A stretch of DNA of 64,000 bases, taken from NCBI GenBank assembly GCA_963778075.1, contig CAVZTJ010000007.1, positions 4,134-68,133 of the forward strand. The letters are read 5' to 3'. A program made the translations under genes and the position numbers. The notes beneath the pieces are model-generated. The model had not been told where the DNA came from. It made no database searches and saw only the letters and a program-made list of their open reading frames with translations. This document shows positions 1 through 64,000 of the stretch, piece by piece; position 1 is the first letter of the stretch, and every line of letters starts with the position of its first letter. The stretch is from an uncultured Actinomycetota bacterium. GTDB taxonomy: Bacteria > Actinomycetota > Actinomycetes > Streptosporangiales > Streptosporangiaceae.

Positions 1-1
1 A

Positions 2-703
2 CTGACGCGCGGGCTGTCCCTGCTGGTGTGCGAGCACTCGACGAGCAGCGTCGTGGTCGAGCATCCGTCCGGAAGGCGCGAGGTGCTCGCCAGCCATTGG
101 GGCGACCGGGAGCTCAACGCCCCCAACGACATCGTCACCGGGCGCGACGACTCGATCTACTTCTCCGACCCCGTCTACGGGCGGATGCCTGTGGACGGCA
201 TCGAGCGCGACCAGGACCTCGATTTCCAGGGCCTGTACCGGATCTTGCCGTCCGGTGAGCTGCAGCTTCTCGTGGACGACTTCGACCAGCCCAACGGGCT
301 GTGTTTCTCGCCCGGCTACGACAGGCTCTACGTCAACGACACTCCGCGCTGTCACATACGGGTTTTCGGCGTGGCCGAGAACGGCGCGCTCCGGGGCGGC
401 GAGGTGTTCCACGAGAACATCGGCACCGGCGTCGTCGGCCCGACCGGCGAGCCCGAGGGTGGCGTCCCCGACGGGATGAAATGCGACGAGCTCGGCAACG
501 TGTATTGCACCGGCCCGGACGGGATCTGGGTCATCGAGCCGGGCGGCTCGTGCGTCGGGGTCATCCCCGTACCTGAGATCGTCGCGAACCTGAACTGGGG
601 GGACTCGGACTGGAAGACGCTTTACGTTGCCGCGACGACCTCGATATACCGGATCCGGATGCGGGTTGCCGGGCACCTGGAGCCGTACATGCAGGCCGGC
701 TGA
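2..703 (+). CDS. SMP-30/gluconolactonase/LRE-family protein (5' end outside window)
   Basis: Frame is open from base 2; track ORF 26..703 starts at an internal Met. Motifs LNAPNDIV, DDSIYFSDP, FDQPNGLCFSP and PDGMKCDELGNVY are blade signatures of the SMP-30/gluconolactonase beta-propeller family. Confidence 0.8.
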   Translation: MTRGLSLLVCEHSTSSVVVEHPSGRREVLASHWGDRELNAPNDIVTGRDDSIYFSDPVYGRMPVDGIERDQDLDFQGLYRILPSGELQLLVDDFDQPNGLCFSPGYDRLYVNDTPRCHIRVFGVAENGALRGGEVFHENIGTGVVGPTGEPEGGVPDGMKCDELGNVYCTGPDGIWVIEPGGSCVGVIPVPEIVANLNWGDSDWKTLYVAATTSIYRIRMRVAGHLEPYMQAG

Positions 704-823
704 TCCGCAGCCCTGCGCAGATGTCCTCTCGAGCTATGCATCGCCTTGGCCGGAGGTCTGGATCCCGGGTGCGACGATCACGATCCCGGGCTGAAAACGC
801 CTCAAACCATCTACAATTGGGGC

Positions 824-2056
824 ATGACCCGGCGGCCCGGCGTGCTGATCGGCAACCGGAGCTTCACGCTGTACTGGACCGCGCGGACGGTGTCCATCGC
901 CGGAAGCCAGATCGCCAGGGTCGCGCTCACCGTGCTGGTCTACCAGCTCGGCGCGGGCCCAGTGGGCGTGAGCGTGCTGCTGCTGGCACTCACCGTGCCG
1001 CGCCTGCTCGGCCCGCTGGCCGGCGTGATCGTCGACCGGGCCGATAACAAGCGGCTGATGGTGGCCTGTGACGTGGCCCAGGCCGTGCTGTTCGCGGCGC
1101 TGGGCTTTGTGCGCTGGTGGCCCGGCGTGATCGCCTTGGTGCTCGCCGCCACCGCGTGCGCAACGCTGTACCAGCCCGCGGGCCGGGGGAACATCCCGGC
1201 TCTCGTGGGCCGCGACCGGCTGGCCCAGGCGAACGCGCAGCTCGCAGCCGGCGCGAACGGTGCCCTGGCGCTCGGCCCGGCCGTGGGCGGGATCTTGCTG
1301 GCCTTAGCCGGAACCAGGTCGGCTCTGCTGGTCAACGCGGCGACGTTCCTATTCTCCGCCGTGCTCACGCTCGGCGTCCGCGGCCTGCGTACCACCGCGA
1401 GCCCGGCCGGCCCGCACGGCCCGGTTACCCTGTTCGGCCAGGCCCGGGCCGGGCTGGGCCTGGTATGGCAGAACCGCGTGGCGAGAGCGGTCGCGATCAT
1501 GCTCCTGCCCGGCGTGGCCTTCGCGTCGCTGGACAACGCGGCGCTCATCTTCCTGGTCCGCAGCGGGTTTCAGGCCGGCGCTGGCGCGTACGCCTGGGTG
1601 GTCACGGCCTACAGCGTCGGCATGGTCGGCCTGCCGCTGCTCGTGGGCGCCTCCGGCAGGCGCTTCGACGCGCGCCGTCTGCTCCTCGGCGGGGAAGGCC
1701 TGTTCGGCGCGGGCACGCTCGCGACCGGCCTGGCCCCGGGCCTGGCGCTGGGCATCGGCGCCCAGGTCGCCGCCGGCGCGGGAAACGGCATGGAGAACAT
1801 CGGCGTGGACACACTTTTGCAGGAATCGGCGCCCAACGAGCAGCTTGGCATGGTCTTCGGCACCGTCTATGCCGCCGCGTACGCGGGCCAGATCATGACC
1901 TACCTGGTTGCGGCCCCGGTGATCGCGGCGATCGGGCCGCGGGGCACGTTCCTGCTGGCGGGAGCCGGGGTGCTCGCCGCTCTCAGCTGCCTGGCGTGGC
2001 TGTTGCCGTCTCGTCAGCCGGGCCGGGCCGGTGAGGTGGGTGAGGTCGGTGAGTGA
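824..2056 (+). CDS. MFS transporter (enterobactin-exporter-like MFS_3 type)
   Basis: Track ORF 746..2056; ATG 824 (MTRRPGVLIGNRSFTLYW) is preferred. About 12 hydrophobic helices and the loop motif GVIVDRADNKRLM. Confidence 0.8.
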   Translation: MTRRPGVLIGNRSFTLYWTARTVSIAGSQIARVALTVLVYQLGAGPVGVSVLLLALTVPRLLGPLAGVIVDRADNKRLMVACDVAQAVLFAALGFVRWWPGVIALVLAATACATLYQPAGRGNIPALVGRDRLAQANAQLAAGANGALALGPAVGGILLALAGTRSALLVNAATFLFSAVLTLGVRGLRTTASPAGPHGPVTLFGQARAGLGLVWQNRVARAVAIMLLPGVAFASLDNAALIFLVRSGFQAGAGAYAWVVTAYSVGMVGLPLLVGASGRRFDARRLLLGGEGLFGAGTLATGLAPGLALGIGAQVAAGAGNGMENIGVDTLLQESAPNEQLGMVFGTVYAAAYAGQIMTYLVAAPVIAAIGPRGTFLLAGAGVLAALSCLAWLLPSRQPGRAGEVGEVGE

Positions 2057-2780
2057 GCACGGCCAGGTAGTTCACCGGATCCACGCCAACGACGTCGGTC
2101 AGCTCCCAGGTGGTGGGCGCGACCAGCGCGGCGAGCTCCTCGGGGGAGCACAGCAGATAGTCAAACCAGGGGCTGGCCAGGTCGCGGTGGCGGACCCGGA
2201 TCGTCATCTGTCCCGGCATCCGGCCCAGTTCCCGGTTGCGCTCCTGGTACCTGATGTGAGCGGCGTCGTCGGACGGCGCCGGGTCGGCGCCGTGCGCGAT
2301 AATGCGCGCGCCGGGGCTGGCCATCGCGGTCAGCTCGGCGAGAAACTGGCGCGCCCGGCCGGCGCTCTCCAGCAGGCCGAGGTTCTCGCCCATGAGCAGG
2401 AAGGTGTCATACCGCTCGCCCGCAGCGGCGTGGTCCGACACGGTGCCGAGCACGGCGTGGCCCACCCCGCGCTGGCGCGACACATCCACGGCTCCGGGTG
2501 AGATATCCAGCGCGGTGACCGGCAGCCCGCGGGCCTGCAGGGCGAGCGCGTACCGGCCCGCGCCGCAGCCGATGTCGAGCACCCGGCCCGCGGCGAAATC
2601 GAGCGCCTGCCGCTCGAACGGGACCCAGGCGGCGGGCTCGGCGAAGTAGCGTTCCGCCGTTGCCGCGCGGATCAGCCCGTCGTCTCGTTCCACGATCTCG
2701 ACCATGGCACCGGCCGATGCCAGCGCGAGCCCGGCGCGGAGCACTTCGCCAAAAGCGTCCCCGACCCTCGGACCCGTCAT
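1983..2780 (-). CDS. class I SAM-dependent methyltransferase
   Basis: VLDIGCGAGRYALAL (GxGxG motif I) followed by VTALDISP (motif II). The 3' tail overlaps the convergent MFS gene end. Confidence 0.8.
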   Translation of the reverse strand: MTGPRVGDAFGEVLRAGLALASAGAMVEIVERDDGLIRAATAERYFAEPAAWVPFERQALDFAAGRVLDIGCGAGRYALALQARGLPVTALDISPGAVDVSRQRGVGHAVLGTVSDHAAAGERYDTFLLMGENLGLLESAGRARQFLAELTAMASPGARIIAHGADPAPSDDAAHIRYQERNRELGRMPGQMTIRVRHRDLASPWFDYLLCSPEELAALVAPTTWELTDVVGVDPVNYLAVLTHRPHPPHRPGPADETATATPGS

Positions 2781-2896
2781 GAATCACACCTTAACCGCCC
2801 ATCCGGTTCGGTAGCTTCCGGTCAGCCCGGACTATTCGGAGGTATGCTAGTAAATACCGGTAAGAGGTATTTCCTGGTTACGCAAGGAGAGTTGCC

Positions 2897-3019
2897 GTGC
2901 AGAAGATGATCTCTCAGCCCACCGGCCGCACGCGAGGGTTCACGCTCGTCGAGCTGCTGAAGACCGGTCATGGCCCCGCCGACCCGGAGGACAAGAAGCC
3001 CGCTCCGGCCGAGAAGTAA
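2897..3019 (+). CDS. small hypothetical peptide, 40 aa (below ORF-track cutoff)
   Basis: GTG 2897 lies 7 nt after the SD aaggag; TAA at 3017-3019. Hand count gives G/C at about 34 of 39 third positions. Encodes VQKMISQPTGRTRGFTLVELLKTGHGPADPEDKKPAPAEK. Confidence 0.3.
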   Translation: MQKMISQPTGRTRGFTLVELLKTGHGPADPEDKKPAPAEK

Positions 3020-3061
3020 TTCCGGGCGCCGGCGGGGCGGGGAGGGTGCGGGGTTGACTCA

Positions 3062-3091
3062 ATATTAGCTATATGGCTATATAGCTAATAT
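3062..3091. promoter_or_regulatory. perfect 13-4-13 inverted repeat, probable ArsR/SmtB operator
   Basis: ATATTAGCTATAT (3062-3074), ggct, ATATAGCTAATAT (3079-3091). AT-rich in GC-rich DNA and overlaps the ATG (3090) of the ArsR gene. Confidence 0.6.
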
Positions 3092-3413
3092 GGCAGCAGA
3101 CGACGAGTCAGTGTTTCGCGCGCTCGCCGATCCGACTCGGCGGCAGATCCTGCAGGATCTTCGCGGCGGGGAACTGTCCGCCGGGGACATCGCCTCGCGG
3201 TTCCCGATCAAGGGCCCATCGGTATCCCGTCACCTGTCCATCCTGAAGGGCGCTGGACTCGTCAGCGAACGCCGGGAGGCCAACCGGATCCTTTACTCCC
3301 TGGCCGGTGACCGGCTCGCGGCCTGTGTTGGCGGGTTCCTCTCAGCGGTATGCCCTGAGCAGGTGGTGCTGCGTCGCCGCCGGGAGAAGCGGCCTGCGGG
3401 TGATACGCCGTGA
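3090..3413 (+). CDS. ArsR/SmtB-family transcriptional regulator
   Basis: FRALADPTRRQILQDL...ELSAGDIASRFPIKGPSVSRHLSILKGAGLV is the canonical ArsR winged-HTH signature. Confidence 0.9.
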   Translation: MAADDESVFRALADPTRRQILQDLRGGELSAGDIASRFPIKGPSVSRHLSILKGAGLVSERREANRILYSLAGDRLAACVGGFLSAVCPEQVVLRRRREKRPAGDTP

Positions 3414-3820
3414 ACCGACCTGCGATCCGGGCCGTCATGGAGCGACGGCTGCTGGTCAACTACCGGGTAGACCCGGACCTGCTGGCTTCGTTCCTGCCCG
3501 CCCCGTTCCTGCCCGCCCTGGTCGGCGGCTACGGCATCGCCGGCATCTGTTCGATCCGGCTGAGCCAGGTCCGCCCGGCTGGCGTTCCCGCCAAACTCGG
3601 GCTGACGTCGGAGAATGCCGCACACCGCGTCGCGGTGTGCTGGGATGACGCGGCCGGGCCGGTCACCGGCGTGTACGTCCCCCGCCGGGACACCTCCTCC
3701 CGGCTTTCCGCGCTGGCCCGCGCGGCCGTGCCGGACAGCGCGTTCCTGATGGGCGGGCTGGCAACGACCTGGCATCCCCAGCCCCCTCTGCGCTTCACGG
3801 CTCGGGTGCCCAAGCCATGA
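3410..3820 (+). CDS. DUF2071-like protein, probably C-terminally truncated
   Basis: RRLLVNYRVDPDLLASFLP...GIAGICSIRLSQVRPAG...GVYVPRRD follows the DUF2071 N-terminal pattern. It is only 136 aa, whereas family members I recall are about 240 aa. GTGA overlap with arsR and ATGA overlap with the next gene. Confidence 0.5.
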   Translation: MNRPAIRAVMERRLLVNYRVDPDLLASFLPAPFLPALVGGYGIAGICSIRLSQVRPAGVPAKLGLTSENAAHRVAVCWDDAAGPVTGVYVPRRDTSSRLSALARAAVPDSAFLMGGLATTWHPQPPLRFTARVPKP

Positions 3821-4395
3821 GGCTCGTGTTCCGGTTCGCGCACTCAGCCGACGTTCCCGCGATCGTCGATCTAGTCGAGTCCGCGTACCGCGGTGAGTCC
3901 AGCCGCGACGGCTGGACCACCGAGGCGGACCTGCTCGACGGCCAGCGCACGGACGCCGAGGCGATCTCCGCGGTGATCGCCGGGCCCGATAGCGTCATGC
4001 TGCTGGCCGAGGCCGGCGGGAGGCTGGTGGGCTGCTGCCAGCTTCAGCAGCGCCGCCCCCAACCCACCTCCCAGGCCCTCTCCACTTCGCGCTTCACTGC
4101 GGAGGCGTACTTCGGCACGTTCGCGGTCCGGCCCGGCGGCCAGGGCCAGGGCTGGGGCGGGCAGATCCTGGCCGAGGCCGAGCGGCTGGCTCGTGCGGAA
4201 TGGAGCGCGGGCACCATGGTGATGAGCGTTCTGGCCCAGCGGCCGGATCTGATCGCCTGGTATGAGCGCCGTGGCTACCGCCGTACCGGTGAGACGACGC
4301 CGTTTCCGTACGGCAACGAGCGGTTCGGCGTGCCCAAGCGGCCGGATCTGAGCTTCGCGATACTGGCGAAGCCCCTGGCCGGGGGGCAGGTCTAG
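3817..4395 (+). CDS. GNAT-family N-acetyltransferase
   Basis: FRFAHSADVPAIVDLVESAYR...FAVRPGGQGQGWGGQILAEAERLA (acetyl-CoA binding Q/RxxGxG motif). Confidence 0.85.
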   Translation: MRLVFRFAHSADVPAIVDLVESAYRGESSRDGWTTEADLLDGQRTDAEAISAVIAGPDSVMLLAEAGGRLVGCCQLQQRRPQPTSQALSTSRFTAEAYFGTFAVRPGGQGQGWGGQILAEAERLARAEWSAGTMVMSVLAQRPDLIAWYERRGYRRTGETTPFPYGNERFGVPKRPDLSFAILAKPLAGGQV

Positions 4396-5093
4396 CTCGA
4401 CTCCCGGGAACGGGGCACGACCAGCCCGGATTCGTAGGCAGTCACGACCGCCTGCGTCCGGTCACGCAGGCCCAGCTTGCCGAGTACCCGGCTGACGTGT
4501 GTCTTGACGGTTTCCTCGGTGACCACGAGCCGGGCCGCTATCTCGGGGTTGGACAGGCCCTCGGCGATCAGCCGGAGCACCTCGGTCTCGCGCGGGGTGA
4601 GCTCGCGCAGCGCGGCCATGGCCGTGGGCGGCGTGGCCTGCAGCGGCCGGATCCGGGAGAACTCGCTGATCAGCCTTCGGGTGACGGCCGGGGCGAGCAG
4701 GGCTTCGCCGGCCGCGATCACGCGCACGGCATCGAACAGGCGCTCCGCGGTGACGTCCTTGAGCAGGAAGCCGCTGGCACCGGCGCACAGCGCGTCGTAG
4801 ACGTAGTCATCCAGGTCGAACGTGGTCAGGATGAGGATGCGCGGACCGCCCTCCTCGCCCGGCTCGGCCAGCTGCCTGGTGGCCTCGATCCCGTCGGTGC
4901 CCGGCATCCGCACGTCCATCAGCACGACGTCGGGGTGCAGCTCGCGGCAGATCCTGACCGCCTCGCTGCCGTTGACCGCGGTGCCGATGACCTCGAAGTC
5001 CGGCTGGGTGTCCAGGAGCGTCGCGAACCCGGTGCGCACCACCTGATGGTCGTCGGCCACCACGATCCTGATGAGCTGGGACGGCGCGGTCAT
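4392..5093 (-). CDS. NarL/LuxR-family response regulator
   Basis: The true start MTAPSQLIRIVVADDHQVVR is the ATG at 5093, which forms an ATGA overlap with the kinase stop. Receiver (DVVLMDVRMPGTDG) plus LuxR HTH (LTPRETEVLRLIAEGLSNPEIA). The 590-aa track ORF is an upstream extension artefact. Confidence 0.9.
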   Translation of the reverse strand: MTAPSQLIRIVVADDHQVVRTGFATLLDTQPDFEVIGTAVNGSEAVRICRELHPDVVLMDVRMPGTDGIEATRQLAEPGEEGGPRILILTTFDLDDYVYDALCAGASGFLLKDVTAERLFDAVRVIAAGEALLAPAVTRRLISEFSRIRPLQATPPTAMAALRELTPRETEVLRLIAEGLSNPEIAARLVVTEETVKTHVSRVLGKLGLRDRTQAVVTAYESGLVVPRSRESS

Positions 5094-6334
5094 GCCGCCG
5101 CGTCCGCCTTGGCGGGCAGCCTGGCCTCGACCAGGAAACCGCCGCCGGGGGCCTCGGCGGTGCGCAGCTCGCCGCCGACGGCGGCGGCCCGCTCGCGCAT
5201 GCCGAGCAGACCGTGGCCGTGCTCCGGCCCTGGCGTGCCCGGCCCGGGAGCGGGGCCCGGCATGCCCGGCCCGGGGGCCGGCCCCGGCATGCCTGGCCCG
5301 GGAGTCGGGCCGGGTCCGTTGTCCCTTATCCGCAGCCTGAGCTCGTCGCCGGTGTAGTGCAGTTCGACGTCGACGGCCGCGCCGGGCGCGTGCCGCCTGG
5401 CGTTGGTGAGCGCCTCCTGGATGATGCGGTAGGCGGCCAGCTCCACCCCGGGATCCAGCGCGGTCAGGGCACCCCGGACGATGAGCCTGGCGCCGGTCCC
5501 CGCGGCCTCCCTGGCCTCGTCCAGCAGCTCGTTGAGCTGCTGGAGGCCCGGCTGGGGCTTGCGTTCGGCCGCCACGGTCTCGGTGTCCTCGCGCAGCACC
5601 CCGAGCAGCCGCCGCATCTCGGTCAGCGCCGCGCGGGCGGTGTCGCCGATCGCGGACAGCCGCTGCGCGCCGGCCGCTGGCATGCCGGGCGTGGCCAGCC
5701 GGGCCGTCTCGGCCTGCACGGCGATCATCGAGATGTGGTGAGCCACCACGTCGTGCAGCTCGCGCGAGATCCGCGCGCGCTCCCCGCGCGCGGTGTGCTC
5801 GAGCAGCGTGCCCGCGATCTCCTGCTGGGTGGCGCTGTGCTGCACGGCCTCGGTGCGCGAACGCCGGGCGGCGCCGGCCCACGCGGCCGCCGGGCCGAGT
5901 GAGGCGGCCATAATCGCCAGGACCCGCAGCTCGACACCGCTGAACAAGGTGTGCGTGGGCGTGGGGCTGACGGCGAGCGACAGCGCCGCCACCAGGAACG
6001 GAAGGACCAGGGCCGCGGGCAGGATCCGTGACCCGCTGTGGCCCAGCCGGTACAGCGCGACCAGCAGCGCGGTCAGGCCTGCCACGGTCAGTACCCGGAA
6101 CCCGAGGAGCGACAGCAGGGTCGCCGCGGCGATCGTCACGGCCGCCGCCGCCGGGTGCGTCCACAGCGTTCCCAGCGGCAGCGTGGTGAGCAGGGCCACC
6201 AGCGCCAGGATCAGCAGCAGGAAGGATCGCGAGGGGGTCGCCGACGCGGACCTGGCCGTGGCACTGGTCAGCGCGCCGACGACGGCCAATCCGGCCAGAG
6301 CGACGCTGGCCAGGATGGGCTGGTACCGGGCCAT
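5090..6334 (-). CDS. sensor histidine kinase, HisKA_3 (DesK/LiaS/YvfT type)
   Basis: Start MARYQPILAS at 6334. It has 5-6 N-terminal TM helices, the H-box ISRELHDVVAHHISMI, the N-box IIQEALTNARRH and the G-box GHGLLGMRERA. Confidence 0.9.
   Translation of the reverse strand: MARYQPILASVALAGLAVVGALTSATARSASATPSRSFLLLILALVALLTTLPLGTLWTHPAAAAVTIAAATLLSLLGFRVLTVAGLTALLVALYRLGHSGSRILPAALVLPFLVAALSLAVSPTPTHTLFSGVELRVLAIMAASLGPAAAWAGAARRSRTEAVQHSATQQEIAGTLLEHTARGERARISRELHDVVAHHISMIAVQAETARLATPGMPAAGAQRLSAIGDTARAALTEMRRLLGVLREDTETVAAERKPQPGLQQLNELLDEAREAAGTGARLIVRGALTALDPGVELAAYRIIQEALTNARRHAPGAAVDVELHYTGDELRLRIRDNGPGPTPGPGMPGPAPGPGMPGPAPGPGTPGPEHGHGLLGMRERAAAVGGELRTAEAPGGGFLVEARLPAKADAAA
5225..5316 (-). 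repeat. Pro/Gly-rich tandem 27-nt duplication within the kinase ATP-binding domain
   Basis: Encodes GPGPTPGPGMPGPAPGPGMPGPAPGPGTPGP. The Met codons (complement cat at 5261-5263 and 5288-5290) are exactly 27 nt apart. Confidence 0.8.
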
Positions 6335-6468
6335 GGCAATCCGCCGCCCGCCTGCCCGCCGGCCATACCCGTCACTCACCAGGCTCACCCTGTTCGCCGC
6401 GCTTACCCAGCTCATCCAGACATTCTCGCTGCTCCGGCGCGATCTGGCGTCCCCCTGGCCGTCCATCT

Positions 6469-6509
6469 CGATGTCCCCCTTGCGGGGGAGCCGCGGGCCG
6501 ATGTCCCCC
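6469..6509. promoter_or_regulatory. direct repeat cgatgtccccc x2 (30-nt spacing) in the TCS/ABC divergent promoter region
   Basis: Copies at 6469-6479 and 6499-6509. The first overlaps the hairpin tccccc-ttgc-ggggga. The regulatory role is inferred only from position. Confidence 0.3.
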
Positions 6510-6580
6510 GTGCCAGCGGCGGCCAAGACGGCTCCGCCGCGTGACGACCGGACCCGGACCCGGTCCCTAGTCTGCCTGGC

Positions 6581-7516
6581 ATGGAAGCAACGATCGAAGT
6601 GACCGGGCTGCGCAAGCGGTTCGGGCCGACCCTGGCACTGGACGGGATGACGTTCACGGTCGGCCCGGGCCAGGTCACCGGCTTTGTTGGGCCGAACGGC
6701 GCGGGGAAGTCGACCACGATGCGGGTGGTCCTCGGGCTGGACGCCGCCGAGCAGGGCACCGCGCTCATCGGCGGCCAGCGTTACCACGACCTGCGGCATC
6801 CGCTGAGCCACGTCGGATCGCTGCTCGATGCGGGCGCCCTGCAGCCCAGCCGCAGCGCCCGCAACCACCTGCTGTGGCTGGCCCACTCGCAGGGCCTGAA
6901 TGCCCGGCGGGTCGATGAGGTGGTCGGGCGGGCGGGCCTGCAGTCCGCGATCAAGCGCAAGGCGGGCGGCTACTCGCTCGGCATGCGGCAGCGGCTCGGT
7001 ATCGCCGCGGCGATGCTGGGCGACCCGCCGATCCTGATGATGGACGAGCCGTTCAACGGCATGGACCCGGAGGGCATCGTGTGGATGCGCGGGTTCCTGC
7101 GGTCGCTCGCCGCCGAGGGGCGCGCGGTGCTGGTATCCAGCCACCTGATGAGCGAGCTCCAGGACACGGCCGATCATCTCGTGGTGGTCGGCCGCGGCAA
7201 GGTCATCGCCGACACCAGCGTCGCCGACCTGATCTCCGCCGCGTCCGGCGACCGGGTCACGGTGCGCACCACCGCGCGCACCGAGGCGATGACCGTGCTG
7301 ACCCGTGCGGGAGCAACCGTGGCAGCCACCGGGCCGGACACGCTGACGGTCTCCGGGCTGACCTCGCAGCGCGTGGTCACGCTGCTGAGCGACGGCGCGG
7401 TGCCGTTCTCCGAGGTGTCCGCGCACCGCGCGACCCTGGAGGAGGCGTACATGGAGCTGACCAGGGACGCTGTCGAGTTCCGCGCCGCGGCGGACAGCAC
7501 GGGGGCGGCGCTATGA
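6581..7516 (+). CDS. ABC transporter ATP-binding protein (ABC-2/DrrA-like)
   Basis: Walker A GPNGAGKSTT, signature YSLGMRQRL, Walker B ILMMDEP. Confidence 0.9.
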   Translation: MEATIEVTGLRKRFGPTLALDGMTFTVGPGQVTGFVGPNGAGKSTTMRVVLGLDAAEQGTALIGGQRYHDLRHPLSHVGSLLDAGALQPSRSARNHLLWLAHSQGLNARRVDEVVGRAGLQSAIKRKAGGYSLGMRQRLGIAAAMLGDPPILMMDEPFNGMDPEGIVWMRGFLRSLAAEGRAVLVSSHLMSELQDTADHLVVVGRGKVIADTSVADLISAASGDRVTVRTTARTEAMTVLTRAGATVAATGPDTLTVSGLTSQRVVTLLSDGAVPFSEVSAHRATLEEAYMELTRDAVEFRAAADSTGAAL

Positions 7517-9129
7517 GCGCCGGCACCATCACCCCGTACCGCTCGGCCCAGTCGGCTGGGCAGGACGGTTTTCCCCAGCTGATGCGCGCCGAGTGGATCA
7601 AGTTCCGGAGCGTGCGCGGCTGGATCATCGGCATGGTGGTCGCTTTGCTGCTCATGCTCGCGGTCGGCCTGCTCGGCGTCCAGGCCAACATCGCGTGCAG
7701 CAGTGGCCCGAACGCGCCGGTCAAGCACGGTGCGGCCTGCGTCACGCCCGTTCCGGTCGGCCCAGGGGGTGGGCCGGTGACCGACAACTTCTACTTCGTG
7801 CGCCAGCCGCTGACCGGCAACGGCAGCATCACCGCCCAGGTGACGTCGCTGACCGGCGTCCAAGCGTCCGCGGCATCCTCGGGGCCGAACACCTCGCAGA
7901 CCCAGGACAGCCTGCGCGCCCTGCAGCCGTGGTCAAAGGCCGGGATCATCATCAAGCAGAGCACGAAGCAGGGATCGGCGTACGCCGCGATGATGGTCAC
8001 CGGCAGCAACGGCGTTCGGATGCAGTACGACTACACGCAGGACGTCGGCGGGCTGCCCGGCAAAGTCTCGGCGGCGCACCCGCGGTGGCTGCGGCTGACC
8101 CGGTCCGGCGACTCGATCACCGGCTACGACTCGGCCAACGGCACTCAGTGGACCAAGGTCGGCTCAGCCGACCTGGCCGCGCTGCCGTCGACCGTGCAGG
8201 TCGGACTGTTCGCCACCTCGCCGACGCACGTGTACGAGAGCTCGTCCTTCGGCAGCGGCAACTTCAACGGCGTGAACTCCATAGCCACCGGCGTGTTCGA
8301 CAACGTCGGCGTCTCCGGCCAGCACGGCGGTGCGTGGGCCGGAGACGCCGTCGGGGGCAGCCAGGGGCTCGGGCCAAACGGCCCAGGTGACAGCTACCGG
8401 CAGGCCGGCGGCAGCTTTACCGTCACCGGATCCGGCGACATCGCCCCGGTCACCGACGGCTCGGGGTCGAGCGTGGGCCCGTCCGGCACCATCGAGCAGC
8501 ACCTGGTGGGCACGTTCGCCGGGCTGATCGCGGTGGTTGTGATCGCGACGATGTTCATCACCGCGGAGTACCGGCGGGGCATGATCCGGGTCACCCTCGC
8601 CGCTACCCCGCGCCGGGGGCGGATGCTCGCCGCCAAGGCCGTGGTAATCGGCGCGGTCACGTTCGTGCTCGGGCTGATCGCTGCGATCATCGCGGTGCTC
8701 ATCGGCACCCGGCTGTCGGCCAACCAGGGCATCTACGTGTTCCCGGTGTCCTGGCCGACCGAGGCGCGCGTGCTGCTGGGCACCGCGGCCCTGCTCGCCG
8801 TCGGCGCGGTTCTCGCGCTCGCGGTCGGCACGATCCTGCGGCGCAGCGCCGCCGCGATCACCGCGGTGATCGCGGGGGTTGTGCTCACCTACATTCTCGC
8901 GATGGCATCCCTGGTGCCGCTCCCCGTTGCCGAGTGGCTGCTGCGGGTCACCCCGGCCGCCGGCTTCGCCATCCAGCAGAGCCTGCCGCGCTGGCCGCAG
9001 GTCACGGACGTCTACGGGCTCCCGCAGTACTACCCGCTGTCACCGTGGGCGGGCTTCGCCGTGCTGTGCGGCTACGCCGTGGTCGCGATGGGCCTGGCCG
9101 TCTTGCTGCTCCGCCGGAGGGACGCATGA
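7513..9129 (+). CDS. ABC-2 permease with a roughly 270-aa extracytoplasmic jelly-roll (ConA/LamG/DUF1349-like) insert
   Basis: Start MSAGTITPYR at ATG 7513 (ATGA overlap with the ATPase stop). TM1 WIIGMVVALLLMLAVGLLGV is followed by a soluble region to about 8499, then 5 TM helices. Confidence 0.8.
   Translation: MSAGTITPYRSAQSAGQDGFPQLMRAEWIKFRSVRGWIIGMVVALLLMLAVGLLGVQANIACSSGPNAPVKHGAACVTPVPVGPGGGPVTDNFYFVRQPLTGNGSITAQVTSLTGVQASAASSGPNTSQTQDSLRALQPWSKAGIIIKQSTKQGSAYAAMMVTGSNGVRMQYDYTQDVGGLPGKVSAAHPRWLRLTRSGDSITGYDSANGTQWTKVGSADLAALPSTVQVGLFATSPTHVYESSSFGSGNFNGVNSIATGVFDNVGVSGQHGGAWAGDAVGGSQGLGPNGPGDSYRQAGGSFTVTGSGDIAPVTDGSGSSVGPSGTIEQHLVGTFAGLIAVVVIATMFITAEYRRGMIRVTLAATPRRGRMLAAKAVVIGAVTFVLGLIAAIIAVLIGTRLSANQGIYVFPVSWPTEARVLLGTAALLAVGAVLALAVGTILRRSAAAITAVIAGVVLTYILAMASLVPLPVAEWLLRVTPAAGFAIQQSLPRWPQVTDVYGLPQYYPLSPWAGFAVLCGYAVVAMGLAVLLLRRRDA
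9031..9129 (+). repeat. copy A of the 99-nt duplicated gene-end cassette
   Basis: Last TM helix plus the stop/start junction of permease 1. 92/99 positions match 10016-10114 by hand alignment. Confidence 0.9.
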
Positions 9130-10004
9130 GCCATGCCCCGCCCGCGATCCAGGCGGACCCGTCGGCGGTGCACACAGCACCGGCGGGCCGGCGCGGCGCG
9201 CTACGCGCCGGGCTGGCGGCCATGCCGGACACCCTGTACGCCGAGTGGACCAAGCTGCGCACGGTGTCGGGCACTGCCTGGCTGCTGGCCGGTGCCGTGA
9301 CGGCGACCGCCGCGGTGAGCGCGGCCGCTGTCGCGGCCACCAAGTGCACGACGGGCCTCGGCTGCCCGGCCGACCCGACCAAGCTCAGCCTCACCGGGGT
9401 CTACCTCGGCCAGGCCGTGGTGGCGATCCTGGCCGTGCTCGCGGTCAGCAACGAATACAGCACCGGAATGGTCCGGGTCACCCTGGCCGCGATGCCGCGC
9501 CGCCTGGCGGTGCTGGCCGCCAAGGCAGCCATCGTCGGCGCGGTGGTGCTCGTGGCCGGGGCCGTCTCCGTCGCCGCGTCCCTGCTGGCCGGTCGGCTCC
9601 TGCTGCCCGGCAACGGGTTCACCGCGGCGCACGGCTTCGCGGCCGTTTCCCTGGCACACGGGCCGACGCTGCGGGCGGCCTGCGGCTCGGCGCTGTACCT
9701 GGCCCTGATCGCGATGTTCAGCCTCGGCATCGCCACCGCCGTGCGGGACTCGGCCGTGGCCATCGGGCTCAGCCTTGGCATGCTCTACCTCCCGCCGATC
9801 CTCATCGCCCTGACCGTGACCAACCCGGTATGGCTGCACCGCCTCCAGCGGTACACGCCGATGACCGCCGGCCTCACCATTCAGAACACCACCGGCCTGC
9901 ACGGCCTGCCGATCACTCCCTGGGCTGGCCTGGGCGTGCTGGCGCTCTGGGCCGCCGCCGCACTGCTGGCCGGCGGCCTGCTCCTCAGGGTGCGTGACGC
10001 GTGA
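9126..10004 (+). CDS. ABC-2 transporter permease
   Basis: Start MSHAPPAIQ at ATG 9126 (ATGA overlap). It has the EWTKLRTV amphipathic N-terminus plus 6 TM helices and is paralogous to 36127..36960. Confidence 0.8.
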   Translation: MSHAPPAIQADPSAVHTAPAGRRGALRAGLAAMPDTLYAEWTKLRTVSGTAWLLAGAVTATAAVSAAAVAATKCTTGLGCPADPTKLSLTGVYLGQAVVAILAVLAVSNEYSTGMVRVTLAAMPRRLAVLAAKAAIVGAVVLVAGAVSVAASLLAGRLLLPGNGFTAAHGFAAVSLAHGPTLRAACGSALYLALIAMFSLGIATAVRDSAVAIGLSLGMLYLPPILIALTVTNPVWLHRLQRYTPMTAGLTIQNTTGLHGLPITPWAGLGVLALWAAAALLAGGLLLRVRDA

Positions 10005-10114
10005 CCATCACCGCGTACCCGCTGGCGCCGTGGGCGGGCTTCGCCGTACTGTGCGGATACGCCGTGCTCGCGATGGGCCTGGCCGTCTTCCTGCTCCGCC
10101 GGAGGGGCGCATGA
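10001..10114 (+). CDS. 37-codon micro-ORF encoding a duplicated single TM helix (possibly only a recombination scar)
   Basis: GTG 10001 overlaps the permease-2 stop (GTGA) and TGA 10112-10114 overlaps the next ATG (ATGA). Encodes VTITAYPLAPWAGFAVLCGYAVLAMGLAVFLLRRRGA. Confidence 0.3.
   Translation: MTITAYPLAPWAGFAVLCGYAVLAMGLAVFLLRRRGA
10016..10114 (+). repeat. copy B of the 99-nt duplicated gene-end cassette
   Basis: See copy A. Flanks upstream of the repeat differ (ccgcagtac versus atcaccgcg). Confidence 0.9.
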
Positions 10115-11388
10115 CCAGTGGCCAGGCGGTGCGGCCTCCGCAGGCCGTCGCGTCGGCGCCTGCGCCATCGCCGTGGCTGGTCAGGCGGCTGTTCCCGATA
10201 CTGGCCACCGTCAGCCTCATCGTCATCGGCATGATCGGGACCACGATCATCGGCCCGCACCTGGTCGGCCGGGTCCGCTGGTCACTGCCGGACGACCTGT
10301 GGGGAACGCTGATCGCCGCGGACCGCCTGGTGCATCTCAACCTGGCCGGCCTGTACACCCAGCCCACCGGACTGGTCACGTTTCCCGGAGCGGCGGTGAT
10401 CCTGGCCCCGGTGGCTACGCTCATCGACGCGGCGGGGCTCTCGCTGCAGCACCCGGGACCGCATAACCCGCAGCCGGCGGCGTGGCTGATCGCTGGCCCC
10501 TACATGATCGCCATCTCGGGAGTGGCGCTGTTCGCCGCTGACGCGCTCGCCGAGCGGCTGGGGGTGCCGCGGTGGAAGCGCTTCTTCCTCGCCGCCGCGA
10601 GCGCGGTCGCGCTGTGGAACGTCTCGGTCCAGTGGGGCCACCCCGAGGACGCCGTGGCCGTGGGGCTGCTGCTGTTCGGGATCCTGGCGCTGTCCGAGGC
10701 ACGGACCGCCCGCTCGGCGTGGCTGCTCGGCGCGGCGATCGCGGTGCAGCCACTCGTGCTGCTCGCCCTGCCCATCCTGCTCGTGGCGATCGAGCCGAGA
10801 CGGATCGCTGGCTTTCTGGCCAGGGCGGCTGCCCCGGCGGCGGTCCTGCTCGGCGCCGCCGCGGCGGCCAACTGGCACGCCACCTATCTCGCGGTGGCCC
10901 ACCAGCCTAACTGGCCGACCGTGGACCATCCCACTCCGTGGACACCGCTCGCCCCGCACATGGCTGCCGGAGCGGTCGCCGGCGGCCCGTTCCGGCTCCT
11001 GGCCATCCTGGCGGCCTGCGGGTGCGCGCTCTTCGTCGCACGACGGCTGCGGGCGCGGCACGCGCCCGGGCGGAACGGGGAGTGGAGTGAGGAAACGCTC
11101 CGGGAACTGCTGTGGTGGGCCGCCCTCGCGCTGGGCCTGCGCTGCGTGTTCGAGCCGGTGATGGTCGCCTACTACCTGTGGCCGGCGCTGGCGGTGGCGC
11201 TCATCGCGGCGACCAGGACCTGGCCACGCCTGCTCGCCACGTCTGTCATCGCCGCCGCGGTCACCTTCGGGTCGCAGTCCGCCTGGCGCAGCCCGTGGGG
11301 CTGGTGGGGGTCCATGATCGTGGGCCTGGCGCTGACCCTGCTGTTCGCCGGCGTTCCGTCGCTCGGCAGGCCACAGCAGTCAGCCTGA
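10111..11388 (+). CDS. polytopic membrane protein, possibly a GT-C-fold (DUF2029/GT87-like) glycosyltransferase
   Basis: Start MTSGQAVRPP at ATG 10111. About 10 or more TM helices, a first loop with SLPDDLWGTLIAADRL (acidic DD motif), and GHPEDAVAVGLLLFGILAL. The function call is weak. Confidence 0.6.
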   Translation: MTSGQAVRPPQAVASAPAPSPWLVRRLFPILATVSLIVIGMIGTTIIGPHLVGRVRWSLPDDLWGTLIAADRLVHLNLAGLYTQPTGLVTFPGAAVILAPVATLIDAAGLSLQHPGPHNPQPAAWLIAGPYMIAISGVALFAADALAERLGVPRWKRFFLAAASAVALWNVSVQWGHPEDAVAVGLLLFGILALSEARTARSAWLLGAAIAVQPLVLLALPILLVAIEPRRIAGFLARAAAPAAVLLGAAAAANWHATYLAVAHQPNWPTVDHPTPWTPLAPHMAAGAVAGGPFRLLAILAACGCALFVARRLRARHAPGRNGEWSEETLRELLWWAALALGLRCVFEPVMVAYYLWPALAVALIAATRTWPRLLATSVIAAAVTFGSQSAWRSPWGWWGSMIVGLALTLLFAGVPSLGRPQQSA

Positions 11389-11427
11389 CATGCGTTTTGA
11401 GTGCCGCATTCGTGACACGCTTTATAG

Positions 11428-11456
11428 TTACGTGCGAGCAGTAATCGCGCACGTAA
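11428..11456. promoter_or_regulatory. 9-bp inverted repeat TTACGTGCG-N11-CGCACGTAA upstream of 11464
   Basis: AT-rich 75-nt intergenic region with a TATAGT -10-like hexamer at 11423-11428. The operator role is inferred. Confidence 0.4.
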
Positions 11457-11463
11457 TAAAACC

Positions 11464-12135
11464 ATGGAGCACGCAGTGGCGGACATCGAGGAACCAGGAC
11501 GGTGCGAGGCCTGCGGTCGCCAGCTTCCGCCCCAGCAAGGCAGAGGCCGACGTAGGCGGTACTGTGACGCTACCTGCAGGAGCGCTGCACGGCGGCGCCG
11601 GGCGCGCGGGGGAGCGGACGTGGCCGAAGAGCGCGACTCGCGGGGCGTCAACATTGCTTTGACGGAAGGCGCGCGTCATGACAATCTTGACGCCATGGCA
11701 TCCGCGGATCCCGTTGCCAGTGCGGTCCGGGTGACCGCTGGCCGGCTCGTGGACCAGCTCGCCCGTCCGGGCGCGGGCTCGCCGCTGGCAGCGGTGGCGG
11801 CGGCACGGGAACTGTCCGCCGCCACGGACGCCGCCCTGCAGGCGGCGGTCGACCGGGCGCGGGCCGCCGGGAACAGCTGGAAGCGGATCGGCGACGTGCT
11901 CGGCACGACCAGGCAGGCGGCGTTCCAGCGGTTCGGGCGCCCGGTTGATCCCCGCACCGGCCAGCCGATGACCCGGGCGGTCCCGCCCGGGCTGGCCGAA
12001 CGGGCGGTGGCGCTGTTCATCGCCCGGGCCGAGGGTCGCTGGGAGGACGTTCTCCGCGACTTCAACGAGAAAATGCGCGACAAGCTCGACGCCGACCAGC
12101 TGGCTGCCGGCCCGGAGGTCAGCCGCCCCGGGTGA
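11464..12135 (+). CDS. hypothetical protein (CxxC/Arg-rich N-terminus, HTH-like segment, DUF3887-like tail)
   Basis: CEACGRQLPPQQGRGRRRRYCDATCRSAARRRR; SWKRIGDVLGTTRQAAFQRFG. The C-terminal segment stops where the convergent reductase gene begins. Confidence 0.6.
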   Translation: MEHAVADIEEPGRCEACGRQLPPQQGRGRRRRYCDATCRSAARRRRARGGADVAEERDSRGVNIALTEGARHDNLDAMASADPVASAVRVTAGRLVDQLARPGAGSPLAAVAAARELSAATDAALQAAVDRARAAGNSWKRIGDVLGTTRQAAFQRFGRPVDPRTGQPMTRAVPPGLAERAVALFIARAEGRWEDVLRDFNEKMRDKLDADQLAAGPEVSRPG

Positions 12136-12973
12136 TGGCCGCGACCTCGTCGGCGCTCAGCTCGATCGAGGCGGCGGCGACGTTCGCCTCGACGTGCTCG
12201 GCCGAACCGCTGCCCGGGATCGGCAGGATCTGCGGCGACCGCGCGAGCAGCCAGGCCAGCCCGATCTGCCGCGGGCTCACGTCATGCCGCTTCGCCGCCT
12301 CCGCGATCGCCGGGTTGTCATCGGTCTGCTGGATCGGCGCCCATGGCAGGAACGCGATCTGCTCGAGCTCGCACACGTCGATCACCGGCTCGGACTTGCG
12401 GTCGGTCGCGTTGTACCGGTTCTGCACCGACACGACCGGCGTGATCTGCTGCGCCGCACGCAACTGCTGCTCGGACACGTTAGAGATCCCGATGTGCCGG
12501 ATCTTGCCCTCGTTCTTGAGCTCGACCAGCGCGCCGAGCGACTCGGCCAGCGGGACGCGGTTGTCGGGCCGGTGGAACTGGTACAGCGGGATCTGGTCGA
12601 GCCGCAGCCGCTGCAGGCTGCCCTCGCACGCCGCACGCAGGTGCTCCGGCCTGCCGTCGGCGTCCCATCGGCCAGGGCCGGGGCGCACCAGCCCGCCCTT
12701 GGTCGCGATGACCAGGTCGTCGGGGTAGGGGTACAGCGTCTCGGCGATCAGGCGCTCACTGACCTCGGGGCCGTAGGAGTCGGCGGTGTCGATGAAGTTG
12801 ACGCCGAGCTCCACCACCTTGCGCAGCGCGGCCTTGGCCCGGTCCGGATCCGCCGGCTCGCGCCAGATGCCGTCGCCGGTGATCCGCATCGCGCCGTAGC
12901 CCATCCGGCGCACCACGAGGTCGCCGCCGATCTCGATGGTGCCCGCCGCTGCCGCGCTGGCCGGACCGGTCAT
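12119..12973 (-). CDS. aldo/keto reductase
   Basis: Start MTGPASAAAAG at 12973. GYGAMRITG, NFIDTADSYG, LDQIPLYQFHRPD, IRHIGISN and PIPGSGSAEH are classic AKR motifs. The 573-aa track ORF is a read-through artefact. Confidence 0.9.
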   Translation of the reverse strand: MTGPASAAAAGTIEIGGDLVVRRMGYGAMRITGDGIWREPADPDRAKAALRKVVELGVNFIDTADSYGPEVSERLIAETLYPYPDDLVIATKGGLVRPGPGRWDADGRPEHLRAACEGSLQRLRLDQIPLYQFHRPDNRVPLAESLGALVELKNEGKIRHIGISNVSEQQLRAAQQITPVVSVQNRYNATDRKSEPVIDVCELEQIAFLPWAPIQQTDDNPAIAEAAKRHDVSPRQIGLAWLLARSPQILPIPGSGSAEHVEANVAAASIELSADEVAAITRGG

Positions 12974-12984
12974 GAAGAGCCTCC

Positions 12985-13695
12985 CTAGTCCATGGTGATC
13001 GTCGTCTTGGGCGAGGCCCGGCGCCGGCTGAGCGGGTTCGACTGCATGACCTCGGCCATCTCGTCGGGGCTGAGCTCCGGCTCGGGGAGCGGGCGGCCCG
13101 ACGCGCTGGCCGGGCGCAGGGCATCCAGGATCAGCGCCAGGTACCGGCGCCAGACCGTGGGCCGTACGTGCCACGCGTACTCGGCAGCCGCCGCGACCAT
13201 GAACTCGATCATAGGGACGTCGGTCGGCCTCAGGTCGGCCCGGACCTGGCCAGCGGCCTGGGCCCGCTCGATCAGGCTCCCGATGGCCGGCCGCATCCGG
13301 TCCCTGGCGCAGATGCCCCGGTCGTGGCCCTCGGCGGCGAACATCAGGATCTGGCGCAGGCCGCGGTTGCTGACGAGCATCTCGGCGGAGCGCTCGAGGA
13401 ATGACACCAGCGCCGCCCACGCGTCCGGCTCGGCCTGGGCCTGCTCGGCCAGCCCTACCAGCGCGTCGATGCGCTCGTCGAACAGCGCGTCCGCGAGGGA
13501 CGCCTTGTCGGGGAACCGCCGGTAGACCGTGCCCACGCCCACTCCGGCGTGCCGGGCCACGTCGTCGAGGCTGGGCTCGAGCCCCCGCTCGGTGAAGAGC
13601 TCCGCCGCCGCCGCGAGGATCCGCTGCCGGTTGCGCTCGGCGTCGGCACGCAGCAGCCGCCCGGGCCGGGCACCCCTTCTTTCCTCGGTGTTCAC
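12985..13695 (-). CDS. TetR-family transcriptional regulator
   Basis: RNRQRILAAAAELFTERGLEPSLDDVARHAGVGVGTVYRRFPDK (TetR HTH). Divergent from an MFS efflux gene. Confidence 0.9.
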   Translation of the reverse strand: MNTEERRGARPGRLLRADAERNRQRILAAAAELFTERGLEPSLDDVARHAGVGVGTVYRRFPDKASLADALFDERIDALVGLAEQAQAEPDAWAALVSFLERSAEMLVSNRGLRQILMFAAEGHDRGICARDRMRPAIGSLIERAQAAGQVRADLRPTDVPMIEFMVAAAAEYAWHVRPTVWRRYLALILDALRPASASGRPLPEPELSPDEMAEVMQSNPLSRRRASPKTTITMD

Positions 13696-13785
13696 CCCAG
13701 CATCGTACCCTTAGTGGAGGCCGCACCTCCGGTTCTGCTAGCCTCGGCAGTAAGTGGAGATGACTCCTCCAGATAGGAGCGACCG

Positions 13786-15357
13786 ATGTCTGTTGCTGAC
13801 GTTCCTGGTGGCGCCCAAGGCGGGGCCGTTCCGGCTGCACGGGCCGGGGAGCCGGATCCCCGGCGATGGTTCATACTTGCGGTCGTCGGGCTGGCGCAGC
13901 TGATGATCGTGCTCGACATCACGGTCATGAACATCGCCCTGCCGTCCGCGCAGCGGGCGCTGCACTTCTCGAACGTCGACCGGCAATGGGTCATCACCGC
14001 GTACGCGCTCGCGTTCGGCAGCCTGCTGCTGTTCGGCGGCCGGCTGGGCGACCTGTTCGGCCGCAAGGTGACCTTCCTGACCGGGCTGGCCGGCTTCGCC
14101 ATCGCCTCAGCGGTCGGCGGCGCGTCGGTCAACTTCACGATGCTCATTACCGCGCGCGCCTGCCAGGGCGTGTTCGGCGCGCTGCTGGCCCCGGCCGCGC
14201 TGTCCGTGCTGACGACCACGTTCAGCGACCCGAAGGAACGGGGACGGGCGTTCGGCGTGTACGGGGCGATCGCCGGCGGCGGCGGGCTGGTGGGGCTGCT
14301 GCTCGGCGGCGTGCTGACCGAGTACCTCGACTGGCGCTGGTGCCTGTACGTGAACCTGGTCTTCGCGGTGGTGGCCGCGGCGGGGGCGGTGGTCTTCCTG
14401 TCCAGCCAGGGATCGGCGGCCTCCGGCGCCCGGCTCGACTGGCTCGGCACGCTGCTGGTCTCCGGGTCGATGTTCTGCCTGGTCTTCGGGTTCTCCAACG
14501 CGGCGACGCACAGCTGGCACACGTCGTCGACGTGGGGCTTCCTGGCCGCGGGGGTCGTGCTGCTGGCCGGCTTCGTCGCCTGGCAGTTCCGCGCGGCACA
14601 CCCGCTGCTGCCGCCGCGGGTGGTCCTCGACCGCAACCGCGGCGGCGCCTACCTGGCGATCCTGATAGTGGGCGCGTCGATGTTCGGCCTTTTCCTGTTC
14701 CTCACCTACTACCTGCAGACGATCCTCGGCTACTCGCCGGTGATCACCGGCGTGGCGTTCCTGCCGGCCATCGGGATGGTGATGATCTTCGCCCAGATCT
14801 CCAACATCGTGCTGATGCCTCGGGTCGGCCCGAAGCCCCTCGTGGGGTTCGGCATGCTGATCGCGGCTGTCGGCATGGCGTGGCTCACCAGGATCGGCGT
14901 GCACTCCAGCTACGCATCCGCGGTGCTCGGGCCGCTGATGGTGGCCGGTGCCGGCATCGGCCTTTCGATGCCTCCGTCGATGAACACCGGGACCTTCGGC
15001 GTGGCGCCGAGCGACGCGGGCGTCGCGTCCGCCACGCTCAACGTCGGCCAGCAGCTCGGCGGCTCCATCGGCACCGCGCTGCTCAACACGATCGCCACCA
15101 GCGCGGCCGCGGCGTACGTGGCCAGCCATCTCACCAAGGCGATCGCGATCTCGCCAGCGGCGCGGGGTGCGCTCCAGGAAGCCGCCGCCGTGCACGGGTA
15201 CACGACGGGGTTCTGGTGGACGGCGGGCTTCTTCGCCGGCGGAGCCATCGTGTGCGGGACCTTGTTCCGCCGCGGGCCACTCGCCCGGCAGGCGCAGACC
15301 CTGCCGGCCGGCAGTCAGCAGCCGCAGCCCGCGCCGGGGCAGTCCGTCAGGACCTGA
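13786..15357 (+). CDS. MFS drug:H+ antiporter, DHA2/EmrB-QacA type (14 TMS)
   Basis: LDITVMNIALPS, GGRLGDLFGRK, 14 hydrophobic segments. Confidence 0.9.
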   Translation: MSVADVPGGAQGGAVPAARAGEPDPRRWFILAVVGLAQLMIVLDITVMNIALPSAQRALHFSNVDRQWVITAYALAFGSLLLFGGRLGDLFGRKVTFLTGLAGFAIASAVGGASVNFTMLITARACQGVFGALLAPAALSVLTTTFSDPKERGRAFGVYGAIAGGGGLVGLLLGGVLTEYLDWRWCLYVNLVFAVVAAAGAVVFLSSQGSAASGARLDWLGTLLVSGSMFCLVFGFSNAATHSWHTSSTWGFLAAGVVLLAGFVAWQFRAAHPLLPPRVVLDRNRGGAYLAILIVGASMFGLFLFLTYYLQTILGYSPVITGVAFLPAIGMVMIFAQISNIVLMPRVGPKPLVGFGMLIAAVGMAWLTRIGVHSSYASAVLGPLMVAGAGIGLSMPPSMNTGTFGVAPSDAGVASATLNVGQQLGGSIGTALLNTIATSAAAAYVASHLTKAIAISPAARGALQEAAAVHGYTTGFWWTAGFFAGGAIVCGTLFRRGPLARQAQTLPAGSQQPQPAPGQSVRT

Positions 15358-15403
15358 CGTCTCATGCCGCGCGCCGTCAGGACCCGACGCCTCGTGCTGC
15401 GCG
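15344..15403. repeat. tandem 30-nt duplication (26/30 identical)
   Basis: ccgtcaggacctgacgtctcatgccgcgcg / ccgtcaggacccgacgcctcgtgctgcgcg. Covers the MFS stop (15355-15357) and the stop of the convergent LuxR gene (15377-15379). Confidence 0.8.
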
Positions 15404-16045
15404 CTGGCCGGTCCCGGACGAGCACTCGGCGCGGACCCGCTCGGCGAGGTCGAGCTTGGTGTAGACGGGCAGCCCCGCTTCGCGGTACTTGGCCTTGACC
15501 CGCTTCAGGTAGGTCTTTGCGGTCTCCGGGCTGATCCCCAGGCTCCGGGCGGTCGACTCGAGGGTCAGCCCCGAGACGTACGCCATCAGCACCGCGTGTT
15601 CCCGCTCGGACAGCGGCGGCCGTCCCGTCGACCCGGCAGGCTCGGCGGCCATGGTCGGGCCGAGCGACCACGCCGTGCCGCCCAGCGCGATCGCGCGCAC
15701 CGTCGCTCCCAGCGCCGCCATGTCGTGGTTATGCGTCAGGTAGCCGTGCGCTCCGGCAGAGAGCGTGCGCGCGACCATGGTCAGATCGACCGACCCGTCG
15801 ATGACCACGACCCGGTGGCTCGCCTCGACCAGCCACCGCACGCTGTCCGCCGGGTCAGTCCCGGTGCGCAGCGTCGAGTTCAGCAGCACGATGAAGGACC
15901 GGCCCGCGGCGGTCCGCAGCAACTCCTCGACGGTTGACGTGACCATTGCCAGGCGGATGTCTGGCTGCGTCCCGGCCCAGGCGCGCAGGCCGTCGGCGAA
16001 CATCCGGTTGTCCTCGACGGCCGCAACGTCGATGACGTCAGTCAT
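15377..16045 (-). CDS. orphan LuxR-family regulator with a degenerate receiver domain
   Basis: C-terminal LuxR HTH (LSEREHAVLMAYVSGLTLESTARSLGISPETAKTYLKRV). The receiver-like N-terminus has IVLLNSTL where the phospho-Asp (LxD) is expected, and GYLTH where the conserved Lys is expected. No kinase gene is adjacent. Confidence 0.8.
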   Translation of the reverse strand: MTDVIDVAAVEDNRMFADGLRAWAGTQPDIRLAMVTSTVEELLRTAAGRSFIVLLNSTLRTGTDPADSVRWLVEASHRVVVIDGSVDLTMVARTLSAGAHGYLTHNHDMAALGATVRAIALGGTAWSLGPTMAAEPAGSTGRPPLSEREHAVLMAYVSGLTLESTARSLGISPETAKTYLKRVKAKYREAGLPVYTKLDLAERVRAECSSGTGQRAARGVGS

Positions 16046-16062
16046 CCCCGCTCCTCAGCTTG

Positions 16063-16091
16063 TGCGTCCCGAGACACCCCGCTGCGTCCCG
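16063..16091. promoter_or_regulatory. direct repeat tgcgtcccg x2 (20-nt spacing) in the divergent intergenic region
   Basis: Copies at 16063-16071 and 16083-16091, between the LuxR gene and the 16265 gene. A binding-site role is an inference. Confidence 0.25.
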
Positions 16092-16264
16092 CGGCGCAAA
16101 GAGCCCCCTTGGGACACGGTGCCCGGCCTTGTCCGGTTCACCGCGAGGCGGGGGGATCTCGCCGCCAGCCGCCGATCGGGCATTCTGAGGGAGCCCAAGC
16201 GGCCATTGAGTTTGGTGCCCCGTTGCGGATCTAACGGCTGATAAAGTTCGCCAAGGAGGTACAC

Positions 16265-17765
16265 ATGGCCATTGGGGATGGCGCGGCGGCGCCGGGCGGC
16301 GGGGAAATCTACATTCTGATTACCCAGTGCCTGCAGAATGACTTCTTCCTCAACCTGAACTGCCGGCTTTCGCTGCCGACAGACGCGGTGAGCAAGCTGC
16401 TCATCCACCCGATGAGTGAGAAGACGTTCAGCGAGAGTAAGAGCCGGCGCAAAATCGATGCCACCACCCTAAGAAAAGGCCCGCTCGGGCGGCTGCTGCA
16501 GGCGACGGTCGGCCAGCGGCTAGGCGGGGACGGCCAGGGAACCCTGCACCTGGTGAATATCCGCGACTGGCACACCCCGGGCGAGCACTACGACCGCGAG
16601 CGGCGTGTGTACGGAAGCCATTGCCAGGGCGGGCACCTGGGGGGCTGACTACATCGACGGCCTCACCTCACTGCTCGACCCGGACAGCATCCGCCGCCCC
16701 CTCGGCGATGTACGCACCGAGCACCCCGGCTTCGACCCCAAGGGCAGGCAGCACGGATCGGTCGTGGTCCATCACGTCCATTCCGGCACCCTGTTCGATC
16801 TGGAAAGCTTTGCTTTCAGCCCATCGGAACTGGCCCAGGTCCTTCGCGAAATCATCACACCGGAAAGTCGCGAGCATGTACGGGTCGCCGTTGTTGGCGT
16901 TTACACCGACATTAAGATCCAGGTTGTCCTGCAGAGCCTCCGCGTCGCTTACAACCTGGAGAATCTTGTTGTCTCCGATTCGCTGACGGCCAGCCCTACC
17001 CTGGAACGCCATCTCGGCGCGCTGGACTTCGTCAATAAGGTGCTCGGGGTCGAGGTCATGCACGGAGTCGGCGACCTGGCCAGATTCCTCGGCAGCGACC
17101 CGAAGGACGAGGAACTCGAGTCCTCGTCGAGCGAGATCGCCTTCGCTGACTACGCCCAGTATTTCCGGGACAAGCAGAGCATCGTATCCTATGAGGACAG
17201 CCAGCAGCGCAGCTACCGCCAGCAGATCAGCAAGAGCCTGGGCCAGACCGTGCGGCTGGTTAAGGGCACCAACGTCTTCCTGATCGGGTGCGGGGCCGTC
17301 ACGCTCGTCGCCACGGTCGTGCTGGCCGTGCTCGCGGCGATCCATCCGGGCCGGATCCCGATCGCTCTCCCGATCTCACTGCTTGGCGTCTCTGTGGCGC
17401 AGCTGGTGACGATCTTCTTCAGCCTGCCTGTCCAGGAACTGACCGCGATGCTGAACAGGGAGGCGGTGTTCCGGCTGCTGCTCGAGAGCCGGAGCCTCCG
17501 GCTGGCCCTGGCGAGATATCACCTGACCACTCCGCAGGCGCTCGACGGAGGCCAGGGAGCTAAAGCGGAAGCCGGGATCCTCAGGGACCAGCTGAACGTG
17601 CTCGCCGACCTGGACAAGGTGGACTTCGACAGGTTCGCCAGCTTCGCCGACGCCCTGAACGCCAAGGACGCCCTGAACGCGAAGAACGCCCTGAACGCCA
17701 AGGACGCCCTGAACGCCAAGGAGCAGGATGACCGCGTGGTGCCGCAACCGGATAACGCGGCGTGA
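16265..17765 (+). pseudogene. frameshifted gene: isochorismatase/nicotinamidase-like domain + 2-TM hairpin + ALNAK[DN] repeat tail
   Basis: Strong SD aaggagg 7 nt before ATG 16265. Track ORFs 16265..16648 and 16605..17765 join into one protein if one base is removed in ggcggg (about 16628-16634): ...RDWHTPGEHYDRERRVYGSHCQG|GTWGADYIDGL, matching the PncA pattern DxHx5H...HC.GT.GA. Codon third positions are visibly more A/T-rich than in neighbouring genes. Confidence 0.7.
17649..17720 (+). repeat. 18-nt tandem repeat x4 (gacgccctgaacgccaag) encoding DALNAK
   Basis: Units at 17649-17666, 17667-17684, 17685-17702 and 17703-17720, in frame, near the C-terminus of the 16265 gene. Confidence 0.9.
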
Positions 17766-17890
17766 TCGGGCGGCCAGGCCTAGCGCGCCCCGGCGGTCTT
17801 CGCGATCGTCACCAGCGACAGGCCGGACAGCGTTGCCCCGTGGCGATCGCCGCCCCGCGCGGCGCCGCGGATCCGGCGGCCGGGGCGTAG

Positions 17891-18340
17891 GCGCTGACCT
17901 GCCCGGTCACGCCCGCCGAGCTGCTCAGCGTTGATCCCGGCAAGCTGCGCGAGGCCGGGCTGTCCTGGCGGAAGATCGGCACGCTCCGCGACCTCGCCGC
18001 GCGCCTGGAGGACGGCAGGCTCAGCCAGGACGTCCTCAGCAGCCTGCCCGACGACGAACTCCTCGCGGAACTAACCAAGATCCCCGGTATCGGCCCCTGG
18101 ACCGTGCAGGGCGCAATGCTCATCGCGCTCGGCCGGGAGGATGTCGTCCTTCCGGGCGACCTCGCACTCCGCAAGGCCGTCCAGGCCGCCTATGGGCTCG
18201 ACCATCTCCCGCCCCAGGAGGAGGTCCTCGCGATCGCCGGGAAGTGGCGGCCGTACCGCAGCCTCGCGACCAGTTACCTGTTCTCCGCCGCCTTCGAGTC
18301 CGCCCGGGCGCCGTCGGCCGCCGAACCTGAAAGTTCTTAA
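17891..18340 (+). pseudogene. HhH-GPD DNA glycosylase (AlkA/3-methyladenine glycosylase II-like), N-terminus missing
   Basis: The frame opens just after the TAG at 17888-17890 with no start codon. PAELLSVDPGKLREAGLSWRKIGTLRDLA...IPGIGPWTVQGAMLIALGREDVVLPGDLALRKA is the HhH-GPD core. Track ORF 18104..18340 is its tail. Confidence 0.7.
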
Positions 18341-18341
18341 C

Positions 18342-18842
18342 GTGCCTGAACGGGTCGCCGTCATCACCGGCGGCGCCGGTGCCATCGGTACGTCGATCAC
18401 AACGGCGCTGCGGGAAATCGGCCACCGCACTGTGATCCTCGACCGGGACGCCGACGTCGCCTGCGACCTGTCGTCCGAAGCGTCAACCCGCGCCGCCGCG
18501 GCCACCGTGCTCGAGCGCTACGGCCGCTGCGACGTGCTCGTGCACTGCGCCGCGGCTTTCGACCGGGCGACGATCGTCGAAGTCGACGCGGCGACCTGGC
18601 GCCGGGTACAGGCCGTCAACGTCGAGTCGGCGTTGTGGCTGGTGCAGGCGTTCGCCCCGGGCATGGCCGAGCGGCGATTCGGCCGCATCGTGTTCATCGC
18701 CTCCGACACCGTCTGGGCCCCGCCGAACCCGGCGATGCTGGCGTACATCGCGAGCAAGGGCGCGCCGCCAGCTCAGCTGACCACTCCGGATACGATCGGC
18801 CGGTGCTGCTTCCCGAGCATCCGATTGAGACCGCCCGGCTGA
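18342..18842 (+). pseudogene. short-chain dehydrogenase/reductase, truncated after the YxxxK motif
   Basis: GTG 18342: VAVITGGAGAIGTS...GRIVFIASD...YIASKGA, then non-homologous PPAQLTTPDTIGRCCF from about 18768. The last third of the fold is absent. Confidence 0.6.
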
Positions 18843-19369
18843 CTCTGCGCTTCTTCGCACCAGCCGACTTCGATGATCTCTATGCCTACCAGTCCCGCCC
18901 GGACGTGGCACGTTACCTGCACTGGCATGCCCGTGACCCCGCGCAGGTGCGGCAGGCCCTGGGCCAGCAGTGCGGCGAGACCAGCCTGGAGACCGAGGGT
19001 GACTGGCTGACGTTCGCGGTGGTGTGGCGCGAGGCCGGGAGGGTGATCGGCGAGGTTGGCCTGAGGCGGCTGAGCCGCGAGCACCGGCTGGGGGAGACCG
19101 GGTTCGTCTTCAACCCGGACTACCAGGGCCGGGGCCTGGCCACCGAGGCGGCCGAGGCAATGCTCGCGCTGGGGTTCGACAGCCTGAGGTGGCACCGGAT
19201 CATCGGTTCTTGCGACGCCCGCAACGACCGGTCAGCGCGGCTGATGGTGCGGATCGGCATGCGCCGGGAGGCACACTTCGTCGAGAACGAGTTCGTGAAG
19301 GGGCGGTGGGCGGACGAGCTTGTCTACGCGATGCTCGACCGCGAGTGGCAGGCACGACGGTCTGCATGA
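18803..19369 (+). CDS. GNAT N-acetyltransferase (RimJ/RimL-like)
   Basis: GTG 18803: LLPEHPIETARLTLRFFAPADFDDLYAYQSRPDVARYL...NPDYQGRGLATEAAEAML...ARNDRSARLMVRIGMRRE. Confidence 0.8.
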   Translation: MLLPEHPIETARLTLRFFAPADFDDLYAYQSRPDVARYLHWHARDPAQVRQALGQQCGETSLETEGDWLTFAVVWREAGRVIGEVGLRRLSREHRLGETGFVFNPDYQGRGLATEAAEAMLALGFDSLRWHRIIGSCDARNDRSARLMVRIGMRREAHFVENEFVKGRWADELVYAMLDREWQARRSA

Positions 19370-19482
19370 CGGTATGGCCCCAGAGGCTCGCCGGAGCATA
19401 ACCATCGGTCTCTGAACCCAATTGCCGAATCAGATATGATAATTCCCGGTTATTGCCGAATCTGATGCGGGGGCGTCTCGTG

Positions 19483-19956
19483 ATGGACTCGACCGACCGG
19501 GACCTGCTCGCCCTGCTGCAGCACGACGCGGCTCAGTCGTACGCGGGCCTGGGCGAGGCGGTCGGGCTGTCCGCCGGCGCGGCGCACGAGCGGGTCCGCA
19601 AGCTGCGGGAGCGGGGGGTGATCCGCCGCACCACCGTCGCCGTCGACCCGTCGGCCCTGGGTCTTGACGTCCTGGCCTTCGTGCTGGTGCAGGCGGGTGC
19701 CTGGGTCGGGGATGACAGCACCCGCGCGAGACTGGCAGCGCTGCCCGAGGTCGAGGAGGCGCACGTGATCGCGGGCCGGGCGTCGCTGCTGCTCAAGATC
19801 AGGACGGCCAGCCCGCGGGCCCTGCAGGACACGCTGCGCCGGATCTACCACACGGACGGGATCACGGGCACCGAAGCGATCATGGTGCTCGAGACCTTCT
19901 TCGAGCGCCCGGCCGACCCGCGCGAGCCCAGGCCGCAAGACGCGGAGGACCGGTGA
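19483..19956 (+). CDS. Lrp/AsnC-family transcriptional regulator
   Basis: MDSTDRDLLALLQHDAAQSYAGLGEAVGLSAGAAHERVRKLRERGVI plus the AsnC ligand-binding fold. Track ORF starts at 19453. Confidence 0.85.
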   Translation: MDSTDRDLLALLQHDAAQSYAGLGEAVGLSAGAAHERVRKLRERGVIRRTTVAVDPSALGLDVLAFVLVQAGAWVGDDSTRARLAALPEVEEAHVIAGRASLLLKIRTASPRALQDTLRRIYHTDGITGTEAIMVLETFFERPADPREPRPQDAEDR

Positions 19957-20867
19957 GCGCGGCGCTGGCCTACAACGGCCTGGCCCTCGACCGCGTGCTG
20001 GGTCGCCGGGACGCCCCGGAGTGGATCGAGGGCGTGCTGGCCCGCCCAGCATCCCGGGTGATCCCGTTCTGGCGCGACGGCTGCCTGCTGCGCGACCTTG
20101 CCGGACCCCGGCCCGTGATGCTCGCCGCCCAAGCGGCCAAGGCGGTGCTGGAGCACGCCGCGCTCTGCGTGTTCCTCGGGCTGGACGGTGAGGCCGGCGT
20201 CTTTGCCGCGGACCTGTCGGGGCTGGACCGGGCCGAGGCGCTGACGCTGGCCGGGGCGACCGAGGTGCTGGACGTGCGCCGGCTGGTCGCCTCGCTGGAT
20301 CCCGCGCTGGCCAGCACCCTCGCCCTTGGCCGTGGGCTGCTGCGCTGGAACCGGGAGCAGCAGTTCTGCGGCGCCTGCGGCCAGCCCGCCGAGAGTGAAC
20401 GCGGCGGTGTGCAGCGCCGCTGCACCGGCGAGGACTGCGACAGGCTGCTGTTCCCCCGGATCGAGCCTGCGGTGATCGCGCTGGTCGAGTCGCCGGGCGA
20501 ACCGCGCAGGTGCCTGCTGGCCCGGCACGCCCAGTCGGTGAGCGGGGCGTACGCGCTCTTGGCCGGCTTCGTCGAGATCGGTGAGTCGCTGGAGGACGCG
20601 GTGCGCCGAGAGGTGGCCGAGGAGACCGGTGTGCTGATCGGCGGAGTCCGGTACGTGGCCTCGCAGGCCTGGCCGTTCCCGGCTGGGCTGATGGTCGGGT
20701 TCCGGGCCCGGGCGGTCACCGAGGCGATCACCGTTGACCCCTCCGAGCTGGAAGAGGCCCGCTGGCTCGGCCGTGCCGAGCTGGCCGATTATCTGAGCCG
20801 TCACCCCGGCAGGGGCGACTCGATCGAGAGCTTCCTGGTCGGTTCGTGGCTCACCGAGGGCGACTGA
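19953..20867 (+). CDS. nudC: NAD(+) diphosphatase (NADH pyrophosphatase)
   Basis: Zinc ribbon FCGACGQP...RRCTGEDCDRLLFPRIEP followed by the Nudix box GFVEIGESLEDAVRREVAEETGV. GTGA overlap with the Lrp gene. Confidence 0.85.
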   Translation: MSAALAYNGLALDRVLGRRDAPEWIEGVLARPASRVIPFWRDGCLLRDLAGPRPVMLAAQAAKAVLEHAALCVFLGLDGEAGVFAADLSGLDRAEALTLAGATEVLDVRRLVASLDPALASTLALGRGLLRWNREQQFCGACGQPAESERGGVQRRCTGEDCDRLLFPRIEPAVIALVESPGEPRRCLLARHAQSVSGAYALLAGFVEIGESLEDAVRREVAEETGVLIGGVRYVASQAWPFPAGLMVGFRARAVTEAITVDPSELEEARWLGRAELADYLSRHPGRGDSIESFLVGSWLTEGD

Positions 20868-20974
20868 CGACCGGCGCGCCTGTGTGCGGAGACGTTATTT
20901 AACGGGCATATCTGGTCAATGTCGTTACTTTGGAGTAACTTTCAGATCGCGGCGATTGGCCGTGACGCTTCCCA

Positions 20975-22010
20975 TTGACGTGTTGCCGTCCCCGAGGCCG
21001 GCTGGCCTGCGGGCCATCGAGGAGGAGTCATGTCGCTGTTACCCGCGCATCGCCGGAGCATGCGCCGGGTTGGGCAGTCGGCGCTGACCAGTACACCCCG
21101 AGCAGCGGGTATCCCACGCTCACCCCGGTCGCGTACCGGTGGAATGGCGGCAGGTGGGTGAGCACTCCAATCGCCGATCCCGCCGCATCCGAGGGATTCG
21201 GCTCGGTGGCCGATGGCGGTGCCGGGGATGTCTGGGCGGTTGGCGCGCAAACCGACAACCCGCAAGTGGACCCTTATCAGCCCCGGATCCGGCACTGGGA
21301 CGGCAGTGCCTGGCAGGTAACCCCGTTCCCCGGTGACACCGAGACAACCGACGACCTGCAGCTCAACCAGGTGGCGGCTGCCGGGGGCAAGGCATGGATC
21401 GCCGCGCTGGATGGGGTGAACGGCGGAATCTTCAGCTGGGATGGGACCAGCTGGACGCTGCAGCAGTTCAGCAGCGCGTACGAACTCTGGGGCGTCACGG
21501 CGATCAGCGCGGCCGACGCCTGGACGGTCGGTTACAGCAGCGACAACAGCACACTCGCCCTGCACTGGAACGGCACGACCTGGCAGGACGAGTCACCGGT
21601 GAATCAGACCGTCAACCTCCAGGATGTCGCTGCCTCCGGGCCCGACAACGTGTGGGCCGCCGGCATCTACTACAACTCCGACGGAACCGGCCCGTACCTG
21701 GCCGCCGATCACTGGAATGGCACGTCGTGGACCGAGCACCCGATCCCGGACCTGCCCGGAATGGGGACTATGTCTTCCCGCTTAGCCTTACCGTCGACAA
21801 TTCGGGCGAGCCGTGGATCGCGGCCTACAGCAACGCCGCGGACCGCACGGCCTACTTCCACTGGGATGGCTCAGCCTGGCAGGTCAGTTACGGCGTATCC
21901 CAGCCTGGCGTGATCGAGTCCTACAGCGACGCGCTGGCCACTCTTCCGGGCCGTGGCGCGATCCTGAGCGCGGGGACATGCACCCGGTTCGCCACACTGG
22001 CCGCCCTGAA
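20975..22010 (+). pseudogene. six-repeat W(D/N)G(S/T)xW beta-propeller-like protein, frameshifted
   Basis: Repeats YRWNGGRW, RHWDGSAW, FSWDGTSW, LHWNGTTW, DHWNGTSW and FHWDGSAW lie about 45-50 aa apart. The frame breaks at about 21755-21762 (ctgcccggaatgggg), between track ORFs 20975..21913 and 21394..22356. The SD-ATG at 21030 is in a third frame. Confidence 0.55.
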
Positions 22011-22330
22011 TGCGGGTGCGCAGCCAGTGCCCGACGTCGGCGGCCATCGGCGGATGGCTGAGCGTGGCCGGGGACCGGGACCGCAGGTACTTCCGGCACG
22101 TCGCCAGCTCTGCCCGCCACCCCGCGAACAACGCCGCCACCTGCACCGCGGACGGCGGGATCCGCAGCGCCGCCCGGCCTGCCCCCCGGGGCCGGTTCAT
22201 CTCATCGACCGGGCACTCCGCCACCCGCCCGGTCATCTGGTGCAGCTCGACCTTGTGCCGGATCTCCAGGAACAGGAAATAGGTCCGCAGCGCCTGCGAG
22301 CGGCCCAGCCGGGTGTGAAAGAGACGCACC
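22010..22330 (-). pseudogene. unidentified coding remnant on the minus strand (no start codon)
   Basis: Part of track ORF 21871..22404(-): HTRLGRSQALRTYFLFLEIRHKVELHQMTGRVAECPVDEMN...AALFAGWRAELATCRKYLRS. Third positions are almost all G/C by eye, which argues that this is the real frame here. Family not recognised. Confidence 0.35.
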
Positions 22331-22487
22331 AGACGTCGTGTACCTGGAGAACATGACCAGCAACATCTACGTGGAACGTGAGGCCGAGGTTTTCCTATAT
22401 ACACTGGCGTTCGATCGTCTGACCAGCATGGCCATGGGGCCAGAGGACTCAGTTAGCTTGATCACCGAGCTAGCCGACCACCTCTAG
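22323..22487 (+). pseudogene. C-terminal approx 55 codons of an XRE/DUF5753 regulator (rest deleted)
   Basis: DAPDVVYLENMTSNIYVEREAEVFLYTLAFDRLTSMAMGPEDSVSLITELADHL* matches the usual DUF5753 C-terminus (..VVYLE...lYlE.pe.v..Y...Fd.L...AL.pe.S..LI). No HTH and no start codon. Confidence 0.5.
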
Positions 22488-22505
22488 CGAGAGGAGGCGC
22501 AGGCA

Positions 22506-22706
22506 ATGCATGATCTGCGCCGCGCCGAGTGGCGCACCAGCACCTTCAGCGGCGGTAACGGAAGCTGTGTAGAGGTCGCCAGCAACCTGCCCGGCATCAT
22601 CGCCGTACGAGACAGCAAGGACCGTCAAGGCCCGGCACTAGTGTTCACACCCGACGAGTGGACTGCGTTCCTGGCCGGGGTCCGCGCTAACGAGTTCCAC
22701 CTCTAA
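22506..22706 (+). CDS. DUF397 domain-containing protein
   Basis: WRTSTFSGGNGSCVEVA...IAVRDSKDRQGPALVFTPDEWTAFLAGVR is the DUF397 signature. Confidence 0.85.
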   Translation: MHDLRRAEWRTSTFSGGNGSCVEVASNLPGIIAVRDSKDRQGPALVFTPDEWTAFLAGVRANEFHL

Positions 22707-22730
22707 CCGGACCACACACCGAACAGCACC

Positions 22731-22769
22731 AAGAAGCCCTCTGCCTCACGATACGGCGGGGGCTTCTTT
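22731..22769 (+). terminator. stem-loop with T-tail after the DUF397 gene
   Basis: aagaagccc (22731-22739) pairs with gggcttctt (22760-22768), followed by t. Confidence 0.55.
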
Positions 22770-22936
22770 CGTCGCACGTCGGCTGTCCAGCCCGTGATAC
22801 AGGGGCCTGAGGGCTGGGGGTTGTCGGCGGTTGTGGGGTCGTGGCCGTTGTCCGTGAGGATGGCGGCGGCAGCCCGAGGGCCCGATCATGAAATGACGGG
22901 TGGGGAGGTGCCGGATGCGGGCGTCGGAGGTGCCGG

Positions 22937-24040
22937 ATGATTGAGGATTCTGGGCTGGTCGTGCGCGACGTGACGGTGCGCTCGGTCGTTGTTCCTCTGC
23001 GGCGTCCGCTGGCCACGCGGGTGGGGGACTTCCCGCGCTGGCCGCTGCTGCTCATCGACGTCACCACCGAGCAGGGCATCACCGGCCGCGGCTACATCGG
23101 CCCGTACCTGGACCGGGCGGCCGCGGCGCTGGTTCCGGCGATCCGGGACCTGGGCGCGGCTATGCGGGGGCGCGCCGCCGCCCCGGCTGCCGCCTACCAG
23201 GCGGCGCGCGGCTGGTTCGGGCTGGCCGGCTATCAGGGCCTGGCCCTGGGCGCAGTGGCCGGGCTCGACATCGCGCTGTGGGACGCGCTGGCCAAGGCGG
23301 CCGGGCTGCCGCTGGCGCGGCTGCTCGGCGGGACCACGGAGCCGGTACCCGCCTACAACAGCAACGGGCTTGGGCTGATCCCGCCCGACGCCGCCGGTGA
23401 CGAGGCCCTGGAACTGCTCGCCGAGGGCGGGTTCACCGCGCTGAAGGTGCGCGTGGGGCGGGCGCACGCCGCCGACGACCTTGCCGCGGTGCGCAAGGTC
23501 AGGGACGCGATCGGGGACGAGGTGACCCTGGTCGCCGACTACAACCAGGGACTGACCCTGAACGAGGCGCTGGAGCGCTGCCGCGCTCTGGACGGGGAGG
23601 GCCTGACCTGGATCGAGGAGCCGCTGCGTTACGACGACCTGGACGGGCACGCCCGGGTCGCCCGGGACATCGCCACGCCGGTCATGCTGGGAGAGAACTT
23701 CTACGGCCCGCGTGCCATGCACGACGCGATCCGGGCGCAGGCCTGCGACCTGGTCATGCCGGACTTGATGCGGATCGGCGGGGTGACCGGCTGGCTGCAG
23801 GCGGCGGCGGTCGCCGACGTGGCCTGCCTGCCGATGTCCTCGCACCTGTACCCGGAGGTGTCCGGGCACCTGCTGCGGGTCACCCCGACCCGGCACTGGC
23901 TGGAGTGGCAGGACTGGGCCAATCCGGTGCTCAAGCAGCCGTTCGAGGTCCGCTCCGGCCAGCTGCAGCTGCCCGACGTGCCGGGCAGCGGACTGGACTG
24001 GGACGAGGATGCTGTCGCGCACTACCGAGCCGAGCCCTGA
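22937..24040 (+). CDS. mandelate racemase/muconate lactonizing enzyme family protein (enolase superfamily)
   Basis: FTALKVRVG, LVADYNQGL, LTWIEEP and DLVMPDLMRIGGVTG supply the metal ligands and catalytic motifs of the MR/MLE subgroup. Confidence 0.9.
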   Translation: MIEDSGLVVRDVTVRSVVVPLRRPLATRVGDFPRWPLLLIDVTTEQGITGRGYIGPYLDRAAAALVPAIRDLGAAMRGRAAAPAAAYQAARGWFGLAGYQGLALGAVAGLDIALWDALAKAAGLPLARLLGGTTEPVPAYNSNGLGLIPPDAAGDEALELLAEGGFTALKVRVGRAHAADDLAAVRKVRDAIGDEVTLVADYNQGLTLNEALERCRALDGEGLTWIEEPLRYDDLDGHARVARDIATPVMLGENFYGPRAMHDAIRAQACDLVMPDLMRIGGVTGWLQAAAVADVACLPMSSHLYPEVSGHLLRVTPTRHWLEWQDWANPVLKQPFEVRSGQLQLPDVPGSGLDWDEDAVAHYRAEP

Positions 24041-24151
24041 CAGAATGACCGGCCGGTACGCTGGACCGCCCGGTGAGCACCCGGCCGGCCACACGGCGTA
24101 GCGTTCAAGGTAAGTATCTTGATTTGTCAGTTCCTCCAGACCACAGGAGGC

Positions 24152-24445
24152 ATGGTGACTGAGGAGTTTCACCGCGACCGCCGGCAGCACGGCGGGGCGC
24201 CGCAGCGTATTGATGACGACCGGCTTGAACGGCTGACCGAGGAAGAGCGCGTCGAGGCCGGCCTCGATCCCTATGACCCGGACGAGGTGCCGCCCGCCAC
24301 GGACACACCGCCGCAGCCGTTCGACGTCACCGAGACCGACGTCTACGAGGAGGAGCGGGCCGAGATCAAGCGCGAATACGACAAGGATGAGCTCGAGATG
24401 GAGCACGAGCGCAGCCCATTCCCCCCATCTCACTACGACAGGTGA
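24152..24445 (+). CDS. acidic hypothetical protein (97 aa)
   Basis: SD aggagg then ATG 24152 (track ORF 24119). Glu/Asp/Pro-rich. Confidence 0.6.
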   Translation: MVTEEFHRDRRQHGGAPQRIDDDRLERLTEEERVEAGLDPYDPDEVPPATDTPPQPFDVTETDVYEEERAEIKREYDKDELEMEHERSPFPPSHYDR

Positions 24446-24723
24446 CGCCGCAGATGCCCGAGCCTGAGCACCTCAACGACCACCACCGGGACACACTCCG
24501 GCAGATCTTCCAGCACCCCACGAGCCACAACATCGAGTGGCGGGCCGTGCGGTCGCTGCTCGATAACGTCGGCTCGGTGACTGAGCAGCACGACGGCAAG
24601 CTCGCCATCACCGTGGGGTCGCAGACGGAGTTCTTCCACCCGGCGGGGCAGAAGGACGTGGACGTCCAGACCGTCGTCGACCTGCGTCATCTTCTGGGCA
24701 CCGCCGGATTCGGCCCGGGCTAG
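24442..24723 (+). CDS. hypothetical protein (93 aa)
   Basis: GTG 24442 overlaps the preceding stop (GTGA), indicating translational coupling. Confidence 0.6.
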   Translation: MTPQMPEPEHLNDHHRDTLRQIFQHPTSHNIEWRAVRSLLDNVGSVTEQHDGKLAITVGSQTEFFHPAGQKDVDVQTVVDLRHLLGTAGFGPG

Positions 24724-24825
24724 CGCGGATCGCCGGCCGGGCCGCGTCACGGCGTTCGGCGAAATGAGCCGGCGTTACGGTGGCACGGACTTATCATCGC
24801 TATCGCCCGGCAGTCGGAGGTGGCG

Positions 24826-25023
24826 ATGCGCATCGGAACGATCCTTCTTGTCATCTGGCTGATCATCGGTGCTATCGCCGCTGGTCAGCGGCATGATTAC
24901 ACGTCGCCGCCGTCGAACTGCAACCAGTCGGCCACGATCGTGGTGACGATCCTGGCGGGCCCGCTGAACTACCTCGGGGTCGACCCGAAGATCTCCTGCC
25001 ACGTGCCGCAGCCCAGCAAGTGA
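24826..25023 (+). CDS. small membrane protein (65 aa)
   Basis: SD ggagg at 24816-24820, then ATG 24826. MRIGTILLVIWLIIGAIAAG TM helix with a Cys pair in the tail. Confidence 0.5.
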   Translation: MRIGTILLVIWLIIGAIAAGQRHDYTSPPSNCNQSATIVVTILAGPLNYLGVDPKISCHVPQPSK

Positions 25024-25131
25024 GCCGCTGACCAAACCCGCGCCCTTCCGGCGACGAATTAACGGTGGGGACGGGACCCGTCCGGGCTCCCGGGGCAGAC
25101 GGACGATCGCGGAAGACGGAGCGGCAGCGGC

Positions 25132-26874
25132 ATGATCGAGCTCGTCATCGTGGGCATCGCGGCCGGGTTTCTGGCGGCTATCTCGCCGTGCGTGCTGCCG
25201 GTCCTGCCGGTCGTCCTGGTAGCGGGGGCAGGCCAGCCAGACACTCCGGCTAGCGCTCCGGCTGACGGGCAGACCCTGGGTGCCGAGCAGGACTCGGTTG
25301 CACCGGCACGCCGCGGCGGGCTGCGCCGCCCGCTGGCGGTCATCGCGGGCCTGGTGCTGAGCTTCAGCCTGATCATCCTCGTCGGGTCGGAGATCCTCTC
25401 GCTGCTGCATCTGCCGCAGGACACGCTGCGCGACGCGGGCATCGCGCTGCTGATCCTGGTTGGGCTCGGCTACCTCATCCCGCCGCTCGGGGCGCTGCTC
25501 GAGCGGCCGTTCGCGCGGGTGCGCACCCGCAAGCCCAGCGGCGCGACCAGCGGGTTTGTCCTCGGCCTGGCCCTCGGCGTGCTGTACGTGCCCTGCGCGG
25601 GCCCGGTTCTCGCCGCCCTCACCGTCGTCGGCGCAACCCATCGCGTGGGGCTGACCGCGGTCGTGCTCGCCGCCGCGTTCGCCGTCGGGACGGCCGTGCC
25701 GCTGCTGGTCATCGCCGTCGCCGGGGGCCAGCTCGCCGGCCGGGTCGCGGCAATCCGCCGGCACGCGACGCAGGCCCGCCGGGTGGGCGGTGTCGTGCTC
25801 GTGGCGATCGCGGTGGCCATCGCCGCCAACGCGTTCGCGGGGCTGCAGCGCGACCTGCCCGGCTACTCCACCGCCCTGCAGGGCTCGGCGAAGGTCCGCA
25901 AGCAGCTGAACGGGGTCACCGGCGTGAAGGAGACCTCACTGACCCACTGCAACTCCAACGCCACCACGCTGGTGAACTGCGGCCTGGCGCCTAACTTCAA
26001 GGGCATCACCGCCTGGCTCAACACCCCAGGCGGCAAGCCGCTGTCGATCCGGGAGCTCCGCGGCAAGGTTGTGCTCGTCGACTTCTGGACCTACTCGTGC
26101 ATCAACTGCCAGCGGACCCTGCCGCACGTCGAGGCGTGGTACGCCAAGTACGCCAAGGACGGCCTTGTCGTGGTCGGCGTCCACACCCCGGAGTTCGCGT
26201 TCGAGCACGTGGTCTCCAACGTGCGGACCGAGGCAGCGGCGTTCGGCGCGCGCTACCCGGTCGCGGTCGACGACAACTACGCCACCTGGGACGCTTACGA
26301 CAACGAGTACTGGCCGGCCGACTACCTGATCGACGCCAGCGGCCACGTGCGGCACGTGCACTTCGGCGAGGGCGACTACGCGACGACCGAGCAGCTCATC
26401 CGCCAGCTGCTGGTCGCGGCCCATCCCGGGCGCTCGCTGCCGCCCGCGACGGACGTCCCGGACAAGACGCCGACCACCGAGCTGAGCCCGGAAACCTACG
26501 TCGGGTATGAGCGGCTGCAGTACCTGGTCCCGAGCAACACGGTGGTCCAGAACAGGCCGGCCGCCTACCACTTCCCGGCCTCGCTCCCGCTCGGCGGCAT
26601 GGGCCTGTCGGGGACCTGGACCGAGCACGCGCAGGAAGCGACCGCGGGCAGCGATGCCCGGCTCGAGCTCGGCTTCCTTGCCCAGGACGTCTACCTGGTC
26701 CTGGGCGGCAGCGGGACCATCAACGTCTCGATCAACGGGCACCATACGAAGACCATCGACGTCAGCGGGGTTCCCCGGCTGTACACGCTGTACCAGGCCG
26801 CCTCCGCCAACACGGCGAACCTCCAGCTGCAGGTCTCGCCGGGGGTCCAGGCCTACGACTTCACGTTCGGCTGA
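25132..26874 (+). CDS. DipZ-like protein: CcdA/DsbD membrane domain + thioredoxin-like domain
   Basis: N-terminal AISPCVLPVLP and YVPCAGPVL (CcdA cysteines). DFWTYSCINCQRTLPH is a redoxin CxxC. Same architecture as mycobacterial DipZ. Confidence 0.85.
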   Translation: MIELVIVGIAAGFLAAISPCVLPVLPVVLVAGAGQPDTPASAPADGQTLGAEQDSVAPARRGGLRRPLAVIAGLVLSFSLIILVGSEILSLLHLPQDTLRDAGIALLILVGLGYLIPPLGALLERPFARVRTRKPSGATSGFVLGLALGVLYVPCAGPVLAALTVVGATHRVGLTAVVLAAAFAVGTAVPLLVIAVAGGQLAGRVAAIRRHATQARRVGGVVLVAIAVAIAANAFAGLQRDLPGYSTALQGSAKVRKQLNGVTGVKETSLTHCNSNATTLVNCGLAPNFKGITAWLNTPGGKPLSIRELRGKVVLVDFWTYSCINCQRTLPHVEAWYAKYAKDGLVVVGVHTPEFAFEHVVSNVRTEAAAFGARYPVAVDDNYATWDAYDNEYWPADYLIDASGHVRHVHFGEGDYATTEQLIRQLLVAAHPGRSLPPATDVPDKTPTTELSPETYVGYERLQYLVPSNTVVQNRPAAYHFPASLPLGGMGLSGTWTEHAQEATAGSDARLELGFLAQDVYLVLGGSGTINVSINGHHTKTIDVSGVPRLYTLYQAASANTANLQLQVSPGVQAYDFTFG

Positions 26875-26903
26875 CCCGGGCTTCACCACGTATCGCTTCC
26901 CGC

Positions 26904-28127
26904 GTGGCGGCGGGTTACCGTGGCCAGGTGACCCAGCCAGCTACGGGTGGGGGCCTGTTCCTCACGGACCTCCCCATGGCCGAGAGCCGGACCGCTGCCT
27001 ACGCGATGCTCCGCGACGCCGGTCCGGTTATCCGCAGCCCGCGCGGGTGGTACATGCTCGTTTCGAGCGAGGCGGCGGAGTTCGCGCTAAAGCATCCCGG
27101 GCTGTTCTCGTCCAAGCGGGCGTTCGACATGGCCGGTAGCCCGCTGGCCATGGTGCCGATCGCCTTCGACCCGCCCGAGCACACCCGCTACCGGCGGGTC
27201 CTGCAGCCGTTCTTCAGCCCGCGCGGCATCGCGTCCTGGCTGCCGATGGTGCGCTCCCTGGCGGGCGAGCTGATCGACGGCTTCGCCGCCAGCGGCGAGT
27301 GCGACCTGGTCGCGGATCTGGCGGTGCCGCTGCCTGCGCAGGTGTTCCTCACCCTGTTCGGCCTGCCGCTCGAGGACCGGGACCGGCTGAACGCCTGGAA
27401 GGACGCGCTGGTCAACAACTTCGCCGTGCCGGGCGGGGAGCCGCCTCGGGAGCGGGCCATGAGGATGGGCGCGGAACTCTACGGCTACCTCGTCGGCCAC
27501 ATCGCGAAGCGGCGGCAGGACGGTGGCACCGGTGACCTGCTCGGCCAGCTCCTCGCCGACACCAGCACGGAACGGCTCAGTGACGACGAGCTGCTCGGCC
27601 TGTCGTTTCTGTTCGTGCTTGCCGGCCTGGAAACCGTGACCTCCTCGCTGAGCACCGCATTCGCGGCGCTCGCCGCTCACCCCGCGCTGCGGCGGCAGCT
27701 GGTCGCCGACCCGGCCGTGATACCGGCCGCGGTCGAGGAACTGGTGCGCTACGACGGGCCCGTGGTGTTCGTGCCCCGGATCGCCACCCAGGACGTCGAC
27801 GTGGCGGGCCAGACCATCCCGGCAGGGTCGTACGTCATGATCATGATTGGCGCCGCGGGCCGGGACCCGGCCGAGCACCCGGATCCGGACACGATCGACT
27901 TCCGGCGCCAGGAACTCAGTTTCGCGTTCGGCGGCGGGCCGCATCGCTGTCTCGGCTCGCACCTGGCCCGGATGGAGATGCGGGTCGCGCTCGAGGAATG
28001 GCACCGCCGGATCCCCGAGTACGCGCTCGCCCCGGGCGCGGCGCCGCGGGTCCGCTGGCCGGCGGGCGTGGTCGGCTTCGACAGCCTCCCGCTGATCTTC
28101 CCGCCCGGCGGCGCTGGCGCCCGATGA
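26904..28127 (+). CDS. cytochrome P450
   Basis: Heme loop FGGGPHRCLGSHLARME, ExxR (EELVRY), I-helix AGLETVTSS. The start is uncertain (GTG 26904 or 26928). Confidence 0.9.
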   Translation: MAAGYRGQVTQPATGGGLFLTDLPMAESRTAAYAMLRDAGPVIRSPRGWYMLVSSEAAEFALKHPGLFSSKRAFDMAGSPLAMVPIAFDPPEHTRYRRVLQPFFSPRGIASWLPMVRSLAGELIDGFAASGECDLVADLAVPLPAQVFLTLFGLPLEDRDRLNAWKDALVNNFAVPGGEPPRERAMRMGAELYGYLVGHIAKRRQDGGTGDLLGQLLADTSTERLSDDELLGLSFLFVLAGLETVTSSLSTAFAALAAHPALRRQLVADPAVIPAAVEELVRYDGPVVFVPRIATQDVDVAGQTIPAGSYVMIMIGAAGRDPAEHPDPDTIDFRRQELSFAFGGGPHRCLGSHLARMEMRVALEEWHRRIPEYALAPGAAPRVRWPAGVVGFDSLPLIFPPGGAGAR

Positions 28128-28142
28128 GGGTGCCCCGAGCGG

Positions 28143-28300
28143 ATGGTGATCCAGCATCTGATCGAGCGGACCGAGGCGGAGATCCGCTGGCACACCGAAC
28201 TCGCCGCCCGCGTGGAGAAGATCGCTGCCGACTTTGCCAAGGGCATCGGCAGCCCGCAGCAGCTGACCAGCCCCCACTCGGAGACGCACCGCGATGAGTA
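28143..28300 (+). other. possible 5' fragment of a lost gene
   Basis: MVIQHLIERTEAEIRWHTELAARVEKIAADFAKGIGSPQQLTSPHSETHRDE has near-uniform G/C third positions. That signal decays where the MFS frame starts (28294), and there is no stop until 28583. Confidence 0.3.
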
Positions 28301-29805
28301 CTCCCGCCCCGGCCTCGCCACCAGGAAAGGCCTCTCCGGAGCCGTCCCCCGATCGCGCCACGGCCGCAGCCCCGGCGTCAGCCCCGGACGGGAACGGCTG
28401 GCGTGCCGTCTCGATCGTGCTCGTCGGCGCGTTCATGGCGCTGCTGGACACCACCATTGTCAACGTCGCGCTGCCGAGCATCCGGACGGGCCTGCACGCG
28501 TCATCGGCGAGCCTCGAATGGATCGTCTCCGGTTATGCGCTTGCCTACGGCCTCGCTCTGGTGCCTGGCGGCCGGGCGGGTGACCGGTTCGGGCACAAGA
28601 GGCTGTTCCTCCTCGGGCTCACGATCTTCACCCTCGCCAGCGTCGCCTGCGGCCTCTCGCACAGCCAGGTTCAGATCGTCGTGGCCCGGATCGTGCAAGG
28701 CCTGGGTGCCGGCCTCTTCTTCCCCTCGATCAGCGCGACGATCCAGCACTCGTTCACCGGCCCGGCCCGGTCCAAGGCGTTCGGCGTGCTCGGGGCCGTC
28801 ATCGGCGTCTCCACCGCGATCGGCCCGCTGCTCGGCGGCCTGATCATCGCCGGGGTCGGTGCCCACAATGGCTGGCGCTGGGTGTTCCTGGTCAACCTGT
28901 TCATCGGCGCGGTAGCCATCCCGATGGCTGCCTGGCGGCTGCCGAAGGCAGTCAGTCATGTCAGGCGCGGCTTTGACCCGGTCGGGCTCGGCCTGCTTAC
29001 CGGCGGCCTGCTCCTGCTCCTGATCCCGCTGGTCGAGGGCGAGCAGGACGGGTGGCCTGCCTGGACCTGGATCTGCTTCGGTGGCTGCGTCGTGGTATTC
29101 GCGCTGCTGGCCGCGTGGGAACTGCGCGCCGATAAGCGCGGCGGCGACCCGCTGCTCAAGCCGGGACTGTTGCGGCAGACCTCGTTCTCGGCCGGCGCGG
29201 TGTTCGCGGTCGCGTTCTTCGGCGGTTTCAGCAGCATCTTCTTCACGCTGTCGATTCTGTGGCAGGAAGGCCTCGCCCACTCCGCGCTCATCACCGGCGT
29301 GGTTATCGCGCCGTACTCGGTTGGCACTCTGCTGGCCGCGGCGAACAGCGACAAGCTGTCGGCCCGGCTTGGCCGGCTCGTCCTCGTGCTCGGCTGCTCG
29401 CTGGTGATCATCGGCCTCGGGCTCGTAGTGCTCGTCATCCACCTGACCGCTCCCGCCGTGAACGGCTGGGACCTCGTCGGCCCGCTGCTGCTGGCCGGCC
29501 TCGGCACCGGCATGACGATCGCGCCGAACCAGGACTTCGTGCTGGCCACGGTGCCCCGCGCGGAGGCGGGCACGGCGGCCGGGATCCTCAGCACCTCGCA
29601 GCGCGTCGGCACGGCGGTCGGCATCGGGATCATCGGCACCGTGCTGTTCGGCAGCCTGAAATTCGCGGCGGGGCCGCACATGGTTGCCAGCGCGTTCGCG
29701 CACAGCGCTCAGCTCGCCCTGCTCGCCAACCTCGGGTTCATGGTCGTCGCGCTGATCCTGGTGCTGGCGCTGCCGCGGCAGATACCCCAGCACGCCGTGC
29801 GCTAG
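28294..29805 (+). CDS. MFS drug:H+ antiporter, DHA2/EmrB-QacA type
   Basis: LDTTIVNVALPSI, PGGRAGDRFGHKR, 14 hydrophobic segments. Confidence 0.9.
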   Translation: MSTPAPASPPGKASPEPSPDRATAAAPASAPDGNGWRAVSIVLVGAFMALLDTTIVNVALPSIRTGLHASSASLEWIVSGYALAYGLALVPGGRAGDRFGHKRLFLLGLTIFTLASVACGLSHSQVQIVVARIVQGLGAGLFFPSISATIQHSFTGPARSKAFGVLGAVIGVSTAIGPLLGGLIIAGVGAHNGWRWVFLVNLFIGAVAIPMAAWRLPKAVSHVRRGFDPVGLGLLTGGLLLLLIPLVEGEQDGWPAWTWICFGGCVVVFALLAAWELRADKRGGDPLLKPGLLRQTSFSAGAVFAVAFFGGFSSIFFTLSILWQEGLAHSALITGVVIAPYSVGTLLAAANSDKLSARLGRLVLVLGCSLVIIGLGLVVLVIHLTAPAVNGWDLVGPLLLAGLGTGMTIAPNQDFVLATVPRAEAGTAAGILSTSQRVGTAVGIGIIGTVLFGSLKFAAGPHMVASAFAHSAQLALLANLGFMVVALILVLALPRQIPQHAVR

Positions 29806-29827
29806 CGCGCGCCTGATCGGCTACGAC

Positions 29828-29862
29828 GGAGGATTCTCAGTCGTATTGGCTGACAATCCTCC
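29828..29862. terminator. hairpin ggaggatt...aatcctcc after the MFS gene
   Basis: 8-bp outer stem plus inner tcag/ctga pairing, followed by tt. The U-tail is weak. Confidence 0.45.
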
Positions 29863-29903
29863 TTGCTGAGCGCTCATGCACCAGCGCGGTGCGCATCTGA
29901 GGG

Positions 29904-31163
29904 TTGCTGCCTTGGGCGGCGGCCTCGGCCCGTAGCCTCAGACGGGTGAACGGGGCGAACGGCGAGGTGCTCGTGGTTGTCGGCATCGGCGACGACGGCT
30001 GGCCGGGGCTGACCGGTGAGGCACAGGCCGCGCTGCGAGATGCCAAAGTGATCGTCGGGGGCGCCCGCCAGCTGGCGCTGCTGCCCGATCTGGACGGACG
30101 CCGGATCCCGCTCCCGTCGCCGTTGCTCCCGCAGCTCGATGAGCTCGTCGCCGCCCATCCCGGGCTGTGCCTGCTGGCCAGCGGGGACCCGATGCTGCAC
30201 GGCATCGGCGCGACCCTCGCCCGCCGCCTCGGGCCAGGCCGGATCCGGGTGCTGCCTGCGGTGTCCAGCGTGGCGCTGGCCTGTGCGCGGCTCGGCTGGG
30301 CCGAGCACGAGACCGACGTGGTCTCGGTGGTGTCACGGCCGCCGGAAGCGGTCCTGCCCGCGGTGCAGCCCGGCGCAAGGCTGCTCGTGCTGTGCCGGGA
30401 CGGCGCGACCCCCACGGCGCTGGCCGCGCTGCTCGCCGGCCGCGGCTGGTCCGCCACCGGGATCACCGTGCTCGAGCATCTCGGCGGCCCGCAGGAACGC
30501 GCCCGCGGCCCCTTCCCGGCGGGCGCCCCCGATCCGGGGCCGTTCGCCGACCTGTGCGTCGCCGCCCTGGCCTGCGAGCCCGACGCCCCAGAAAGCGTGC
30601 TGCCCCGGGTGCCGGGGCTGCCGGACGCCGCGTACGAAACCGACGGGCAGCTCACCCGCCGCGAGGTCAGGGTGCTCGCGCTGGCCGCGCTCGCGCCGGG
30701 CCCCGGGCAGCTGCTCTGGGACGTCGGCGCGGGCAGCGGCAGCATCGGCATCGAGTGGATGCGCACCGATCACCGTTGTCGCGCCGTGGCCATCGAGTCT
30801 CGCCCGGACCGTGCCGACCGCCTGGAACGTAACGCGACCCGGCTCGGTGTGGCGGACCTGGAGGTGATCAGGGGAGTGGCTCCCGGCGCGCTGGCCGGCC
30901 TGTCCGAGCCCGACGCGGTGTTCATCGGCGGCGGCGTCACGGCGCAGGGCGTGGTCGAGTCGTGCTGGACGGCGCTGCGGCGCGGCGGCCGGCTCGTCGC
31001 GCACGCTGTCACGGTGGAGTCCGAGGCGGTGCTGCAGCAGTGGCAGCGCACCGTAGGAGGGGAGATGGTGAAGCTGGCCGTCAGCTATCAGGCGCCGCTC
31101 GGCGGGTTCACCGCCTGGCGGCCCGCGCTGCCGATCACCCAGTGGCAGGTGATCAAGCCGTGA
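29904..31163 (+). CDS. cobL: precorrin-6Y C5,15-methyltransferase (decarboxylating), CbiE+CbiT fusion
   Basis: N-terminal tetrapyrrole methylase (VVVGIGDDGWPGLT) plus a C-terminal SAM-MTase (LWDVGAGSGSIGIEW). In-frame GTG 29946 is the likelier start. Confidence 0.85.
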   Translation: MLPWAAASARSLRRVNGANGEVLVVVGIGDDGWPGLTGEAQAALRDAKVIVGGARQLALLPDLDGRRIPLPSPLLPQLDELVAAHPGLCLLASGDPMLHGIGATLARRLGPGRIRVLPAVSSVALACARLGWAEHETDVVSVVSRPPEAVLPAVQPGARLLVLCRDGATPTALAALLAGRGWSATGITVLEHLGGPQERARGPFPAGAPDPGPFADLCVAALACEPDAPESVLPRVPGLPDAAYETDGQLTRREVRVLALAALAPGPGQLLWDVGAGSGSIGIEWMRTDHRCRAVAIESRPDRADRLERNATRLGVADLEVIRGVAPGALAGLSEPDAVFIGGGVTAQGVVESCWTALRRGGRLVAHAVTVESEAVLQQWQRTVGGEMVKLAVSYQAPLGGFTAWRPALPITQWQVIKP

Positions 31164-31224
31164 TGCGTCCCCGCTCGCATCCCCGCCCCCACCCCCAGCC
31201 CCGCCTCCACCTTCGGAGTTACCA

Positions 31225-32040
31225 ATGACCGTGTCGTTCGTCGGTGCCGGGCCCGGTGCGCCGGACCTGCTGACCGTCCGCGCCCAGCGGCTGCTGGCCG
31301 AGGCGCCCGTCGTGCTGTACGCGGGCAGCCTGGTCCCGCCGGAAGTCCTGGCCGGGACCAGCGCGGGCGCCCGGTTGGTCAACACCGCCGACCTGGACCT
31401 CGACGCGATCACCGCCGAGCTGGTCTCGGCCCACGACGCCGGGCACGACGTGGTGCGGCTGCACAGCGGCGACCCGTCGATCTTCAGCGCGGTCGCCGAG
31501 CAGGCCCGGCGGCTCGACGCGGCGGGCGTGCCGTGGCAGGTGGTCCCCGGCGTGCCCGCGTTCGCCGCCGCGGCAGCCGCGCTGCGGCAGGAGCTCACGC
31601 TGCCCGGAGTCGGCCAGACCGTGGTGCTGACCAGGACCGCGGCGCGGGCGACCCCGATGCCCGACGGCGAGGACCTGGCCAGCCTCGCCACCACCGGCTG
31701 CACCCTAGTGCTGCACCTCGCCGTGCAGCACGCCGACAAGGTCGCCGCCGAACTCCTGCCGCACTACGGCCCGGACTGCCCGGCCGCGGTGGTGGCGCGG
31801 GCGACCTGGCCGGACGAGGTCGTGCTGCGCTGCCCGCTCGGTGAGCTCGCGGAGCGGGTGGCGGCGGCGGGCATCCGCCGCACGGCGATCATCGTGGTCG
31901 GCAAGGTGCTCGCGCACGGCGGCTTCATCGATAGCCACCTCTACTCGGCCGCGCGCGACCGCACGGCCGTCGGCACTCGCCCGTTCCCGCCCGCCCCGCC
32001 CGCCCGCGACCAGACGGCCGACAGCACCAGGGAGGCTTGA
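31225..32040 (+). CDS. cobM: precorrin-4 C11-methyltransferase
   Basis: VSFVGAGPGAPDLLTVRAQRLLAEAPVVLYAGSLV...VRLHSGDPSIFSA is typical of CobM/CbiF. Confidence 0.9.
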   Translation: MTVSFVGAGPGAPDLLTVRAQRLLAEAPVVLYAGSLVPPEVLAGTSAGARLVNTADLDLDAITAELVSAHDAGHDVVRLHSGDPSIFSAVAEQARRLDAAGVPWQVVPGVPAFAAAAAALRQELTLPGVGQTVVLTRTAARATPMPDGEDLASLATTGCTLVLHLAVQHADKVAAELLPHYGPDCPAAVVARATWPDEVVLRCPLGELAERVAAAGIRRTAIIVVGKVLAHGGFIDSHLYSAARDRTAVGTRPFPPAPPARDQTADSTREA

Positions 32041-32045
32041 CAGTC

Positions 32046-32807
32046 ATGAGGCGGCTGCTGATCATCGGCATCGGCGCGGGCGATCCCGAGCAGGTCACCG
32101 TGCAGGCGATCAAGGCACTCAACCGGGCCGAGGTCTTCTTCGTGGTCGACAAGGGCGACGTCAAGAAGGACCTCATGATGGCGCGGCAGGAGATCTGCGA
32201 GCGCTACATCGAGAACCGCTCGTACCGGATCGTCGGCATCCCGGAGCCGGAACGCGACCGGACCACGCCCGCCTACCGGCAGGCGGTCGAGCAGTGGCGC
32301 GGGGAACGCGCCGGGATCTGGACCCGGGTAATTGAGGACGAGCTGCCCGACGGCGGCTGCGGGGCGCTGCTGGTCTGGGGCGACCCGGCGCTGTACGACA
32401 GCACCCTGGCGATCGTCGAGCAGGTCATCGCCGCCTCGGCGTTCGAGATCGAGTATGAGGTCGTCCCGGGCATCAGCAGCGTCCAGGCGCTGGCCGCAAG
32501 CCACCGGGTGAGCCTGACCCAGGTTGGCAGGCCGCTGCACATCACCACCGGCCGCAAGCTGGCCGACGAGGGCATGCCGGACGGCTGCGACGACGTGGTC
32601 GTGATGCTCGACGCATCCTGCTCGTTCACCCGCGTCGATCCGGCCACCGAGATCTTCTGGGGCGCCTACCTCGGGACCCGAGACGAGATCCTGATGTCCG
32701 GGACTGTGGGCGAGGTCGGCGACCACATCCAGGCCATGCGGAGCGAAGCGCGGGCGCGCAAGGGCTGGATCATGGACACCTACCTGCTCCGCCGCCCCGC
32801 GACCTGA
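32046..32807 (+). CDS. cobF: precorrin-6A synthase (deacetylating)
   Basis: MRRLLIIGIGAGDPEQVTVQAI...LVWGDPALYDST...FWGAYLGTRDEI...KGWIMDTYLLR is near-colinear with Pseudomonas denitrificans CobF as I recall it. Track ORF starts at TTG 32037. Confidence 0.9.
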   Translation: MRRLLIIGIGAGDPEQVTVQAIKALNRAEVFFVVDKGDVKKDLMMARQEICERYIENRSYRIVGIPEPERDRTTPAYRQAVEQWRGERAGIWTRVIEDELPDGGCGALLVWGDPALYDSTLAIVEQVIAASAFEIEYEVVPGISSVQALAASHRVSLTQVGRPLHITTGRKLADEGMPDGCDDVVVMLDASCSFTRVDPATEIFWGAYLGTRDEILMSGTVGEVGDHIQAMRSEARARKGWIMDTYLLRRPAT

Positions 32808-32854
32808 TCATTAACTGACTACGCACCGCGCGTCGCGGCCGACACCGGCGAATG

Positions 32855-33625
32855 TCAGCGGGGCAGCAGGTCCTCCGGGCGGGTGACCGGGAAGCCGTAG
32901 GCGTCGGTGACCACGCCGCCGGCACGGCTGGCGAGGGCAAGGGCCGCACCGCCCACGGTCTCGCAGTCCTCCTGCCCCGCGTCCAGGACCGGCACGGAGG
33001 TGTGCAGCTCCCAATGGCACGGTTTCTGGCGGCGCAGTTCCCCTACGGCTGGCGGGGGTGGCTGCAACCTCATGTCGGCGATCCAGGGCGGGAAGTACAT
33101 GGTGAGAAACAGCACGCTCCCTTCGACGGGCCGGAGCGCGTAGGCGCCGCGCAGCTCCATCGGCCCGGCTTCCAGGACATGGCCCGCGAACGGGCTCAGC
33201 ACCTCGATAACGTCCTCCACCGGCAGCGGCTGCCCGCTGTACACCGAGGCATCGAGCGTCAGGTCCATCGCCGGCCGGGGGTCATGGATGGTTCCGCCCA
33301 GCCGGGTGGCCAGGCCCCGGATCAGCCTGCCCGCGTCCTCCCACTTGTCATCGTCCGAGCGCCGCTCGGCCTTGCCCTGCATGGCGATGCCCGCGTAGTA
33401 GGCCACCGCCATGCCAACGGGCAGGCCGGCCTTCGTGGCTATCTCCGGGGTGATCTCCACCGGTCCATGCAGCAGTACGCCGTTGCCGAACACGAACCGG
33501 TCGCCGTGCACCTGCATGCCGGGGTCGTAGCTGTTGACCGCTTCAGCCATCTCGGCCGGCTCTACCGCGAACAGCACGGCCGGCCTGCTGGCCAGCCGCT
33601 TGGCCGTGTTGTCGAACAGTCCCAT
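32855..33625 (-). CDS. hypothetical protein (256 aa), no recognisable domain
   Basis: SD ggag 8 nt before ATG 33625 (MGLFDNTAKR). GC3-rich frame. Track ORF 32855..33688. Confidence 0.6.
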   Translation of the reverse strand: MGLFDNTAKRLASRPAVLFAVEPAEMAEAVNSYDPGMQVHGDRFVFGNGVLLHGPVEITPEIATKAGLPVGMAVAYYAGIAMQGKAERRSDDDKWEDAGRLIRGLATRLGGTIHDPRPAMDLTLDASVYSGQPLPVEDVIEVLSPFAGHVLEAGPMELRGAYALRPVEGSVLFLTMYFPPWIADMRLQPPPPAVGELRRQKPCHWELHTSVPVLDAGQEDCETVGGAALALASRAGGVVTDAYGFPVTRPEDLLPR

Positions 33626-33707
33626 CGGGCGTACTCCACAGACGCCGCACCGCGCCGCGGGCCCGACGCGGTCCAAAAGATACCCCAAATGGACCGGGAC
33701 GTCCGGC

Positions 33708-34076
33708 TCAGCCGCGGTCGTGGAGGGTCACCTGGTAGCCGTCGGGGTCGGCGAACGTGAACGTGCGGCCGAACGGCCCGTCAACGGGCGCTGAGACGAT
33801 CGTGGTGCCGGCGGCGGCGAGGGCGTCGTGGATGCCCTGAGCGTCGGGGGCGTGCAGCCACAGCGCCATTCCCTGGCCCGGCTGCGCGATCGCGTCCAGA
33901 TCGGTGCCCGCGACGACGTCGCGGACGGCGAACGCGATCGGCTTGGTGTCGAACACGACGGCGTGCGGCGGTCCCGCGTCGGAGCGCTTCAGTCCCAGGT
34001 ACCGCTCGTAGAAAGCGGCGGAACGCTCCAGGTCGCGAACCTGCAGTGAAACGAAGTCGGGTCCGGTGACGGCCAT
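33708..34076 (-). CDS. VOC/glyoxalase-family protein
   Basis: SD gaggagg then ATG 34076. FVSLQVRDLERSAAFYERYLGL...PFGRTFTFADPDGYQVTLHD. Confidence 0.85.
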   Translation of the reverse strand: MAVTGPDFVSLQVRDLERSAAFYERYLGLKRSDAGPPHAVVFDTKPIAFAVRDVVAGTDLDAIAQPGQGMALWLHAPDAQGIHDALAAAGTTIVSAPVDGPFGRTFTFADPDGYQVTLHDRG

Positions 34077-34097
34077 GATTCCTGCCTCCTCGTTGGA

Positions 34098-34141
34098 TGT
34101 CAGTCTTCTGACACACCGCAATGTATGTCAGACTACTGACA
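34098..34141. promoter_or_regulatory. two copies of the palindrome TGTCAG-N4-CTGACA (probable MarR operators)
   Basis: 34098-34113 and 34126-34141, in the 64-nt VOC/MarR divergent spacer. The second ends on the MarR ATG. Confidence 0.55.
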
Positions 34142-34602
34142 TGAGTCAAGGTGAGCCCGGAGTCGTGCTGGACACGTCGCTGGGGTACATGCTGAAGGCG
34201 ACCGCGAGCGCCCTGCACTCTGCCATGGAGGCCGTGCTGCGGCCGCTCGGCATGACGATCACCCACTACGCCTGCCTGGAGCTGCTCGCCCAGCGGCCGG
34301 GCCTGTCCAACTCCGAGCTTGCCCGCGGCGCCTTCGTCACCCGGCAGTCGATGAACGTGCTCCTGCAGGCCCTCGAACGCCAGGGACTCGTCGTCCGCCC
34401 AGCACAGGCACCCGTCGGCCGGGTCCTGCCGACCGAGCTGACCGCCCGCGGGCGCCGCCAGCTCGAGGTGGCCAGTGCGGCGGTTCGCCGCGTCGAGCAA
34501 GACATGCTGGCCAATCTGGATACCCGCGAGCAAGATCAGATGCGGCGCATGCTCACCGCGTGTATCGCCTCACTGACCCAACCGCGCGCATCGGCGACAT
34601 GA
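34141..34602 (+). CDS. MarR-family transcriptional regulator
   Basis: LGMTITHYACLELLAQRPGLSNSELARGAFVTRQSMNVLLQALERQGLV. Confidence 0.85.
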   Translation: MSQGEPGVVLDTSLGYMLKATASALHSAMEAVLRPLGMTITHYACLELLAQRPGLSNSELARGAFVTRQSMNVLLQALERQGLVVRPAQAPVGRVLPTELTARGRRQLEVASAAVRRVEQDMLANLDTREQDQMRRMLTACIASLTQPRASAT

Positions 34603-34731
34603 CCCCTCCGGACCGACCGCTGGATCAGGGCACCTGGCGCAGGCGGCAAGCGCGTGGACGAATCATCTGCAGACGCCGCACGTCGGATATTCGGCAAAGG
34701 AGCGAGGATCGTGGGCATATCTGGTTCTGGC

Positions 34732-34944
34732 GTGGCGGAGTCTGCCGCTTCTTCGTTGCTGCCTGGCTTTGAGTACGGACAGATGGAAGTACAGGGCGTC
34801 ACGATTAACCACGCGGTCGCGGGGTCGGGGCCGCCGCTGCTGCTCGTGCACGGCTATCCGGAGAACCACCTCATGTGGCGCCGCGTCGCTCCGGCGCTGG
34901 CGCCCGACGTGGTGAGCGCCGCCCTGAGCGACTTCTTCAGCTAA
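34732..34944 (+). pseudogene. alpha/beta hydrolase (haloacetate dehalogenase/epoxide hydrolase type) with a large internal deletion
   Basis: The N-terminus LPGFEYGQMEVQGVTINHAVAGSGPPLLLVHGYPENHLMWRRVAPALA is joined directly to a C-terminal-type tail VVSAALSDFFS*. About 200 aa, including the nucleophile elbow, are absent. Confidence 0.55.
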
Positions 34945-35186
34945 CCGCAGCCGTCGTTCCGCCCGATCGATGGCGTGTGTCACATTGGCAGGCCCGGCGG
35001 TGCTTAGCAGGTGAGGGGATGACAACACCCCCTCCCGTCCACCGGCTGGCGGCGCTGGCATCACCCTGCAGTGGGACTCGCGAATCAATCCTCAGGATGA
35101 CGCGATGTATCGCGTTTATCCGGGAGAATGGGTTCGCTAGCCGGCCCGGCTGGCTGCGCGACTACTGATGAGGGGACGTCATCAAC

Positions 35187-36125
35187 ATGATCGAGGCAGA
35201 AGGCCTCAGCAAGCGGTACGGGGACACGCTGGCAGTCGACAATCTGACGTTCAGCGTGGCACCGGGCAAGATCACCGGTTTTCTCGGCCCGAACGGCGCT
35301 GGGAAGACCACGACCATGCGCATGATCCTGGGCCTGGACCGGCCGACGGCTGGCCGGGTCACCGTCGACGGGAAACCATTTGACCAGGCCGACCAGCCTA
35401 TGCGGCGGGTCGGCGCGCTGCTGGACGCGAAGGCTGTGCACGGCGGACGGAGCGCCTACAACCACCTGCTCTGCCTGGCCGAGTCCAACAACCTGCCCCG
35501 GCGACGGGTCGATGAGGTGCTCGCCCTGGTCGGGCTGGCCGAGGTGGCCCGCAAGCGGTCCAAGGGTTTCTCGCTCGGCATGGGACAGCGCCTGGGGATC
35601 GCTGCCGCGCTCCTCGGTGACCCGCAGATTCTCATGTTCGACGAGCCGGTCAACGGGCTGGACCCCGAAGGCATCCTGTGGATCCGCAACCTCATGAAGG
35701 CGCTGGCCGCCGAGGGCCGGACCATCTTCGTTTCCAGCCACCTGATGTCGGAGATGGAGAACACCGCCGATCACCTGCTGGTGATCGGCCGGGGGAGGCT
35801 CATCGCGGACTGCACGATCGAGGAATTCATCGCCGCCAACTCCCAGCAGACGGTCCGGGTTCGCACGCCGCAGCCGGATCTGATGGCGAAGCTGGTCACG
35901 GCGGCCGGAGCCGGGGTTCGTGAGGGTGGCGACGGGTCGATCGTCATCAGCGGGCTAGATCCGGACCAGGTTGGGGACCTCGCTTACGACAATCAGGTCC
36001 GGCTGCACGAACTGTCGCCGGTGCACGCGTCTCTGGAGCAGGCATTCATGGAGCTGACCGCAGGCAGCGTGCAATTCCACGCTGGCGTGCCCGAGCAGCC
36101 GGCGCTGGCTGGAGAGGTGGCCTGA
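35187..36125 (+). CDS. ABC transporter ATP-binding protein (paralog of 6581..7516)
   Basis: GPNGAGKTTT, FSLGMGQRL, ILMFDEP. Colinear with the 6581 ATPase. Confidence 0.9.
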   Translation: MIEAEGLSKRYGDTLAVDNLTFSVAPGKITGFLGPNGAGKTTTMRMILGLDRPTAGRVTVDGKPFDQADQPMRRVGALLDAKAVHGGRSAYNHLLCLAESNNLPRRRVDEVLALVGLAEVARKRSKGFSLGMGQRLGIAAALLGDPQILMFDEPVNGLDPEGILWIRNLMKALAAEGRTIFVSSHLMSEMENTADHLLVIGRGRLIADCTIEEFIAANSQQTVRVRTPQPDLMAKLVTAAGAGVREGGDGSIVISGLDPDQVGDLAYDNQVRLHELSPVHASLEQAFMELTAGSVQFHAGVPEQPALAGEVA

Positions 36126-36126
36126 G

Positions 36127-36960
36127 ATGGCATCAACAATCACGGGGCCCGCGGCTGGCGTCGCGCTCGATCTGCCCCGCTCGGCAGGCCGGGTCACGTT
36201 CACCGGCGCGCTGCGCTCAGAGTTCACCAAGATCCGTTCGGTGCGGTCGACGTACTGGGCGCTGCTCGCGATGTTTGTCGTGGTCGTCGGGTTCGGGGCG
36301 CTGGCGAGCGCAGGCGCCGCGCACGGGCCGCATGGGCCGGACTTCGACCCGGCCCGCCAGAGCCTGGCCGGGCTGTACATCGGGCAGCTGATCATCGGGG
36401 TGCTCGGTGTGCTGGTGATCAGCTCCGAATACTCCACCGGCATGATCCGTACCACGCTGACGACCAACCCGCATCGCGGCGTGATGATCGCGGCCAAGGG
36501 CGTCGTGTTCACCGTCGTGGCACTCGTCACCAGCCTGGTCACCGCTTTCGCGGCGTTCTTCCTCGGCCAGGCGCTGATGACCTCCGACCACATCAGCACC
36601 ACGATCGGGAGCCCGAACGTGCTGCGCGCCGTCATCGGCGGGGCGCTGTTCCTGACCGCTTGCGGTGTGCTGTCGTTCGGTCTGGGCCTGCTTCTCCGGC
36701 ACAGCGCGGGCGGCATCGGTGCGATGGTCGGACTGCTCTTCGTGGTGACGATTCTGGTCAACTTCCTGCCGCAGTCATGGCAGAACCACGTCGACAAGTG
36801 GATCCCGGCCCTGGCCGGCGGGCAGGTGTGGATGGCCAGGGCGCAGCCTTCGGGAAACACGACGATGTACGGCCCGTGGCCCAGCTTCGCCATCCTGTGC
36901 GGGTACGCTGCCCTGGCGGTGGCCGCCGGGGTGATCTTCTTCCGGAAGCGAGACGCGTAA
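36127..36960 (+). CDS. ABC-2 transporter permease (paralog of 9126..10004)
   Basis: SEFTKIRSVRSTYW N-terminus, SSEYSTGMIRTTL motif, 6 TM helices. Confidence 0.85.
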   Translation: MASTITGPAAGVALDLPRSAGRVTFTGALRSEFTKIRSVRSTYWALLAMFVVVVGFGALASAGAAHGPHGPDFDPARQSLAGLYIGQLIIGVLGVLVISSEYSTGMIRTTLTTNPHRGVMIAAKGVVFTVVALVTSLVTAFAAFFLGQALMTSDHISTTIGSPNVLRAVIGGALFLTACGVLSFGLGLLLRHSAGGIGAMVGLLFVVTILVNFLPQSWQNHVDKWIPALAGGQVWMARAQPSGNTTMYGPWPSFAILCGYAALAVAAGVIFFRKRDA

Positions 36961-36975
36961 CCGCGGCAATGAGCT

Positions 36976-37015
36976 GGCCCCGGCCGGAATGCGGTTCCCC
37001 CGGCCGGCCGGGGCC
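36976..37015. terminator. 12-bp GC hairpin between convergent genes
   Basis: ggccccggccgg (36976-36987) pairs with ccggccggggcc (37004-37015). Confidence 0.55.
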
Positions 37016-37048
37016 TCGGCCACGCTTCAGCTGCTAAACAGCCATCGG

Positions 37049-37969
37049 CTAGCGGAATTGCAGACGCACCTCGAGGGCGTCGCGAAGGCCATCGCCGATC
37101 AAGTTGAAGGCGATAACAGTTATGACGATGATGAGACCGGCCGGGTAAATCTGCCACCAGTATCCATCGTAGAGATAGTTCATACCATTCGTCAGCATCC
37201 CGCCCCAGGTTGCGGCGGGAGGCGGAAGCCCGAAACCAAGGAAGCTCAAGGTCGCGAGGATCAAAATTGCGTCCGCCACCTGGAATGTTGCGTTCACCAC
37301 GATAGTCGAGATCGTGTTAGGCACAATGTGCCGGATGATGACCCGGCCCGAGGAACCGCCCATAACCCGGACGGCGTCGACATACTCTCTGACCCGCAGC
37401 GACAAGGTCTCGCCACGGATCAGCCGGGCCGGCCCGACCCATGACAGTGCAGACACGACGATGATGAGCAAAATGACGGTCGGCCGGAACACGCTGGCGA
37501 GGTAAATGAATATGAACAACGCCGGGATCGCCAGCACGATGTCCACGACGCGCATCAGGATGGCGTCGGTGACACCACCCCAAAAACCGCTGATGGCACC
37601 CCATATGACGCCGAACGATGTGCTGATGACCGCGACAGCGAGACCGATTTCTATGGAGCTCTGGCCCGCGACCATGAGCCGGCCCAGGACGTCAAATCCC
37701 ACGTAGTCCGTCCCGAGAAGATGCCGTGCTGAAGGCGCCTCGTTCAGGATCGCGGGGTTGGGCGATGTCTGATTGGTGTGATAGAGCAACGGCCCGATGA
37801 AACAAAACGCGGTAACCAGCAGCACTACTGCCACGCCCGCCAGCGCTATCTTGTTCTCATAGAGGGTGCGTACCAGGACGACCGTCGGCCGTGCGGCGGG
37901 ACCCCGGCTGTCTCCGATGTCTGCTGCTGAGCCCGCATTATCGAGAGCACCTGGAATCACATTAGTCAT
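37049..37969 (-). CDS. ABC permease, DppC/OppC-like
   Basis: Start MTNVIPGALD at 37969 (8-nt overlap with the upstream permease). EAA-type loop RLIRGETLSLRVREYVDAVRVMG. Visibly lower GC than flanking DNA. Confidence 0.85.
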   Translation of the reverse strand: MTNVIPGALDNAGSAADIGDSRGPAARPTVVLVRTLYENKIALAGVAVVLLVTAFCFIGPLLYHTNQTSPNPAILNEAPSARHLLGTDYVGFDVLGRLMVAGQSSIEIGLAVAVISTSFGVIWGAISGFWGGVTDAILMRVVDIVLAIPALFIFIYLASVFRPTVILLIIVVSALSWVGPARLIRGETLSLRVREYVDAVRVMGGSSGRVIIRHIVPNTISTIVVNATFQVADAILILATLSFLGFGLPPPAATWGGMLTNGMNYLYDGYWWQIYPAGLIIVITVIAFNLIGDGLRDALEVRLQFR

Positions 37970-38915
37970 ATCGCACCCGAGGGTCGAGGACAGCGTACAT
38001 GACATCGGCAAAGAGATTGCCCAGCACGGTAACGAGGCCAACAAGAATGGTGATGCCGAGCTCCACTGGGTAGTCCGATGTGGTGGCGGCGGTATAAAAA
38101 CTGAGCCCAACGCCCTGGATGTTGAAGACGAACTCAATGACCACGCCGGCGGTAAGGACCCCCGGCAACGACAAGCCAACCATGGTTGTCACCGGCACCA
38201 ATGAGTTCCGGAGGAGATGCTTTCTGAGTATGCGGAAGCGCGGTGCTCCCTTGGCCCGCGCCGTCCGGATGTAGTCCTGGGCGAGCGTCTCGATGGCCGC
38301 CGAGCGCATATAGCGGCTGAACAAGGCGCAGTTCACGAGCGTCAGGGCCAGTATGGGCAGCACCAGGCCGGCCGGGTTGGTGAGCATGGCGCCCAGCGTG
38401 GTCCCCTGCGACCCTTCGGCCGGCAGCAGCCGCCATGTTACTGCGAACGCCGAGATCAGCAGCAGGGCGAGCCAGTAGCTAGGCATGGAATAGAAAACGA
38501 AGGCCACAACGGTGGTGGCGTGATCGACCAGCTTATTCCGGCGGACCGCTTGCCAGACTCCCAGCGGCACTGAGATCAGTATGGACAGCACCAGCGCGAC
38601 CCCCACGATGAAAGCGTCCTTGGGGAGCTCGGCGGCGATAATCTGGCGTACCGGCTCGTTCAGCTTGTACGAGTAACCCAGGTTGCCGCGCAGGAGCTGG
38701 CCGAGATAATGAAGGTACTGCACAAATATCGGATGGTTAAGCCCGTACTGCGCGATGAAGGTGCTGACCTGCTGCCTCGTAGCCCTGGGCCCAATAATTG
38801 CCCTCGCCAGCTCGGGACCGGACGCAATCAGGTTCTGCAGGATGAACGCGATCAGGGTGACGCCCAGGACCACGATCAGTGCCTGCAGCAAGCGCCGGAC
38901 CATGAAGCTAACCAC
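37962..38915 (-). CDS. ABC permease, DppB/OppB-like
   Basis: MVRRLLQALIVVLGVTLIAFIL..., YIRTARAKGAPRFRILRKHLLRN (EAA motif). Confidence 0.85.
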   Translation of the reverse strand: MVSFMVRRLLQALIVVLGVTLIAFILQNLIASGPELARAIIGPRATRQQVSTFIAQYGLNHPIFVQYLHYLGQLLRGNLGYSYKLNEPVRQIIAAELPKDAFIVGVALVLSILISVPLGVWQAVRRNKLVDHATTVVAFVFYSMPSYWLALLLISAFAVTWRLLPAEGSQGTTLGAMLTNPAGLVLPILALTLVNCALFSRYMRSAAIETLAQDYIRTARAKGAPRFRILRKHLLRNSLVPVTTMVGLSLPGVLTAGVVIEFVFNIQGVGLSFYTAATTSDYPVELGITILVGLVTVLGNLFADVMYAVLDPRVRYD

Positions 38916-38920
38916 AAGAC

Positions 38921-40096
38921 CTACCTCCCGGCGGGAGCCGAAGCCGCTCTGGTCCGCGCCTTGGCTGATGCGCGGCGGCGCATCGCTGGCGTCGCTGAGG
39001 TAGTCGACTCGCGCACGACCAGGCTGGTCTCCAGCAGCAGTGTCTGGGGGGGAGAGTTGTCGCCCGCCAGCCTTGCCAGCAATCGCCTGGCCGCGGTCGC
39101 GCCGATGTCGTAAGCGGGCTGGGCAACAACAGTGACCCGCGGCCGGACGATGCGTGTCCAGTCGAGATCATCAAAGCCGAGCACTGTGCACTCGTCCGGG
39201 AAGCGGAGCCCGGAGTCCTGCACTGCTTCGAAGGCGCAGAGAGTCAGCATGCCGTCGACCGCGAGGATCGCGGTCGGGGGATCGGGCTGGGTGAGCAGTC
39301 CCGCAACTGCCGCTTCCGCCCGGTCCGCGTATCGCGCCGCCGACGACGCGCTCGCGATCAGCCGCGTCTCAACCGGCAGCCCCGCCGACCGCAGGGCGCT
39401 CAGGTAACCCACCGCCCGGGAAAGCGGAGTCTGTGCATGCACAGGGTCAGTGGCGACGGCATCAAGCTGCGCGATCGGGTCGCCCTCGGCCAGTCCCGCG
39501 GTCAGCAGCCCAATCCACTCGTGGCCCCTCTCGATCAGGTGGTTGACTGCATCCCGCGCAGCGCCCACGTTGTCGATGAGCACCGCGTCGGCCGCCAGGC
39601 CCCGAACCGAACGGTCAATCTGCACGATCGGGAGCCCGCTCGCCAGGACGGCTTCGAGATGCCGGACCTTGTCCAGCTCGGTCGGGGCGAGGAGGAGGCC
39701 GTCGACCCGCCGCTGCAGCATCGTCTCCACAGCGCGGCGCTCGAGTCGCGGATCCTCCTCGCTGTTGGTGATGATCACGTCGTAGCCCTGGGCCCGGGCG
39801 ATGTCGGTGAACCCCCGCATGGTCTGGCCAAAGAACGCGTCCGCCATATCCGCGCTCACGAAGCCGAGCGTCAGCGTGCGGCCGGTGACCATGCCCTGAG
39901 CCAGACGGTTCGCCTGGTAGCCGAGAGCGTTGGCGTGCTTCCGGACGACCGACCGTGTTTCATCGCTCACCCGGCCGTAGCCCCCCAGCGCCCTGGCAGC
40001 GGTAGCACGCGAGACGCCGGCCGCCGCCGCGACGTCTTCGATCGTCGGCCGCCCCGGGGTCGGCTGAGAGTGCGCTCTCACGGTTGCACGGTACAC
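38921..40096 (-). CDS. LacI-family transcriptional regulator
   Basis: PTIEDVAAAAGVSRATAARALGGYGRVSDETRSVVRKHANALGYQAN plus a periplasmic-binding-like core. The stop is 5 nt upstream of the dppB-like start. Confidence 0.85.
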   Translation of the reverse strand: MYRATVRAHSQPTPGRPTIEDVAAAAGVSRATAARALGGYGRVSDETRSVVRKHANALGYQANRLAQGMVTGRTLTLGFVSADMADAFFGQTMRGFTDIARAQGYDVIITNSEEDPRLERRAVETMLQRRVDGLLLAPTELDKVRHLEAVLASGLPIVQIDRSVRGLAADAVLIDNVGAARDAVNHLIERGHEWIGLLTAGLAEGDPIAQLDAVATDPVHAQTPLSRAVGYLSALRSAGLPVETRLIASASSAARYADRAEAAVAGLLTQPDPPTAILAVDGMLTLCAFEAVQDSGLRFPDECTVLGFDDLDWTRIVRPRVTVVAQPAYDIGATAARRLLARLAGDNSPPQTLLLETSLVVRESTTSATPAMRRRASAKARTRAASAPAGR

Positions 40097-40361
40097 CCGT
40101 CCGATCAGATGGCGCTAGACGTGGTTTGTTGCAGATTGGACTCCGCCGTGGGCGCGGCGCCAGCCACACATCAGCCAGCGGGCGGAGCTGCTGACCTGCG
40201 TAAACATCGACGATGTACCCCCGGCGGCTCTTGACCGGCTAGGTAACGATTAGTGATGTTCACCCGGCAACCCTTGACTTCATGTGCGCTCATGGGTATC
40301 TAATCTGGTTTCAACATGCGAAAGCGCTCTCACACGAGGGTCTGGCAGACTGGAGGGCACG

Positions 40362-42203
40362 ATGCCGCGACGGTTTGGTGTCAGGGCGAAGCTCGGAGTG
40401 CTTGTTGTGGTGGTGGCTTCGCTGATCGCAGCGTGCTCGAACTCCTCATCGCCGAGCTCAACCAGCAGCTCAGGGGCCGCGCAGAGCGGGGGCAACGTGA
40501 CGGTTGCCTACCTGCCCGGCACCCAGCCGGTAGACATCTTCCCAATGTTCCCGCCCGCCGACGACACCACGCAGGAGATCTTCTGGTTCGTCGAGCAGAT
40601 GTGGCGCCCGCTGTACTGGTTCGGCAACACCAGTGGCGGCATGACGTTCAATCAGTCGCTGAGCCTGGCAGATCCGCCGGTGTTCTCGAACGGCAACAAG
40701 ACCGTCACCATCAAGATGAAGAACTGGAAGTGGTCCGACGGCCAGCCGATCACGACCAGGGACGTCGAGTTCTGGATCAACATGCTCAAGGCGAACAAGT
40801 CGAGCTACGCGAACTACGTCCCCGGCTACCTGCCGGACAACATCGCCAGCGTGTCGTACACCTCGTCCACGACGTTCAGCATCACCTTCAAGCAGGCGTA
40901 CAGCAGCAACTGGCTGCTCTACAACCAGCTCTGCCTGCTCTTCCCGATGCCGCAGCACGCCTGGGACAAGACCTCGGCCACCGGCAAGATCGGTAACTAC
41001 GACCAGACCACGGCTGGCGCCAAGGCGGTCTTCGCTTACCTCAACGGCCAGGCGGGCAAGCTGTCCACCTACAACTCGGACCCGCTGTGGCAGGTCGTCG
41101 ACGGCCCGTTCCACCTGAAGAGCTACGCCCCGAACAGCCAGGTCGTCCTGGCCGCGAACAAGCATTACTCGGGACCGGACAAGCCGAAGCTCTCGACGGT
41201 GACGTTCCTCAACTTCACCAGCGACACGTCCGAGTACAACGAGCTGCTGAGCGGCAACATCGACTACGGCTACATACCGTTCAACGACCTGTCCTCAAAG
41301 TCCCGGGTGGCGGGCAACGGGTATTCGATCGTGCCGTGGACGCAGGCAGGAATGAACTACGCCACCTTCAACTACACGAACCCGACGACTGGCCCGCTGT
41401 TCTCGCAGCTTTACATCCGGGAGGCTGTCCAGGAGGTAACCGACCAGAACACTATGGTCAAGGCCGCGCTTGGCGGTGCCGGAGTTCCTACCTATGGCGC
41501 CGTCCCGGATTACACGCCGCAGCCGGAGATCAACGGCACTCCGCTTGCCGACAAGAGCGCAAACCAGCCTGCCTATCCGTTCAGCGTCAGCTCGGCCATC
41601 AGTCTGCTGAAGTCTCATGGGTGGAGCGTGACGCCGGGGGGCACGGACAAATGCGTAAAGCCAGGTACGGGGTCGACCGAGTGCGGCGCCGGGATCAAGC
41701 TTGACCAGCCGTTCTCATTCAACTTCGAGTACCCGACGGGTGTTGTTCAGGAGTCGGTTGAGGCCCAGCTCCTGCAGGGCGATGCGAAGAAGGCCGGTAT
41801 CACGATCTCGCTGAGCCCGGTTCCTGACTCGGTCGCCTTCTCCAGGACGGTCTGCACGAAGGGCCAGTCATGCCCGTGGCAGTCCGTCTATGCCTACTTG
41901 GGTGGCTGGCAGTATGGCGTTCCGATCAACTACCCGATCGGCAATGTCATCTTCGAGTGCGGCGGGCCGTACATCGGCGGCTACTGCTCCCCGACCCTGG
42001 ACAACCTCATGGTCAGCGCCGAGAAGTCCGAGAGCATCTCGGCCCTGTACTCCTACGAGAAGTTCCTGAACACCAACAACCCGGTCTGGTGGCTGCCGCT
42101 GCAGCCGTATCAGTTCTCGGCCATCAAGAACAACCTGAAGGGAACGACGGGGCAGAACGTCGGCTTCTGGGTTACGCCGGAGTACTGGTACCTGACCAAG
42201 TAG
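40362..42203 (+). CDS. ABC substrate-binding lipoprotein, family 5 (peptide/opine/nickel type)
   Basis: Start MPRRFGVRAK at 40362 with the lipobox LIAAC. Length and motifs (ANKHYSGPDKPKL, NYATFNYTNP) fit SBP_bac_5. Confidence 0.85.
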   Translation: MPRRFGVRAKLGVLVVVVASLIAACSNSSSPSSTSSSGAAQSGGNVTVAYLPGTQPVDIFPMFPPADDTTQEIFWFVEQMWRPLYWFGNTSGGMTFNQSLSLADPPVFSNGNKTVTIKMKNWKWSDGQPITTRDVEFWINMLKANKSSYANYVPGYLPDNIASVSYTSSTTFSITFKQAYSSNWLLYNQLCLLFPMPQHAWDKTSATGKIGNYDQTTAGAKAVFAYLNGQAGKLSTYNSDPLWQVVDGPFHLKSYAPNSQVVLAANKHYSGPDKPKLSTVTFLNFTSDTSEYNELLSGNIDYGYIPFNDLSSKSRVAGNGYSIVPWTQAGMNYATFNYTNPTTGPLFSQLYIREAVQEVTDQNTMVKAALGGAGVPTYGAVPDYTPQPEINGTPLADKSANQPAYPFSVSSAISLLKSHGWSVTPGGTDKCVKPGTGSTECGAGIKLDQPFSFNFEYPTGVVQESVEAQLLQGDAKKAGITISLSPVPDSVAFSRTVCTKGQSCPWQSVYAYLGGWQYGVPINYPIGNVIFECGGPYIGGYCSPTLDNLMVSAEKSESISALYSYEKFLNTNNPVWWLPLQPYQFSAIKNNLKGTTGQNVGFWVTPEYWYLTK

Positions 42204-42306
42204 AGGTATGGACCGGAGGGCCTGTCCGCTGGTCCTCCGGTCCTTAGGCTGCACGTGACAGATTCGCATCGCCAAAGCGCGTCCGACCGACGACAGGAGT
42301 AAAAGC

Positions 42307-43332
42307 GTGGCCCTTGCAAGTCTCCCCGAGGACCTGGCCGCAACCATCGAGGTGGCGCTGGCGGAACGCAATCGCGTCGCAGCGGTAGTCAGCGAGGCGG
42401 TCGGCGACGGCCTGAGCGACCTCTGGTTCGTCGGGGCAGGTGGGTCGCATTTTACGAGTTCGCCGGTCGGCGCCCTCATGGACGCCAAGGGCACGTCGGT
42501 GCCCACCTTCCGGGTGAACTCCAACGAGTTCGTCTATGACACGCCCGCCCGGCTGGGGCCCGGGTCGCTGGTCGTCGTCACGTCGCACAATGGCACGACT
42601 CCCGAAACAATCCAGGCAATTGAGACCGCCCGCTCGAACGGCGTCCGGGCGGTGCTCGCGATATCCAGGGATCCGGAGAGCCCGCTCGCGGCAAAGGCTG
42701 ACGAGGCCTTCATCTATGGCAGCAAGCACGTCGTAAGCGAGCCCACGCAGATATTCCTCGCCCAGATCGGGCACTCGGTCCTGGCAGCCACCGGCGACCA
42801 GACACCGGCCGAACGCGACGAAGCGCTCGATGCGTATGCTGGCCTGAACGAAGCTATCGTCAGCGCGGTCGCCGAGTCGGACGACAACTTCGCCGCCCTG
42901 GCTGCCGCGCTCGCCGCTCAGCCGATCATTTACGTTCTTGGCGCTGGGCCGAGTGAGGATATCGCGCGCACTCTGTCCATGTGCTATCTGCAGGAAATGC
43001 AGTGGATTCACTCGGCCGCTTATAACGCCGGGGATTTCTTCCATGGCGCCTTTGAGATCGTCACCGAGCAGACCCCGGTCATCTTGTACCTTGGCGAAGA
43101 CAGGTCACGCCCCATAGCCGAGCGGACGCGGGCGTTCATCCAGAAGTACACGCGTCAGGCTTGGCTGGTCGATCTGCAGGATCTGGCCTTGCCCGGTATC
43201 CCGAAGGGTTACCGGGCCGAGGTAGGAGAGCTCGTGCTGGGGGCGCTTACCTCGCGCATCGCCCAGCACTTCGAGGCCACCACAGGACACAGCTTGACCG
43301 AGAGGCGATACATGTTCAAAGTTCAGTACTGA
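42307..43332 (+). CDS. FrlB-like double-SIS protein (fructosamine-6-phosphate deglycase family)
   Basis: WFVGAGGSHF, VVVTSHNGTTPET, GDFFHGAFEI and the C-terminal ERRYMFKVQY parallel E. coli FrlB (..FRHGPLEI..ERRYYGGLVEY). Confidence 0.8.
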   Translation: MALASLPEDLAATIEVALAERNRVAAVVSEAVGDGLSDLWFVGAGGSHFTSSPVGALMDAKGTSVPTFRVNSNEFVYDTPARLGPGSLVVVTSHNGTTPETIQAIETARSNGVRAVLAISRDPESPLAAKADEAFIYGSKHVVSEPTQIFLAQIGHSVLAATGDQTPAERDEALDAYAGLNEAIVSAVAESDDNFAALAAALAAQPIIYVLGAGPSEDIARTLSMCYLQEMQWIHSAAYNAGDFFHGAFEIVTEQTPVILYLGEDRSRPIAERTRAFIQKYTRQAWLVDLQDLALPGIPKGYRAEVGELVLGALTSRIAQHFEATTGHSLTERRYMFKVQY

Positions 43333-44168
43333 TGTCTCTTGTCTGCGCGGGCGACAATGTGGTGGATGTCTACCAGGGGACCGGCAAGGCGTATCCGGGT
43401 GGGAACGCTCTCAACGTGTCCGTCGCGGCACGCCGCTCCGGCCTGACGTCGGCTTACCTTGGCGCCGTCGGCGACGACGAAGCGGGCCGCCGGCTGATCG
43501 CCGCGCTCACCGCCGAGGCGGTAGACACCGACAGGCTGCGGGTGCTGCCAGGGAGCACCGCCTGGTGCGGGGTTCAGGTGGTAGACGGAGACCGGGAGTT
43601 TCTCGACGCGGACCTTGGCGTCTCGATGTTCGACCTGTCAGCCGACGACCTTGCCTACGTCGTCGGCTTCGACGCCCTTCACACCGGCGACAATTCCGGC
43701 TTCGAGGCACAGCTTGCCGATATCGCAGCAGCGACGAAGGTGTCGTTCGACTTCGGCAGCCGGCCATGGAGCTACGTGGACGAGCTGATCGGCCACGTCT
43801 GGTGTGCATGCTTTTCCGGGGGTCACCTGACGCCGGAGGCAGCGATCGCGCTCGCCGACCAGGCGACGGCCCGGGGGCCGGCCGCGGTGCTCGTATCGGA
43901 AGGCTCCCGCGGCGCGCGACTGGTGATCGACGGCGTCCACGTCGCCGTCGCGTCGCAGGCCACCTCCCTGACCGACAGCCTCGGCGCAGGCGACGCCCTG
44001 ATCGGGGGCGTGCTGAGCGGCCTGCTACGCAATTACACCCCGCTGGACGCGCTGAAGGCGGGAACTGCTCTGGCGGCCCAGGCCGTCAGCCACTACGGCG
44101 CATTTGGCTATGGCTTCGATCCGGCGTCAGCTGGCCTGGGGAACGGACTTACTGATGCTCAACTTTGA
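43332..44168 (+). CDS. frlD: PfkB-family kinase, fructoselysine 6-kinase-like
   Basis: MSLVCAGDNVVDVYQGTGKAYPGGNALNVSVAA, FDFGS, DSLGAGDALIGG and SHYGAFG are colinear with E. coli FrlD (GDNCVDIY..KAFSGGNAVNVAV..FDFS..DTMGAGDSFIAG..QYHGAW). Confidence 0.75.
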   Translation: MSLVCAGDNVVDVYQGTGKAYPGGNALNVSVAARRSGLTSAYLGAVGDDEAGRRLIAALTAEAVDTDRLRVLPGSTAWCGVQVVDGDREFLDADLGVSMFDLSADDLAYVVGFDALHTGDNSGFEAQLADIAAATKVSFDFGSRPWSYVDELIGHVWCACFSGGHLTPEAAIALADQATARGPAAVLVSEGSRGARLVIDGVHVAVASQATSLTDSLGAGDALIGGVLSGLLRNYTPLDALKAGTALAAQAVSHYGAFGYGFDPASAGLGNGLTDAQL

Positions 44169-45168
44169 CGAGGCCCGTTTTCTGCGCATCCAGTCTGGCG
44201 CGGCAGGTCTTGCTGACGGACTGTCCGAGGCCGTGACGGCGCGCCTGGCGGCCGGTGCGCGCAACGTCTTCTTCCTCGGCTCCGGCGGGGCCGGCATCCT
44301 CATGTACCCGGCGGCATCGCTGCTGCAGGCCCGGTCACGGTTTGGCGCCTTCACCGACTGGGCAGCGCAGATCGTCCAGACGGGCTCGGCGCACCTGGGG
44401 CCGCACTCCATGGTGGTGATCCCCTCGCTGTCCGGTAGCACCGCCGAGAGCCTTGCGGTGCTGGAGTACGCCAAGCAGGCCGGCGCGACGGTGATCACGC
44501 TTACCGGGAGGCAGGACTCCCCGCTGGCCCGCAAGGCCGATTACAACTTCAGCAACGAGGCGGCCGACGACACCTCCAGCGAGTCCTTCTATCTCCAGTC
44601 GCTCATCATCGCCCTGGCGATCATGCGGCAGCTCGGTGAGTACGACGGTTACGACGCGACGATCGATCAGCTGCGGCAGCTGCCACAGCTGTTGGTCGGG
44701 GTCAAGCGGGCCGCTGAGGAGCGCGCCGTGCAGCTCGCGGAAGCGATCGCGGCCCGGCCTTACCACATCGTCACGGGCGCTGGAGCGGCGTGGCCGGAGG
44801 CCTTCTATTACGGCATGTGCATCCTGGAAGAGATGCAGTGGATCCGCGCCCGCCCGGTGCACGCGGCCGACTTCTTCCACGGCACGCTGGAACTCATCGA
44901 TGACGGCGTCAGCGTCTTGCTGCTCAAGGGAGAGGACGCCGCCAGGCCGCTGGCCGAGCGAGTCGAAGCGTTCGTGCCGCGCTACGGCGGTGTGCTGACC
45001 GTGCTCGACTCCGCCGACTACGAGCTGCCCGGCATCGGCGCGGAGGTGCGGGCGCTGATCTCCCCGGTCGTGCTGGCGACCGTGCTCGAGCGGGTGGACG
45101 CCCATCTGGAGGAGATCACCGGACATCCGCTGACCATGCGGCGCTACTACAAGCGGGTCGAATACTGA
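44155..45168 (+). CDS. second FrlB-like double-SIS protein
   Basis: Start MLNFDEARFL at 44155 (14-nt overlap with the kinase gene). FFLGSGGAG, VVIPSLSGSTAES, ADFFHGTLELI, MRRYYKRVEY. Confidence 0.8.
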   Translation: MLNFDEARFLRIQSGAAGLADGLSEAVTARLAAGARNVFFLGSGGAGILMYPAASLLQARSRFGAFTDWAAQIVQTGSAHLGPHSMVVIPSLSGSTAESLAVLEYAKQAGATVITLTGRQDSPLARKADYNFSNEAADDTSSESFYLQSLIIALAIMRQLGEYDGYDATIDQLRQLPQLLVGVKRAAEERAVQLAEAIAARPYHIVTGAGAAWPEAFYYGMCILEEMQWIRARPVHAADFFHGTLELIDDGVSVLLLKGEDAARPLAERVEAFVPRYGGVLTVLDSADYELPGIGAEVRALISPVVLATVLERVDAHLEEITGHPLTMRRYYKRVEY

Positions 45169-45221
45169 GCACGTAACGGATGCCGAGCCGATCGCCGCGA
45201 TCGGCGGCTTAACATGTCACG

Positions 45222-45677
45222 GTGGCTGAGCAAGACGCCGACCGCCGGTTCCTGGACGCGGCGATCGAGGAAGCACGGACCGGGCTGGCCGAGGGCGGCG
45301 TTCCCATCGGGGCGGCGCTGGTCGTGGACGGCGAGATCGTAGCGACCGGGCGCAACCGGCGGGTCCAGATGGGCAGCGTCATCCGGCACGGCGAGACCGA
45401 CTGCATGGAGAATGCCGGCCGCCTGCCAGCATCGACGTACGCCAGGGCGACGATGTACACCACGCTGTCGCCCTGCCCGATGTGCTCGGGCACGATCCTG
45501 CTTTACGGAATCCCGCGGGTCGTGCTCGGCGAGAACCGCACGTTCATGGGCGCGGAGGACCATCTCCGGGCGCACGGCGTTGAAGTGGTCAACCTCCATT
45601 CAGCGGAGTGCGCGGCCCTGATGCGCGAGTTCATCGACGCTCAGCCGGACATCTGGAACGAGGACATCGGCCGGTAA
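45222..45677 (+). CDS. CMP/dCMP-type zinc deaminase (yeast-type cytosine/nucleoside deaminase)
   Basis: HGETDCMENA ... TLSPCPMCSGTIL (the H-x-E and PC-x2-C zinc motifs). Confidence 0.85.
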   Translation: MAEQDADRRFLDAAIEEARTGLAEGGVPIGAALVVDGEIVATGRNRRVQMGSVIRHGETDCMENAGRLPASTYARATMYTTLSPCPMCSGTILLYGIPRVVLGENRTFMGAEDHLRAHGVEVVNLHSAECAALMREFIDAQPDIWNEDIGR

Positions 45678-46444
45678 TGCCGTCGACCGTGCTCGTGCTC
45701 GGCGGGACCTCCGAGGCCAGGGCGCTGGCTGCCGAGCTAGCCCGCAACGCGGAACTACGGGTCATCAGCTCGCTGGCCGGCCGGGTCAGCAACCCCGCCC
45801 TGCCCGCCGGCGAGGTCCGGGTGGGCGGCTTTGGGGGCGCGGACGGCCTGGCCGCTTACGCCCGGGCCGAGGGCATCGGTGCGGTCGTCGACGCCACGCA
45901 CCCGTTCGCCGAGACGATCAGCGCGCACGCGGTCGAGGCGTGTGCGCAGGCAGGCCTGCCGCTGCTGCGGCTGGCCCGTCCTGGCTGGTCTCCGCGGGAC
46001 GGCGACGACTGGCACGCGGCCGCCTCGCTCGTGGAGGCCGCGGCGCTGCTGCCGGAACTGGGCAGCCGGGTCTTCCTGACCACCGGCCGCCAGGGCCTTG
46101 CCGCGTTCGCCGGGCTGGACCTGTGGTTCCTGATCCGCTGCGTCGACCCGCCCGGCGGCACGCTGCCCGCGCGATCCGAGGTGCTGCTGGCCCGCGGGCC
46201 CTACGAGCGAGAGGCCGAGCGCGCGCTGATGCGCGACCACCGGATCGACGTCCTGGTGACCAAGAACAGCGGCGGGCCGCTGACCGAGGGCAAACTCGGC
46301 GCCGCCAGGGACCTGGGCATCCCGGTGGTCATGGTGAGCCGCCCTGCGGCCGCTGCGGCCGAGTCCGTGACCGCCGTCAGCGACGCGGTCCGCTGGGTTC
46401 AGAGCCAAGTCCACCAGCCGGCGAGACCGGGCCGCCCAGCGTGA
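45677..46444 (+). CDS. cobK: precorrin-6A reductase
   Basis: Start MPSTVLVLGGTSEARALA at 45677 (shares one base with the deaminase stop). VVDATHPFA and DVLVTKNSGG are typical of CobK/CbiJ. Confidence 0.85.
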   Translation: MPSTVLVLGGTSEARALAAELARNAELRVISSLAGRVSNPALPAGEVRVGGFGGADGLAAYARAEGIGAVVDATHPFAETISAHAVEACAQAGLPLLRLARPGWSPRDGDDWHAAASLVEAAALLPELGSRVFLTTGRQGLAAFAGLDLWFLIRCVDPPGGTLPARSEVLLARGPYEREAERALMRDHRIDVLVTKNSGGPLTEGKLGAARDLGIPVVMVSRPAAAAAESVTAVSDAVRWVQSQVHQPARPGRPA

Positions 46445-46580
46445 TTGCGCCGGGCGGAGATGCCCGACAGTGTGAATCGATGCTGCATCAGGTGGCCGAC
46501 GGCGTTTGGGTCCTGGGCGGCATCGACCTGCTGCTGCTCGCACTGGCCGGCCGCAATCAGCCGGTGTGCGCTGGAAGCCC

Positions 46581-48083
46581 TCAGCTGCTGGGCCCGTAGT
46601 GCCGGGGGGTGAACACGGCGGCCCGGCCGCCCTGCTCGAACACCCGCGTCGCGGAAGACCCGATGATCAGCAGCGTGTTCATGTCGACGGCCGCCGCGTC
46701 GAGATCGGCCAGGGTGGTGACGCTCAGCTCCTCGCCGGGCCGGCCGACGTTGTGCCCGACGACGACCGGCGTGTCTGGAGCGCGGTGCCGCAGCATCAGG
46801 TCGCGGACGGCACCGACCTGCCAGGTGCGGGTGCGGGACGCCGGGTTGTACAGGGCCAGCACCAGGTCGGCGGCTGCGGCCGCGGCCACCCGGTCGGCGA
46901 TGACCTGCCACGGCTTGAGCCGGTCCGACAGGCTGATCACGCAGTAGTCATGGCCGAGCGGCGCGCCTGCGCGGCTGGCCACCGCCTGGGCCGCGGTGAC
47001 GCCCGGCAGGATCTCGATGCCGACGTCGGCCCATCGTCCCGGGTCCGACGCGGCCTGCTCCAGCACCGCCGAGGCCATCGCGAACACGCCGGGGTCGCCG
47101 GAGGAGATCACCGCGACCCGGCCGCCTTTCGCCGCCAGATCGAGGGCAAGCGCCGCCCGGTCGGCCTCGACGGTGTTTCCCGAGGCGTGGCGGTGCTGTC
47201 CCGGCCGGTTCGGCACCCGCGCCAGGTAGGCCCGGTAGCCCACCAGATCGGTGGCGGCCGCGATCGCCGCCGCCGATTCGGGTGTCAGCCAGGCCGGGTC
47301 GCCCGGGCCGAGCCCGACGACCGTCACGCCGGGCGCCGGCTCCGTCCGCTGGCCTCGCCCGGGCACCAGCGCCAGCGACATGTACGGCACGGTGGATGGA
47401 TCGACGTCGGCTAGCGGGGCGACGCGCTGGGCGTCGGTCCCGGCCCGTTCCGCATAGCGGGCCCGGTCCAGCAGGCCGGTGTCCGCCAGGGCGTCGCGCA
47501 CCTTGTCGAACGTGCGGCCGAGCTTGAGGATCGCCACCGCGTCGCCGCCGGCGGCGGCCATCCGGGCGCGCAGCAGTTCCGGCGGGAGCGTTCCGGGCAG
47601 CACGGTGAGCGACTCGTCGTGCTGCACCAGCGGCTCGCCGACGGCCGCGGCCGCCGCGGAAACCGACGAGACCCCGGGAACGATCTGTGCGGCGAACCGA
47701 CCCGCCAGGCGTACGTGGAGATGCTGGTACGAACCGTAAAGGCCCGGATCCCCTTCGCAGAGCACGACCACGGTCCGTCCCAGATCAAGGTGTGCGGCGA
47801 GGCGTCCGGCGGCTTCGGTATAGAAATCGGCAAGCGCGCCCGCGTATCCGCCGGGGTGATCGGTGTCCTCCGTGGTCACCGGGTAACGCAGCACCTCCTC
47901 GGCCTGGCCGGGGCGCAGGTAGGGTGCGGCTGCCGCGCGGGCGACGCTGTGGCCGTGCCGGGCGCAGTGGTAAGCGATGACGTCGGCCTCCGCGATCAGG
48001 CGGGCGGCGCGCACGGTCACCAGCTCGGGGTCCCCGGGGCCCACCCCGACGCCGTACAGCCTGCCCGGTGCCATCGCCGTCAC
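46581..48083 (-). CDS. cobIJ: precorrin-2 C20-methyltransferase / precorrin-3B C17-methyltransferase fusion
   Basis: Two tetrapyrrole methylase halves: LYGVGVGPGDPELVTVRA... and VTVVGLGPGDPAWLTPES... The same fusion occurs in mycobacterial CobIJ. Confidence 0.9.
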   Translation of the reverse strand: MTAMAPGRLYGVGVGPGDPELVTVRAARLIAEADVIAYHCARHGHSVARAAAAPYLRPGQAEEVLRYPVTTEDTDHPGGYAGALADFYTEAAGRLAAHLDLGRTVVVLCEGDPGLYGSYQHLHVRLAGRFAAQIVPGVSSVSAAAAAVGEPLVQHDESLTVLPGTLPPELLRARMAAAGGDAVAILKLGRTFDKVRDALADTGLLDRARYAERAGTDAQRVAPLADVDPSTVPYMSLALVPGRGQRTEPAPGVTVVGLGPGDPAWLTPESAAAIAAATDLVGYRAYLARVPNRPGQHRHASGNTVEADRAALALDLAAKGGRVAVISSGDPGVFAMASAVLEQAASDPGRWADVGIEILPGVTAAQAVASRAGAPLGHDYCVISLSDRLKPWQVIADRVAAAAAADLVLALYNPASRTRTWQVGAVRDLMLRHRAPDTPVVVGHNVGRPGEELSVTTLADLDAAAVDMNTLLIIGSSATRVFEQGGRAAVFTPRHYGPSS

Positions 48084-48709
48084 TCCGCCCTGCTCGCCAG
48101 TGCGTTCACGGCCGCGGACGCGATCGCCGACCCGCCGCGCCGGCCGTGCAGCGTCAGGAACTCGAGACCCAGCGTGCTGCCGGCCAGGGCAGCTTTGGAC
48201 TCGGCGGCGCCGACGAAACCGACCGGCACTCCGATCACGGCGGCGGGCCTTGGTGCCCCGGCCGCAATGATGTCCAGCAGGTGGAACAGCGCGGTTGGCG
48301 CGTTGCCGACGGCGACCAGCGCGCCGTCCAGGCGGTCGCGCCAGAGCTCGACCGAGGCCGCCGTTCTGGTTGTGCCTAGTTCCTCAGCAAGCCCGGGAGT
48401 CCGCGGGTCGCGCAGCGTGCACAGCACGTCGTTGCCGGCGGGCAGCCGCGACCTGGTGACGCCCGCTGCCACCATGGACGAGTCGCAGAGCACCGGCGCC
48501 CCGGCCCGGAGCGCGGCTTCGGCCTGCCCGGCGAACCCCGCCGACCAGGCCAGGTCGCCGACCAGGTCGGTCATGCCGCAGGCGTGGATCATGCGCACGG
48601 CCACGCGCTCCAGGTCGGCGGGGACGCGGGACAGGTCGGCCTCCTGGCGGATGGTGGCAAAGGACTCCCGGTAGATGGCGGCGCCGTCCCGTTCGTATCG
48701 CGTCTTCAT
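48080..48709 (-). CDS. cobH: precorrin-8X methylmutase
   Basis: Start MKTRYERDGAAIY at 48709. VRMIHACGM, VAVGNAPTALF, PVGFVGAAESK. Confidence 0.9.
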   Translation of the reverse strand: MKTRYERDGAAIYRESFATIRQEADLSRVPADLERVAVRMIHACGMTDLVGDLAWSAGFAGQAEAALRAGAPVLCDSSMVAAGVTRSRLPAGNDVLCTLRDPRTPGLAEELGTTRTAASVELWRDRLDGALVAVGNAPTALFHLLDIIAAGAPRPAAVIGVPVGFVGAAESKAALAGSTLGLEFLTLHGRRGGSAIASAAVNALASRAE

Positions 48710-49869
48710 GCTGGCCTCGCCCGGGTGCTCAGCTCCGCGCCGTCGCCGAACACCATCCGGTCCTCGGGCGTGGCGACCACCGCGGTGGCGTCGGCGGGCA
48801 GGCCGCACCGGCGGCTGCATCCCGCCCAGTGCACCGCGCCCAGCCCGGGGACGCGCCCGGCGAGCACGCGCACGTCAGCGAGCGACTTGCCGCAGGCCAT
48901 GCCCGCGCACGCGGTGACCGGGGCGAGTTCGTGGCCGTCGCTGACGACGAGGCCCGCATCGTCCAGCCGCTGCAGCGCGGCACCGGCCGGATCGGCCAGC
49001 GGGAGCACTATCCGCCCCGCCGCGGCAAGCCGCGCCACCTCTCCGGGGCGCAGCATGCGCGCGACGAGCCGGACCTGCGCCGTGGTCAGCCGGGCCAGCG
49101 GCGCGGCGACCACGACGAGCTCTTCAGCGTCCGGTACCGCGCCCAGCGCCAGCCGGTCCGTGGTGTCACTCACGGCGGCACCGAGCTCGCCTCCGACCGC
49201 CGCGGCGACGCCGGCTCCGCCGTCCGCCAATCCGGCCACGCGTGCGCTGCTCACCCTTGAGTCGGCATCGCCGCCGTCCGACCGCGGTTCCGCTCGCCGC
49301 TGGTCGAGGAAGGCGCGCGCCGCCGCGGCCGCGTGCCGGATCCCGGCCTCTGCCGTGCCGCGCAGGCCCGTGAGTCGGCCGGCCACCACGAGCTCGGCCG
49401 CGCCCGGGCCCAGGCGCAGGCCCACGTCGCAGCCTCCCAGCCCGGCGTGCCCGGTTCCGTCGTCCAGGCTGAACAGGAATCGCCCCGGCAGCGCGGCCAG
49501 GCCGGGGTCACCCCGGATCGCCCGGTCCAGGGCGCGCACCAGCCCGCGCAGGTCCGGCCGGCCGGCCAGCCCGGCCAGCGGGCTCGCGGTGACGTTGCGC
49601 GCCCGGTCGTGGGCGGGCGATGGCATGAGGCCGAGCGCGGTGGCGTGCTCCGCCATGCCGTTCGCGGCGTCCGGCTGGATGCCCCGGACCTGCACGTTGC
49701 CGCGGGCGGTGAGGTCGACGCGCCCGTCGCCGAACCGGCTGGTCAGCGCGGCCACCGACGCAAGCCGGGCGCGGCTCGCGTAGCCGCCGGGCAGCCGGAT
49801 CCGGGCGACGAGCCCGTCGCGCGCCTCATGCAGGTCGAGGATCCCGGGGCATGCGTCACCGGTCGTCAT
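48706..49869 (-). CDS. cobG: precorrin-3B synthase (oxygen-dependent)
   Basis: Sulfite/nitrite-reductase-like ACPGILDLHEARDGLVARIRLPGG...LTARGNVQVRG and C-terminal Cys cluster. Sits upstream of cobH-cobIJ with 4-nt overlaps. Confidence 0.85.
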   Translation of the reverse strand: MTTGDACPGILDLHEARDGLVARIRLPGGYASRARLASVAALTSRFGDGRVDLTARGNVQVRGIQPDAANGMAEHATALGLMPSPAHDRARNVTASPLAGLAGRPDLRGLVRALDRAIRGDPGLAALPGRFLFSLDDGTGHAGLGGCDVGLRLGPGAAELVVAGRLTGLRGTAEAGIRHAAAAARAFLDQRRAEPRSDGGDADSRVSSARVAGLADGGAGVAAAVGGELGAAVSDTTDRLALGAVPDAEELVVVAAPLARLTTAQVRLVARMLRPGEVARLAAAGRIVLPLADPAGAALQRLDDAGLVVSDGHELAPVTACAGMACGKSLADVRVLAGRVPGLGAVHWAGCSRRCGLPADATAVVATPEDRMVFGDGAELSTRARPA

Positions 49870-50078
49870 CGGCCGCTCGCCAACAAAGTCCCCACGGCAG
49901 GCCGACAGTAGCGGCCCGTAACGCCGTGGTCAACGCCGGGGCTGCGGTGCTGTCGCGGAGGGCGACTTGTCCGGATGCTCCGTCACCGCACTCAGCTGAA
50001 GCGATGGCGCAGCGCCTACCATGGATGGGAGGGTACCCCGGTACCCCTCGTCCGTTGCGATCGCGGGAGGCGACTTTG

Positions 50079-50684
50079 ATGGCCTGGCCAGCGCGCGATA
50101 TGGCAGCAGGGGAGGACCGTGGGCGCTTGCGCACATCGCACGCCGACCGCGACCGCGTCGTCGACACACTCAAAGCCGCATACGTGTATGGCTTGGTGAC
50201 CAAGGAGGAGTTCGACACGCGGGTCGGCCAGACGCTCGCTGCGCGCACTTATGCCGAACTGGCGGCGATTATGGCCGACATCCCTGCCGGGCTGGCGCCA
50301 GCACCTCCTCCGCTCAGCCCGGCATCGGCAAAGGCCAATCCTGTGGCACACGTCAGCCCAGCGCCGGGTGACCGCGCGTTCGGAGCGATGGCAGCGCTTG
50401 CGGTGCTGCTGTTCGCTGTCGCCTGCTTTGCCAGTGACGCGATGACCCCGGTGCTCTTGCTCGGAGCGCTCGTTAGCGCCTTCGTGTCCTTGTGCGCACG
50501 GCACTACAACCGGTCTGGCGGTCAGCTGCCTCCGCAGCAGAAAGTGGGCGGCTGTCCGGAAGCGGGTCGCCGGATGGGATCTGATGCACCGGCAGAATGG
50601 CCGTTGCGCCCAAGCAAGCCCTGGCGGCCGGGCAGTGCTCAGATGGCGCCGCGCCATTCTCTTCGCCCCCAGGCGTCGAGCTAG
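50079..50684 (+). CDS. DUF1707 domain membrane protein
   Basis: RTSHADRDRVVDTLKAAYVYGLVTKEEFDTRVGQTLAARTYAELAAIMADIP (DUF1707), then two hydrophobic helices. Start ATG 50079 or 50100. Confidence 0.7.
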   Translation: MAWPARDMAAGEDRGRLRTSHADRDRVVDTLKAAYVYGLVTKEEFDTRVGQTLAARTYAELAAIMADIPAGLAPAPPPLSPASAKANPVAHVSPAPGDRAFGAMAALAVLLFAVACFASDAMTPVLLLGALVSAFVSLCARHYNRSGGQLPPQQKVGGCPEAGRRMGSDAPAEWPLRPSKPWRPGSAQMAPRHSLRPQASS

Positions 50685-50784
50685 GCCGGCAGCGGGCCAA
50701 TAACGGGAGCCTTTGCCCGCCTTTCCGCCGAGCTCCGACGCGAGGAAGCCGGTAATGTCGGCGGCCGGGTGTTCAATGGTTCAC

Positions 50785-52449
50785 ATGGCACGGGTTCTTA
50801 CATTTACGAAGGATGACCTCAAAGGCGCTGCGGGAGCCAGGTCGTTCGAACGTGGCCTGGACTATCTCCGCGATGTGCAGGACCTGGACGTTGCCAGCAC
50901 GCAGATCACCGCGTGCGTATACGGCAGCAGCAAGTACCGGGTCTGTTTGGCATTCCGTGACGAAGTGCTCAGCGGGTCCTGCACATGCCCGTACGGCCAG
51001 GAAGGCTTCTTCTGCAAGCACTGCGTTGCCGTCGGGCTCGTGGTGCTGGAGATGGGTGAGGACCTTCCGGTGCTGATCGAGGCCACCCGAGCCGAACGGC
51101 AGGCGCTTGAGTCCTGGCTGGAGTCGCTTTCCAAGAAGGAACTGCTGGCCGAGCTACTCGGGTTGCTTGGCGAGGACCCGGATCTGCGGCGCCGCTTCGA
51201 GCTGCGGGCAGCGTCGGTGAACCTGGATGCCGTGACGGTCCGCCGCGCCGTCCAGGAGCTGATCCTGCTGCCCCGCCGCGGGTACGTCGAGTACAGCGAG
51301 GCTCACGCTTACGCCAACGACGTGCACAGGGCAGCAGCGGCGATTGACGATCTGACCGAGGCTGGGGGTGCAGCTGACGCGATCGGGATCGCGCGTGAAG
51401 CGGTCGCCTTGCTGTCCGAGGCGTCTGAGCATGTCGACGACTCCTCGGGGGTGGTCGGCGACGCCACACACGAGTTGCTCGCGGTTCATCTGCGTGCGTG
51501 CGAGGCCGCGCCCCCGGATCCGGTCTCGCTCGGTGACTACCTGGCCGGGCTGCTGCTGCACAGTGACCATGGGTTCGGGCCCGATCTCGCCGACTACACC
51601 GGGCTGCTCGGTGACCAAGGCTTCGCCGCAGTGCGTGAGCGCATAGAGGCCGCGTATTCCCGGAATCCGCAGGATTGGCAGGCGCGGAGCCTCATGGAGT
51701 CGCTGGCCAGGGCCGAAGGCGATGTTGATGCGCTCATCGCGATATACGCCGCCCATCTTGATGATCGTGGCTGGAACCACCTTCGTATCGCCGAGGCACT
51801 CGATGAGAATGGCCGTGGCGGCGAGGCCCTCCTCTGGGCCGAGCGTGGCCTGGCTGAGGCCGCGAATCCGGACCAGCGGCTGGTCGACTATCTTGCTAAC
51901 CGGTATGCGGCCGCGGGCCGGCGTGACGACGTGCTCAGCCTCCGGCGTGACCGTTTCCGTGACGAGCGGACGCTGGCCAGCTATCAGGCGCTCCGGGGCG
52001 CCGCCAAAGATTCCGGCGCATGGCCCGCAGAGCGTGCCGAAGCACTCGCTCTGCTAGGCAAGGACGTGCACCGTTCTTCTGGCCGTGTCTCGTGGGGCTG
52101 GGACGGCCCGGTCCTGGTCGACGCGCTGCTCGACGACGGTGATCTGGACGCCGCCTGGGAGGCGGCAAAGGACGCCGCTTCGGATGCTCAGTGGCTTCGG
52201 CTGGCTGACGCCTCGACCGCTACCCGTCCGATTGATGCACTAGCGGTCTACATGAGGGCGATCGCCCCGTTGAAGAGCATGACCGGCGACCGGGTCTACC
52301 ACCGGATGGCGAGCCTGCTGCTCTCCGCGCGCGCCTGCCACGAGACCCTGGGAACGACAGACAAATTCGCCCGGTACATGACCGGCTTGCGCTGGGACCT
52401 GAAGCGAAAGCGCAACCTGATCAAGATCCTCGACCAGAAAGGGCTCTAG
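50785..52449 (+). CDS. SWIM zinc-finger protein with a helical-repeat C-terminal region
   Basis: Start MARVLTFTKDD at 50785. CTCPYGQEGFFCKHCVAV is a CxC..CxH SWIM finger. The long alpha-helical remainder is TPR-like. Confidence 0.75.
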   Translation: MARVLTFTKDDLKGAAGARSFERGLDYLRDVQDLDVASTQITACVYGSSKYRVCLAFRDEVLSGSCTCPYGQEGFFCKHCVAVGLVVLEMGEDLPVLIEATRAERQALESWLESLSKKELLAELLGLLGEDPDLRRRFELRAASVNLDAVTVRRAVQELILLPRRGYVEYSEAHAYANDVHRAAAAIDDLTEAGGAADAIGIAREAVALLSEASEHVDDSSGVVGDATHELLAVHLRACEAAPPDPVSLGDYLAGLLLHSDHGFGPDLADYTGLLGDQGFAAVRERIEAAYSRNPQDWQARSLMESLARAEGDVDALIAIYAAHLDDRGWNHLRIAEALDENGRGGEALLWAERGLAEAANPDQRLVDYLANRYAAAGRRDDVLSLRRDRFRDERTLASYQALRGAAKDSGAWPAERAEALALLGKDVHRSSGRVSWGWDGPVLVDALLDDGDLDAAWEAAKDAASDAQWLRLADASTATRPIDALAVYMRAIAPLKSMTGDRVYHRMASLLLSARACHETLGTTDKFARYMTGLRWDLKRKRNLIKILDQKGL

Positions 52450-52624
52450 CCTCCGGCACGGAGTCTCTACCGAAGACGGTCCCTTCGCCGAGACTGAGCA
52501 GAACCGGGTATGAGCCATCATTTCGCGGGCGCCTGGCCGTGTAGTCAACGGGTAGTGGCGTCCATTTGCAGACGTAAGGACCCTGTCCGGGCGGACGACA
52601 TGGGGAGTTCGGTTGACGTGCGCG

Positions 52625-52835
52625 CTCGGCGTGCGCGAGAGTCGGCAGGTACACGCGACGGTTAGGGAGGAAGCCGGTGCGAATCCGGCGCGGTCCCGCC
52701 ACTGTCACCGGGGAGCAGACCCCAGCACGGCCACGGCCCAATTGGGCGGGAAGGCCGGGGCGCGCACCGATCCGGGAGCCAGGACACTCCGGCCGTCGCG
52801 ACCTTCGACCCGGGGCGAGGATCCCGAGAAGGGCC
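52625..52835 (+). promoter_or_regulatory. cobalamin (adenosylcobalamin) riboswitch
   Basis: ggttagggaggaagccggtgcgaatccggcgcggtcccgccactgtcacc contains the GGGAA..GGTG..AA.CC core and the B12 box gccactg. It is followed by gggaaggccgg and gatccgggagccaggac, immediately upstream of cobN (GTG 52840). Boundaries are approximate. Confidence 0.85.
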
Positions 52836-52839
52836 CGTC

Positions 52840-55800
52840 GTGCCTTCAGGACCCAGCGACAGCACCGTCCTGCTGCTGTCCACGTCGGACACCGATCTGC
52901 TGGCCGCCAAGGCCAGCGGCGCCGATTACCGGCTCGCAAACCCCGCACGCCTGGACCCGGCGGATCTCGCGCCGCTGCTCGACGGCAGCGACGTGGTCGT
53001 CGTGCGCCTGCTGGGCGGCGAGCAGGCGTGGCGCGAGGGGCTCGCCGCGCTGCGCGGCCAGCCGCTCCCGCTGATCGTGCTCGGCGGCGAGATCGTCCCG
53101 GACGCCGCGCTGATGGCCTTGTCCAGCGTTCCGGCGGGCATCGCCGCGCAGGCGCACGAGTACCTGGCCCACGGCGGACCGGGCAACCTCCGCGAGCTGG
53201 CCAAGTTCCTGGCCGACACCGTACTGATGACCGGCCACGGCTTCGCCCCGCCCGAGCCGATGCCCACGTGGGGCCAGCGCCCGTGGCCGCCAGCGGGGAC
53301 CCAGCCCGGCGAGCCGGAGCGGCCGGTGGTCGCGGTGCTCTACTACCGGGCGCACGAACTGGCCGGCAACACGGGCTTTGTCGACGCCCTCGCCGCGGCC
53401 ATCGAGTCCTGCGGCGCACGCGCGATGCCGGTGTGGTGCGCGAGCCTGCGGACCGCGCCGCCGGAACTTCTGCAGGCGCTCGGCCGGGCCGCCGTGCTCG
53501 TCGTCACCGTGCTCGCGGCCGGGGGCACTGTTCCCGCGATGTCCCAGGCGGGCGGGGACGATGAGGCGTGGGACACCGGCGCGATCGCGGCCCTGGACAT
53601 CCCGGTGGTGCAGGCGCTGTGCCTCACCTCGCCGCGAGCGCAGTGGACCGATGCGAACGCCGGGCTCAGCCCGCTCGACGCGGCCACCCAGGTGGCGATA
53701 CCAGAGTTCGACGGCCGGATCATCAGCGTGCCGTTCTCGTTCAAGGAAACTGGCGAAGACGGCCTGTCGCGCTACGTTCCGGATCCTGAACGCGCCGCGC
53801 GGGTGGCCGGGACAGCGGTCGCGCTGGCCCGGCTGCGGCATATCCCGCCGGCCGGGCGGCGGATCGCGGTCGTGCTGTCCGCCTACCCTACGAAGCACTC
53901 CCGGATCGGCAACGCGGTCGGCCTGGACACCCCGGCGAGCACCGTCCGGCTGCTGCGAGCGATGCGCGAGCGCGGCTACGACGTCGGGCCCGTGGGCGGC
54001 CCCGACACGCTGCCCGGCATCGAGCCGCCGGACGGGGACGCGCTGATCCACGCGGTGATCGCGGCAGGCGGCCAGGACCCGGAGTGGCTCACCGACCAGC
54101 AGCTGGCCGCCGCGGCGGTGCGGATCCCGGCCGCGCAGTACCGCGCCTGGTTCGGCCGGCTGCCCGCCGAACTGCGCACGAGGGTGGAGAAGGCGTGGGG
54201 GCCGCCGCCCGGTGAGCTGTTCGTAGACCGTGCCGCCAGCCGGGGCGCCGGCGCCGACCCGGCCGGCGACATCGTGCTCGCCGCACTGCGCGCAGGCAAC
54301 GTGGTACTGCTCGTGCAGCCGCCCCGCGGTTTCGGCGAGAATCCGGTCGCGATCTACCACGACCCCGACCTGCCGCCGAGCCACCACTACCTGGCCGCGT
54401 ACCGGTGGCTGGAGGAGAGCTTCGGCGCGCACGCGGTCGTGCACATCGGCAAGCACGGCAACCTGGAATGGCTGCCGGGCAAAAACCTCGGCATGTCCGC
54501 GGCGTGCGGGCCCGACGCCGCTCTGGGCAACCTGCCGCTGATCTACCCGTTCCTGGTGAACGACCCGGGTGAGGGCACCCAGGCCAAACGCCGCGCGCAC
54601 GCCACGATCGTCGATCACCTGGTGCCGCCGATGACCCGCGCGGAGACCTACGGCGACCTGGCTCGGCTCGAGCAGCTCATGGACGAGCACGCCGCGGTGG
54701 CCGCGCTGGACCCGGCCAAGCTCCCGGCGATCCGGGCCCAGATCTGGACCCTCATCCAGGCCGCCAAGCTCGACCACGACCTCGGCCTGCAGGACCGCCC
54801 GCAGACGGAAGAATTCGACGACTTCCTGCTGCACGTCGACGGCTGGCTGTGCGAAGTCAAGGACGCGCAGATCCGCGACGGCCTGCACGTGCTCGGCGAG
54901 GCGCCCGAGGGCGCAGCGCGCGTCGGCCTAGTGCTCGCGATGCTCCAGGCCCGCCAGATCTGGTCCGGCGGGGGCGGGGCGGGCGCTGCCCTCGGCGCGG
55001 GCGGGACCAACGGCGCCAGCGGCGGCCCGCTGCCGGGACTGCGCGAGGCGCTTGGCCTGGCCGAGGACGGCACCGCGCCGCGCGCCGCGGTCGACCGGAC
55101 CGAGGAACAGGCCAGGGCGCTGGTCGAGGGGATGGAGCTCGCCGGCTGGCAGGCCGGCGCCGCCGCGCAGGTCACCACCGAGGTCCTCGGCCGCGGCGAC
55201 GGGACCGTCGAGCGGCTGCTGCGGTTCGCCGCCGACGACCTGATCCCGCGCCTGGCCGGGACGGCCGGCGAGATCGACGCGGTACTGCACGCGCTCGACG
55301 GCGGCCACGTCCCGGCCGGCCCGAGCGGATCACCTCTGCGCGGGCTCATCAACACGCTGCCGACCGGACGGAACTTCTACGCCGTGGACCCCAAGGCGGT
55401 CCCGTCAAGGCTGGCCTTCCAGACCGGGCAGCAACTCGCCGCCAGCCTTCTGGACCGCTACCGCGAGGACACCGGCGAGTGGCCGGCCTCGGTCGGGCTA
55501 TCGGTCTGGGGAACCGCTGCCATGCGCACCTCCGGCGACGACATCGCCGAGGTGCTCGCGCTGCTCGGGGTGCGCCCGGTGTGGGATGACGCCAGCCGCC
55601 GGGTCACCGGCCTCGAGGTCATCCCGCTAACCGAGCTCACAAGACCTCGCATCGACGTGGTCGTGCGGATCAGCGGGTTCTTCCGCGACGCGTTCCCGCA
55701 CGTGATCACCCTGCTCGACGACGCGGTCAATCTGGTCGCCGACCTGGACGAGGACCCGGCGAGCAACTTCGTCCGCGCGCACGCGCTGGCCGACGCCGAG

Positions 55801-56553
55801 CGCATGGGCGACCACCGCCGGGCCACCACGCGGATCTTCGGATCGCCCCCCGGCGCGTACGGCGCTGGCCTGCTGCCGCTGATGGAGAGCCGGTCCTGGC
55901 GCGACGACGCCGACCTGGCCGAGGTCTACGCGGCCTGGGGCGGGCACGCGTACGGACGCGGCCTCGACGGCCGTCCCGCGCGCGAGGACATGGAGTCCGC
56001 CTACCGGCGGATACGGCTCGCGGTGAAAAACACCGACAGCCGCGAGCACGACATCGCCGACTCCGACGACTACTACCAGTACCACGGCGGCATGATCGCC
56101 ACCGTCCGCTCGCTGACCGGCGAGGCGCCGCGCGCCTACGTCGGTGACAGCACCCGGCCGGAGCACGTCAGGACGCGAACCCTGGTCGAGGAGTCGGCCC
56201 GGGTATTCCGGTCCCGGGTGGTGAACCCGCGCTGGATCCAGGCGATGCGGCGGCACGGCTACAAGGGCGCGTTCGAGCTCGCCGCCACCGTCGACTACCT
56301 GTTCGGCTGGGACGCCACCACCGGGGTGGTCGCAGACTGGATGTACGAGCAGCTCACCGCGTCGTACGTGCTCGACCCGGAGACCAGGCAGTTCCTGGAG
56401 AAGAGCAACCCGTGGGCGCTGCGCGGCATCACCGAGCGGCTGCTGGAGGCCGTGGACCGCGGGCTCTGGGAGGCCCCCGAGGAACAGACACTGAATGCCC
56501 TGCGCGACGTGTTCCTCGAGGTCGAGGGCCAGCTAGAGGAGGCGCAGGCGTGA
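52840..56553 (+). CDS. cobN: cobaltochelatase subunit CobN
   Basis: 1237 aa. CobN/Mg-chelatase H family throughout (LLSTSDTDL, HFGKHGNLEWLPGK-like IGKHGNLEWLPGK, FYAVDP, YDTTG-like regions). Confidence 0.95.
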   Translation: MPSGPSDSTVLLLSTSDTDLLAAKASGADYRLANPARLDPADLAPLLDGSDVVVVRLLGGEQAWREGLAALRGQPLPLIVLGGEIVPDAALMALSSVPAGIAAQAHEYLAHGGPGNLRELAKFLADTVLMTGHGFAPPEPMPTWGQRPWPPAGTQPGEPERPVVAVLYYRAHELAGNTGFVDALAAAIESCGARAMPVWCASLRTAPPELLQALGRAAVLVVTVLAAGGTVPAMSQAGGDDEAWDTGAIAALDIPVVQALCLTSPRAQWTDANAGLSPLDAATQVAIPEFDGRIISVPFSFKETGEDGLSRYVPDPERAARVAGTAVALARLRHIPPAGRRIAVVLSAYPTKHSRIGNAVGLDTPASTVRLLRAMRERGYDVGPVGGPDTLPGIEPPDGDALIHAVIAAGGQDPEWLTDQQLAAAAVRIPAAQYRAWFGRLPAELRTRVEKAWGPPPGELFVDRAASRGAGADPAGDIVLAALRAGNVVLLVQPPRGFGENPVAIYHDPDLPPSHHYLAAYRWLEESFGAHAVVHIGKHGNLEWLPGKNLGMSAACGPDAALGNLPLIYPFLVNDPGEGTQAKRRAHATIVDHLVPPMTRAETYGDLARLEQLMDEHAAVAALDPAKLPAIRAQIWTLIQAAKLDHDLGLQDRPQTEEFDDFLLHVDGWLCEVKDAQIRDGLHVLGEAPEGAARVGLVLAMLQARQIWSGGGGAGAALGAGGTNGASGGPLPGLREALGLAEDGTAPRAAVDRTEEQARALVEGMELAGWQAGAAAQVTTEVLGRGDGTVERLLRFAADDLIPRLAGTAGEIDAVLHALDGGHVPAGPSGSPLRGLINTLPTGRNFYAVDPKAVPSRLAFQTGQQLAASLLDRYREDTGEWPASVGLSVWGTAAMRTSGDDIAEVLALLGVRPVWDDASRRVTGLEVIPLTELTRPRIDVVVRISGFFRDAFPHVITLLDDAVNLVADLDEDPASNFVRAHALADAERMGDHRRATTRIFGSPPGAYGAGLLPLMESRSWRDDADLAEVYAAWGGHAYGRGLDGRPAREDMESAYRRIRLAVKNTDSREHDIADSDDYYQYHGGMIATVRSLTGEAPRAYVGDSTRPEHVRTRTLVEESARVFRSRVVNPRWIQAMRRHGYKGAFELAATVDYLFGWDATTGVVADWMYEQLTASYVLDPETRQFLEKSNPWALRGITERLLEAVDRGLWEAPEEQTLNALRDVFLEVEGQLEEAQA

Positions 56554-58616
56554 CCGGGCTGCCGTTCATGGCGGTCGTCGGCCAGGACGACGCCCGGCTC
56601 GCGCTGCTGCTCGGCGCCGTCGACCCCGGCATCGGCGGCGTGCTGCTCACCGGCGAGAAGGGCACCGCCAAGACCACGCTGGTCCGTGGCCTGGCCGGGA
56701 TCCTGCCGGGCATCAGCGTGGTGGCCAAGTGCCGGTTCTCCTGCGACCCGGCCAGCCCCGACCCGGCCTGCCCGGACGGCCCGCACCCCCCAGGCAGCGC
56801 CGCCACCCACCGGCCCGCCCGCCTGGTCGAGCTGCCGCTCGGCGCCACCGACGACAACGTCACCGGCAGCCTCGACGTCCCCAGGGTGCTGGCCGGGGCG
56901 GGCACCGCCGAGGCGTTCGCGCCGGGCCTGCTGGCGCTGGCCAACCGCGGCATCCTCTACGTCGACGAGATCAACCTGCTGCCCGACCACATCGTGGACG
57001 TGCTGCTCGACGCCGCGGCCACCGGCAGCACCAGCGTGGAGCGCGAAGGGGTCTCGCTGCGGCACGCGTCCAGCTTCCTGCTCGTCGGCACCATGAACCC
57101 CGAGGAGGGGGAGCTGCGCCCGCAGCTGCTGGACCGGTTCGGGCTGTGCGTGCCGGTCGTCGCCAGCTCCGACCCGGAGCGCAGGGCCGCGGTTGTCCGG
57201 GCACGGCTGGAGCACGATCGGTCCCCGTCTGCCAGCGCCCACGCATTTGAGAGCCTTGAACGCGACGCCACCAGCCAAATCGCCGCCGCACGGGCCCGTC
57301 TGGGCGGCGTGCAGATAACCGACGCCGAGTTGCTGCGGATCACCACCGCCTGCGCGACCCTCGGCGTCGACGGCATGCGCGGTGACCTGGTGACCTGCCG
57401 GACAGCGATAGCCCACGCCGCGTGGCAGCAACGCGACGAGGTGATCGGCGAGGACGTGCGCGTAGCGGCCCGGCTGGCGCTGCCGCACCGGCAGCGGCGC
57501 GGGCCGTTCGACGACCCGGGCGCCGACGCGGCCAAGCTCGACGAGGCGCTCGGCCCCGACGCTCCCGAGGAGGAGGAAGGCGACCCGGGCCCGGGCGAGG
57601 CCAAGCTTGACGAAGCGCTGGGCCCCGACGCGGCTGGCAGCGGGGAGCAGGACGGCGACGGTCCTGACGACGGTGGCGGGGGAGGCGGCGGGAGCACCGG
57701 CCCCGGCGAGAACGCCAGCCAGCCGCCCCCGTCACGCGCCCAGGACACCGAACGCCGCGAGGACCCGGCGGCGCCAGCTCCGGCTGGTACGTCGGCTCCG
57801 CCCGGCGCCGCGTTCCAGGTAAGGCGCCTTACGGCCAGCGGGCTCGGCTCTGGGCACGACGGCCGCCGGTCCGGCTCGCGCGGGCCGCACGGCCGCCCGA
57901 TCGCCAGCATCCGCTCGTCACGGCGGCCCGAGCTGCTGCCCACGCTGCGCGCCGCCGTGCTGGCCCGGCCCGGCGTCGCGGTCACCGTCACGCCCGGCGA
58001 CCTGCGGGTCAGCCTGCGCCGCGGCCGCGAGTCGAACCTGATCGTGCTGCTGCTCGACACCTCGGGCTCGATGGCCGCGCGGCGCCGCAGCGCCGCGGTG
58101 AGCACCGCGGCGCTGTCCCTGCTCGATGACGCGTACCGGCGCCGGGACAAGGTTGCGCTGCTTACCTTCCGCGGCGACGGCGCCACGGTCGTGGTCCCGC
58201 CGACGTCGTCGGTTGAGCTCGCCGCGCGCCGGCTGCGCGACCTGCCGGTCGGCGGGCGCACCCCGCTCGCCGCGGGCCTGGAAGCGGTCCGGCAGCTGGT
58301 CCGGCGCGAGCGCTGGCGGGACCCGGCCCGGCGGCCGATCGTGGTCGTGATCACCGACGCCCGGGCGACCGGCGGCCGGGCCGCGGTGGCGGAGGCGAAC
58401 CGGTCGGCGGCCGCGCTGGCCAGGACCGGTGCCACGAGCATCGTGGTGGACGCCGAGGAGGGACCGGTGCGGCTCGGGCTGGCGGCCGAGATCGCCGGTC
58501 ACCTGAACGCGGAACTGGTGACGATCCCCGGCCTGGCGGCCGCGGCCGGGCCCGTGCGCGAGCAGGCGTCCAGCGCGCTGGCCAGCCTCATCCGCGCGAG
58601 GGAGGCGGCGGCCTGA
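56550..58616 (+). CDS. ChlI/ChlD-type AAA+ ATPase-VWA fusion (chelatase partner of CobN)
   Basis: GTG 56550 overlaps the cobN stop. Walker [10 protein letters not shown], Walker [11 protein letters not shown], acidic Pro-rich linker, C-terminal VWA with [14 protein letters not shown]. Confidence 0.9.
57531..57668 (+). repeat. 69-nt tandem duplication in the acidic linker ([11 protein letters not shown] x2)
   Basis: gccaagctcgacgaggcgctcggccccgacgc (57531-57562) and gccaagcttgacgaagcgctgggccccgacgc (57600-57631). The second unit diverges after that point. Confidence 0.75.
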
Positions 58617-59224
58617 TGCCACAGGGCAAGGTTGCGCAGATCCCCGACGACGGGCTGACCACCCGCGAGCGGCGCGAGCGGCCGGTGCTGGCCGTGCACA
58701 CCGGGGACGGCAAGGGGAAGTCGACGGCGGCGTTCGGCCTGGCGCTGCGGGCCTGGTCGGCGGGCTGGCCGATCGGCGTGTTCCAGTTCACCAAGAGCCC
58801 GAAGTGGCGGGTGGGGGAGGAGGACGCGCTGCTGGCGCTCGGCCAGGTGCACGCCGCGACCGGCCAGGGAGGGCCGGTGACCTGGCACCGGATGGGCGCG
58901 GGCTGGTCCTGGCTGCGCACCGCGCCGGAAGACCACGCCAAGGCCGCGATCGAGGGGTGGCAGCAGGTCCGCCGCGACCTGGCTGCCGAGACCTACCGGC
59001 TGCTGATCCTGGACGAGTTCACCTATCCGCTGGCGAACGGGACCCTGGACACCGCAGAAGTGCTGGCCGTGCTCGCTGCCCGGCCCGGCAGCCAGCACGT
59101 GGTGATCACCGGCCGCCGGGCCGTCCCCGCGCTGGTCGAGGCGGCCGACCTGGTGACCGACATGACCAAGGTCAAGCACCCGATGGACGCCGGGCGCAAG
59201 GGCCAGCGCGGCATCGAATGGTGA
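58616..59224 (+). CDS. cobO: cob(I)yrinic acid a,c-diamide adenosyltransferase
   Basis: [20 protein letters not shown]...[11 protein letters not shown]...VITGR is the CobO/BtuR P-loop pattern. ATG 58616 overlaps the preceding stop. Confidence 0.9.
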
Positions 59225-60779
59225 ACCTGCCGCGCGTGGTCATCGCCGCCACCCGGTCCGGGGACGGCAAGACCACCGTGGCAACCGGCGTGATGGCGGC
59301 GCTGCGCGCCAGCGGGCTGCGGGTCTCCCCGCACAAGGTCGGGCCCGACTACATTGACCCGAGCTACCACGCCGCTGCCTGCGGCGTCCCGGGCCGCAAT
59401 CTCGACCCGTGGCTGGTTGGCGAGGACCTGATCGCGCCGCTGCTGCTGCACGGTGCCGCAAAAGCCGGTGCCGCAAGAGCCGGTGCCGCAAAAGCCGGTG
59501 CCCAAGAGCCGGTGCCGCAAGAGCCGGTGCGCAAGAGCCGGTGCTGCAAAAGCCGGTGCCGCAAGGCCGCGGTGCAGGGGCCGGCGGCGGCGCCGACGTG
59601 GCGGTGATCGAGGGCGTCATGGGCCTGTTCGACGGGGCGGCCGGGCGCGGCGACTTCGCCAGCACCGCGCACGTCGCGCGGCTGACCGGCTCGCCGGTGA
59701 TCCTGGTCGTCGGCGCGGCGGGCACGTCGCGGTCGATCGCGGCGACCGTGCACGGGTTCGCCACGTGGGACCCGCAGCTGCGGCTCGCCGGGGTCGTGCT
59801 CAACCAGGTGTCATCCGACCGCCACGAGACCCTGCTCCGCGAGGCGCTCGAGCCGTCCGGCATCCCGGTGGTCGGCGTGTTGCGCCGCGACGACGCGCTG
59901 CACACCCCGTCGCGGCACCTCGGGCTGGTGCCAGCGGGGGAGCGCCCCGCGTCCGTGGACGCCTGGCTGCCGGCGCTCCGAGCGCTGGTCCAGCGCGGCA
60001 TCGACCTGGACCTGCTCATGCGCATCGCGCGCAGCGCCCCTGACCTGGCGGCCGAGCCGTGGTCCGCCGAGCAAGCCGGGCTGCGGTCCGCCGAGCCTGG
60101 ATCTGCGGCGCCCCGGATGGCCGCGGTCCGGCCCGGCGGCGGTCATCCACCCGCGCCGCGGGGCGCCCGTCCCGCCCGTGTCGCGGTCGCGGCCGGCCCG
60201 GCGTTCACGTTCCGCTATGCCGAGCACGACGAACTGCTGGCCGCGACGGGCGGCGAGGTGGTTCCGTTCGACCCGCTGTCCGCTGAGAAGCTGCCCGATG
60301 GGACCGATGCGCTGGTCGCGGGCGGCGGCTTCCCGCAGGTGCATGCCGAAGCCCTGGCCGCCAACACGTCGCTTCTCGACGACGTGCGCGCCCGGGCCGC
60401 GGCCGGTATGCCGGTCGTGGCCGAGTGCGCGGGCCTGCTCTGGCTCGGCCAGTCCCTGGACGGGCGCAAGCAGTGCGGTGTGCTGCCCGCCCGCGCCCGG
60501 ATGACACCGAAGCTGACCCTCGGCTACCGCGAGGCGACCGCGCTGGCCGACACCCCGCTGCTGGCTGCTGGCACCCGGATCCGCGCGCACGAGTTCCACC
60601 GCACGGTAAGCGAGCCTGTGCACGGCGAGCACCCCGCGTGGCGCCTGGCCGACGGCACCGAGACGGGCTGGGCGGCGCCGGGCATGCTCGCGTCCTACCT
60701 GCACCTGCACTGGGCGGCCCTGCCCGGCGCCGTCGCCCGGCTGCTCCAGACCGCCCTGGCCCGCCGAACAACCCACTGA
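59218..60779 (+). pseudogene. cobB: cobyrinate a,c-diamide synthase, reading frame broken inside a 15-nt repeat array
   Basis: The N-terminus ([19 protein letters not shown]...[12 protein letters not shown]) is in the frame of track ORF 58804..59607. The remainder ([15 protein letters not shown]...glutaminase domain) is in the frame of ORF 59409..60779. A single missing base in repeat unit 59494-59507 reconciles the two frames. Confidence 0.8.
59451..59566 (+). repeat. 15-nt minisatellite gccggtgccgcaa[a/g]a, about 8 units (two units are 14 nt)
   Basis: Units at 59464-78, 59479-93, 59494-507 (14 nt), 59508-22, 59523-36 (14 nt), 59537-51 and 59552-66, plus a partial first unit at 59451-63. 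Confidence 0.9.
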
Positions 60780-60787
60780 TCTGTGGG

Positions 60788-60997
60788 TCAGGCCTGTTCC
60801 GGCGGCTCCGCCGGACTTGAGCCACCGGACGCCTCGGGGGCTATCTTGTTCAGCCAGCAGATCAGGCACAGCACATGCGGCCGTTGGTGCCTACCCTGCT
60901 CGTGCTCCCACGCGACCTGCGCGCCGCCAAAGGCAAGCAGCACACCCAGGCCTCCGCCAAAGGGAAGCCCCGGCAGTCTCGGTATCCGGCGAAGCAT
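60788..60997 (-). CDS. small hypothetical protein (69 aa) with one hydrophobic segment
   Basis: Track ORF. Moderate GC3. LPFGGGLGVLLAFGGA. No recognisable family. Confidence 0.3.
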   Translation of the reverse strand: MLRRIPRLPGLPFGGGLGVLLAFGGAQVAWEHEQGRHQRPHVLCLICWLNKIAPEASGGSSPAEPPEQA

Positions 60998-61148
60998 CGC
61001 GGTTCACCTGCCCATCGATGAGGCGGCGCGATCAGGAGCCAATCGCATTGCAACCGGCCAAGTCCAGTGTGACACCGCGAGGCCCGGCCTGCCCGGCGCC
61101 GCGGCGCGGCTAGTCCAGACCTCCTTTGAGTCGCTGTAGGCTGCCGGC

Positions 61149-61982
61149 ATGAGCACGCGCGAGGATTACCCAGCCGGGGTGCCGTGCTGGGTCGACACCA
61201 GCCAGCCCGACCCAGCGGACGCCGCTCGCTTCTACTCCGGGCTCTTCGGGTGGCAGGCCGAGGACGTGATGCCCCCGGACGCGGGAGGTCAGTACTACAT
61301 GGCCCGCATCGATGGCCGCGACGTGGCCGCGATCTCCTCGCTGCCCTCCGGCGCACCACCGGAGGCGGTGTGGAATACCTACATCCGCGTCGAGTCCGCT
61401 GACGATGCCGCGGCCCGGGTACGCGAGGCGGGCGGGCAAGTGCTCTCGGAGCCCTTCGACGTGTTTGACGCGGGGCGGATGGGCGTTTTCGCCGATCCCG
61501 AGGGCGCAGTCTTTTGCGTATGGCAGCCCGGCTCGCATCTCGGCTCGGCGGCGGTCAACGAGCATGGCGCCGTGAACTTTAACAACCTGCACACCGACGA
61601 CCTCGAGGCGGCACGGGCCTTCTACGGCGCCGTGTTCGGCTGGACGACAATCGACGCCGGCTCGCCGATGTGGGCTCTGCCGGGTTACGGCGACTATCTC
61701 GAGGAACTCAACCCCGGCCTGCGCGCGGGTATGAAGCAGATGGGCGCACCCGAAGGCTTCGAGGACGTCGTGGCGACGATCTTGCCCCGCGAAGGTGGCC
61801 CGGCGCGCTGGAGCGTGACGTTCGCCGTCGACGACGCGGACGCGATCGCTGCGCGAGCCCGCGAGCTCGGAGGCTCGATCCTCGCTGAGCCGCAGAATGC
61901 GCCGTGGGTGCGATTCGCCGTCCTTGCCGATCCGGCTGGCGCGTCCTTCACCGCCAGCCAGTTCGTGGCGGAGAACCGCTAG
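61149..61982 (+). CDS. two-domain VOC/glyoxalase-family protein
   Basis: PCWVDTSQPDPADAARFYSGLFGW and NFNNLHTDDLEAARAFYGAVFGW mark two tandem VOC modules. Confidence 0.85.
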   Translation: MSTREDYPAGVPCWVDTSQPDPADAARFYSGLFGWQAEDVMPPDAGGQYYMARIDGRDVAAISSLPSGAPPEAVWNTYIRVESADDAAARVREAGGQVLSEPFDVFDAGRMGVFADPEGAVFCVWQPGSHLGSAAVNEHGAVNFNNLHTDDLEAARAFYGAVFGWTTIDAGSPMWALPGYGDYLEELNPGLRAGMKQMGAPEGFEDVVATILPREGGPARWSVTFAVDDADAIAARARELGGSILAEPQNAPWVRFAVLADPAGASFTASQFVAENR

Positions 61983-62043
61983 ACGATCCGCTTTCGGGCC
62001 GCTGGAATGCTCGTTTCGCACAAGGTGTTGCTCAGGAGGTACA

Positions 62044-62385
62044 GTGAACGTATCTCCTACGCAACGGCCGGGGCCCAGAATGCCCGAACCTGACATGTTC
62101 TACGTCAGCTTGCACGAGCGTCGGCTGCAGGACCCGGAGTTCCGCCCGGCCTATGAACGCGCGGCACGTGAGATCGCCGAGACGGACGCGGTCATCCGGG
62201 AACTCGACGCGCTGCGGGTGGACCTGGGCATATCGAAGGCCGAGCTTGCCCGGCGGATCAACCGCAACGCCTCCAGCGTGCGGCGGCTGTTCACGGCCAG
62301 CCAGGTCCGCCCCGAACTGCCGCTGATCACAGCGATCGCCGACGCTCTGGGCGCCGACGTACGCGTCATACGCCGACCCGCGTAA
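62044..62385 (+). CDS. XRE-family HTH protein (antitoxin-like, 113 aa)
   Basis: SD aggagg 5 nt before GTG 62044. LGISKAELARRINRNASSVRRLF is an HTH_3-type motif. Confidence 0.65.
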   Translation: MNVSPTQRPGPRMPEPDMFYVSLHERRLQDPEFRPAYERAAREIAETDAVIRELDALRVDLGISKAELARRINRNASSVRRLFTASQVRPELPLITAIADALGADVRVIRRPA

Positions 62386-62536
62386 CGACAGCCACGTCGC
62401 CGGTCGGCGAAGACTACCCCGACACGCTGGCCTCTGCCGACAACCTCGCCGCCGACCTGCGCGTGCTCGGGGAGACACTGCCGCAGACAAGCTCGCAGCA
62501 GAAATCGCCAAACGCCGACGCAAGCAGGACGGCTAG
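62385..62536 (+). pseudogene. terminal fragment of a TPR (TPR_10/12, NB-ARC-associated type) protein, frameshifted
   Basis: GEDYPDTLASADNLAADLRVLGE resembles the repeated ..GEDHPDTL.S.NNLA..LR.LGE unit. The tail DKLAAEIAKRRRKQDG* is in another frame. Confidence 0.4.
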
Positions 62537-63272
62537 GCTGGGGGCTGACGTCCACGCAGTAACCTGAGGGGCGCGAAAGCGGATTACCTCAAGTAATTGG
62601 CAAACGGCTGCCTGACATTAACGCACGCACCTAACGCCGAATATTCGCGTTGGTACTGTTGGTCTCCGTCGGCGCTCGGAACACACAGATCAGCCACTTC
62701 TGTATGGCTTGGCCTCACTGTTCGGTTGCGGCCCAGCTGCCCGGTTCGTAACTCAAGCGGCCTGACCGTGATCCCGGCGAGCCTCGATCTGCAACCGCTT
62801 GGAAGCGAGGGCAGCGCTTTAACCCCGGATGGGCTCGAATCCGACTCGCATTAGCAGTCCCTTCGCTGCCGCGAAACCCACTGTAAGCCGACCGGGCCTG
62901 ACACAATCTGCGCAGGTCAACTGGGTTGCGCGATGTAAGGCGCCGGAACCTGTGACAGCCCGGCGCAAGCTGTGCTGTGTCGGCGCTGTGCCACCGCACC
63001 GACCCGCGATTAGGACAGAAACAGACATTCACGGAATACGCCGGAGCGCTGCCGGCCTGGGGGTTGTGTCCAGCACCGGATCACAGTGTCATCGGCGTCG
63101 GTCCCGAATGCGCTCCCATCCATTCGGTTAATGTGATACGTCCCGAATGTGCCGTTCGTGGGTATAGCGCAGGTGATCGTCAGACCTGATGAATCAGGTC
63201 CTATGGTGCAATACTCGGCGTAGGCACTCCAGGGCCGGGGCTAGCCGCGCTCAGAACGCGTGGCGGGGAGGG

Positions 63273-64000
63273 GTGGATCTGGTGAACGAGGACCTCCCGC
63301 GCAATCTCGGCTCCACTCGCGCGAAGCAGTTGCTCGGTGAGTGCGCTGCTTTGCTGCCTGCCGACGACAGCTTGGCTGTTACGTTACGCGCGGCCGCCCG
63401 CAGGCTTGACGAACCCATGAGGCTCGCGGTTGTCGGGCAGATCAAGCGAGGAAAGTCCACACTCGTCAATGCCCTGATCTGCGAAGATATTGTCGCCACT
63501 GGGCGCCCGGAGCTGACTTTCAACGTCAATGAGCTGCACTTCGCCGAAGCGGAAAGGATTGTCGTCCACTTCCGGGATGGGTCGCCGCCGCGCAAAGTTA
63601 CCCGGGACGAGATGGGTTACTGGACAAACTACGACCCGTCTCATCTGCCTGATCTGCGGCGAGTGCTGAAGGTTAGCTTTGGCCTGCCGAACGACCTGCT
63701 AAGCAGCCTCGTACTCATAGACACCCCGGGACTCGGCAGCGTCCATGTGGCCGATTCGTCCGCCACCCTGGTCACGCTGGGGAGCGATGCCGACGCTGTG
63801 GACCCCGGATTGCGGGAGGCCTTAAACTCACTCGGCCGGGAGCCGGCCACCGTGCATCGGGAGAGCTTCGCCGAACTCGATCAAGCCGACGCCGTGCTGT
63901 ATCTGTTCAGCCGCGGGATCGGTGAGGAGGACCGGAAGATCCTGGCCGAGATGGCTGGGAACCACCCCGATGCACTGACTCCGCTCAAGGCATTCGGCGT
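63273..64000 (+). CDS. dynamin-family GTPase (bacterial dynamin-like protein), 3' end outside window
   Basis: Not in the ORF track because there is no stop inside the window. SD ggggagggg precedes GTG 63273 (or 63282). The frame is open to 64000. G1 VVGQIKRGKSTLVNAL and G3 VLIDTPGLGS. Many A/T-ending codons (tta, ata, aaa, gtt). Confidence 0.8.
   Translation, partial: MDLVNEDLPRNLGSTRAKQLLGECAALLPADDSLAVTLRAAARRLDEPMRLAVVGQIKRGKSTLVNALICEDIVATGRPELTFNVNELHFAEAERIVVHFRDGSPPRKVTRDEMGYWTNYDPSHLPDLRRVLKVSFGLPNDLLSSLVLIDTPGLGSVHVADSSATLVTLGSDADAVDPGLREALNSLGREPATVHRESFAELDQADAVLYLFSRGIGEEDRKILAEMAGNHPDALTPLKAFG

Follow-up and report, generated by a model that had tools for sequence, protein, structure and literature searches.

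The gene under study lies at positions 16265-17765 (forward strand, as for all features of the encoded protein given below) of the window, the whole 64-kb stretch of DNA from an uncultured member of the Streptosporangiaceae that was analyzed here. It is a frameshifted copy of its family and is preceded by the strong Shine-Dalgarno sequence already pointed out in an earlier note on this DNA (AAGGAGG, 16253-16259, read from the sequence), 5 nt before the ATG at 16265. As that note had also proposed, the open reading frames 16265-16648 and 16605-17765 belong to one gene of about 500 amino acids split by a single frame break: in the list of reading frames and the joined translation they merge into 499 codons and a stop once one G is dropped. 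DNA alignment with five close relatives (L001, L011, L002, L003 and L004), all carrying an intact gene, places this extra G in a GGG run at 16627-16629, where the window reads CCAGGGCGGGC and the relatives, with GG at the same site, read CCAGGCGGGC; the +1 frameshift leads to a premature stop at 16646-16648. Deleting the extra G, the sole uncompensated coding indel across the approximately 17 kb aligned with L001, brings back the family motif HCQAGTWGA, and the repaired protein conforms at every column with a conservation of 90% or more. Judged from these alignments, the window carries a copy of a conserved family of single polypeptides whose frameshift is either very recent or an error of sequencing; as sequenced, the gene is inactive. 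The raw ORF structure of the window is the one point in favor of two independent genes, or of a programmed frameshift. The earlier note had allowed for the former in the shape of two separate conserved genes in relatives, but all relatives encode one unbroken polypeptide and the extra G is missing from the five close ones, so that both readings were rejected as extremely improbable. Scans for promoters, terminators and inverted repeats around the gene returned nothing useful.

Upstream and divergent (15377-16045, reverse strand) is a NarL/FixJ-type regulator with a GerE helix-turn-helix, whose PDB sequence matches include NarL and whose receiver, called a pseudo-receiver in the earlier note, lacks the phospho-acceptor Asp (D59 stands opposite a gap or Asn). 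The LuxR-type neighbor is kept in L001, L003, L011 and L013, and none but the closest relatives have LuxR genes beside the homologue. Together with this regulator, the gene is in conserved synteny with L001 and L011 at 95% nucleotide identity, which excludes the inserted islet that had been suspected; the local anomaly is a deletion downstream. Comparison of L001 and L011 with the window by blastn locates its scar at 17670-17911, where about 5.5 kb of L001 are absent, comprising LtrA, UvrA-like and metallo-beta-lactamase genes, an ORF of 78 aa and codons 1-86 of an HhH-GPD DNA glycosylase. Homology to the latter restarts at L001 position 16957, inside a 228-aa gene (16699-17385), and continues in the window as a 5'-truncated remnant (17912-18340, forward strand) with a C-terminal ORF at 18104-18340. 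It is because of this deletion downstream of the frameshifted gene that the glycosylase, rightly described before as decapitated, misses its 5' end. The A/T-richer codons attributed to the gene are there (GC 0.639; GC3 0.836 versus 0.91-0.94 in adjacent genes), but the gap is modest and arises mostly at codon position 2. Searching the 64-kb window by tblastn with SIR2, STAND, Macro, kinase and other clusters of genes neighboring homologues elsewhere (see below) found nothing. By all that its sequence offers, the window copy is an orphan beside a deletion scar, with no sign of a working system here.

Residues 14-285 (16304-17120) make up a nicotinamidase/isochorismatase-fold domain, in agreement with the earlier assignment. 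The AlphaFold model of this domain (pLDDT 80-92) has the three-layer alpha/beta isochorismatase fold, and its Foldseek matches in the PDB are nicotinamidases and isochorismatase-like hydrolases (3hb7, 3s2s, 3o90-94, 5zn8; E 8e-7 to 1e-4, TM(target) 0.65-0.74). Alignment against five PncA sequences with hhalign gave a probability of 96.3% (E 1.2e-9). The Pfam profile PF00857 (gathering score 27 bits) left the window protein unmatched at E<=10 and matched 35 of 98 homologues below threshold (best 21.5 bits, E 2.8e-4). With PncA (PF00857; for example M. tuberculosis 3PL1, P. horikoshii 1IM5, S. pneumoniae 3O90) the domain shares, besides the fold, a QNDF motif, the D-x-H...H metal triad, an HC motif, an aromatic cage (F27, Y116) and the G-x-x-T-D-x-[C] helix cap. 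The metal-site segment (16565-16621, delineated by HMMER alignment to 1ilw and 3hb7 and by hhalign) contains D101 (16565-16567), H103 (16571-16573), Y116 and H119 (16619-16621); the three metal ligands, D101, H103 and H119, never vary and are matched by HMMER and hhalign to D49, H51 and H71 of M. tuberculosis PncA, upholding the metal-site pattern read from the sequence at the outset. This pattern also aligns with the RDWH...HC motif of the P. horikoshii enzyme. Y116 is the equivalent of PncA W68, and both cage residues are conserved. Unlike PncA, the family has a conserved insertion of about 30 residues after strand 1, a variable insertion at 131-200 and a fusion to a transmembrane hairpin.

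The domain further differs from PncA at all three positions of the catalytic triad. The column of the catalytic Asp (D8 in M. tuberculosis PncA) is occupied by an invariant Cys22 (16328-16330; hhalign columns and alignments), the Asp of LQNDF, the Asp motif of the earlier note, being not the catalytic residue but the counterpart of PncA D12. At the position of the nucleophile (PncA C138) stands an invariant Lys217 (16914-16916) within GVYTDIKI, which HMMER aligns to the Cys of 3hb7 (GVWTNVCV) and 3s2s (GVLTDICV); the Cys-to-Lys exchange first seen in the window copy is thus common to the 98 homologues. No conserved Lys was found in the alignments between residues 130 and 216. The catalytic Lys (K96 in M. 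tuberculosis) was mapped by hhalign onto the non-conserved residue 163, and strand logic points to H170, since the equivalent strand (166-173 in the model) bears His169-His170 (16770-16775), the second of them invariant, and H172. C22, H170 and K217 are invariant in the 98 homologues, down to about 40% identity, and the hhalign mapping equates C22 and K217 with D8 and C138, which are neighbors in the active sites of PncA enzymes. Going by its conservation, this Cys-His-Lys set could equally well be a catalytic or a binding site. Given that the triad has been replaced by another invariant set, pseudo-enzyme is only one possible label: the loss of the nucleophile that had suggested a ligand-binding pseudo-enzyme stands, but the invariance of the replacements at all three positions may also suit a rewired enzyme. 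The earlier note had held that a conserved Cys elsewhere in the domain would speak against its reading, and Cys22 bears on this point.

A conserved linker helix (residues 288-334, 17127-17267; motif FADYAxYFxDKQxIxSYED) leads from the nicotinamidase-fold domain into TM1, a passage covered by AlphaFold helices 288-359 in the full model and 2-77 in the C-terminal model. The hairpin that follows (17271-17432) consists of TM1 (336-358), an eight-residue loop and TM2 (367-389); Kyte-Doolittle peaks of 2.6 and 2.1, respectively, and the helical state of both segments in the models bear out the two adjacent transmembrane helices noted earlier. It terminates in an FFxRP motif (FFSLP in the window copy), and a GGLG..FFx(R/K)P motif is carried by remote stand-alone 2TM homologues as well. 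Next comes a highly conserved post-TM cytoplasmic helix (residues 393-425, 17442-17540; ESRSLxxALARYHLTT; regional conservation 0.72), in which S410, A414, R417 and T421 are invariant. The C-terminal model is of moderate to low confidence, with pLDDT values of 55-77 and, when the C-terminal half is modeled by itself, a pTM of 0.37. The nicotinamidase-fold domain and the post-TM helix are both cytoplasmic, and the architecture as a whole is nicotinamidase-fold domain, helix, two-TM hairpin, conserved helix and coiled-coil tail. The four ALNAK[DN] repeats described at the end of the tail are present, encoded by 4.1 copies of an 18-bp tandem repeat (17649-17722; 92% matches, TRF), but they are no family feature: relatives have one or two copies (two in P0001, one in P0006), and by this comparison of sequences the repeats are a strain-specific 18-bp expansion.

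A total of 372 homologues were retrieved, the best of them 93% identical over 100% coverage. The family is a compact set of full-length proteins of 460-540 amino acids (30-93% identity) from Actinomycetota and Chloroflexota, patchy and lineage-scattered in distribution, and it is small, a C-terminal profile run against 1.84 billion representatives returning 131 of them at E<=1e-3. Beyond the family, this search gave only weak matches to stand-alone 2TM proteins and two muramidase-SH3 fusions, of which none is annotated as SLATT; the long or odd-length matches inspected were fragments or out-of-frame read-throughs of the family architecture. Automatic annotation at JGI labels family members "nicotinamidase-related amidase". 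The family falls short of the threshold of every Pfam, NCBIfam and PADLOC model, and PADLOC-DB v2.0.0 has zero families matching the window protein at E<=10. Relatives were not found among the viral contigs of IMG/VR, and a viral origin was accordingly dismissed. Literature searches found no paper on the family, none linking SLATT with isochorismatase or isochorismatase with Thoeris, and none tying nicotinamidase to anti-phage functions and SIR2; the nicotinamidase-like/2TM fusion is not mentioned in the Aravind-group surveys searched. The view that no described family has this architecture thus holds for the curated databases and the literature searched.

Homologues in other genomes map next to genes suggestive of participation in immunity. 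Foremost among these are a defence-type SIR2 and an nSTAND1-WD40 gene that adjoin the homologue as a pair in 17 loci, namely 16 of the 23 loci of a Gaiellales/Thermoleophilia-type clade and L068. The SIR2_2 and nSTAND1-WD40 genes are the only neighbors that these loci share, other flanks being unrelated, while target identities range from 45 to 88% and four gene orders occur (nine convergent, four target>SIR2>STAND, three SIR2>STAND>target and one divergent). The SIR2 partners find their best match in the ThsA-type defence SIR2 (E 1e-15 to 1e-18) and also match the Dsr1/Dsr2 and pAgo-SIR2 models. SIR2 NADases release nicotinamide and ADP-ribose, the latter being bound or processed by Macro domains. 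A Macro-domain gene lies 6 nt from the homologue in Frankia alni and about 4 kb from it in 17 Streptomyces loci, the Macro-domain proteins of the two genera being 41% identical; the synteny within Streptomyces may merely reflect common ancestry. Other neighbors of homologues include PIN/MazE and HicA, patatin, a pair of SNF2 and N6-methylase genes, and an HD-CE/HSP90-type protein. No NAD-related neighbor occurs within 10 kb in the window clade, in the Chloroflexota loci or in many other members, and the genes around the window clade and L071 are ordinary (MFS, TetR, HhH-GPD, hemerythrin). The likeness to abortive-infection-type sensor-effector proteins drawn in the earlier note thus gains from the SIR2-STAND and Macro linkage of relatives, but these partners are absent from the 64-kb window, where the copy is frameshifted.

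With a little less than an even chance in our estimation, and arguing from sequence, we tentatively read the protein as a membrane effector responsive to NAD breakdown products, built from a nicotinamidase-like pocket and a two-TM anchor. Such a response to NAD metabolites is proposed because relatives adjoin NAD-destroying SIR2 immune genes. The metal site and the aromatic cage, which hold the pyridine ring in PncA, are retained. The N-terminal domain would bind a pyridine compound derived from NAD, either nicotinamide or a relative of it, without efficient turnover, and binding would be relayed through the linker helix to the hairpin, which might then oligomerize or open such that the membrane is compromised; a "pore-forming" role of the C-terminal module is suggested by analogy alone. 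For the Gaiellales/Thermoleophilia-type clade, the source of the ligand would be the SIR2 NADase encoded next door, itself controlled by the nSTAND1-WD40 (NLR-like) sensor, whereas other lineages may respond in trans or jointly with a Macro-domain partner. A more specific version, which we consider unlikely, makes nicotinamide, left over when SIR2 or TIR proteins cleave NAD, or a close pyridine derivative the alarm molecule: the catalytically rewired, metal-containing fold would sense the burst of nicotinamide that comes after activation of SIR2-STAND and permeabilize the membrane through the hitherto undescribed two-TM module. The known role of SIR2 is that of an effector and not that of a signal synthase. 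Were this version true, the protein would be a second-stage executioner sensing NAD depletion itself instead of a dedicated second messenger.

Several known systems bear comparison with the family. The logic of a cytoplasmic head, here predicted to bind a small molecule, joined to two transmembrane helices is that of the type II Thoeris Macro-TM ThsA, of SLATT effectors (type VII Thoeris ThsH, DRT10, CBASS) and of CBASS/Pycsar 2TM effectors, and as with these ligand-gated membrane effectors there is a genetic link, seen in 17 loci, with an enzyme that consumes NAD. In contrast to them, the head is a nicotinamidase fold instead of a Macro, SAVED, SLOG or CARF domain, and the gene linked to it encodes no TIR or CD-NTase signal synthase but a SIR2 NADase governed by a STAND NTPase. 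With SIR2-STAND/NLR-like receptors (Avs-type, nSTAND1) the family is connected through its Gaiellales-type partners, which are nSTAND1-WD40 NTPases and ThsA-like SIR2 proteins; no third, nicotinamidase-like 2TM gene is described with such systems in PMC8195603 or PMC7159879. A further parallel is offered by NAD salvage and sirtuin regulation through Pnc1-Sir2 of yeast, where a nicotinamidase-fold protein is tied to a SIR2-family NAD consumer via nicotinamide. Yeast Pnc1, functionally paired with Sir2, is soluble and catalytically canonical, whereas in the present family the triad is replaced, the protein is predicted to reside in the membrane and the link to SIR2 is genomic only.

Alternatively, the protein may be an active hydrolase anchored in the membrane, with a migrated site in which Cys22 would act as the nucleophile assisted by His170 and Lys217 while the metal holds the pyridine ring. 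Working at the membrane, such an enzyme would deamidate nicotinamide or a similar amide and, beside SIR2, clear nicotinamide, a product inhibitor of sirtuins, thereby sustaining NAD depletion, in a parallel to Pnc1-Sir2 of yeast. We regard this reading as rather improbable. The invariance of C22, H170 and K217, the placement of C22 and K217 at adjacent active-site positions, the retained metal ligands and aromatic cage and the genetic linkage to SIR2 are all consistent with it, but it gives no account of why the TM hairpin, post-TM helix and coiled coil are strictly conserved, as a soluble enzyme would suffice, and PF00857 is matched only below threshold. To our knowledge, moreover, no known enzyme of the isochorismatase superfamily uses a Cys-His-Lys arrangement. 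Less probable still is a housekeeping or stress sensor of the membrane, e.g. for metabolites or redox state, placed under the neighboring LuxR-type regulator and unrelated to phage defence, in which case SIR2-STAND adjacency would reflect co-residence in variable genomic regions. The ordinary surroundings of the window clade and L071, the lack of PADLOC models matching the protein and the lack of relatives in viral contigs all fit such a sensor, and the adjacent invariant Cys and Lys could, speculatively, make a redox switch. Against it, the adjacency to SIR2-STAND outlasts the changes of gene order, of target sequence and of all other flanks, and a small family with patchy, lineage-scattered distribution is better accounted for by an accessory or conflict gene.

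That the C-terminal half might be a divergent SLATT domain, and the protein a SLATT effector with a new sensor head, is suggested by the UniRef names of two Streptomyces members ([quoted passage not shown]) and by the shared association with NAD/nucleotide enzymes, as reported for SLATT (PMC7159879, PMC9503650). The 2TM architecture, a hairpin with flanking helices, is also alike, a generic feature that is not diagnostic. Scans of the protein, the 98 homologues and the consensus C-termini with SLATT profiles yielded three marginal matches to NCBIfam SLATT_4 among the 98 (E at least 0.0084) and one to SLATT_1 (0.41). The window protein itself is unmatched at E<=10 by Pfam SLATT_1-6 and NCBIfam NF0336xx, and no Pfam or NCBIfam SLATT match at E<=10 was obtained for the consensus C-terminal sequences of four clades or for the two UniRef-named members, P0078 and P0087, whose names are probably machine-generated. 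The remote stand-alone 2TM homologues likewise have no SLATT match in Pfam, and Foldseek of the C-terminal model (pTM 0.37) against the PDB gives E values of at least 4.7 only. SLATT homology is thus undetectable in the family, in contrast to SLATT effectors proper, and membership, rejected on these scans, appears improbable.

The message of the window itself is the more modest one of an orphan, frameshifted copy next to a deletion scar. The family, for its part, is a clean natural case in which a cysteine hydrolase has retained its metal site but bears a different invariant set in place of its entire catalytic triad, which matters for enzyme evolution and for the annotation of pseudo-enzymes. 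If the protein does act as the membrane effector proposed here, a new sensor head would be added to those of bacterial immunity, with the nicotinamidase fold serving as a receptor or unconventional enzyme, together with a new signalling logic whereby cells monitor what their NADase effectors leave behind as waste; in filamentous soil bacteria, SIR2-STAND (NLR-like) receptors would thereby be tied to a membrane effector.

Two overlapping forward-strand ORFs, of 127 aa (16265..16648) and 386 aa (16605..17765), are fused by the deletion of one base into a 499-aa protein, and a strong Shine-Dalgarno sequence (AAGGAGG, 16253-16259) stands 5 nt ahead of its ATG; both the single gene of about 500 aa across a frame break and the strong start signal had been recognized in an earlier note. 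In the DNA alignment, the window reads CCAGGGCGGGC where all five close relatives read CCAGGCGGGC, which locates the lesion to one surplus G within the run 16627-16629, and frame repair yields HCQAGTWGA, the family consensus. A programmed frameshift was rejected, as the relatives lack the extra G and the repaired product matches the consensus. So was the possibility, entertained in the same note, of two independent conserved genes: the homologues are all single polypeptides of about 460-540 aa, and the one-base repair restores the consensus. The extra G is the sole uncompensated coding indel in the ~17 kb aligned to L001, a syntenic contig, and the repaired protein shows 0 deviations at family columns conserved at ≥90% (intact relatives deviate at 0-2), so that the break is either a very recent inactivation or else a sequencing error.

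The joined protein matches 372 proteins at E≤1e-3, the best of which are 85-93% identical across 97-100% of the length. A genome scan located 57 loci with a homologue, in Streptosporangiaceae-like MAGs, Streptomyces, Gaiellaceae/Thermoleophilia and other uncultured Actinomycetota, as well as in Anaerolineae/Chloroflexota and one Marinifilum-labelled MAG; a Frankia alni homologue was added through direct look-up, and IMG/VR viral contigs yielded none. The family is small, given that only 131 of 1.84 billion 50%-identity cluster representatives match a profile of its C-terminal domain at E≤1e-3. Those odd-length matches that were inspected proved to be fragments or to continue into another reading frame, so that no second architecture was seen. 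Homologues are labelled 'nicotinamidase-related amidase' (a JGI automatic name) or 'hypothetical' (NCBI).

The N-terminal domain, modelled by AlphaFold with pLDDT 80-92 for most of residues 14-285 (numbering of the joined protein), resembles isochorismatase-like hydrolases and nicotinamidases of the PDB (3hb7, 3s2s, 3o90-94, 5zn8, 6kua; E 8e-7 to 1e-4, target TM-scores 0.65-0.74), and the family profile picks up the same proteins weakly by sequence. Alignment by hhalign with five nicotinamidase sequences from PDB matches (probability 96.3%, E 1.2e-9) relates the family to M. tuberculosis PncA, whose reference sequence was checked to be identical to 3PL1. The metal site is kept, as had been proposed, the PncA ligands D49, H51 and H71 corresponding to invariant D101, H103 and H119. 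PncA W68 corresponds to invariant Y116, C72 to C120 (≥90% conserved), Q10-N11-D12-F13 to conserved Q24-N25-D26-F27, and T135-D136 to T214 (≥90% conserved) and invariant D215. The nucleophile C138 aligns with invariant K217, in agreement with the Lys-for-Cys exchange noticed earlier; the Asp of LQNDFF, however, which had been taken for that of catalysis, is D26 and matches PncA D12, the position of catalytic D8 being held by invariant C22. D8 and C138 neighbour each other in PncA structures, so C22 and K217 should be adjacent too. Neither the alignments nor hhalign revealed a conserved Lys counterpart of PncA K96, which hhalign sets against variable residue 163; on the equivalent strand (166-173) stand H169, H172 and the invariant H170. 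The whole catalytic triad thus appears to have been exchanged for another invariant set, with the pyridine-binding elements of the pocket retained.

The two adjacent TM helices of the earlier reading are borne out by hydropathy (residues 336-358 and 367-389) and by both AlphaFold models, in which the C-terminal half forms three long helices: a conserved linker continuous with TM1, TM2 followed by a strongly conserved cytoplasmic helix (ESRSLxxALARYHLTT), and the tail. A signal peptide is absent and the inter-TM loop is short (8 residues), so both termini should be cytoplasmic. At residue 387 (about 17424-17426) the window has FFSLP where the closest relatives have FFSRP and most of the family FFx(R/K)P, a substitution on a commonly basic position directly after TM2. 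The four ALNAK[DN] copies of the tail, encoded by 4.1 copies of an 18-bp tandem repeat (17649-17722), are indeed present in the window, but the homologues P0001 and P0006 have two and one, respectively, and more distant members none; the repeat is a strain-level expansion and no family feature. Its copy number varies in near-identical strains, and it behaves like a coding microsatellite.

UniRef names two Streptomyces members SLATT-domain proteins. Searches of Pfam and NCBIfam at E≤10 returned no SLATT match for consensus C-terminal sequences or for these two members, SLATT_4 was reached by only 3 of 98 members (E≥0.0084), Foldseek found no match for the C-terminal model, and the remote 2TM homologues showed no Pfam SLATT signal, so SLATT membership is unsupported. 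These remote homologues, which make up the weak end of the representative search, comprise 2TM proteins that stand alone, some 200-280 aa long, with the motif GGLG..FFx(R/K)P..L.NL (P0221, P0232-P0246) and two muramidase-SH3-type fusions, P0224 and P0249, in which the 2TM module sits on an N-acetylmuramidase (PF11860), one also with SH3; P0224 has two copies of the module. Their 2TM part matches no Pfam family. Only by analogy might the C-terminal module be called a 2TM effector.

ORFs were called in all fetched loci and neighbours clustered by BLAST. In a clade of Gaiellaceae, Thermoleophilia and uncultured Actinomycetes MAGs plus a metagenome contig (target proteins 45-88% identical), 16 of the 23 loci have just two neighbour families in common, both confirmed by Pfam and six-frame HMM searches: one combines an nSTAND1 NTPase with WD40 arrays (about 700-1500 aa), and the other is of SIR2_2 type (about 320 aa). 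Every other flanking gene differs. With a further contig (L068), these loci present nine convergent, four target>SIR2>STAND, three SIR2>STAND>target and one divergent (L068) arrangement, 17 in total; an adjacency that persists in four different gene orders points to a functional link between the target and the SIR2-STAND pair. The SIR2 partners best match defence-type models (ThsA, E 1e-15 to 1e-18; also Dsr1/Dsr2, LmuA and pAgo-SIR2). At two loci (L046 11661-16492, L053 2-4620) the nSTAND1-WD40 ORF is extended by 180-310 aa ahead of the NTPase, and its N-terminus overlaps, or directly borders on, the SIR2 region; this suggests SIR2-STAND fusions in some lineages.

At 17 Streptomyces loci a conserved gene for a 507-aa membrane/coiled-coil protein precedes the target gene, which is separated by about 4 kb from a Macro-domain gene; the ortholog of this Macro gene in Frankia alni (41% identity, E 1e-71) is convergent with the target at 6 nt. 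The wider neighbourhood common to both genera (L005 1-9959, L008 9410-17404) includes a small radical-SAM (Fer4_12) protein 34% identical between them, large proteins without Pfam match, a DUF4407 membrane protein in Frankia and a Ser/Thr kinase matching PADLOC PD-T4-6/mad6 models in Streptomyces, and may represent a separate uncharacterised conflict system. Other homologues neighbour PIN/MazE and HicA genes, a patatin, an SNF2 and N6-methylase pair or an HD-CE/HSP90-type protein; the latter (L070 1-6287), a 1308-aa HD-CE/iHD-CE/wHTH-HSP90-associated protein accompanied by a Lon-like protease, lies just upstream of the homologue and its domain make-up looks typical of conflict systems.

The window itself holds none of these partner families in its 64 kb. 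It is ~95% DNA-identical to two uncultured Actinomycetota MAG contigs (L001, L011) over an MFS gene, the LuxR-type regulator and the target gene, a synteny that contradicts the inserted islet proposed before; GC (0.639 vs about 0.72 in neighbouring ORFs) and GC3 (0.836 vs 0.91-0.94 in adjacent genes) of the target gene are lower as claimed, but only modestly so. Homology ends just past the target gene and restarts within an HhH-GPD glycosylase gene (deletion region and truncated gene, 17670-18340; remnant, 17912-18340). In comparison with L001 and L011, about 5.5 kb is missing, with genes for LtrA, an 845-aa UvrA-like ABC protein and a metallo-beta-lactamase, an ORF of 78 aa and the initial 86 codons of the glycosylase, whose decapitation, correctly noticed, is the product of this downstream deletion and not of an insertion of the target gene. 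In three other close relatives (L002-L004) the spot is occupied by a different small-ORF/TetR/GntR cassette, making it a variable hot spot. An HhH-GPD glycosylase gene also lies immediately upstream of the target in a 68%-identical relative (L071 6097-6705; cf. L001 16699-17385) and may be an old neighbour in the window clade. The divergent 222-aa NarL/FixJ-like regulator (15377-16045, reverse strand; PDB sequence matches) has a gap or Asn at the phospho-acceptor column (NarL D59), consistent with the pseudo-receiver suggested before, which it likely is; its pairing with the target is confined to the nearest relatives.

Coupling a ligand-binding head to a two-TM effector is the general design of CBASS, Pycsar, Thoeris II and VII and SLATT systems (bioRxiv 10.64898/2025.12.03.692087; PMC7159879; PMC9503650) and as such already known. 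The sensor fold, triad replacement, 2TM module and SIR2-STAND linkage are without published description in the literature searched; no curated model covers any of them, and the window protein finds no match in Pfam, NCBIfam or PADLOC even at E≤10, in keeping with the earlier impression of an undescribed architecture.

By its sequence, the N-terminal domain is compatible with the ligand-binding pseudo-enzyme envisaged earlier, the original triad being replaced, and equally with an enzyme in which another position supplies the nucleophile. The main rival is a rewired membrane-tethered hydrolase, for instance one clearing nicotinamide so that SIR2 activity persists. Orphan copies, some of them beside ordinary genes, may serve as sensors outside defence, and the window copy reads as an inactive orphan. 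NAD cleavage by SIR2 NADases yields nicotinamide plus ADP-ribose, and the latter is bound or processed by Macro domains; with the metal and aromatic cage of the nicotinamidase pocket kept, a pyridine ring should still fit. Beyond the observed architecture, conserved residues and gene linkage, the most economical reading of the retained pocket, the SIR2 products and the Macro association is that the family provides a membrane effector that would respond to nicotinamide or an NAD derivative and act downstream of, or alongside, NADase-based immunity.
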